Shown: positions 1-32,000 of the stretch, one piece after another | How positions within the stretch are numbered: position 1 is the first letter of the stretch | Layout of the letters: each line of letters starts with the position of its first letter | Source: Candidatus Saccharimonadota bacterium | Lineage (GTDB): Bacteria > Bacteroidota > Bacteroidia > Flavobacteriales > Blattabacteriaceae | Length of the DNA: 32,000 nt | NCBI GenBank assembly: GCA_029851085.1 | Contig: CP100318.1 | Coordinates: forward strand, 210,001-242,000 | Direction: 5' to 3' | The notes under the pieces: generated by a model | What the model was told of the DNA's origin: nothing | The model's input: only the letters and a program-made list of their open reading frames with translations | Database searches by the model: none | Program-made: the position numbers and the translations under genes

Positions 1-223
1 TAATACTCATTATTGCATCTTCCATACTCATACCTTCACCATTATCAATAGATTTAATTAATGTTTTTCCAGAATTATTTAGAACAAGATCAATTGCTTT
101 AGCTTTTGCATCTATTGCATTTTCCAAAAGTTCTTTAACTATTGATGAAGGACGATGAATAATTTCTCCTGCAGCTATTTGATTTATAATATTTTGTGGC
201 AAAATTTTAATTAAATTATTCAT
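1..223 (-). CDS. mutL: DNA mismatch repair protein MutL, N-terminal ~74 codons only (the rest lies left of the window)
   Basis: Reverse-strand ATG at 221-223. My translation is MNNLIKILPQNIINQIAAGEIIHRPSSIVKELLENAIDAKAKAIDLVLNNSGKTLIKSIDNGEGMS. It carries the MutL GHKL-ATPase N-terminal signature (NQIAAGE..RP.S.VKEL.EN.IDA). It is absent from the ORF track because the window edge truncates it. Confidence 0.85.
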   Translation of the reverse strand, partial: MNNLIKILPQNIINQIAAGEIIHRPSSIVKELLENAIDAKAKAIDLVLNNSGKTLIKSIDNGEGMSMEDAIMSI

Positions 224-281
224 AATTTTTTTTTAAAATAAATTATTTATGATTCAATAGTAGCTGCATTAGTTTAAAAAT

Positions 282-479
282 TCATTTTTTACTCTTACTA
301 AGTTTAGTATAAACTAAATTACCTTTATAATATAAATTATTATTTTTCCAAAAAGCTCTATGATATTGATGTACTTCATTGATATTAGTATCAATAGATA
401 ATTGTACTAAATTTAATTTATAATGTTTCCTTCTTTTATTAGTTCTAGATTTAGATTGTTTTTTTTTGGGATTAGCCAT
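282..479 (-). CDS. rpmF: 50S ribosomal protein L32
   Basis: 65-aa basic ORF. The N-terminus MANPKKKQSKSRTNKRRKHYK fits the bacterial L32 pattern. The stop is TGA. Confidence 0.85.
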   Translation of the reverse strand: MANPKKKQSKSRTNKRRKHYKLNLVQLSIDTNINEVHQYHRAFWKNNNLYYKGNLVYTKLSKSKK

Positions 480-512
480 AATAATTATTTATTTTAAATA
501 TAAAAAAATAAA

Positions 513-1790
513 ATGATTATGAATCATAAAGATAATATTTATTCTTTAATAGAAAAGGAAAAAGATCGTCAATTACGGGGGTTAGAACTTATTGCATCAG
601 AAAATTTTGTTAGTTCTGATATACTTAATGTAATAGGATCAATTTTAACAAATAAATATGCAGAAGGTTATCCTAATAAACGTTATTATGGCGGATGTGA
701 AATAATTGATAAAATAGAACAAATAGCTATTAATAGAGCTAAAAAATTATTTAAGGCAAATTATGCAAATGTTCAATCACATTCTGGGTCACAAGCAAAT
801 ACAGCAGTTTATTTAGCTTCTATTAAACCTGGAGATATTATTATGGGATTTGACCTAAGTCATGGAGGTCATTTAACACATGGTGCTTCGGTTAATTTTT
901 CTGGAAGTATATATCGTAGTATATTTTATGGATTAAATAAAGAGACAGGATTAATTGATTATGAAAAAATGAGTCTTATAGCTATAGAAAAAAAGCCAAA
1001 ATTAATAATTTGTGGAGCATCAGCTTATTCTAGAGATATAGATTATAAAAAATTTCGTGAAGTAGCTGATTATATAGGATCTATTCTTGTAGCTGATATT
1101 GCACATACAGCAGGTTTAATAGTTACAGGGCTTTTAAATCATCCTTTTCCACATTGTAATATAATTACTTCTACTACACATAAAACTTTACGTGGACCTC
1201 GTGGAGGACTAATTTTAGTAGGAAATGATTTTGAACATGAAAAAAGTTTAAAAAAACAAAAAATGTCTCAACTTATAGATAAAGCAGTATTTCCTGGATG
1301 TCAAGGTGGTCCTTTCGAAAATATAATAGCTGCTAAAGCTATTGCTTTTAAAGAAGCAATGACCAAAGAATATTTATTTTATGCTAAACAAATTATACGA
1401 AATGCTAAAGCATTATCAAAATCATTAATGGATAAAGGATATAATATAATTTCAGGAGGTACTGATAATCATTGTATACTTGTAGATTTGAGAAATAAAA
1501 ATATTACTGGAAAAGAAGCAGAAAATATTCTTGTTACTGCAGATATCACTTGTAATAAAAATATGGTTCCATTTGATAATAAATCACCTTTAATTACTTC
1601 AGGAATTCGTATAGGTACTGCTGCAATTACTACTAGAGGATTAAAAGAAAATGATATGGAAAATATCGCTAACTGGATAAATGAAGTAATAATTAATAAA
1701 TCAAATAATTTAAAAATTAAAAATATAAAAAATGAAATAAATAATTTTATGAAAAATTATCCATTATTTAATAATAAAATTTTAAATTAA
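513..1790 (+). CDS. glyA: Serine hydroxymethyltransferase
   Basis: 425-aa ORF with [32 protein letters not shown] and the PLP-lysine motif [14 protein letters not shown]. Confidence 0.97.
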
Positions 1791-1847
1791 AAAAAAAATA
1801 AATAGTTATATTGTTTGCATAATTATTGTTTTGTAAAACAAAATAAT

Positions 1848-4249
1848 ATGGAAAATATCTTTATTGAAGAATCTGAATCAGATTTTATTCCTTTATTGAG
1901 TCAAGATGAAGATGATAATATTATTAATGAAACTAATTCGAAAAATAAAAATAAATATATAAATATATTATATGTACGTCATATTGTATTATTTCCTTTT
2001 GTAGTTACTACTCTTACAATAAGTAATAATATTTTAATTGAATTATTACATAAAATTTATTATTCAAATAAATCAGATAAAATTGTAGGTATACTAACAC
2101 AAAAAAATAAAATTGAAAATCCTACTGAAAAAGATTTATATACTATTGGTACAGTTTCTAAAATTTTAAAATTATTAAAATTACCGAATGGTAATATTAC
2201 AGTAATAATAAAAGGAATTTATCGTTTTAAAATTAAAAAAATTATTTACAATAAAACTTACTTAAAAGCAGAAATTATACCTTTATGTGAAGAAAAATCT
2301 TTATCTGATAAAGAATCTATTGCTTTAATAGCTGCTATTAAAGAGATTACAATCAAAATAATACAAAAAAATCCTAACATACCTTCAGAAACTAATTTTG
2401 CTATACGTAATATTGAAAGTTATTCTTTATTAATTAATTTCATAGCTACTAATATGCATTTATCAATTGATAATAAACAAAAATTACTTGAATATGATAA
2501 TTTAAAAAAAAGAGCTATGGAAATTTTTCGTATTTTAAATATTGAATATCAATATTTAAAATTAAAAAATGATATACAATCTCGTGTACGTAATGATATT
2601 GATCAACAACAACGTGAATATTTTCTTCATCAAGAAATAAAAGCTATACAAGAAGAATTAGGAGATTTTTCTTATGAAAAAGAATTTAATGAATTACGTC
2701 TTAAAGGAAAAAAAAAAAATGGTCTAAAGAAGCTGAAAAACATTTTGAAAAAGAATTATGTAAATTACAACGTATAAATCCACAGATTCCTGAATATACT
2801 ATAATACGTAATTATTTAGATACGATGCTTGATTTACCATGGTATAAATATACTCAAGATAATTTTGATTTAAATCGTGCTAAAAAAATTCTTAATAAAA
2901 ATCATTATGGTATTGAAAATGTAAAAAAACGTATTATAGAACATTTAGCAGTTTTAAAACTTAAAAAAGATATGCGTGCCCCTATACTTTGTTTATATGG
3001 TCCTCCAGGGGTAGGTAAAACTTCTTTAGGAAAATCTATAGCTTTAGCGCTTAATAGAAAATATTTACGTATTTCTCTAGGTGGTGTACATGATGAAGCT
3101 GAAATTAGAGGTCATAGGAAAACATATATAGGAGCTATGCTTGGAAGAATGTTACAATCAATCAAAAAAGCTGGTACTTCTAATCCAGTTTTTATATTAG
3201 ATGAAATTGATAAATTAGGAATAAGTCATTATAATGATCCTGCTGCTGCAATGTTAGAAGTATTAGATCCTGAGCAAAATATGAATTTTTATGATAATTA
3301 TCTTGAATTAAATTATGATCTTTCTCAAGTAATGTTTATTGCAACAGCAAATTCACTTTCTCCTATTAGTCCTCCACTATTAGACAGAATGGAAATTATT
3401 GAAATGAATGATTATTCGGTGGAAGAAAAAATAAAAATTTTTAAAAAACATATTTTTCCTAAACAACTTAAAGAACATTGTTTAAAACATAATGATTTGT
3501 TAATTGGAATAAAACAAATTGAAAAAATTATTGAAAGTTATACACGTGAAGCTGGTGTTAGAAATTTAGAAAAATGTATTACAAAATTAATACGTTACGC
3601 TGTTACAAATATTGCTATGGGAAAAGAATATAAAAAACGTTTAACTATTGAATTAATAGAAGATATTTTAGGTCCTCCCCAAGATCCTACTCGTTATGAA
3701 GGTAACGATTATCCTGGTGTAGTAACAGGTTTAGCTTGGACAAATATAGGTGGAGATATTTTATTTATTGAATCTAGTTTATCTAAAGGTAAAGGTGAAT
3801 TAAGTATTACAGGAAATTTAGGAGAAATTATGAAAGAATCTGCTACTATAGCTTTACAATATATAAAAGCACATTATGAAGAATTTGGAGTTGATCCTAA
3901 AATGTTTGAAGAATACAATGTACATATTCATGTTCCAGAAGGTGCAGTACCTAAGGATGGACCATCAGCAGGAGTAACTATGCTAACTTCATTAGTTTCA
4001 AGTTATACTAATAAAAAATTAAGACCATATATTGCAATGACTGGAGAAATAACTTTAAGAGGTAAAGTATTACCCGTAGGTGGTATTAAAGAAAAAATAT
4101 TAGCAGCAAAACGTGCTAATATAAAAGAGATAATTCTTTCTAAGGGGAATCAAAAAGATATTAAAGAAATAAACCCCGATTATTTAAAAGGTATTACATT
4201 TAAATATGTTAATAATATGAATGAAGTAATTAATATTGCATTATTATGA
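1848..4249 (+). CDS. lon: ATP-dependent Lon protease, reading frame broken at an A12 tract (track ORFs 1815-2777 and 2825-4249 are two halves of one gene)
   Basis: The first ORF is the Lon N-terminal/LAN domain. The second has Walker [10 protein letters not shown], the catalytic serine motif KDGPSAG and the [13 protein letters not shown] lysine region. Reading the second frame back to nt 2720 gives [41 protein letters not shown], the conserved Lon linker, directly after the A-run. ATG 1848 (MENIF...) is a more likely start than the TTG at 1815. Confidence 0.9.
2708..2719 (+). other. A12 homopolymer that interrupts lon (candidate transcriptional-slippage site)
   Basis: Upstream frame: gga aaa aaa aaa aat ggt. 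Downstream frame: tgg tct aaa gaa, starting at 2720. 13 A (or 10 A) would give the continuous peptide [12 protein letters not shown]. Confidence 0.85.
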
Positions 4250-5466
4250 ATACTTTAGAAGTGAAAAATTCTACATTAATAGAATTATCCAAAAAATATG
4301 GTACTCCATTGTATATTTATAATGCAGATAAAATAGCATTACAATATAATACTTTACTAAAAGTATTTTCTAATATAGAAAAATTAAAAATTAATTATGC
4401 TTGTAAAGCAAATACTAATTTAAATATTTTAAAATTTTTGAAAAAACTTGGAAGTGGTTTAGATGCTGTTTCTATTCAAGAAATAGAAATTGGATTAAAA
4501 GCTGGTTTTGATCCAAATGAAATTTTATATACTCCTAATGGAGTATCATTTTCAGAAATAAATAAATCAATAAATTTAGGAGTAAAAATAAATATTGATA
4601 ATTGTTCTACTTTAGAATTTATTGGATTTAATAATATCAATTATCCTATAGGAATTAGAATTAATCCGCATATTATGGCTGGAGAAAATTATAAAATATC
4701 AGTAGGACATATTGATTCAAAATTTGGTATATCATATTATCAAATTCCATATATAAAAAAAATTATTGATAATACAGGTATTAATGTTAATGGAATTCAT
4801 ATGCATACAGGTTCTGATATTTTAGATATTAATTTATTTTTACGTGGAATAGATATTTTATTGGAAGTTGCACAAAAATTTATGAATATTGATTATATCG
4901 ATGTTGGTAGTGGATTTAAAGTTCCTTATAAAAAGGAAGATAAAAAAACAAATATTAATATTGTAAGTTCTATTATAACTAAAAAATTTAATTCTTTTTG
5001 TAAAAAAATTGGAAAAAAACCTACTTTGATATTTGAACCTGGAAAATTTCTAGTAAGTGAATCTGGATATTTTTTAGTAAGCGTAAATGTTATAAAACAT
5101 ACAATTTCTACAGTTTTTGCTGAAGTCGATTCAGGTTTTAATCATTTAATACGTCCAATGTATTATAATGCATATCATGATATTCAAAATATTTCTAATC
5201 CATTAGGTCGTTTACGTTTATATACGGTAGTAGGTTATATATGTGAATCTGATACTTTTGGATTGAATCGTCAAATAAATGAAATACGTGAAGGTGATAT
5301 TTTATGTATAAAAAATTCAGGAGCATATTGTTTTTCAATGTCATCAAATTATAATTCACGTTATCGTCCATCTGAAGTATTAATATATAAAGGAAATGAT
5401 TTTCTTATTAGAAAAAGAGAAACTTTACAAGATCTTATTCAAAATATTGTTGAAATAGATTTTTAA
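4246..5466 (+). CDS. lysA: Diaminopimelate decarboxylase
   Basis: 406-aa ORF with the PLP-lysine context [14 protein letters not shown] and EPGK. Its ATG overlaps the lon stop (ATGA, 4246-4249). Confidence 0.93.
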
Positions 5467-5471
5467 TATTA

Positions 5472-5556
5472 GGAGAGATGGCAGAGTGGTTAATTGCGAC
5501 GGTCTTGAAAACCGTAGAGGATAATACCTCCGGGGGTTCGAATCCCTCTCTCTCCG
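5472..5556 (+). tRNA. tRNA-Ser (anticodon UGA), class II with long variable arm; no encoded CCA
   Basis: Acceptor GGAGAGA/TCTCTCC, anticodon loop CTTGAAA, variable arm GTAGAGGATAATACCTCCG, T-loop GGTTCGAATCC, discriminator G. Confidence 0.93.
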
Positions 5557-5735
5557 CATTTATAAATAATTTATTATAAATGAAAAACATGATAATTTTA
5601 TTATAAAATTATTATAATAGAATCATTTCATATGATGTTTATTTACAATCTAGAAATACGTTTATCTGTTCCATGATATAATTTACATACATTTGTAAGC
5701 TATTGATGCTTTAATTAAAAAAAAATAAATTCAAT

Positions 5736-6818
5736 ATGGAATTGAATATAATTGGACAAGAAAAAATAAAAAAGTATTTATTATATACTATTAAAACTAA
5801 TAGAATTCCAAATGCATTATTTTTTGTTGGTCCAGAAGGATGTGGAACATTGCCAATGGCTTTAGTATATATTAAATATTTATTTAAATATAAAAATATA
5901 AATCCATTTTACTATCTTAATCATCCTGATGTGTATTGTCTTTTTCCAATTCCACTAATATATAATAAAAATTTTTTATCAAATTGGATAACTTTTATAA
6001 AAAACAACCCTTATGGTAGTTTATTTAATTGGATTAATTACCTAAATTTAGGAAATAAACATATACAAATAAGAGTAGAAGAAACTAAAGAAATTATCAA
6101 AAATATTTATTTAAAATCTTATAAAGATACTCGTAAAGTTGTAATAATTTGGATTCCTGAACTTTTACACATAGCAGCAGCAAATAAATTATTAAAAATT
6201 ATGGAAGAACCACCATCAAAAACTATATTTTTACTTATTGGAGAAAATGAAGAAAATGTATTATCAACAATTCGTTCTAGAACACAAATTATTAGATTTA
6301 ATAAATTAACATTTGATCAAATAAAAAATGCTTTACAAAAAGAAATTTTACTTAATGAAAAACAATCAGAATATATAAGTAGTAAAGTTGATGGTAATTG
6401 GAATATTGCTTTAGAATTATCTAAAGGAATTGAAAATAATAAAATTTTTGAAATTTATTTTAATTTTTTTATTCAAAATGTTTTAAAAGCTAAATCAACA
6501 CCTAAAGTTTTAAAAAACTTTCTAAAGTTAAGTGAATTTATTCATAAATGGGAAAAAGAAAAAAAAAAAAAATTCCTAATTTATTGTTTAGAAATATTTA
6601 GAAAAATTTTAATAAGTTATTATTTAAATAAAAAAATAGATAATATAGATAATTCTAAATATTTATTTTCTTTGATTAATATTAAAAATATACAAAATAT
6701 AATTTCATTAATTAATGAAGCTATTTATCATATAAATAAAAATGCTAATAGTAAAATAGTTATATTTGATTTATCAATCAAAATTACTAAATCTATTTAT
6801 AATAAATATGGAATATAA
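5736..6818 (+). CDS. holB: DNA polymerase III subunit delta-prime
   Basis: 360-aa ORF with a clamp-loader AAA+ fold: degenerate P-loop GPEGCGTLPMA, LLKIMEEPP, and SRC-like STIRSRTQ. Confidence 0.85.
   Translation: MELNIIGQEKIKKYLLYTIKTNRIPNALFFVGPEGCGTLPMALVYIKYLFKYKNINPFYYLNHPDVYCLFPIPLIYNKNFLSNWITFIKNNPYGSLFNWINYLNLGNKHIQIRVEETKEIIKNIYLKSYKDTRKVVIIWIPELLHIAAANKLLKIMEEPPSKTIFLLIGENEENVLSTIRSRTQIIRFNKLTFDQIKNALQKEILLNEKQSEYISSKVDGNWNIALELSKGIENNKIFEIYFNFFIQNVLKAKSTPKVLKNFLKLSEFIHKWEKEKKKKFLIYCLEIFRKILISYYLNKKIDNIDNSKYLFSLINIKNIQNIISLINEAIYHINKNANSKIVIFDLSIKITKSIYNKYGI
6559..6572 (+). other. A14 homopolymer, in frame inside holB (encodes EKKKKF)
   Basis: The sequence reads gaa aaa aaa aaa aaa ttc in the holB frame. 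This is the longest A-run I found in the window. Confidence 0.9.
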
Positions 6819-7106
6819 TTTTAAATAAAAATGCTAATAGTTTTATCAATCAAAATTACTAAATCTATTTATAATAAATATGGAATATAATTTTAAATAA
6901 AAATGCTAATAGTTTTATCAATCAAAATTACTAAATCTATTTATAATAAATATGGAATATAATTTTAAATAAAAATGCTAATAGTTTTATCAATCAAAAT
7001 TACTAAATCTATTTATAATAAATATGGAATATAATTTTAAATAAAAATGCTAATAGTTTTATCAATCAAAATTACTAAATCTATTTATAATAAATATGGA
7101 ATATAA
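6819..7106 (+). repeat. Perfect tandem array, 4 x 72 bp, derived from the holB 3' end plus the leuS start
   Basis: Unit: ttttaaataaaaatgctaatagttttatcaatcaaaattactaaatctatttataataaatatggaatataa. Copies at 6819-6890, 6891-6962, 6963-7034 and 7035-7106 are identical by eye. The source copy lies in holB at about 6735-6752 plus 6770-6818. Confidence 0.95.
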
Positions 7107-9897
7107 TTTTAGGTATATAGAAAAATATTGGCAACAATATTGGAAAAAATATAAAATATTTCAAACTTTGAATATTTATAAAAAACCTAAATTTTATATT
7201 TTAGATATGTTCCCATATCCATCAGGATCTGGACTTCATGTAGGTCATTTATTAGGATATATAGCTTCTGATATTTATGCTAGATACAAACGATTACAAG
7301 GTTATAATGTTCTTCATCCAATGGGATTTGATTCTTTTGGTCTTCCAACAGAACAATATTCTATTCAAACTGGAAATCATCCTCAAAAAACTACAAATAT
7401 TAATATAAAACGATATAAAGAACAATTAAATAATATTGGTTTGTCTTTTGATTGGGATAGAGAAATACGTACTAATGATCCAAAATATTATCGTTGGACA
7501 CAATATATTTTTATACAACTTTTCAACCATTGGTATGATCATAATACTAATAGTGCTCAACATATAAATAAATTAATTAAAATTTTTGAAAAAAATGGTA
7601 ATTTGTCTATTAAAACAAATTATAAAAAATTTTCTTCTAAAGAATGGAAAAATTTTTCTTTAACCACTAAAGAAAATATTTTACAAATGTATAGGTTAGC
7701 ATTTTATTCCGAATCTATAGTAAATTGGTGTCCATCATTGGGAACTGTTCTTGCTAATGATGAAATAAATAATGGAAAAAGTAAACGTGGTGGTTATACC
7801 GTTTACAAAAAAAAAATGATACAATGGAATCTTAGAATTACAGCTTATGCTGAACGTATTTTAAAAGGATTAGAATATTTAGATTGGCCTAATTTTATTA
7901 AAGAATCACAAATTAATTGGATAGGAAAATCTATTGGAGTTAATATTATATTCAATATATTAAATCATAATTATACTATACAAATATTTACTACACGTCC
8001 AGATACAATATTTGGAGTTTCATTTATCGTATTATCTATTAATCATTCTTTAATTGAAAAAATAACTACTGTTGAACAATATGTTAAAGTACAAGAATAT
8101 ATAAAAAAAATTGAATCAAAAAATATAAATACCAATGATATTTATGGAGAATTTACTGGAGCTTATGCTTTGCATCCATTTACCAACACTAAAATTCCCA
8201 TATATATTAGTGATTATATTTTAGATTTTTATGGAACTGGAGCTATTATGGCTGTTCCTGCACATGATAAACGAGATCATAAATTTGCTAAAAAATTTGG
8301 ATTAAATATTTTAGAAGTAATTAAAAGCAATATTAATGTAGAAATTAAAGCTTATGATGCTAAAGAAGGAATTTGTATCAATTCTTATTTTATTAATGGT
8401 TTAAATGTAAAAGAAGCTATTAAAATAATAACAAAAAAAATTGAAGAAAAAGGGATAGGTTTTTCTATGATAAATTATCATTTACATGACGCGGTATTTT
8501 CTAGACAACGTTATTGGGGTGAACCAATTCCTATATATTTTAAACAAGGAATACCTAAAACAATTCCATTAGATAAATTACCTTTGATACTTCCAAATAT
8601 TGATAATTATTTTCCATTAAAAAATGGAAAATCTCCACTAAATAGAGCTAAAATATGGGCTTGGGATGAAATAAAACAAAAAGTTGTTTCTAATGATTTA
8701 ATAGATCAAAAACATGTATTTCCTATAGAAACTGATACTATGCCAAGTTGGGCAGGATCAAGTTGGTATTTTATACGTTATATGGATCCTTTAAATAAAA
8801 AAAATATTGTTAACCATGAAAATGAATCTTATTGGAAAAATGTAGATTTATATATAGGTGGATCTGAACATACTACAGGACATTTAATATACGCTAGATT
8901 TTATCATAAATTTTTAAAAGATATTGGTATTGTAAAAACAGAAGAACCTTTTAAAAAACTTATAAATCAAGGACTTATTTTAGGATATACTGCTTATATA
9001 GCACGTGATATTAAAAATAATATATTGATATCTGATGAATTAGTTAAAAAAAAAAATTTACAATTTATACAATATATACCCATTGATATAAATTTGTTGA
9101 AAAATAATAATGAATTAGATATAAAAAAATTTAGAAAATGGAACAATGAATTTTTTAAAGCAAACTTATATATGAAAAATAGATTGTTTTTATGTAAACG
9201 TAAAATGGAAAAAATGTCAAAATCTAAATTTAATATTATTAATCCAGATATTATTTGTGATAAATATGGTGCTGATACGTTAAGATTATATGAGATGTTT
9301 TTAGGTCCTTTAAGATATTCTAAACCATGGGATATACAAGGAATTACTGGTGTACATAATTTTTTAAAAAAATTTTGGATGTTATTTTATAATAAAAATG
9401 GTACATTTTATGTAGATGATAAACAATCACCTTCTAATAAAGAACTAAAAATATTACATAAGACAATTAAAAAAATTATAGATAATATGCATAATTTATC
9501 TTTTAATACTTCAATTAGTACTTTTATGATTGCAGTAAATAATTTACTGAAATTAAAGTGTAATAAACGTGTTATATTAGAACCATTAGTAATTTTGCTT
9601 TCTCCTTTTGCACCCCATATTTCTGAAGAATTATGGTGTAAATTAGGTCATAAATATTCAGTTAATTTGTCTAAAATTCCTAAATTTTGTTCAGAATATT
9701 TATCAGAAAAAAATATTACATATCCTATAATGATTAATGGAAAATTAAAATTCAAAATGGATTTTGAAATAGATGTTAAAACTGAAGATATTAAAAATAT
9801 AATATTAAATGATACCAAAATAATAAATTATTTAAATGGTAAAAAAATTAAAAATTTTATTTTTATACCAAAAAAAATAATAAATATTGTTATATAA
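7096..9897 (+). CDS. leuS: Leucyl-tRNA synthetase
   Basis: 933-aa ORF with the class I HIGH-type motif PYPSGSGLHVGHLLGY, the KMSKS motif (KMSKSKFN) and the CP1 editing domain region TTRPDTIFG. Confidence 0.97.
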   Translation: MEYNFRYIEKYWQQYWKKYKIFQTLNIYKKPKFYILDMFPYPSGSGLHVGHLLGYIASDIYARYKRLQGYNVLHPMGFDSFGLPTEQYSIQTGNHPQKTTNINIKRYKEQLNNIGLSFDWDREIRTNDPKYYRWTQYIFIQLFNHWYDHNTNSAQHINKLIKIFEKNGNLSIKTNYKKFSSKEWKNFSLTTKENILQMYRLAFYSESIVNWCPSLGTVLANDEINNGKSKRGGYTVYKKKMIQWNLRITAYAERILKGLEYLDWPNFIKESQINWIGKSIGVNIIFNILNHNYTIQIFTTRPDTIFGVSFIVLSINHSLIEKITTVEQYVKVQEYIKKIESKNINTNDIYGEFTGAYALHPFTNTKIPIYISDYILDFYGTGAIMAVPAHDKRDHKFAKKFGLNILEVIKSNINVEIKAYDAKEGICINSYFINGLNVKEAIKIITKKIEEKGIGFSMINYHLHDAVFSRQRYWGEPIPIYFKQGIPKTIPLDKLPLILPNIDNYFPLKNGKSPLNRAKIWAWDEIKQKVVSNDLIDQKHVFPIETDTMPSWAGSSWYFIRYMDPLNKKNIVNHENESYWKNVDLYIGGSEHTTGHLIYARFYHKFLKDIGIVKTEEPFKKLINQGLILGYTAYIARDIKNNILISDELVKKKNLQFIQYIPIDINLLKNNNELDIKKFRKWNNEFFKANLYMKNRLFLCKRKMEKMSKSKFNIINPDIICDKYGADTLRLYEMFLGPLRYSKPWDIQGITGVHNFLKKFWMLFYNKNGTFYVDDKQSPSNKELKILHKTIKKIIDNMHNLSFNTSISTFMIAVNNLLKLKCNKRVILEPLVILLSPFAPHISEELWCKLGHKYSVNLSKIPKFCSEYLSEKNITYPIMINGKLKFKMDFEIDVKTEDIKNIILNDTKIINYLNGKKIKNFIFIPKKIINIVI

Positions 9898-9944
9898 TAT
9901 TGTTATTATTACTAAATAATAATAGTAGTTAAAATAATAAGATT

Positions 9945-11369
9945 ATGTCTATAAATCAAAAAAAATTACCCATTTATAGTTTTTTTAAATGTGTAGAAAA
10001 AAATTTTGATAAGGCTTCTCAATTTTTAGATTATGATAAAGGTATATTAAAACAGATTAAAATTTGTAATGCAGTATATCAAATTTTTTTTCCAATAAAA
10101 TGGGATAATGAAATAAAAGTTATAGAGGCTTATAGAGTACAACATTCTCAACATAAATTACCATGTAAAGGTGGAATACGTTTTAGTCCAACTGTTAATC
10201 AAGATGAAGTTATAGCTTTAGCAGCACTTATGACTTATAAATGTGCAATAGTAAATATACCATTTGGAGGATCTAAAGGTGGTATAAAAATAGATCCTAG
10301 AATTCCAGATGAATTTAAAGAAAAATTAATTAGAAGATATACATCTGAATTAATAAAAAAAAATTTTATAGGTGCAGGTATTGATGTTCCAGCTCCAGAT
10401 TATGGTACTGGAGAACAAGAAATGAGTTGGATATTAGATACTTTTATTTCATTAAATCCTGGTGATATTAATGCTTTAGCTTGTGTTACTGGAAAACCAA
10501 TTTCACAAGGAGGTGTACGTGGACGTAAAGAAGCTACTGGATTAGGTGTTTTTTATGGTATAAGAGAAATTTGTAATCTTAAAAAAGAAATGAATAATCT
10601 AGGTTTAGAGGTAGGATTAGAAGGAAAACGTGTAATAATACAAGGATTAGGTAACGTAGGTTATCATACTGCTAAATTTTTATATGAATCTGGTGCTATA
10701 ATAATAGCATTAGCAGAACGTGAAGGTGCAATATACAATCCTAAAGGATTTAATATTGAAGAAGTGATGAATCATTTAAAAGAAAATAAATCTATTTTAA
10801 ATTTTGTTGGAGCTAAAAATATTAAAAATACTTTAGAAGCTTTAGAAATTGAATGCGATATTTTAATTCCAGCGGCATTAGAAAATGTTATTAATAGTGA
10901 AAATGCACAACGTATAAAAGCAAAAATTATAGCAGAAGCTGCTAATGGACCATTAACTATAGAAGCAGATGAAATTCTTAATAAAAAAGGTACACTAATT
11001 ATACCCGATATATATCTTAATGCAGGAGGAGTAACAGTTTCTTATTTTGAATGGTTAAAAAATATAAGTCATGTACGACATGGTCGTATGGAAAGACGTT
11101 TTAATGAAATTAAAAATTTTAAAATTTTCCAATCAATAGAAAAAATTAGTGGAAAAAAAATATCTGAATATGAAAAAAATATTCTTTTACACAGTCCAGA
11201 TGAAATTGATTTAGTATATAGTGGATTAGAAGATACAATGAGAAATTCTTTTTATGAATTATTATACATTAAAAAATATAAAAATATAGAAAATTTGCGT
11301 ATAGCTGCGTTTGCATTAGCTATTCAAAAAATATATAATTCATATCAAATATTAGGAATTTTTCCATAA
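9945..11369 (+). CDS. gdhA: Glutamate dehydrogenase (Glu/Leu/Phe/Val dehydrogenase family)
   Basis: 474-aa ORF with CKGGIRF, the catalytic-lysine motif PFGGSKGG and the Rossmann motif GLGNVG. Confidence 0.93.
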   Translation: MSINQKKLPIYSFFKCVEKNFDKASQFLDYDKGILKQIKICNAVYQIFFPIKWDNEIKVIEAYRVQHSQHKLPCKGGIRFSPTVNQDEVIALAALMTYKCAIVNIPFGGSKGGIKIDPRIPDEFKEKLIRRYTSELIKKNFIGAGIDVPAPDYGTGEQEMSWILDTFISLNPGDINALACVTGKPISQGGVRGRKEATGLGVFYGIREICNLKKEMNNLGLEVGLEGKRVIIQGLGNVGYHTAKFLYESGAIIIALAEREGAIYNPKGFNIEEVMNHLKENKSILNFVGAKNIKNTLEALEIECDILIPAALENVINSENAQRIKAKIIAEAANGPLTIEADEILNKKGTLIIPDIYLNAGGVTVSYFEWLKNISHVRHGRMERRFNEIKNFKIFQSIEKISGKKISEYEKNILLHSPDEIDLVYSGLEDTMRNSFYELLYIKKYKNIENLRIAAFALAIQKIYNSYQILGIFP

Positions 11370-11389
11370 AAAAATTATTATAAAATATT

Positions 11390-14019
11390 ATGAAATCTAA
11401 ATATATACGTAAAACATTTTTAGATTTTTTTAAAAAAAAAATCATAAAATAGTTGATTCATCATCTATTATAATTAAAGATGATCCTACATTATTATTTG
11501 CTAATGCTGGAATGAACCAATTTAAAGATTATTTTTTAGATAATAAAAAAATAAATTATACACGTATTGCAAATACTCAAAAATGTTTACGTATAACTGG
11601 AAAACACAATGATTTAAATAATGTTGGATATGATAATTATCACCATACTATGTTTGAAATGTTGGGTAATTGGTCTTTTGGTGATTATTTTAAAGAAGAA
11701 GCTATTTATTGGGCTTGGGAACTATTGACAGAAATTTATAACATTTCAAAAGAAGATATTTATGTAACAATTTTTAATGGTGATGTTAAAGATAAATTAC
11801 CTCTTGATAAAGAAACATATAAATTTTGGAAAAACATTATTAATGATAATCACATACTTTTCTTTGAAAAAGAATATAATTTTTGGGAAATGGGTTTAAC
11901 TGGACCATGTGGTCCTTGTTCAGAAATTCATATAGATTTGCGAAGTAATAAAGAAAAAATTAAAATTCCTGGTTATAAATTAATAAATAAAGGAAATCCT
12001 AAAGTTATTGAAATATGGAATATCGTTTTTATAGAATTTTTACGTAAAGAAGATGGTACTTTAGAGAAATTACCAAGAAAGCATGTTGATACTGGTCTAG
12101 GATTTGAAAGATTATGTAGAATAATTCAAAAAAAATCATCAAATTATGATACTGATATATTTATGCCTTTAATTAAAGATATTGAAAAATATACTGGAAA
12201 TATTTATGGAATAGAGACCAATAAAGATATTGCAATACGTATTATTGCTGATCATATTCGTGCAATTGCTTTTGCTATATCAGATGGTAAACGTCCTTCT
12301 AATACTGGTGCTGGATATGTTATACGTCGTATTTTGCGACGTGCTATGAGTTATGCTTATAGTTTTCTTGAACAAAAAAATCCTTTCATTTATAAATTAG
12401 TTGATACATTAGCTATTAATATTAATGAAGTATTCCCTGAAATAAATAATAATAAATATTTAATTAAAGAAGTAATTAAAGAAGAAGAAAATTCTTTTAT
12501 TAAAATTATAGATAATGGTTTAATACGTATTAAAGAAATTATAAAAGAATTTAAAAATAAAAAGATTATCGATGGAGAGAGAATATTTGAACTTTATGAT
12601 ACTTATGGATTTCCATATGATTTTTCTTATACTATAGCAAAAAAGAATAATTTGATTATTGATAATAGTGGTTTTAAAAAAAAAATGTTGGAACAAAAAC
12701 AACGTTCAAAAAAAAATAGTATTATCCAATATCATGATTGGATCAAAATAAATAATACAAATGATAAATATTCTTATTTTGTAGGTTATGATCAATTAGA
12801 AACATATTCTAAAATTATTAAATATAGGTTAGTAGAAACATCTAAAGATAAATATTATCAAATTGTTTTAGATAAAACTCCTTTTTATCCTGAAAGTGGT
12901 GGTCAAGTAGGAGATATTGGTTTTATTATAAATAATGATGAAAAAATTTGTATTTTAAATACAAAAAAAGAAAATGATCTTATATTACATATAGTATCAA
13001 AAATTCCTAATAATCCCCATAATAATTTAAAAGCAATAGTAGATGTTGATAGAAGAAAAAAAATTGAAAAAAATCATACTGCTACACATTTATTACATTA
13101 TGTATTAAAAAATATTTTAGGAAATCATGTTGAACAAAGAGGATCTTACGTAGGACCAGATAAGATAAGATTTGATTTTTCTAATTCATATAAATTAAAT
13201 TCAAATATAATAGAAATTATTGAATCTAATATAGAAGAAATGATTAATAAAGGATTTTCTTTAGAAGAAAAAAGAAATATTTCATTAAAACAAGCTTTAA
13301 AAGATGGAGCTATAGCACTTTTTGGAAATAAATATGGTAATATTGTAAGAACAATTAAATTTGGAAATTCAATAGAATTATGTATTGGTACACACGTATC
13401 TAATACAAAAGATATTCAATTATTTAAAATAATTTCAGAATCATCTATAGCTTTAGGTATACGGCGTATTGAAGCTATTACATCAATAAATGCTATAAAA
13501 TATCTTAAAGACATTTATAAAAAATATAATATTATTATAAATAATTTAAAACATCCTATTGATCCGATAAAAGCTATTAATAATATTATTAATACTAATA
13601 AAATACTAAAATTAAAGCTTAATAATTTTGTTAAAAAACAACTTAATATTTTAAAAAACGAATGGATATCTAGATCAGAAAAAATTAATTCATATACTAT
13701 TATTATGGAATATACTGATTTAGATTTTATTTTTTATAAAAGTCTAATATTAGAATTACGTAAAAATATATTTAATTTATGCATTATTATTATAAATATA
13801 AATAATAATAATGAAATAGTATTTTGTACAGCACTTTCAGATAATCTTATTAAAAATGGTATAGACGCTAGATTAATTATTAATTTATTTGATAATTATA
13901 TTTTTGGAAAAGGTTGTGGACATAACTTTTTTGCTATGATTAAAGGTAAACTTTTAAGATCAATAAATATTGATTTAATTCGTTATAAAATTCATAATTA
14001 TTTAAACAATCATAAATAA
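11390..14019 (+). CDS. alaS: Alanyl-tRNA synthetase, reading frame broken at an A10 tract near codon 18
   Basis: ATG 11390 gives MKSKYIRKTFLDFFKKK, then a stop. The next frame, from nt 11440, reads NHKIVDSSSIIIKDDPTLLFANAGMNQFKDYF and runs into track ORF 11512-14019. That ORF has the AlaRS core motifs (FEMLGNWSFGDYFK, GPCGPCSEIH) and HTATHLL in the editing domain. Confidence 0.9.
11432..11441 (+). other. A10 homopolymer that interrupts alaS (candidate transcriptional-slippage site)
   Basis: The genome reads ttt ttt aaa aaa aaa atc ata aaa tag. 11 A (or 8 A) would give FFKKKNHKIV, which matches the AlaRS N-terminal consensus. Confidence 0.85.
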
Positions 14020-14032
14020 TTTTTTTTATAAA

Positions 14033-15778
14033 ATGTATAAAACACACTATTGCGGTACTTTACGTATAACAGATATTGGAAAATCTGTTTTATTAGTAGG
14101 ATGGATTCATAAAAATCGAAATTTAGGATCTATTAGTTTTATTGATTTAAGAGATTATTATGGTATAGTTCAATTAACTTTTTATAAAAATAATCCTTTA
14201 AAAGAAAAAATTATTAAATTAGGTAGAGAATTTATTATTCAAATAAAAGGACAAGTTGTAGAAAGAAAATTCAAAAATTTAAATAATCCTACAGGTGAAA
14301 TAGAAGTATTAGTATCAGAAATAAAAATACTTAATAAATCACGTGTACCTCCATTTCTTATAGAAGATAAAACTGATGGAAATGATGAATTACGTATGAA
14401 GTATCGTTATCTTGATATACGTAGAAATATAATAAAGAATAAACTTATTTTTCGTCATGAAATTACTTTAATAATACGAAAATTTATGTCTAATAAAGGA
14501 TTTATAGAAATTGAAACTCCAATGTTGATTAAATCTACTTCAGAGGGAGCACGTGATTTTGTTGTTCCATCACGTATAAATATAGGTAAATTTTATTCAT
14601 TGCCTCAATCACCACAAATTTTTAAGCAATTATTAATGGTTGGAGGTATAGATAAATATTTTCAAATTGTTAAATGTTTTCGTGATGAAGATTTACGTGC
14701 AGACAGACAACCTGAATTTACACAAATAGATTGTGAAATGTCTTTTATTGAACCTAATAATATTCAAAATATTATTGAAGAACTTATTTGTTATATTATT
14801 AAGAATAAATGTGGATTAAATATTTCAACTCCATTTTTAAAAATTTCATATATTAATGCAATTAAAATGTATGGTTCTGATAAACCTGATTTACGTTTTG
14901 ATATTAGATATTGTGAATTAAATAATTTTTTAAAAAATTCAGGAATTTCTTTTTTTTCTAAAAAAGAAGAATTAATTATTAGTATTTTAATTCCTAAATA
15001 TGCTATATATTCAGAAATTGATAAACTTATTAAATATATTAAAGAATATAATAAAAATATTAATTATGTAATATGGATTAAATATTTAAATAATGGTACA
15101 TTTCAATATCCATTAGATATTTTTGATAAAATTAATTTAAAAAAAATGGTTAATTCTATTAATGCTAATCCAGGAGATTTATTAATTATAATTACAGTAA
15201 AATCTAAAAATATTAAAAATATAATGGAAAGATTACGATTAAAAATAGCAATTTTTTTAAAATTTAAATTTAAAAGATTTGCTCCATTATGGATAGTTGA
15301 TTTTCCATTATTTGAATTGGATGAAAAAAGTAAAAAATTAAATTTTTTACATCATCCTTTTACTAGTCCTAAAGATGAAGATATAAAATATTTAAAAAAT
15401 TCACCTAAAAAAGTTTTTGCTAAATCATATGATTTAATAATAAATGGAGTAGAAATAGGTGGAGGTTCTATACGGATTCATAAAAGAAAATTACAAGAAA
15501 CTGTTTTAAAATGTATAGGACTTTCAAAAGATGAAATATATACACAATTTGGATTTTTATTAGAAGCTCTTGAATATGGAGCACCACCACACGGTGGAAT
15601 TGCTATAGGATTAGATAGACTTATCTCTACTATTACTGGTAATGACAATATTAGAGATTTTATTGCTTTTCCTAAAAATAATTCAGGACGTGATACTATG
15701 ATAAATTCACCATCAGTATTAAGTTTAGAACAATTAAAAGAACTTAACTTAAAGTTTAATAATCGTGGCAAAATTTAA
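14033..15778 (+). CDS. aspS: Aspartyl-tRNA synthetase
   Basis: 581-aa ORF with MYKTHYCGTLR, the class II motifs FRDEDLRADRQPEFTQ and GGGSIRIH, and GAPPHGGIAIGLDR. Confidence 0.97.
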   Translation: MYKTHYCGTLRITDIGKSVLLVGWIHKNRNLGSISFIDLRDYYGIVQLTFYKNNPLKEKIIKLGREFIIQIKGQVVERKFKNLNNPTGEIEVLVSEIKILNKSRVPPFLIEDKTDGNDELRMKYRYLDIRRNIIKNKLIFRHEITLIIRKFMSNKGFIEIETPMLIKSTSEGARDFVVPSRINIGKFYSLPQSPQIFKQLLMVGGIDKYFQIVKCFRDEDLRADRQPEFTQIDCEMSFIEPNNIQNIIEELICYIIKNKCGLNISTPFLKISYINAIKMYGSDKPDLRFDIRYCELNNFLKNSGISFFSKKEELIISILIPKYAIYSEIDKLIKYIKEYNKNINYVIWIKYLNNGTFQYPLDIFDKINLKKMVNSINANPGDLLIIITVKSKNIKNIMERLRLKIAIFLKFKFKRFAPLWIVDFPLFELDEKSKKLNFLHHPFTSPKDEDIKYLKNSPKKVFAKSYDLIINGVEIGGGSIRIHKRKLQETVLKCIGLSKDEIYTQFGFLLEALEYGAPPHGGIAIGLDRLISTITGNDNIRDFIAFPKNNSGRDTMINSPSVLSLEQLKELNLKFNNRGKI

Positions 15779-17078
15779 AATAATAGGAGGTAAATCTTTA
15801 AAGGGAGAAGTTATTCCCCAAGGTTCTAAAAATGAAGCTTTGCAAATATTATGTGCTGTACTTTTAACTTCATAAAAAATACGTATTAAAAATCTACCTA
15901 ATATAATAGATACTAAATGTTTAATTTCAATTTTAAAATGTTTAGGAGTAGATATTATCTATAATAATAAAAATGATTATACATTTAAAGCTAAAAATTT
16001 AAATTTTGATTATTTTAATACAAAAGATTTTTTAAAAAAAAGTTCTAAAATACGTGGATCTATTATGATAACAGGTCCTATATTAGGACGTTTTGGAAAA
16101 GCTATTATGCCTATTCCAGGAGGAGATAAAATTGGTAGAAGACATATAGATACTCACATTAATGGATTTATTGATTTAGGAGTTAATATAACTTATAATG
16201 AAAAAAATAAAGTTTATGTTCTTAATACTAAAAATAATTGTTTATTAGGTAAATATTTAATATTGGATGAACAATCTATTACTGCTACAGCTAATATACT
16301 TATGGCATCTGTTTTAGCTAATGGAAAAACTACTATATTTAATGCTGCTTGTGAACCATATATTCAACAATTATGTAAAATGTTAATAAGTATGGGAGCA
16401 ATAATAACAGGTGTTGGTTCTAATTTATTAAATATTATAGGGGTTAATTATTTAAATGGATGTGAACATGTAATAATGCCTGATATAATTGAAATTGGTA
16501 GTTGGATAGGTTTGGCAGCTATAACAAATTCAGAAATTATTATCAAAAATATTTGTATTAAAAGTTTAGGTATTATTATAAATACTTTTAAAAAATTTGG
16601 TATTAAATTAGAAGAACATAATAATTATATTTATATACCTTCACAAGGTAATTATTCTATAAAGAAATTTATAGATGGTTCTATTTTAACAATTTATGAT
16701 GCTCCATGGCCTGGACTAACACCAGATTTATTAAGTATAATATTAGTAGTAGCTACTCAAGCTAATGGAAGTATTTTAATTCATCAAAAAATGTTTGAAA
16801 GTAGATTATTTTTTGTAGAGAAACTTATTGAAATGGGAGCAAAAATAATTTTTTGTGATCCACATAGAGCAATAGTAATGGGTTTAAATAAAAAATATCC
16901 TTTAAATGGATCTATATTAAATTCTACAGATATAAGAACAGGTATTTCATTTTTAATAGCTGCGTTATCTGCTAAAGGGTGTAGTATAATTTATAATATA
17001 GAACAAATTGAAAGAGGTTATGAAAATATTGATCAACGTTTACGTATATTAGGTGCTGGTATTTCACGCATAAAATAA
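15765..17078 (+). pseudogene. murA: UDP-N-acetylglucosamine 1-carboxyvinyltransferase with a single in-frame TAA at codon 37 (15873-15875), otherwise full length
   Basis: GTG 15765 gives MAKFKIIGGKSLKGEVIPQGSKNEALQILCAVLLTS, then a stop, then KIRIKNLPNIIDTKCLISILKCLGVD...KIRGSIMITGPILGRFGKAIMPIPGGDKIGRRHIDTH, which continues into track ORF 16065-17078. The whole N-terminus matches the MurA consensus. The start overlaps the aspS 3' end by 14 nt. Confidence 0.85.
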
Positions 17079-17083
17079 TTTTA

Positions 17084-18286
17084 ATGAATTATATAGAAAT
17101 TGTTAAATGGATTTTTGATAAGTTACCTTATAAACAAAATAAAAAATATAAATATGGATTACATCGTATATTTAGTTTATGCGAATATTTAAAACATCCT
17201 CAAAAACAATTTAAAAGTATTCATATAGGAGGTACAAATGGTAAAGGTTCAACATCTCATATGTTATCATCTATTTTACAAGAATCAGGATATAAAGTAG
17301 GTTTATTTACTTCGCCACATTTAAAAGATTTTCGTGAACGTATTCGTTGTAATGGGAATATGATTGAAAAAGAATTTATTATATCATTTATTAAAAAATA
17401 TAAAAATATACTAGAATATTTTTCATTTTTTGAAATAATTACTGCATTAGGATTTTACTATTTTAAAGAAAAAAAAGTTGAAATAGCAATTATTGAAGTA
17501 GGAATGGGAGGAAGATTAGATTCTACTAATATTATTTTACCTATTATTTCTATAATTACTAATATTAGTTTTGATCATATTAAATATTTAGGTAAAAATT
17601 TAAGTAAAATAGCTTATGAAAAAGCTGGTATTATAAAACCATATACACCATTGGTAATTGGTCAATATTCACATAAAACTAAATTAATTTTTAAAAAAAT
17701 AGCAAAAAATAAAAAGGCTCCTATTACATTTGTAAATAGTAATTCTTATTTTAATAAGTATAAAACTGATTTGAAAGGTAATTATCAAATTTTTAATCAA
17801 AAAACAGTAGTAAAAACAATAGACATTTTATCTAAATTAGGTATAAAAGTATCAAAATATGATTTAAAAAATGGATTTAAAAACGTTATTTATAATACAA
17901 ATATACAAGGTCGTTGGCAAATTTTAAGATATAATCCAAAAATAATTTGTGATGTTGGACATAATGAAAGTGGCATTAAAATATTAGTAATGCAGTTAAA
18001 ACAAGAATTTTATAAAAAATTACATTTAGTTTTAGGTTTTGTTAAAGAAAAAAATATACATAAGATGTTATCTTTTTTTCCTAAAAATGCTTTATATTAT
18101 TTTTGTCAACCTAATATAGATAGGAAATTTCCCATCAAAGAAATAAAAGAAATAACTAAAGATTATAAATCTGCACAATATTTTGATACTGTAATAGAAG
18201 CATTTGATATTGCTAGGTTAAAAGCTACTAATGAAGATTTAATTTTTGTAGGAGGAAGTACCTTTGTTGTAGCAGAAATTTTATAA
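17084..18286 (+). CDS. folC: Folylpolyglutamate synthase / dihydrofolate synthase
   Basis: 400-aa ORF with the Mur-ligase P-loop GGTNGKGST, SPHL, and EVGMGGRLDSTN. Confidence 0.9.
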   Translation: MNYIEIVKWIFDKLPYKQNKKYKYGLHRIFSLCEYLKHPQKQFKSIHIGGTNGKGSTSHMLSSILQESGYKVGLFTSPHLKDFRERIRCNGNMIEKEFIISFIKKYKNILEYFSFFEIITALGFYYFKEKKVEIAIIEVGMGGRLDSTNIILPIISIITNISFDHIKYLGKNLSKIAYEKAGIIKPYTPLVIGQYSHKTKLIFKKIAKNKKAPITFVNSNSYFNKYKTDLKGNYQIFNQKTVVKTIDILSKLGIKVSKYDLKNGFKNVIYNTNIQGRWQILRYNPKIICDVGHNESGIKILVMQLKQEFYKKLHLVLGFVKEKNIHKMLSFFPKNALYYFCQPNIDRKFPIKEIKEITKDYKSAQYFDTVIEAFDIARLKATNEDLIFVGGSTFVVAEIL

Positions 18287-18309
18287 AAAATTATTATATT
18301 ATTATTTAT

Positions 18310-18384
18310 AGGCGATTAGCTCAGTTGGTTTAGAGCATCTGTTTTACAAGCAGAAGGTCACTGGTTCGAATCCAGTATCGCCTA
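18310..18384 (+). tRNA. tRNA-Val (anticodon UAC); no encoded CCA
   Basis: Acceptor AGGCGAT/ATCGCCT, D-arm GCTCAGTTGGTTTAGAGC, anticodon stem-loop TCTGT-TTTACAA-GCAGA, T-arm ACTGGTTCGAATCCAGT. Confidence 0.93.
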
Positions 18385-18397
18385 CTATTAAACATTT

Positions 18398-19672
18398 TTA
18401 TACAAAAATAAAATTATTTAAAATATCCAAAATTAAAACAATTAACATTAAAAATGTTATAATAATAAATCCAATAGTGATAGCATTTTCTATAAAATTA
18501 GTTTTCAGTTTTTTACCAGTTATCATTTCTAATAAAACAAAAAGTACATATCCACCATCAAGTGATGGAATAGGAAGTATGTTTAAAAAAGCTATCCATA
18601 TTGATAATGTAGCTGTTAATCCCCAAAATATTTCACCATTCCATTTTGTAGAAAAAATATTAGCAATAGAAAAAAAACTACCAACTTGTTTATAAGCTTT
18701 ATACTTAAACACTTGTTTTAAACAATTTATTTGAGTTTTTAATGAGTCCCAAGTTTTTATTATTCCAGCCTGAATACTTTCAATAAAATTATAATTGATT
18801 TTTTCTATTTTAAGATCTACTGTGAATACAATATTTAATAGACTATTCGTTGTAGTTTTTAAATTTAATAATTTACCATTTCTATTAATAGATAATATTA
18901 TATTTGAATTTTTATAATTTTGTAATATTTCTTTTAATTGATCTAAAAAGATCACTTTTTTTGAATTAATAGCTATAATTTTATCTATTATTTTTAATCC
19001 ATCTTTATCGGCTTGAGAATCTTTAATTATTTTTCCAATTATAATAGGTATACGGGGACTTATAAATAAGTTTTTGTTTTCAAACAACAATTTTTTTTGA
19101 TAATCTTTTATAGGTAAAGTAATAATATTACCCATTCTATTTATAGTAATTGAATTACCTAATATAATAGATTTAGGTAAATGTAAAAAATTTTTAATTT
19201 GTTTACCATCTACAGATAATATATAATCTCCATTTTTTAATCCTAAATTTCGTCCTAGACTATTTACAACAATACCATATTTCATATTCTTAACTGGGAG
19301 ATATACTTCTTTATAATTGAATATTATTAATGAAAAAATTATTATAGATAATAAGACATTAGCTATTACTCCTCCTAACATAATTAATAATTTTTTCCAA
19401 TTCGATTTTAAATAAAAATCCTCATTGTTAGGAGGATTAGAATTTTCAGGAATTATTCCTGATATTTTAATATATCCTCCTAAAGGTAACCAACCAATAC
19501 CATATATTGTATTTTTAATTTTTATTTTAAATAATGAAAAACCAGGATCAAAAAATAAAAAAAATCTTTCTACACGTGTTCCTAATAATTTAGCAAAAAT
19601 AAAATGACCTAATTCATGTATTATTATTATAATAGAAATACATAATATTAATTGTATTATTTTATAAATCAT
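18398..19672 (-). CDS. rseP: RIP/site-2 zinc metalloprotease RseP
   Basis: 424-aa polytopic membrane ORF with HELGH at residues 19-23, a central PDZ-like region and the C-terminal LNILPIPSLDGG motif. Confidence 0.9.
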   Translation of the reverse strand: MIYKIIQLILCISIIIIIHELGHFIFAKLLGTRVERFFLFFDPGFSLFKIKIKNTIYGIGWLPLGGYIKISGIIPENSNPPNNEDFYLKSNWKKLLIMLGGVIANVLLSIIIFSLIIFNYKEVYLPVKNMKYGIVVNSLGRNLGLKNGDYILSVDGKQIKNFLHLPKSIILGNSITINRMGNIITLPIKDYQKKLLFENKNLFISPRIPIIIGKIIKDSQADKDGLKIIDKIIAINSKKVIFLDQLKEILQNYKNSNIILSINRNGKLLNLKTTTNSLLNIVFTVDLKIEKINYNFIESIQAGIIKTWDSLKTQINCLKQVFKYKAYKQVGSFFSIANIFSTKWNGEIFWGLTATLSIWIAFLNILPIPSLDGGYVLFVLLEMITGKKLKTNFIENAITIGFIIITFLMLIVLILDILNNFIFV

Positions 19673-19673
19673 A

Positions 19674-20663
19674 TTAATTTTTAATTTGTTTTATCATTTT
19701 TAATGATATATAGATAGCATTATTAATAATTTCTGAAATAGATATACCTTTTATTTTAAGTTGTTTAGGAAAAATGCTGTTTTCAGAAAAACCAGGTATA
19801 GTATTCATTTCTAGAAAATAAGGTTCTCCATTAACTATTATATATTCTGATCTAGATAATTCATACATATTTAATATAGAATATACTTTTTTTGCTATTT
19901 TTTTTACTTTTTGCTCAGTAGAATATGATATTCGTGCTGGAGTAATTTCTTTTGATTTTCCTAAATATTTTGCTTCATAATCAAAAAAAACATTTTCGCT
20001 TATAATTTCTGTTATTGGAAGTATAATAATTTCATTTTTGTAGGTTAAAACTCCTACAGAAATTTCTATACCTTCTAAAAATGATTCTATAATAATTTCA
20101 TTATCTTCCTTAAATGCTTTATTTATTGCAAATAATAATTCATTTTTTTTATCTACTTTAGATATTCCTAAACTAGAACCAGATTTATTAGGTTTTACAA
20201 TACATGGTAATCCAACTTTTTTAATTATTTTTTCAATTGACAATTTTATATTGTTATATAACAATAATGATGGTGCTGTATTAATTCCAAATGAATTTAA
20301 AAAAATTTTACATAAATTTTTATTTATTGTTAATGCGGATTGATGAAAATTACACCATGTACATGGTATTTTTAGAATATTAAAATATGCTTTTAATTGA
20401 CCATCTTCACCTGGTGAACCATGTATAATATTATATACAATATCAAATTTTAAAATTTTACCATTAATATCAGCTGTAAAATTATGTTTATTTATTTTAT
20501 ATTCTTTATTATTGTCTATCAATATCCATTTATCTTTTAATAATAAAATTTTAAAAGGATTGAATATATTACGATTAATATTATTAAATATTGTTTGTCC
20601 ACTTTGTAAAGAGATACTACATTCATTTGAATATCCTACCATAATAATAGCAACATTTTTCAA
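19674..20663 (-). CDS. ddl: D-alanine--D-alanine ligase
   Basis: 329-aa ORF with an ATP-grasp fold: HGSPGEDGQLKAYF, VKPNKSGSSLGISKV, and EMNTIPG. Its stop is 1 nt from the rseP start. Confidence 0.93.
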   Translation of the reverse strand: MKNVAIIMVGYSNECSISLQSGQTIFNNINRNIFNPFKILLLKDKWILIDNNKEYKINKHNFTADINGKILKFDIVYNIIHGSPGEDGQLKAYFNILKIPCTWCNFHQSALTINKNLCKIFLNSFGINTAPSLLLYNNIKLSIEKIIKKVGLPCIVKPNKSGSSLGISKVDKKNELLFAINKAFKEDNEIIIESFLEGIEISVGVLTYKNEIIILPITEIISENVFFDYEAKYLGKSKEITPARISYSTEQKVKKIAKKVYSILNMYELSRSEYIIVNGEPYFLEMNTIPGFSENSIFPKQLKIKGISISEIINNAIYISLKMIKQIKN

Positions 20664-20719
20664 AACTAATGAATTTATTAATAATAAATATAATATTAAT
20701 AAATATTAATAAATAATCA

Positions 20720-20884
20720 ATGAAATCAATTTTAAAAAAAATTATTAAAAATATTATTTATATAATATTATTATTAGGTATAATATTAGGTATAATAATA
20801 ATTATTATAATTATAATTATATATGTATTTTCAATACTATTTTATAAATCATTAGATAATTATATTAAGAATACTATTTTTTAA
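20720..20884 (+). CDS. Hypothetical 54-aa single-pass membrane protein (not in the ORF track)
   Basis: ATG 20720 to TAA 20882-20884. Translation: MKSILKKIIKNIIYIILLLGIILGIIIIIIIIIIYVFSILFYKSLDNYIKNTIF. It has a basic N-terminus, a hydrophobic helix of about 25 residues and a short polar tail. It fills most of the otherwise unexplained gap between ddl and rluD. Confidence 0.4.
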   Translation: MKSILKKIIKNIIYIILLLGIILGIIIIIIIIIIYVFSILFYKSLDNYIKNTIF

Positions 20885-20949
20885 CTATTTATTCAAAATA
20901 AATAAAATTCCTTTTGAGATTATTTTCAAAATGCGTAAATATTATATAT

Positions 20950-21927
20950 ATGTATTTAAAAGTTAATAAAGAACAAAAATCTATACGAATAGATAAATTT
21001 TTATTTTACAAAATAAATAATAAAAATATTATTTTAACACGAAATAAAATTAAAAATTACGCTAAAATTGGAAATATTTTGGTAAATGGAAATACAGTAA
21101 AACCTAATTATAGAATTAAACCTTTTGATATTATTAAAATTTTAATTGTCTATTCATCTATTGATAAAAAGATAATTCCTCAAAATATTCCTATAAATAT
21201 TATATATGAAGATGAATATTTAATATTAATAAATAAACCTTCAGGAATGGTAGTTCATCCTAGTTTTGGACATAATAATAATACATTATTAAATGCTTTT
21301 AAATATTATTTAAAAAAAGAAACTATTGTGAGTAGAGATGGTTTAGTTCATCGTATAGATAAAGATACTTCAGGTTTAATAATAATATCTAAAAATGAAT
21401 ATTGTTTACAACATTTATTACAACAATTTTTTTATCATACAATTATAAGAAAATATATTGCTTTAGTATGGGGAAATATATCAAATAATACAGGAACAAT
21501 TACAGGACATATTGGTAGAAATTTATTTAAGAGAAAACAAATGAATGTATTTCCTGATGGTAAATATGGAAAATATGCAGTAACACATTATAAAGTTTTG
21601 AAAAGATTTAAATATGTTAATTTAGTATCTTGTTATTTAGAAACAGGAAGAACACATCAAATAAGAGTACATTTTAAATATATTGGACATCCTGTATTTA
21701 ATGATCATATTTATGGTGGTAATAAAATTATTTTAAAAAACAATATTTTAAAAAAAGATAAAGAATTTTTAAAATATTGTTTAAATATACTTCCTAGACA
21801 AGCTTTACACGCTTTTTCATTAGGTTTTATTCATCCATTTAATAAAAAAAAATATTATTTTAAATGTCCATTACCGAATGATATTAATTTTTTAATAAAA
21901 AAATTAAACAATAAATTTAATAAATGA
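20950..21927 (+). CDS. rluD: 23S rRNA pseudouridine synthase, RluA/RluD family
   Basis: S4-like N-terminus (IRIDKFL), the catalytic motif HRIDKDTSGLIII, and GRTHQIRVH. I prefer ATG 20950 to the track's TTG at 20914. The stop overlaps the next gene's ATG (ATGA). Confidence 0.9.
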   Translation: MYLKVNKEQKSIRIDKFLFYKINNKNIILTRNKIKNYAKIGNILVNGNTVKPNYRIKPFDIIKILIVYSSIDKKIIPQNIPINIIYEDEYLILINKPSGMVVHPSFGHNNNTLLNAFKYYLKKETIVSRDGLVHRIDKDTSGLIIISKNEYCLQHLLQQFFYHTIIRKYIALVWGNISNNTGTITGHIGRNLFKRKQMNVFPDGKYGKYAVTHYKVLKRFKYVNLVSCYLETGRTHQIRVHFKYIGHPVFNDHIYGGNKIILKNNILKKDKEFLKYCLNILPRQALHAFSLGFIHPFNKKKYYFKCPLPNDINFLIKKLNNKFNK

Positions 21928-23996
21928 ATAAAAAACAAATATATATAACATTATATATATTTTGGATAGTGATAATATCATTAATAATTTCATTTTATAT
22001 AATAATTAAAAGTTTAACAATTCCAAAGTTAAGTGTTATAGAAGATTCTATAATATCACAAAGTTCATTAGTATATGATATAAATAATAAATTAATAGGA
22101 AAATTTTATAAAAATAAAACGATTATTTATGATAAATTACCTATTAATTTAATTAATGCACTTTTAGCTAAAGAAGATATTCGTTTTAAAAAACATTCGG
22201 GAATTGATGTAAAATCTTTATTAAGAGTTATTTTTTATTTAGGATCAAAAGGTGGTGGTAGTACTATATCTCAACAAGTAATAAAATTATTATATACTCG
22301 TAATATCAATAAAAATAAATATAAAAGAATACGTCAAAAAATTATTGAATGTATTCTAGCTGTAAAATTAGAAAAAATTTATTCTAAAGAAGAAATAATT
22401 TCTATATATTTGAACAAATTTGATTTTTTATTTAATTCCAAAGGAATTTATATGGCGGCTAAAACTTATTTTAATAAAAATTATTCTAAATTAAATTTAG
22501 AAGAATCTGCTATATTAGTTGGTATGTTGGAAAATCCTAGATATTATAATCCAGTACTTTATCCTGATAGATGTATTAAAAAAAGAAATCTTGTATTATT
22601 TCAAATGAAAAAATATCATTTTATAAATGATAAAATTTATAAATCTGCTATAAATAAACCTTTAAAAATTAATTTTAATTTACAAAAAAAAGAATTAACT
22701 TTTTCTACATATTATGCTGATTATATCAAATCAGAAGTTAACAAGTTTATTAAAGAATATGAAAAAAAAACTGGTAAAATATTAGATCTTAATTCAAGTG
22801 GTTTAAATATTTATACATCTATTGATTCTAATATGCAAAAATATGCTGAAGATTCAATTAAAAACCATTTAAAGTATATACAAGAAAATTTTTTTGATTC
22901 TAAAAATATTAAAAATATTTACTTTTTATTTAAAAAACATAAAGATTTATTTTATAAAATAATACGTAATACTAAAACTTATCTGGATCTTAAAAATAAT
23001 GGTTATTCTGAAAAAGAGATAATGAATAAATTTAGAAAAAAACATTATATAAAAATATTTACATGGGAAGGAGATAAAATTGTATATGCTTCTAATTTAG
23101 AAGTGTTATTATATAACTATTCTTTATTACAAGTAGCTATGTTATCCGTTGAGCCTAATACAGGATATATTAAAACTTGGATAGGAGGAATAGATTTTAA
23201 TCATTTTAAATATGATCACGTACAAAATAGTAAACGTCAAATAGGTTCTGTTTTTAAACCTATAGTATATGCAACAGCTATTAATAAATTCAATTATACT
23301 CCCAATACTAAAATTTCCAATTATCCTTTTTCTACAGAAAATTGGATACCTAAAAATTTTAATAATAAATATGGAGGATATTATACTTTAAAAGAAGCTT
23401 TAGCATATTCATTGAATACTGTTGCTATTCGCCTAACATATCAAACTACACCTAAGTCAGTAATTGAAATGGCCTATAAAATGGGTATAAAATCTTATAT
23501 ACCTAATAATTTAACAATAGCTTTAGGATCAGCAGATTTAACACCTTACGAAATAACTATGGCTTTAAATATATTTCCAAATAATGGTATATACATAAAA
23601 CCTAGAATTTTATTAAAAATAACAAATAGATTTTGTGAAGTTATTGCTGATCAAAACACATTTGCTATTTCTAAAAAAGAAGTTTTAAATAAAAAAGTAG
23701 CATCTATGGTATTAAATTTAATGCAAGGAGTTACTAATTTTGGAACCGCTAAGTTTCTACGTTATAAATTTAAAGCAGAAATAGCTTGTAAAACAGGTAC
23801 AACTAATAATTATGCTGATAGTTGGTTTATAGGTATAGTTCCTAAATTAATTACTACTATATGGGTAGGTTGGGAATATCCATTCATTAATTTATATTAT
23901 ATTTATAATAAGGGATTACCAATATGGGCTAATTATATGTTAAAAATTTATGATGATAAAAATTTATCTTATAGTGAAAATGATAAATTTAATTAA
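21924..23996 (+). CDS. mrcA: Bifunctional class A penicillin-binding protein (PBP1A; transglycosylase/transpeptidase)
   Basis: 690-aa ORF with an N-terminal membrane anchor, the GT51 motifs EDIRFKKHSGID and GGSTISQQ, and the transpeptidase motifs SVFKP (SxxK), SLN and KTGT. Confidence 0.92.
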   Translation: MNKKQIYITLYIFWIVIISLIISFYIIIKSLTIPKLSVIEDSIISQSSLVYDINNKLIGKFYKNKTIIYDKLPINLINALLAKEDIRFKKHSGIDVKSLLRVIFYLGSKGGGSTISQQVIKLLYTRNINKNKYKRIRQKIIECILAVKLEKIYSKEEIISIYLNKFDFLFNSKGIYMAAKTYFNKNYSKLNLEESAILVGMLENPRYYNPVLYPDRCIKKRNLVLFQMKKYHFINDKIYKSAINKPLKINFNLQKKELTFSTYYADYIKSEVNKFIKEYEKKTGKILDLNSSGLNIYTSIDSNMQKYAEDSIKNHLKYIQENFFDSKNIKNIYFLFKKHKDLFYKIIRNTKTYLDLKNNGYSEKEIMNKFRKKHYIKIFTWEGDKIVYASNLEVLLYNYSLLQVAMLSVEPNTGYIKTWIGGIDFNHFKYDHVQNSKRQIGSVFKPIVYATAINKFNYTPNTKISNYPFSTENWIPKNFNNKYGGYYTLKEALAYSLNTVAIRLTYQTTPKSVIEMAYKMGIKSYIPNNLTIALGSADLTPYEITMALNIFPNNGIYIKPRILLKITNRFCEVIADQNTFAISKKEVLNKKVASMVLNLMQGVTNFGTAKFLRYKFKAEIACKTGTTNNYADSWFIGIVPKLITTIWVGWEYPFINLYYIYNKGLPIWANYMLKIYDDKNLSYSENDKFN

Positions 23997-23997
23997 T

Positions 23998-24084
23998 GCC
24001 CGAGTGATGGAATAGGTAGACATGCAGGACTTAAAATCCTGTGGCCATTATTTGGCCATGCGGGTTCAATTCCCGCCTCGGGTA
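23998..24084 (+). tRNA. tRNA-Leu (anticodon UAA), class II; no encoded CCA
   Basis: Acceptor GCCCGAG/CTCGGGT (G1-U72 wobble), anticodon stem-loop CAGGA-CTTAAAA-TCCTG, long variable arm GTGGCCATTATTTGGCCAT, T-arm GCGGGTTCAATTCCCGC. It starts 1 nt after the PBP1A stop. Confidence 0.92.
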
Positions 24085-24103
24085 CATTATAATATATAAA
24101 TAA

Positions 24104-25603
24104 ATGAAAAATGTAAGAGTTCGTTTTGCTCCTAGTCCAACAGGACCTTTGCATTTAGGAAGTGTGCGAACAGCTTTATATAATTATTTATTTGCAAAAA
24201 AATATAAAGGTAATTTTATTTTACGTATTGAAGATACAGATCAAAATCGTATTATAAATGGTTCTGAAAAATATATTTTAAATACTTTAAAATGGGCTAG
24301 AATAGAACCAAATGAAGGTTTTAATTATGGTGGTAATTATGGACCTTATCGTCAATCTGAACGTATAACAATATATAATAAATATGTTAAAGACTTAATA
24401 GAAAAGGGTTATGCATATTATGCTTTTGATAGATATGAAGATATTGAAAATATTAGAAAATCAATGAATAAACAAGGAATTATATTTTCTTATAATGCTA
24501 GTATAAGAAATAAATTGAATAATTCATTATGTTTAACTTCAAAAGAAGTTATTAATAATTTAAATAGTAAAATACCTTATGTAATTAGATTTAAAGTTCC
24601 ATCTTCAGAAAGAATAAAAATATATGATGATATACATGGAAATATTTCTTTTAAAACTGATTTTATTGATGATAAAATTTTAGTAAAATCAAATGGTATA
24701 GCTACATATCATTTAGCTAATGTTATAGATGATCATCTTATGAGGATTTCTAATGTTATTAGAGGAGAAGAATGGTTATCTTCATTGCCTTTACATGTAC
24801 TATTATATCGTGCTTTTGAATGGGAAATTCCTAATTTTGCTCATTTACCTTTAATATTAAATACTAAAGGAAAGGGTAAACTTAGTAAACGTGATGCAGA
24901 TAAATCAAATTTTCCTATTTTTCCATTAAAATGGAAAAATATTGATGGATATAATGAAAGAGGTTATTTTCCTGAAGCTTTTATAAATATGCTTGCTTTA
25001 TTAGGATGGAATCATGGTGATCAAAAAGAAATTTTTTCATTAAAAGAATTGATTAATAAGTTTTCAATAGAAAAAATAAATAAATCTAGTGCACGTTTTA
25101 ATATAAATAAAGCTATATGGTTTAATAAACAGTATTTACAATTAAAATCTGTAGAAGAAATTTCTTTTTTATTTAAAAAAGAATTAAATAAAAGAAAAAT
25201 ATATGTTAATGATAATTATATTAAATTAGTTATAAATAATATAAAAGAAAGAGTTTCATTTATAAATGAAATTTGGGACAATTCATTTTATTTTTTTGAA
25301 AGACCTAAAAATTATGATATAAAATTAATTAATAATTTTATTATTAATATTTATCATTTAAATGAAATTAAAAATATATTTAAACATATAAAAATTTTTT
25401 CAAAAGATTATATAAAAACAATTATTATGGATTATATTAACCATAATAATTTGATAACTAAAAATATAATTCAAGTTTTACGTTTAGCTTTAGTTGGAAA
25501 TTTACAAGGTATTGATATTTATTTAATAATGGAAATTATTGGAAAAATAGAAAGTATTAAACGTATAGAATATATTTGTACTTTTTTAAGTAAAAAAAAA
25601 TGA
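24104..25603 (+). CDS. gltX: Glutamyl-tRNA synthetase
   Basis: 499-aa ORF with RFAPSPTGPLHLGSVRTALYNY (HIGH region) and KLSKR (KMSKS region). Confidence 0.96.
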   Translation: MKNVRVRFAPSPTGPLHLGSVRTALYNYLFAKKYKGNFILRIEDTDQNRIINGSEKYILNTLKWARIEPNEGFNYGGNYGPYRQSERITIYNKYVKDLIEKGYAYYAFDRYEDIENIRKSMNKQGIIFSYNASIRNKLNNSLCLTSKEVINNLNSKIPYVIRFKVPSSERIKIYDDIHGNISFKTDFIDDKILVKSNGIATYHLANVIDDHLMRISNVIRGEEWLSSLPLHVLLYRAFEWEIPNFAHLPLILNTKGKGKLSKRDADKSNFPIFPLKWKNIDGYNERGYFPEAFINMLALLGWNHGDQKEIFSLKELINKFSIEKINKSSARFNINKAIWFNKQYLQLKSVEEISFLFKKELNKRKIYVNDNYIKLVINNIKERVSFINEIWDNSFYFFERPKNYDIKLINNFIINIYHLNEIKNIFKHIKIFSKDYIKTIIMDYINHNNLITKNIIQVLRLALVGNLQGIDIYLIMEIIGKIESIKRIEYICTFLSKKK

Positions 25604-25691
25604 AATAAAATAATATTTAATAATTATATTATAATTTAATTATAAATATTGTTTTTTATTAAAAGATAAAGAATATAAAATTTAATCTTTT

Positions 25692-26351
25692 ATGCGTATA
25701 GATATTATTGCTGTAATACCTAAATTGTTAGACGGACCGTTATCTCATTCTATTATTAAAAGAGCAATAGATAAAGAATTAGTAAATATATATATTCATG
25801 ATATTCATCAATATGGTATTGGAAAATATAAACAAATTGATGATTATCCTTATGGAAAAAAAGTTGGAATGGTTATGCGTATAGAACCTATATATAAGTG
25901 TATAGAAAAATTAAAGTCAGAAAGAAATTATGATGAAATAATATTTATGGCTCCTGATGGAAAGCAATTTATACAATCAGATGCTAATCTACTTTCTTTA
26001 AAAGAAAATTTAATTATACTTTGTGGTCATTATAAAGGAGTTGATCAAAGAGTAAGAGATCATTTAATAACTAGAGAAATATCTATAGGAAAATATGTAT
26101 TATCAAGTGGTGAAATAGCTGCAGCAGTTATTATTGATGCCATAATACGATTAATACCTGGTGTATTAGGTAATATATATTCTGCTTTAACAGATTCATT
26201 TCAAAATGAATCTGAATTTGAACCGCCAATTTATACTCGTCCATCAATATATAAAGGATGGAAAGTACCTGAAGTTTTATTATCTGGAGATTTAAAAAAA
26301 ATAGAATTTTGGAAAAATGAACAAATTATACAACGTAATAAAAATTTATAA
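25692..26351 (+). CDS. trmD: tRNA (guanine37-N1)-methyltransferase
   Basis: 219-aa ORF with MRIDIIAVIP, YPYGKKVGMVM, CGHYKGVDQRV and SIGKYVLSSGE (SPOUT knot). Confidence 0.93.
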   Translation: MRIDIIAVIPKLLDGPLSHSIIKRAIDKELVNIYIHDIHQYGIGKYKQIDDYPYGKKVGMVMRIEPIYKCIEKLKSERNYDEIIFMAPDGKQFIQSDANLLSLKENLIILCGHYKGVDQRVRDHLITREISIGKYVLSSGEIAAAVIIDAIIRLIPGVLGNIYSALTDSFQNESEFEPPIYTRPSIYKGWKVPEVLLSGDLKKIEFWKNEQIIQRNKNL

Positions 26352-26365
26352 TATTGGTGTGGGTG

Positions 26366-26438
26366 TGGTATCTCCCGGAATCGAACCGGGGACACATGGA
26401 TTTTCAGTCCATTGCTCTACCAACTGAGCTAAGATACC
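26366..26438 (-). tRNA. tRNA-Phe (anticodon GAA); no encoded CCA
   Basis: The reverse complement reads GGTATCTTAGCTCAGTTGGTAGAGCAATGGACTGAAAATCCATGTGTCCCCGGTTCGATTCCGGGAGATACCA. Acceptor GGTATCT/AGATACC, anticodon loop CTGAAAA. Confidence 0.93.
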
Positions 26439-26541
26439 ATTTCATTTAAAGTACATTTTAATATATTGAATTAATAAATTATTTTTAATGTATAAAATTA
26501 AATCTTTGTTTAAAAAACAATGTAATTAAACTTTAATTAAA

Positions 26542-27867
26542 ATGTTAAAATATTATTTATTTTTATTACTTTTTTTCTTTAAAGTTTATGGGGATAACAA
26601 ATATTATGAATTATTAGATAATAAAATTAATACTGATATATCCATAAGTAGCATGGGAGGTATATCTACTGTTTATGATAGTAAATTTGAATTAAATTTT
26701 AAAAATCCAGCAAATAATTCAAAAGTAAAAAATTTAATATTTAATATGAATTTTAATATTGAATTTTCAGACTTATCAAATATTGATTATTTTTTTTTAA
26801 AAAAAAATAATAATAATTTATTATTTTCTAATATTTCATTAGGTTTCCCTATAAGTGAAAATATTGTAGGAGGATTTGGTATTAAACCATATGCAATTCA
26901 TCAAGGAAATCATTTAAATGTATTAAATACATTTATTTGTTATAAAATTAATAATAAAATAAGTGGAGGTGTTTTAATGGATTATTTATTTGGATTATTA
27001 GATGATGATAAGCATTATAATGGATTAAATTCTAAAATAGGAATCTTGTATAAAATTCCATTAAAAAATAAATATTATAGCAATATAGGTATTAATTCTA
27101 ATATATTAAATTATACTATTGCATCTCAATCGGATAAATCATCTACTAAACCTGCATCACAATCATCTACTGCATCACAATCATCTACTGCATCATATAC
27201 TGCCTCTGCATCACAATCTGCCTCATATACTGCATCACAATCATCTACTGCCTCTATACAATCGACTACATCTAAACCTACTAAATCTACTAAACCTGCT
27301 AAACAACAATCTACTACTGCTAAATCGACTGCTAGTAAACAATCGACTACAACATCTGCAAAATCATCTAAACAATCTACTACTGCTAAATCGACTGCTA
27401 GTAAACAATCGACTACAACATCTGCAAAATCATCTAAACAATCTACTACTGCTAAATCGACTAAAAATAGAAATATTCCTGTTGATATTAATATAGGTTT
27501 TTTATATGGCCAAAATAAAAAATGGGGTATAGGTACACAATTGGATTTTGTAAGATATAAAATTAATGATAAAAATGTCAATTCACAAAGATATTCTATA
27601 GGAGGTTTTTTTAGACCAAAATATAATTCTATAAATTATTTGGATACAGTAATATATCGTGTAGGATCATTTTTTGAAAAAAAAATATATAATTATAATT
27701 ATGGATTAACATTGGGAATGGAATTACCTATTAAATATAAGATTTATTTAAATGAAAGTTATTCATCTTTTAATGTTAATTGTACTATAGGTAATAATGG
27801 AAAAGAAAATTATGTAAACTTCATATTTGGATTTACATTTAATGAGAACTGGGTTAATAAATTATGA
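26542..27867 (+). CDS. Secreted/outer-membrane beta-barrel candidate (PorV/FadL-like N-terminal motif) with a central S/T/A/Q/K low-complexity repeat insert
   Basis: Signal-peptide-like MLKYYLFLLLFFFKVYG. SSMGGISTVYDSKFELNFKNPAN resembles the (S/G)MGG....D......NPA motif of FadL/PorV-type barrels. Alternating aromatic/hydrophilic strands run toward the C-terminus (YVNFIFGFTFNENW). The family call comes from memory of the motif only. Confidence 0.7.
   Translation: MLKYYLFLLLFFFKVYGDNKYYELLDNKINTDISISSMGGISTVYDSKFELNFKNPANNSKVKNLIFNMNFNIEFSDLSNIDYFFLKKNNNNLLFSNISLGFPISENIVGGFGIKPYAIHQGNHLNVLNTFICYKINNKISGGVLMDYLFGLLDDDKHYNGLNSKIGILYKIPLKNKYYSNIGINSNILNYTIASQSDKSSTKPASQSSTASQSSTASYTASASQSASYTASQSSTASIQSTTSKPTKSTKPAKQQSTTAKSTASKQSTTTSAKSSKQSTTAKSTASKQSTTTSAKSSKQSTTAKSTKNRNIPVDINIGFLYGQNKKWGIGTQLDFVRYKINDKNVNSQRYSIGGFFRPKYNSINYLDTVIYRVGSFFEKKIYNYNYGLTLGMELPIKYKIYLNESYSSFNVNCTIGNNGKENYVNFIFGFTFNENWVNKL
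27154..27249 (+). repeat. Degenerate in-frame 18-bp repeats (unit gcatcacaatcatctact, coding ASQSST)
   Basis: Perfect units start at 27154, 27172 and 27232, with diverged copies between them (ASYTAS, ASQSASYT). Confidence 0.8.
27307..27462 (+). repeat. In-frame 66-bp tandem repeat, about 2.4 copies (22-aa unit QSTTAKSTASKQSTTTSAKSSK)
   Basis: The unit caatctactactgctaaatcgactgctagtaaacaatcgactacaacatctgcaaaatcatctaaa starts at 27307 and 27373. A 24-nt partial third copy starts at 27439. Copies are identical by eye. Confidence 0.9.
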
Positions 27868-27901
27868 GCTTTTTTAATTAAAAATTAAATCATCATTATA
27901 A

Positions 27902-29161
27902 ATGATATTTGATTATGTATGTATTATAATTATGACAATGTTAATGTCAGCTTTTTTTTCAGGTATTGAAATGGCATTTATTTCTTTTAACCATTTAAAA
28001 ATTGAAATTGAAAAAAATAAAAATAATTTTAAATATAAATTTTTAAAAAAAATAATACAAGAACCTAAAAGATTTATTGCTACTATGTTGGTAGGAAATA
28101 ATATTTCTTTAGTTATATATGGGATATATATGGGAAAACTTATTTTATTATTTATATCCAAAAAATTATATAATGAATATTATATAGTGGTTTTATTTTT
28201 ACAAACTTTTTTTTCTACAATAATTATTTTAATCACTGCAGAGTTTCTTCCAAAATTAATATTTAATATTTATTCTTATGAATTATTAAAAATATTAATA
28301 AGACCTATTTACTTTTTTTATAAAATGTTTTATCCAATAATAAATTTTATTATGTGGATATCTAATAATTTTTTAAAATTATTTGGTCATGAAGATAAAA
28401 ATGAAATAAGAATATTTAATAAAGAAGATTTGAATTTTTTGATATTAGAAAATATTGAAAATGTAAAACAAGAAGAAATTGAATCTGAAGTAAAATTTGT
28501 TCATAGAGCTTTATTTTTTTCAAAAAAAAAAGCAATAGAATGTATGATTCCTAGAAAAGAAATGATTACTGCAGAAATAAATAGTTCTATAAAAGAAATA
28601 AATTTAAAATTTATAAAAACAGGTCTTTCAAAATTAGTTATATATAAAGAAAATGTAGATAATATTATTGGATATATTCATTTTTTTGAATTATTTAAAA
28701 AACCTAAAGATATATTATCTATTATTTTACCTGTTGAATTTGTACATATCACTATATCAGCACAAGATATAATGAATTTTTTAATAAAAAAAAGAAAAAG
28801 TTTAGCAATTGTATTAGATGAATATGGAGGTACAGCAGGACTTATTACAATTGAGGATATTATTGAAGAAATAATTGGAAATATAGAAGATGAACATGAT
28901 AAAATTAAATTAATTGATAAAAAAATAGGTGTAAATAAATTTATATTTTCTGGTCGTTTAGAAATTGATTTTATTAATGATAAATATAAATTAAATCTTA
29001 CAAAATCTGAATCTTATAAAACAATTGGAGGTTTGATAATGTTTTATTATGGTACTATTCCTAAAGAAGGAGAAATATTAATTTTAAATGAATTTTCAAT
29101 AGAAATTAAAAAAGTATCTATAAATAGAATTGAAGAAGTATATATAAAAATTATAAAATAA
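27902..29161 (+). CDS. CNNM/CorC-HlyC family membrane protein (DUF21 + CBS pair + CorC_HlyC), GldE-like
   Basis: 419-aa ORF. The N-terminal transmembrane region has SAFFSGIEMAF, followed by a CBS region, then GGTAGLITIEDIIEEIIGNIEDEHD, which is typical of the CorC/TlyC/GldE family. Confidence 0.85.
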   Translation: MIFDYVCIIIMTMLMSAFFSGIEMAFISFNHLKIEIEKNKNNFKYKFLKKIIQEPKRFIATMLVGNNISLVIYGIYMGKLILLFISKKLYNEYYIVVLFLQTFFSTIIILITAEFLPKLIFNIYSYELLKILIRPIYFFYKMFYPIINFIMWISNNFLKLFGHEDKNEIRIFNKEDLNFLILENIENVKQEEIESEVKFVHRALFFSKKKAIECMIPRKEMITAEINSSIKEINLKFIKTGLSKLVIYKENVDNIIGYIHFFELFKKPKDILSIILPVEFVHITISAQDIMNFLIKKRKSLAIVLDEYGGTAGLITIEDIIEEIIGNIEDEHDKIKLIDKKIGVNKFIFSGRLEIDFINDKYKLNLTKSESYKTIGGLIMFYYGTIPKEGEILILNEFSIEIKKVSINRIEEVYIKIIK

Positions 29162-29166
29162 GGAAT

Positions 29167-29736
29167 TTATTTATTATTATATAAATTCATTGTTTTTTGT
29201 AATCCTAATATTCCAAATGATAATGCAGCTTCCGCGGCTATATTAATTTTTGTATTAATTTTTTTTAATTCTTTTTGTGTCCAAGTTCCCAATACATAAT
29301 TATTTTTTTCTCCTTTACAGAAATTATTTCCAATACCAAAACGTAATCTTGCATAATTATAAGTTTTTAATTCATATTGAATATTTTTTAATCCATTATG
29401 TCCACCATCACTTCCTTTGCTTCTTATACGTAAAATTCCTAAAGATAAATTGATATCATCAGTAATAACAAGAATATTATTTATTTGTATATTTTCTTTA
29501 TTAATCCAATATTTAATTGATTGACCACTACAATTCATATATAAAGATGGTTTTAATAAAAAAAAATAATGTTCTTTATAACAAGATGTAGCAATATATC
29601 CTAATCTTTTATTTTTTAAATTAAATGATGGACAAATTTTTATAATTTCATCTATTATTAAAAAACCTATATTATGACGTGTTTTTTCATATTTTGTTCC
29701 TATATTTCCTAATCCTATTATTAGAATTTTTTTCAT
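29167..29736 (-). CDS. pth: Peptidyl-tRNA hydrolase
   Basis: 189-aa ORF with LIIGLGNIGTKYEKTRHNIGF and GSDGGHNGLKNI. Confidence 0.95.
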   Translation of the reverse strand: MKKILIIGLGNIGTKYEKTRHNIGFLIIDEIIKICPSFNLKNKRLGYIATSCYKEHYFFLLKPSLYMNCSGQSIKYWINKENIQINNILVITDDINLSLGILRIRSKGSDGGHNGLKNIQYELKTYNYARLRFGIGNNFCKGEKNNYVLGTWTQKELKKINTKINIAAEAALSFGILGLQKTMNLYNNK

Positions 29737-29776
29737 GTATTATATTTATACAATTATATTATAAATTATTCATTAT

Positions 29777-30766
29777 ATGAAATTGGCTATAATAGGTGTT
29801 ACAGGAATGGTAGGGCGTATAATGCTTAAAGTATTACATGAACGTAATTTTACTATTAGTAAATTGATTCCAGTAGCTTCACAAAATTCAATAGGTAAGG
29901 AAATTAATTTTATAGGAAAGAAATATAAAATTATTGATATAGAACAAGCTTTGAAATTAAAACCTAATATTGCTTTATTTTCTGCTGGAGAAATTGTTTC
30001 TAAATTATGGGCACCTAAATTTGCTAAATTAGGAACTATTGTAATTGATAATTCGTCAGCTTGGCGTATGGATGATACTAAAAAACTTATTATTCCTGAA
30101 ATAAATGCTAATATTTTAGATAAAAATGATAAAATTATTGCTAATCCCAATTGTTCAACAATACAATTAGTTATGGTATTAGCTCCATTACATAATTATT
30201 ATGGTATAAAACGTATTATTATATCTACTTATCAATCAGTAACAGGAACAGGAAAAAAAGCTGTAGATCAATTGAAAGGTGAATCATGCAAAATACCTGT
30301 AAAAAAAATTTATCCACATCCTATTTATAATAATGTATTACCTCATTGTGATAAATTTGAAAAATCTGGATATACTAAAGAAGAAATGAAACTTATGCAA
30401 GAACCTAAAAAAATATTATCTGATAATAATATTGCTATAACTGCTACTGCAGTACGTGTTCCAGTTTTAGGTGGACATTCTGAAAGTGTAAATATTAGTT
30501 TTGTTAAAAAAATAAGTTATAATAAAATATTGAAAATATTAAATAACACATCAGGTATAATTATTCAAGATTGTAAAGAAAAAAATTTATATCCTATGCC
30601 TTTATATGTTAAAGGTAAAGATGAAGTATTTGTTGGACGTATTAGAAAAGATTTATCACATTATAATTCAATACAATTATGGATTGTAGCTGATAATTTA
30701 CGTAAAGGAGCTGCTACTAATGCTATACAAATAGCAGAATATTTAATAAAAATGAATTTAATTTAA
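29777..30766 (+). CDS. asd: Aspartate-semialdehyde dehydrogenase
   Basis: 329-aa ORF with the Rossmann motif IIGVTGMVG, the active-site cysteine context ANPNCSTIQ, and VPVLGGHSESV. Confidence 0.95.
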   Translation: MKLAIIGVTGMVGRIMLKVLHERNFTISKLIPVASQNSIGKEINFIGKKYKIIDIEQALKLKPNIALFSAGEIVSKLWAPKFAKLGTIVIDNSSAWRMDDTKKLIIPEINANILDKNDKIIANPNCSTIQLVMVLAPLHNYYGIKRIIISTYQSVTGTGKKAVDQLKGESCKIPVKKIYPHPIYNNVLPHCDKFEKSGYTKEEMKLMQEPKKILSDNNIAITATAVRVPVLGGHSESVNISFVKKISYNKILKILNNTSGIIIQDCKEKNLYPMPLYVKGKDEVFVGRIRKDLSHYNSIQLWIVADNLRKGAATNAIQIAEYLIKMNLI

Positions 30767-30792
30767 AAAATATAAATTATTTTAATATTTAA

Positions 30793-31587
30793 ATGAAAAA
30801 TGAAAGTATAATATCTAATTCTAAAATTAAAACATTATTAGCACTTCAAAAAAAATCTAAAATACGTAATGATAAAAAAATTTTTCTTGTAGAAGGTATT
30901 AAAGAAATAAAAATGGCTATTAATGGAGGATATATACCTGAAGAAGCTTTTATATGTATAGAATTATATTCTAATAATAATAAAGAATTTTTAAATTTTT
31001 TTAAAAAAAAAACTTTTATTAGTTTAAAAGTATTTACAAAATTAGTATATCGTGATAATAGTGGTGGTATTATTGTTATTTTTAAACAAAAAAAATTTTG
31101 TACTTTGGAACAAATACAATTATCATCTAATCCACTTATTCTAATTATAGAAAAAATTGAAAAACCTGGTAATATAGGAGCAATTTTTCGTACAGCTGAT
31201 GCAGCATCTGTTGATATAGTAATTTTAGATAAAAAAATAGATTTATATAATCCTAATATAATACGATCAAGTTTAGGCAGTGTATTTATTATAAATAAAA
31301 TAAAAGAATCATTTAATAAAATATTTTGTTGGTTGAAAAACAAAAATATAAAAATAATAGCTACTTGTTTAAAACAAGATGCAAAAAATATATATAAAAT
31401 TGATTTATCAACATCAATAGCTATAATAATAGGAAATGAAACTATTGGACTTTCAAAAAAATGGTTAAAAAATGCTAATAAAATTGTTAAAATTCCAATG
31501 TATGGAACTGTTGATTCACTTAATGTAAGTAATGCTGCAGCTATTATAATTTTTGAAGCTATTAGACAACGTTTTTTTAAAGAATAA
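30793..31587 (+). CDS. TrmH/SpoU-family RNA 2'-O-methyltransferase
   Basis: 264-aa ORF with the SPOUT motifs KPGNIGAIFRTADAASVD, IIIGNETIGLS, and IPMYGTVDSLNVSNAAAI. Confidence 0.85.
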   Translation: MKNESIISNSKIKTLLALQKKSKIRNDKKIFLVEGIKEIKMAINGGYIPEEAFICIELYSNNNKEFLNFFKKKTFISLKVFTKLVYRDNSGGIIVIFKQKKFCTLEQIQLSSNPLILIIEKIEKPGNIGAIFRTADAASVDIVILDKKIDLYNPNIIRSSLGSVFIINKIKESFNKIFCWLKNKNIKIIATCLKQDAKNIYKIDLSTSIAIIIGNETIGLSKKWLKNANKIVKIPMYGTVDSLNVSNAAAIIIFEAIRQRFFKE

Positions 31588-31594
31588 AATTATT

Positions 31595-32000
31595 TCAGAA
31601 TTTTATTCTTTTATATCCGTAATCAATTTTTAAATATTTAGTTTTAATAAACTGTTTAGCTAACATATCACAATATTTATTATATAATAAATAATGTCCT
31701 TTAATCCATTGAAATAAAATTAATGTATGTTTTCTATAAATAATTAATAAACGTTTCCATAGATCAGAATTTTTTTTTTATTAAAATTATTTTTTTCCCA
31801 AGAAAAAACCCATTTTTTTTCTATAGCATTAACTATATATTTTGAATCTGTAAAAATAATAATTTTTTTGTTATTTGTATTTATTTTTATATTTTCTAAT
31901 GCTAAAATAACGGCGGTTAATTCCATTCTATTATTGGTTGTATAATTGAATCCTCCTGAAATTTTTTTCACATAAGAATTACCAAAATTATTATATAATA
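31595..32000 (-). pseudogene. rnhA: Ribonuclease HI, 5' end beyond the window, reading frame broken in a homopolymer region (about 31738-31779)
   Basis: The N-terminal frame (open to nt 32000) reads ...FGNSYVKKISGGFNYTTNNRMELTAVILALENIK...IFTDSKYIVNAIEKKWVFSWEKNNFNKKK. The C-terminal part, YRKHTLILFQWIKGHYLLYNKYCDMLAKQ...KRIKF with stop at 31595-31597, is in a different frame. Together they give the RNase HI motifs TTNNRMEL, TDS.Y, W.KGH and CD.LA. The two frames differ by a net +1 nt. Confidence 0.75.
31769..31779 (-). other. Poly(A) tract (coding strand) in rnhA at or near the frame break
   Basis: I count 11 T on the printed + strand. The supplied ORF-track translation (..FNKKKILIYGNVY, end 31744) implies 10. 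I cannot reconcile the two by eye. Confidence 0.6.

Follow-up and report, generated by a model that had tools for sequence, protein, structure and literature searches.

A 72-bp tandem array at the holB-leuS junction of the beetle endosymbiont Candidatus Bostrichicola ureolyticus LBRU, absent from related strains

Results

The holB-leuS junction of strain LBRU

The window analyzed here, a stretch of 32,000 nt with a GC content of 21.9%, originates from Candidatus Bostrichicola ureolyticus strain LBRU (CP100318), a member of the Bacteroidota with a 337-kb genome that lives as an endosymbiont in the beetle Lyctus brunneus. Two essential genes, holB and leuS (Table 1), are separated in it by 277 nt, from the end of holB at 6818 to the start of leuS at 7096, and every gene around this gap lies on the + strand. 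LBRU HolB is 100% identical to HolB of the related strain LCAV except for its tail, and the leuS start MEYNFRYIEKYWQQYW is kept in all strains as well as in other Flavobacteriales symbionts; a LeuRS-based scan of genome contigs yielded only relatives of 38-53% identity. The initial annotation had described a genome with almost no other spacer DNA, which is overstated, as spacers of 286, 250, 178, and 142 nt occur elsewhere within the window.

The gap is filled by a perfect tandem repeat. Tandem Repeats Finder (TRF) reported 6770-7111 with a period of 72, 4.8 copies, 100% matches, and a score of 684, the runner-up in the window scoring 316, and unit-by-unit comparison verified the 4 x 72-bp array after the holB stop base for base. 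Each unit consists of TTTTA, holB 6735-6752, and holB 6770-6818, leaving out the 17 nt at 6753-6769, or, equivalently, of an 18-nt patch (holB 6735-6752) and the 54-nt junction (6770-6823); its assembly from holB pieces, as initially annotated, is thus borne out by sequence comparison. The holB copy is the ancestral one, because the 17-nt segment occurs in all relatives. The copies lie head to tail and in register and are built from adjacent unique sequence, as is typical of a minisatellite, and 16-mers of the unit do not recur elsewhere in the window. By our estimate, a chance origin of about 270 consecutive period-72 matches, at a match probability of about 0.33 per base, would be astronomically unlikely.

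Two reading-frame features are multiplied along with the unit, both of which had been annotated correctly. The sequence ATGGAATATAATTTT is present at 6808, 6880, 6952, 7024, and 7096, where copies 1-4 read MEYNFK-stop and copy 5 continues as MEYNFRYIEK.... The second feature is a 19-codon mini-ORF carrying the HolB tail, with the start ATGCTAATAGT at 6831, 6903, 6975, and 7047; the last mini-ORF ends on a stop that overlaps the true leuS ATG, the arrangement also found for the holB stop in the related strain LAFR.

Table 1. Coordinates of genes, repeat units, reading frames, and hairpins at the holB-leuS junction (window positions).
Feature	Position	Strand	Remark
holB (DNA polymerase III delta')	5736..6818	+	360 aa, C-terminus ...SIYNKYGI-stop; Pfam PF13177, E=6e-29; = WGH27763.1 (P0241)
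Hairpin A, TATTTAT-CAT-ATAAATA	6722..6738		Right arm holds start of 18-nt patch source (6733-6735)
18-nt holB segment AATAAAAATGCTAATAGT	6735..6752	+	Present in each unit; source of mini-ORF ATG
17-nt holB segment AAAATAGTTATATTTGA	6753..6769	+	Skipped by unit; found in all relatives
Hairpin B, TTTGATT-TATC-AATCAAA	6765..6782		Contains breakpoint 6769/6770 and LCAV crossover TAT(C/T)AAT
Full period-72 run	6770..7111	+	4.75 copies, 100% identity; leading 54 nt (6770-6823) = ancestral holB-tail/leuS-start junction
Truncated leuS starts, MEYNFK-stop	6808..6828, 6880-6900, 6952-6972, 7024-7044	+	Four copies
Four extra 72-bp units	6819..7106 (6819-6890, 6891-6962, 6963-7034, 7035-7106)	+	288 nt total, mutually identical; missing in LAFR
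19-codon mini-ORFs, MLIVLSIKITKSIYNKYGI-stop	6831..6890, 6903-6962, 6975-7034, 7047-7106	+	holB frame; four copies
leuS (leucyl-tRNA synthetase)	7096..9897	+	933 aa; true start MEYNFRYIEKYWQQYW

Support from independent reads

As an independent check, we turned to Illumina run SRR19201365, obtained from the same strain as the window, in its Logan k=31 assembly. Its contigs were reached through the LysA, CNNM-family, and TrmD proteins, exact look-ups with HolB, LeuRS, and GdhA giving no match. Contig L014 stops at window position 6799, immediately ahead of the first branching 31-mer that the repeat predicts; the repeat junction is therefore present in the reads, which excludes a true single copy and with it a complete artefact in which the repeat joints would be missing from independent data. 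Ends at likewise predicted branch points (27334 and 27433) were seen for Logan contigs at a second array in the window; a homology search with the ORF containing this second repeat retrieved only Chryseobacterium hypothetical proteins (about 30% identity), with low-complexity matches dominant and no orthologues.

The number of copies is a separate matter. It is rather unlikely, though well worth bearing in mind, that the repeat is real but its true count differs from 4.75 or varies within the host, one resolution of a graph loop having been deposited. The 72-bp unit is shorter and the 342-bp array longer than an Illumina read, so that short reads cannot count copies, and the k=31 graph proves the loop but not the number of its traversals. 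SPAdes, MaSuRCA, and manual Geneious steps all went into the LBRU assembly, whose coverage was no more than 55x, and in Portiera the tandem copy number varies within single insects (PMC3673631). On the other hand, the hybrid assembly included ONT reads of L. brunneus (SRR19201357), which easily span 342 bp.

The junction in related strains

We compared the junction with that of four related strains, the Lyctus-associated LAFR and LCAV and the Dinoderus symbionts DMIN and DPOR. The 72-bp array is missing from all four. In DMIN and DPOR, the holB TAA is followed by 5 nt and the leuS ATG, a repeat-free state read in four assemblies, one of them derived from a PacBio run. The LAFR junction equals the LBRU sequence minus the 288 nt of the four extra units and is thus single-copy, with an 11-nt overlap of holB and leuS (ATGGAATATAA). 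Since the close relatives are single-copy, the array represents the derived state, and the very recent, slippage-type expansion initially proposed is upheld to the extent that the array is specific to the LBRU lineage among the junctions compared.

LCAV, whose DNA is about 99% identical, carries a separate array at the same junction (35 bp x 3.2) that lies between the imperfect direct repeats TATCAATCA and TATTAATAA (9 nt, 35 bp apart). Its chimeric joints (TATTAAT/CAAAA), to judge from their sequence, are the classic signature of misalignment at short direct repeats; the array lacks an ATG, and its unit length of 35 nt is not divisible by three. In an 11-kb alignment of LBRU and LCAV (99.2% identical), the 16 indel events include none larger than that at the holB-leuS junction. 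Pairwise distances among the three Lyctus strains amount to 0.98-1.05% over 1.45 kb, in which a single informative site places LBRU with LAFR without resolving the branching order of the Lyctus strains. The junction has thus expanded twice within about 1% divergence. We discarded perfect identity of the units as a clock, which is too weak for this purpose: the probability of zero substitutions in 288 nt since the split at about 1% is 0.13-0.31.

The initial annotation had also proposed that holB and leuS once overlapped. This holds for the state just before the expansion, as represented by LAFR, but the overlap is itself derived: Dinoderus and the collapsed LCAV junction have spacers of 4-5 nt, for which reason an ancient overlap as the deep ancestral state was rejected.

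Joints, hairpins, and a stepwise model

The founding joints of the LBRU array are ...ATTTTA/AATAAAAATGC, with a 2-nt TA microhomology, and ...AATAGT/TTTATC, with none. With a microhomology of only 0-2 nt, simple slipped mispairing fails to explain the founding event, and a two-step or template-switch origin must be assumed; the sequence of the joints suggests either that the template was switched, with an 18-nt patch copied in, or that 17 nt were deleted after a duplication. The strings ataaaaat and atagaaaaat, put forward earlier as seeds of the expansion, are found at neither of the novel joints. Two small hairpins lie at the breakpoints (Table 1). Hairpin B pairs perfectly in the Lyctus strains, the two with an expansion among them, but is disrupted in Dinoderus (AATAAAA), and it is the sole element retained in centroid folds. 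Three of the six breakpoints fall inside perfect 7-bp hairpins, which make up 5.6% of the window, an association noted post hoc and with n=6. With z-scores of 0.46 and -0.95, the unit itself revealed no strong DNA secondary structure. The best reading of these data would be slippage or template switching independent of RecA, possibly favored by the hairpins at the breakpoints. The LBRU genome retains mutL, so that a repair deficiency is not obvious.

The history of the junction may then be pictured as follows. The Lyctus ancestor would have had a holB gene ending ...NKY-TAA, 4 nt of spacer, and the leuS ATG, as in the collapsed LCAV state (5 nt in Dinoderus). A 9-nt deletion between AATAT direct repeats may have removed the holB stop, giving ...NKYGI-TAA and the 11-nt overlap with leuS seen in LAFR. 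In LBRU, a template switch would have led from the sequence following leuS codon 5 back into holB 6735-6752 and from there to 6770 onward, creating the 72-nt unit, which in-register slippage could have amplified to four extra copies. Independently, LCAV would have duplicated 35 bp of this holB tail between TATCAATCA and TATTAATAA.

Searches for a function of the array

A scan for sigma-70-type promoters found no promoter-like site on the + strand of the unit, the region holding 10 sites versus 13.6 in shuffles, and the terminator scan detected no terminator-like site. On its + strand, the unit contains no Bacteroidota -7 box (TAnnTTTG), a motif that occurs at chance level in the window (62 found versus 67.8 expected); the sole + strand match nearby, 6761-6768, sits within the 17 nt skipped by the unit. 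A promoter or terminator reading was rejected on these grounds. Folding of the array RNA gave a z-score of 0.02, i.e., no significant structure, and an Rfam scan of 5400-7400 (E<=1) returned only tRNA-Ser and two sub-threshold matches over the same tRNA, so that a structured RNA, riboswitch, or T-box was rejected. An attenuator based on a leader peptide requires regulatory codons together with alternative hairpins. Since MEYNFK contains no Leu codon, the mini-ORF has two scattered ones, and neither a terminator nor significant RNA structure is present, we dismissed this option too. Promoter, terminator, RNA structure, and Rfam searches thus provided no support for a function.

The same data bear on the idea that the array multiplies a leuS promoter or cis-element in the last ~34 bp of holB, with both Lyctus expansions selected for higher leuS transcription. 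Both expansions multiply the same ~34-bp segment just 5' of leuS, and selection on leuS expression could therefore have been at work instead; the core AATCAAAATTACTAAATCTATTTATAATAAATAT, including a TATAAT hexamer, is common to both independent arrays, and it is unusual for one site to expand twice within about 1% divergence. Yet the bases immediately 5' of leuS would be part of any array located here, so that a shared core is expected from position alone, and with the scans described above we regard promoter multiplication as extremely improbable.

A further proposal holds that the array is a translational leader of variable copy number, in which four MEYNFK-stop starts and four mini-ORFs capture ribosomes and tune or throttle LeuRS synthesis. 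Ribosomes of Bacteroidota ignore Shine-Dalgarno sequences and choose starts by a local A-rich, unstructured context, and AUGs are depleted in these bacteria in the zone from -21 to +24 (PMC6847099). The context from -21 to +15 is identical in all five copies, with A at -3 and -6, and the decoys would probably be used if present on the mRNA. With all neighbors on the + strand and no predicted terminator, the array is probably transcribed, and the overlap of the last mini-ORF stop with the true ATG resembles the former holB/leuS overlap. However, bacterial 30S subunits bind internally and do not scan from the 5' end, such that upstream starts alone do not cut downstream use; the throttle idea rests on eukaryotic scanning logic and is mechanistically weak. 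Moreover, the 54 nt upstream of the true leuS start are still the ancestral ones, the closest additional AUGs, at -49 and -72, lie outside the AUG-depleted zone (PMC6847099), the ATG-less LCAV array shows that decoys are not common to both expansions, and LAFR and the Dinoderus strains do without any array. A decoy-start leader is consequently very unlikely in our opinion. Of comparably slight, in fact highly improbable, standing is a composite of these ideas, by which a hairpin-driven template-switching hot spot would generate arrays that are heteroplasmic in beetles, with units acting as competent decoy leuS starts and copy number altering LeuRS output; if it were true, copy number would set LeuRS output in an organism with almost no transcriptional regulation.

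Discussion

Most probably, the array is a young, LBRU-specific tandem duplication of the minisatellite type that arose by slippage or template switching at a junction intrinsically unstable in Lyctus-associated strains. It is probably neutral rather than a regulatory device. Neither essential gene is damaged, since holB still stops at its first TAA and the ancestral 54 nt 5' of leuS are restored by the last unit; the insertion may thus be tolerated, selection in endosymbionts being typically weak, and decoy starts and mini-ORFs would simply follow from the duplication of a region in which a stop overlaps a start.

Obligate insect endosymbionts are usually portrayed as having structurally frozen genomes. 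Here, two independent expansions and a 9-nt deletion appear to have affected one essential-gene junction in strains about 1% apart, offering a dated, stepwise view of how slippage may create new spacer DNA, shifted stop/start overlaps, and spurious ORFs in a 337-kb genome. In practical terms, PCR over the junction should separate the symbionts of Lyctus species and could expose heteroplasmy within hosts. If copy number affected leuS expression, this would be a rare case of repeat-based tuning in a symbiont, an effect that nothing found here supports.

Among known systems, RecA-independent slipped misalignment and template switching at short direct repeats and quasi-palindromes have reportedly been studied in E. 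coli by Lovett and co-workers. The LCAV chimeric joints, the 9-nt deletion between AATAT repeats in LBRU, and the breakpoints in small hairpins are reminiscent of that system, as would be in-register expansion once two copies exist; unlike there, the LBRU joints combine a microhomology of 0-2 nt with an 18-nt templated patch, and the symbiont is unculturable. Contingency repeats have units of 1-9 nt and belong to pathogens under fluctuating selection. The present array shares with contingency loci and uORF leaders its placement between an upstream region and a gene start and its short upstream ORFs overlapping the main start, but its 72-bp unit is far longer than those typical of contingency loci.

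Closer parallels come from other symbionts. In populations of Karelsulcia, which belongs to the same phylum and has the same lifestyle, homopolymers or short tandem repeats account for about 90% of the indel density, which is attributed to replication slippage; that study covered indels <50 bp and excluded larger structural variants, whereas the LBRU event measures 288 bp with a 72-bp unit (PMC13345377). The initial annotation knew of no description of such an arrangement, which stands for the holB-leuS locus, as the genome paper of Bostrichicola ureolyticus makes no mention of tandem repeats, but not for the phenomenon, since intergenic DNA enlarged by tandem repeats was described for Candidatus Portiera aleyrodidarum BT (Sloan & Moran 2013, PMC3673631). 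Portiera, too, is an obligate insect endosymbiont with a small genome (~350 kb) and only one of two sister lineages has the repeats; within hosts, the number of tandem copies of one unit there ranges from 1 to 4 or more, with replication and repair errors, not function, given as the cause. Portiera shows genome-wide 7-bp microsatellites and a 6.1-kb unit, linked to loss of dnaQ and other repair genes and to rearrangements (PMC3673631), as opposed to a 72-bp (LBRU) or 35-bp (LCAV) unit at a single gene junction with mutL and perfect synteny kept. The array is thus a new instance of a phenomenon already known, tandem-repeat expansion in the intergenic DNA of endosymbionts.

Structure and reality of the holB-leuS array

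Between holB and leuS, the LBRU window carries a single tandem array of period 72 (4.8 copies, 100 % matches, no indels, TRF score 684); the runner-up array in the window scores 316 and all remaining ones at most 121. A direct check placed onset and end of the period-72 identity at 6770 and 7111 and found the four units mutually identical. Each unit is composed of TTTTA, holB 6735-6752 and holB 6770-6818, with the 17 nt of holB 6753-6769 left out every time. Of the five copies of the leuS start context ATGGAATATAATTTT, only the one at 7096 runs on (MEYNFRYIEK...), the other four reading MEYNFK and stop. Each of the four 19-codon ORFs encodes MLIVLSIKITKSIYNKYGI followed by a stop, and no further ORF of at least 20 aa crosses the array on either strand. 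The initial annotation, which had described a perfect 4 x 72-bp array with this unit make-up, decoy starts and mini-ORFs, was accurate in every detail. HolB itself is unaltered by the array.

The array is real. When the window is cast as a de Bruijn graph with k=31, its first branching k-mer is predicted at 6770-6800, and contig L014 from the Logan assembly of SRR19201365 terminates at 6799; at the second perfect array of the window, a contig end (27334) and a contig start (27433) likewise coincide with predicted branch points. Contigs of this run match the window exactly (4568/4568 nt for contig L013). Breaks at predicted branch points mean that the novel joints are present in the Illumina reads, which rules out that the whole array is an assembly artefact, and that the 66-bp array is present in the SRR19201365 reads as well. 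The k=31 evidence bears on the joints, not on the number of loop traversals, and the deposited copy number is that of the assembly, as the array (342 bp) exceeds the Illumina read length. ONT data exist for L. brunneus, and the LCAV array (112 bp) is short enough for single reads.

Coordinates of features in the window and on related contigs
Feature	Sequence	Coordinates	Remarks
holB	window	5736-6818	spacer to leuS 277 nt
leuS	window	7096-9897	277 nt after holB
Period-72 array	window	6770-7111
72-nt units	window	6819-6890, 6891-6962, 6963-7034, 7035-7106
leuS-type starts	window	6808, 6880, 6952, 7024, 7096
19-codon ORF starts	window	6831, 6903, 6975, 7047
Hairpin A	window	6722-6738	holds start of 18-nt patch
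Hairpin B	window	6765-6782	TTTGATT-TATC-AATCAAA; holds 6769/6770 breakpoint and LCAV crossover
hpf locus	window	5558-5735
hpf locus	contig L010	3699-3980
hpf locus	contig L009	2628-2904
hpf locus	contig L008	about 2750-2850
mutL	contig L014	2769-4469	upstream of lon
TAATTTTG, minus strand	window	6779-6786	same offset per unit: 6851, 6923, 6995, 7067
66-bp repeat	window	27305-27462	in ORF 26542-27867 (+)
AT-only spacer	window	20664-20913	250 nt

The junction in related strains

The window (GC 21.9 %, coding fraction 94.8 %) encodes a LeuRS with 98 % and 88 % identity to proteins named Candidatus Bostrichicola ureolyticus; its HolB and LeuRS are WGH27763.1 and WGH27764.1, both on a 337,436-bp record. 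The genome paper (PMC10284843), which makes no mention of tandem repeats, identifies the strains in its supplementary tables: LBRU (CP100318, Lyctus brunneus, Illumina SRR19201365 plus ONT SRR19201357, 55x), LCAV (CP100320, L. cavicollis, 693x), LAFR (JAMYEW..., L. africanus, a draft of 171 contigs), DMIN (CP100321, Dinoderus minutus) and DPOR (CP100319, D. porcellus). The gene order lon-lysA-(tRNA-Ser)-holB-leuS-gdhA-alaS is kept in all strains compared.

The Dinoderus junction (...TATAGTAAATAA atatt ATGGAATAT...), read from four assemblies (three runs, one of them PacBio, plus CP100319), is repeat-free with a spacer of 5 nt. LCAV matches the window at 99.2 % identity along 11 kb (10,680 matches, 87 mismatches), and its HolB is identical (100 %) except for the tail. 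It carries a different array at the same site (35 bp x 3.2, unit TATTAATCAAAATTACTAAATCTATTTATAATAAA), in which the holB stop falls within the initial unit; from there it is 74 nt to the leuS start. In the LCAV joints TATTAAT/CAAAA, two imperfect direct repeats that lie 35 bp apart (TATCAATCA and TATTAATAA) are fused into chimeras, a textbook footprint of slipped misalignment. LAFR (...TATAATAAAT ATGGAATATAA TTTTAGGTCTATAG...) equals LBRU minus exactly the 288 extra nt, and its holB overlaps leuS by 11 nt. The distance between conserved anchors amounts to 101 nt in DMIN and DPOR, 173 nt in LCAV, 94 nt in LAFR and 382 nt in LBRU, and HolB ends in SK (Dinoderus), NKY (LCAV) or NKYGI (LAFR and LBRU). 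The three Lyctus strains are nearly equidistant (0.98-1.05 %); the sole informative substitution unites LBRU and LAFR, as does a 9-nt deletion.

Reconstructed history of the expansions

When its array is collapsed, LCAV (...AATAAATATTAATAATATGG) shows a Dinoderus-like state, with the stop followed by a 4-5-nt spacer. Missing from LBRU and LAFR are 9 nt between two AATAT direct repeats, a deletion that takes away the holB TAA, adds Gly-Ile to HolB and gives rise to the overlap with leuS. The earlier proposal that the two genes once overlapped thus holds, as LAFR documents, but the overlap is derived, following the 9-nt loss, and not the original arrangement. In LBRU, the sequence that follows leuS codon 5 (...ATTTTA) runs into holB 6735, with a TA microhomology of 2 nt at the joint; 18 nt would then have been copied before resumption at 6770 with zero microhomology, and in-register amplification of the resulting 72-nt unit would have followed. 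The founding event can equally be described as a duplication of 89 bp and a subsequent loss of 17 nt. The similar strings in holB and leuS once suggested as seeds are absent from the joints. Identical copies are compatible with the very recent origin also put forward, but identity is a weak clock: the probability that 288 nt would have stayed free of substitutions from the split onwards is 0.13-0.31.

Among 16 indel events in the 11-kb LBRU-LCAV alignment, the holB-leuS junction is the largest by far, and on contig L008 the junction array is the only clean tandem array. It is unlikely (roughly 2 % by our own estimate) that an independent LCAV array would fall by chance on the same ~100 bp. Perfect hairpins with 7-bp stems make up 5.6 % of the window, and three of six breakpoints lie within such hairpins (post-hoc binomial probability ~0.004), an association we regard as a lead, not proof. 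Centroid folds keep hairpin B alone. All three Lyctus strains have it in perfect form; in Dinoderus, where there is no expansion, a C-to-A difference breaks it. LBRU retains a full-length mutL (566 aa; domains HATPase_c_3, DNA_mis_repair and MutL_C), so that in this 337-kb genome tandem repeats are unstable even with mismatch repair present at least in part.

Does the array have a function?

No sign of function emerged from promoter, terminator, RNA-fold and Rfam checks. Neither a sigma-70-type promoter on the + strand of the unit nor a terminator was found, and the window holds about as many Bacteroidota -7 motifs (TAnnTTTG) as chance would give (62 found versus 67.8 expected), the sole nearby + strand match (6761-6768) falling in the 17 nt skipped by the unit. 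Folding of RNA 6735-7160 is at the level of shuffled sequence (z = 0.02), and Rfam gave no match in the array. Read as a leader-peptide attenuator, as a known cis-regulatory RNA or as a case of promoter multiplication, the array fails the corresponding tests. On the minus strand, five copies of TAATTTTG fit the -7 consensus; if active, they would drive antisense transcription into holB, yet at chance frequency they probably have no meaning.

The initial annotation further envisaged that the decoy starts throttle LeuRS synthesis. Bacteroidota initiate translation without Shine-Dalgarno pairing, relying on A at -3, -6, -12 and -13 together with unstructured RNA; extra AUGs are depleted solely within -21..-1 and +4..+24 (PMC6847099). 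Since all five leuS-type starts share an identical local context, hexapeptides may well be made from the decoys. Regulation of leuS by them nevertheless appears very improbable to us: 5' scanning does not take place, the 54 nt ahead of the true leuS start are still in their ancestral form, and no extra AUG lies closer than those at -49 and -72. In LCAV the array is free of ATG triplets and the length of its unit does not divide by three; the two expansions thus have their location in common, and no coding feature. The 277-nt gap is large, though not unique, spacers of 286, 250, 178 and 142 nt also occurring in the window. We consider the best explanation, and a likely one, to be a tandem expansion that is young, lineage-specific and probably neutral, at a junction that has been unstable more than once.

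Other features of the region

Adjoining the array, the 178-nt tRNA-Ser/holB spacer is what is left of a ruined hpf, the gene for the ribosome hibernation factor (Ribosomal_S30AE). DPOR still has an intact copy (93 aa) and DMIN a frameshifted one; the Lyctus strains keep only differing fragments (residues 19-42 and 49-56 in LBRU, 63-82 in LCAV), about 76 nt kept by LBRU being lost from LCAV. These remains are a case of gene erosion that is under way and differs from strain to strain.

The holB coding sequence contains a poly(A) tract (A5-G-A14, 6553-6572, ..EKEKKKKF..), identical in LCAV. The LAFR draft contig (L015 1-33) starts inside it with A10-G-A22; the change in length does not divide by three and could reflect a slippage-prone homopolymer or a contig-end assembly problem. 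An in-frame AAAAAA insertion inside leuS, at 9046-9051 (...LVKKKNLQF in LBRU, ...LVKNLQF in LCAV), is a further homopolymer-slippage difference between the two.

The second perfect repeat (66 bp x 2.4, 100 % identity) is nested in degenerate 9-, 18-, 30- and 33-bp repeats (27152-27462) encoding a Ser/Thr/Ala/Gln/Lys-rich low-complexity stretch. The 441-aa product has a hydrophobic N-terminus, matches no Pfam family and finds homologues only among Chryseobacterium hypothetical proteins (about 30 % identity). The AT-only spacer separates genes that are transcribed divergently, and degenerate short repeats (periods 3, 6, 9, 10, 12 and 15; TRF rows 20667-20821) make up nearly all of it; it may represent a promoter region or else low-complexity debris of slippage.

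Relation to known systems

The main value of the junction lies in a clean micro-evolutionary series, from spacer to overlap to array, and it is a potential marker for strains or heteroplasmy. In E. coli, RecA-independent slippage and template switching occur at short direct repeats and quasi-palindromes, and the LBRU and LCAV events match these mechanistically. The expansion is a further instance of a known phenomenon. In Karelsulcia, also a Bacteroidota symbiont, about 90 % of intrahost indel density is repeat-associated (PMC13345377). The closest described phenomenon to the LBRU array is found in Portiera BT of whiteflies, whose intergenic DNA is enlarged by tandem repeats and whose 6.1-kb unit varies within insects from 1 to 4 or more copies in tandem (PMC3673631).
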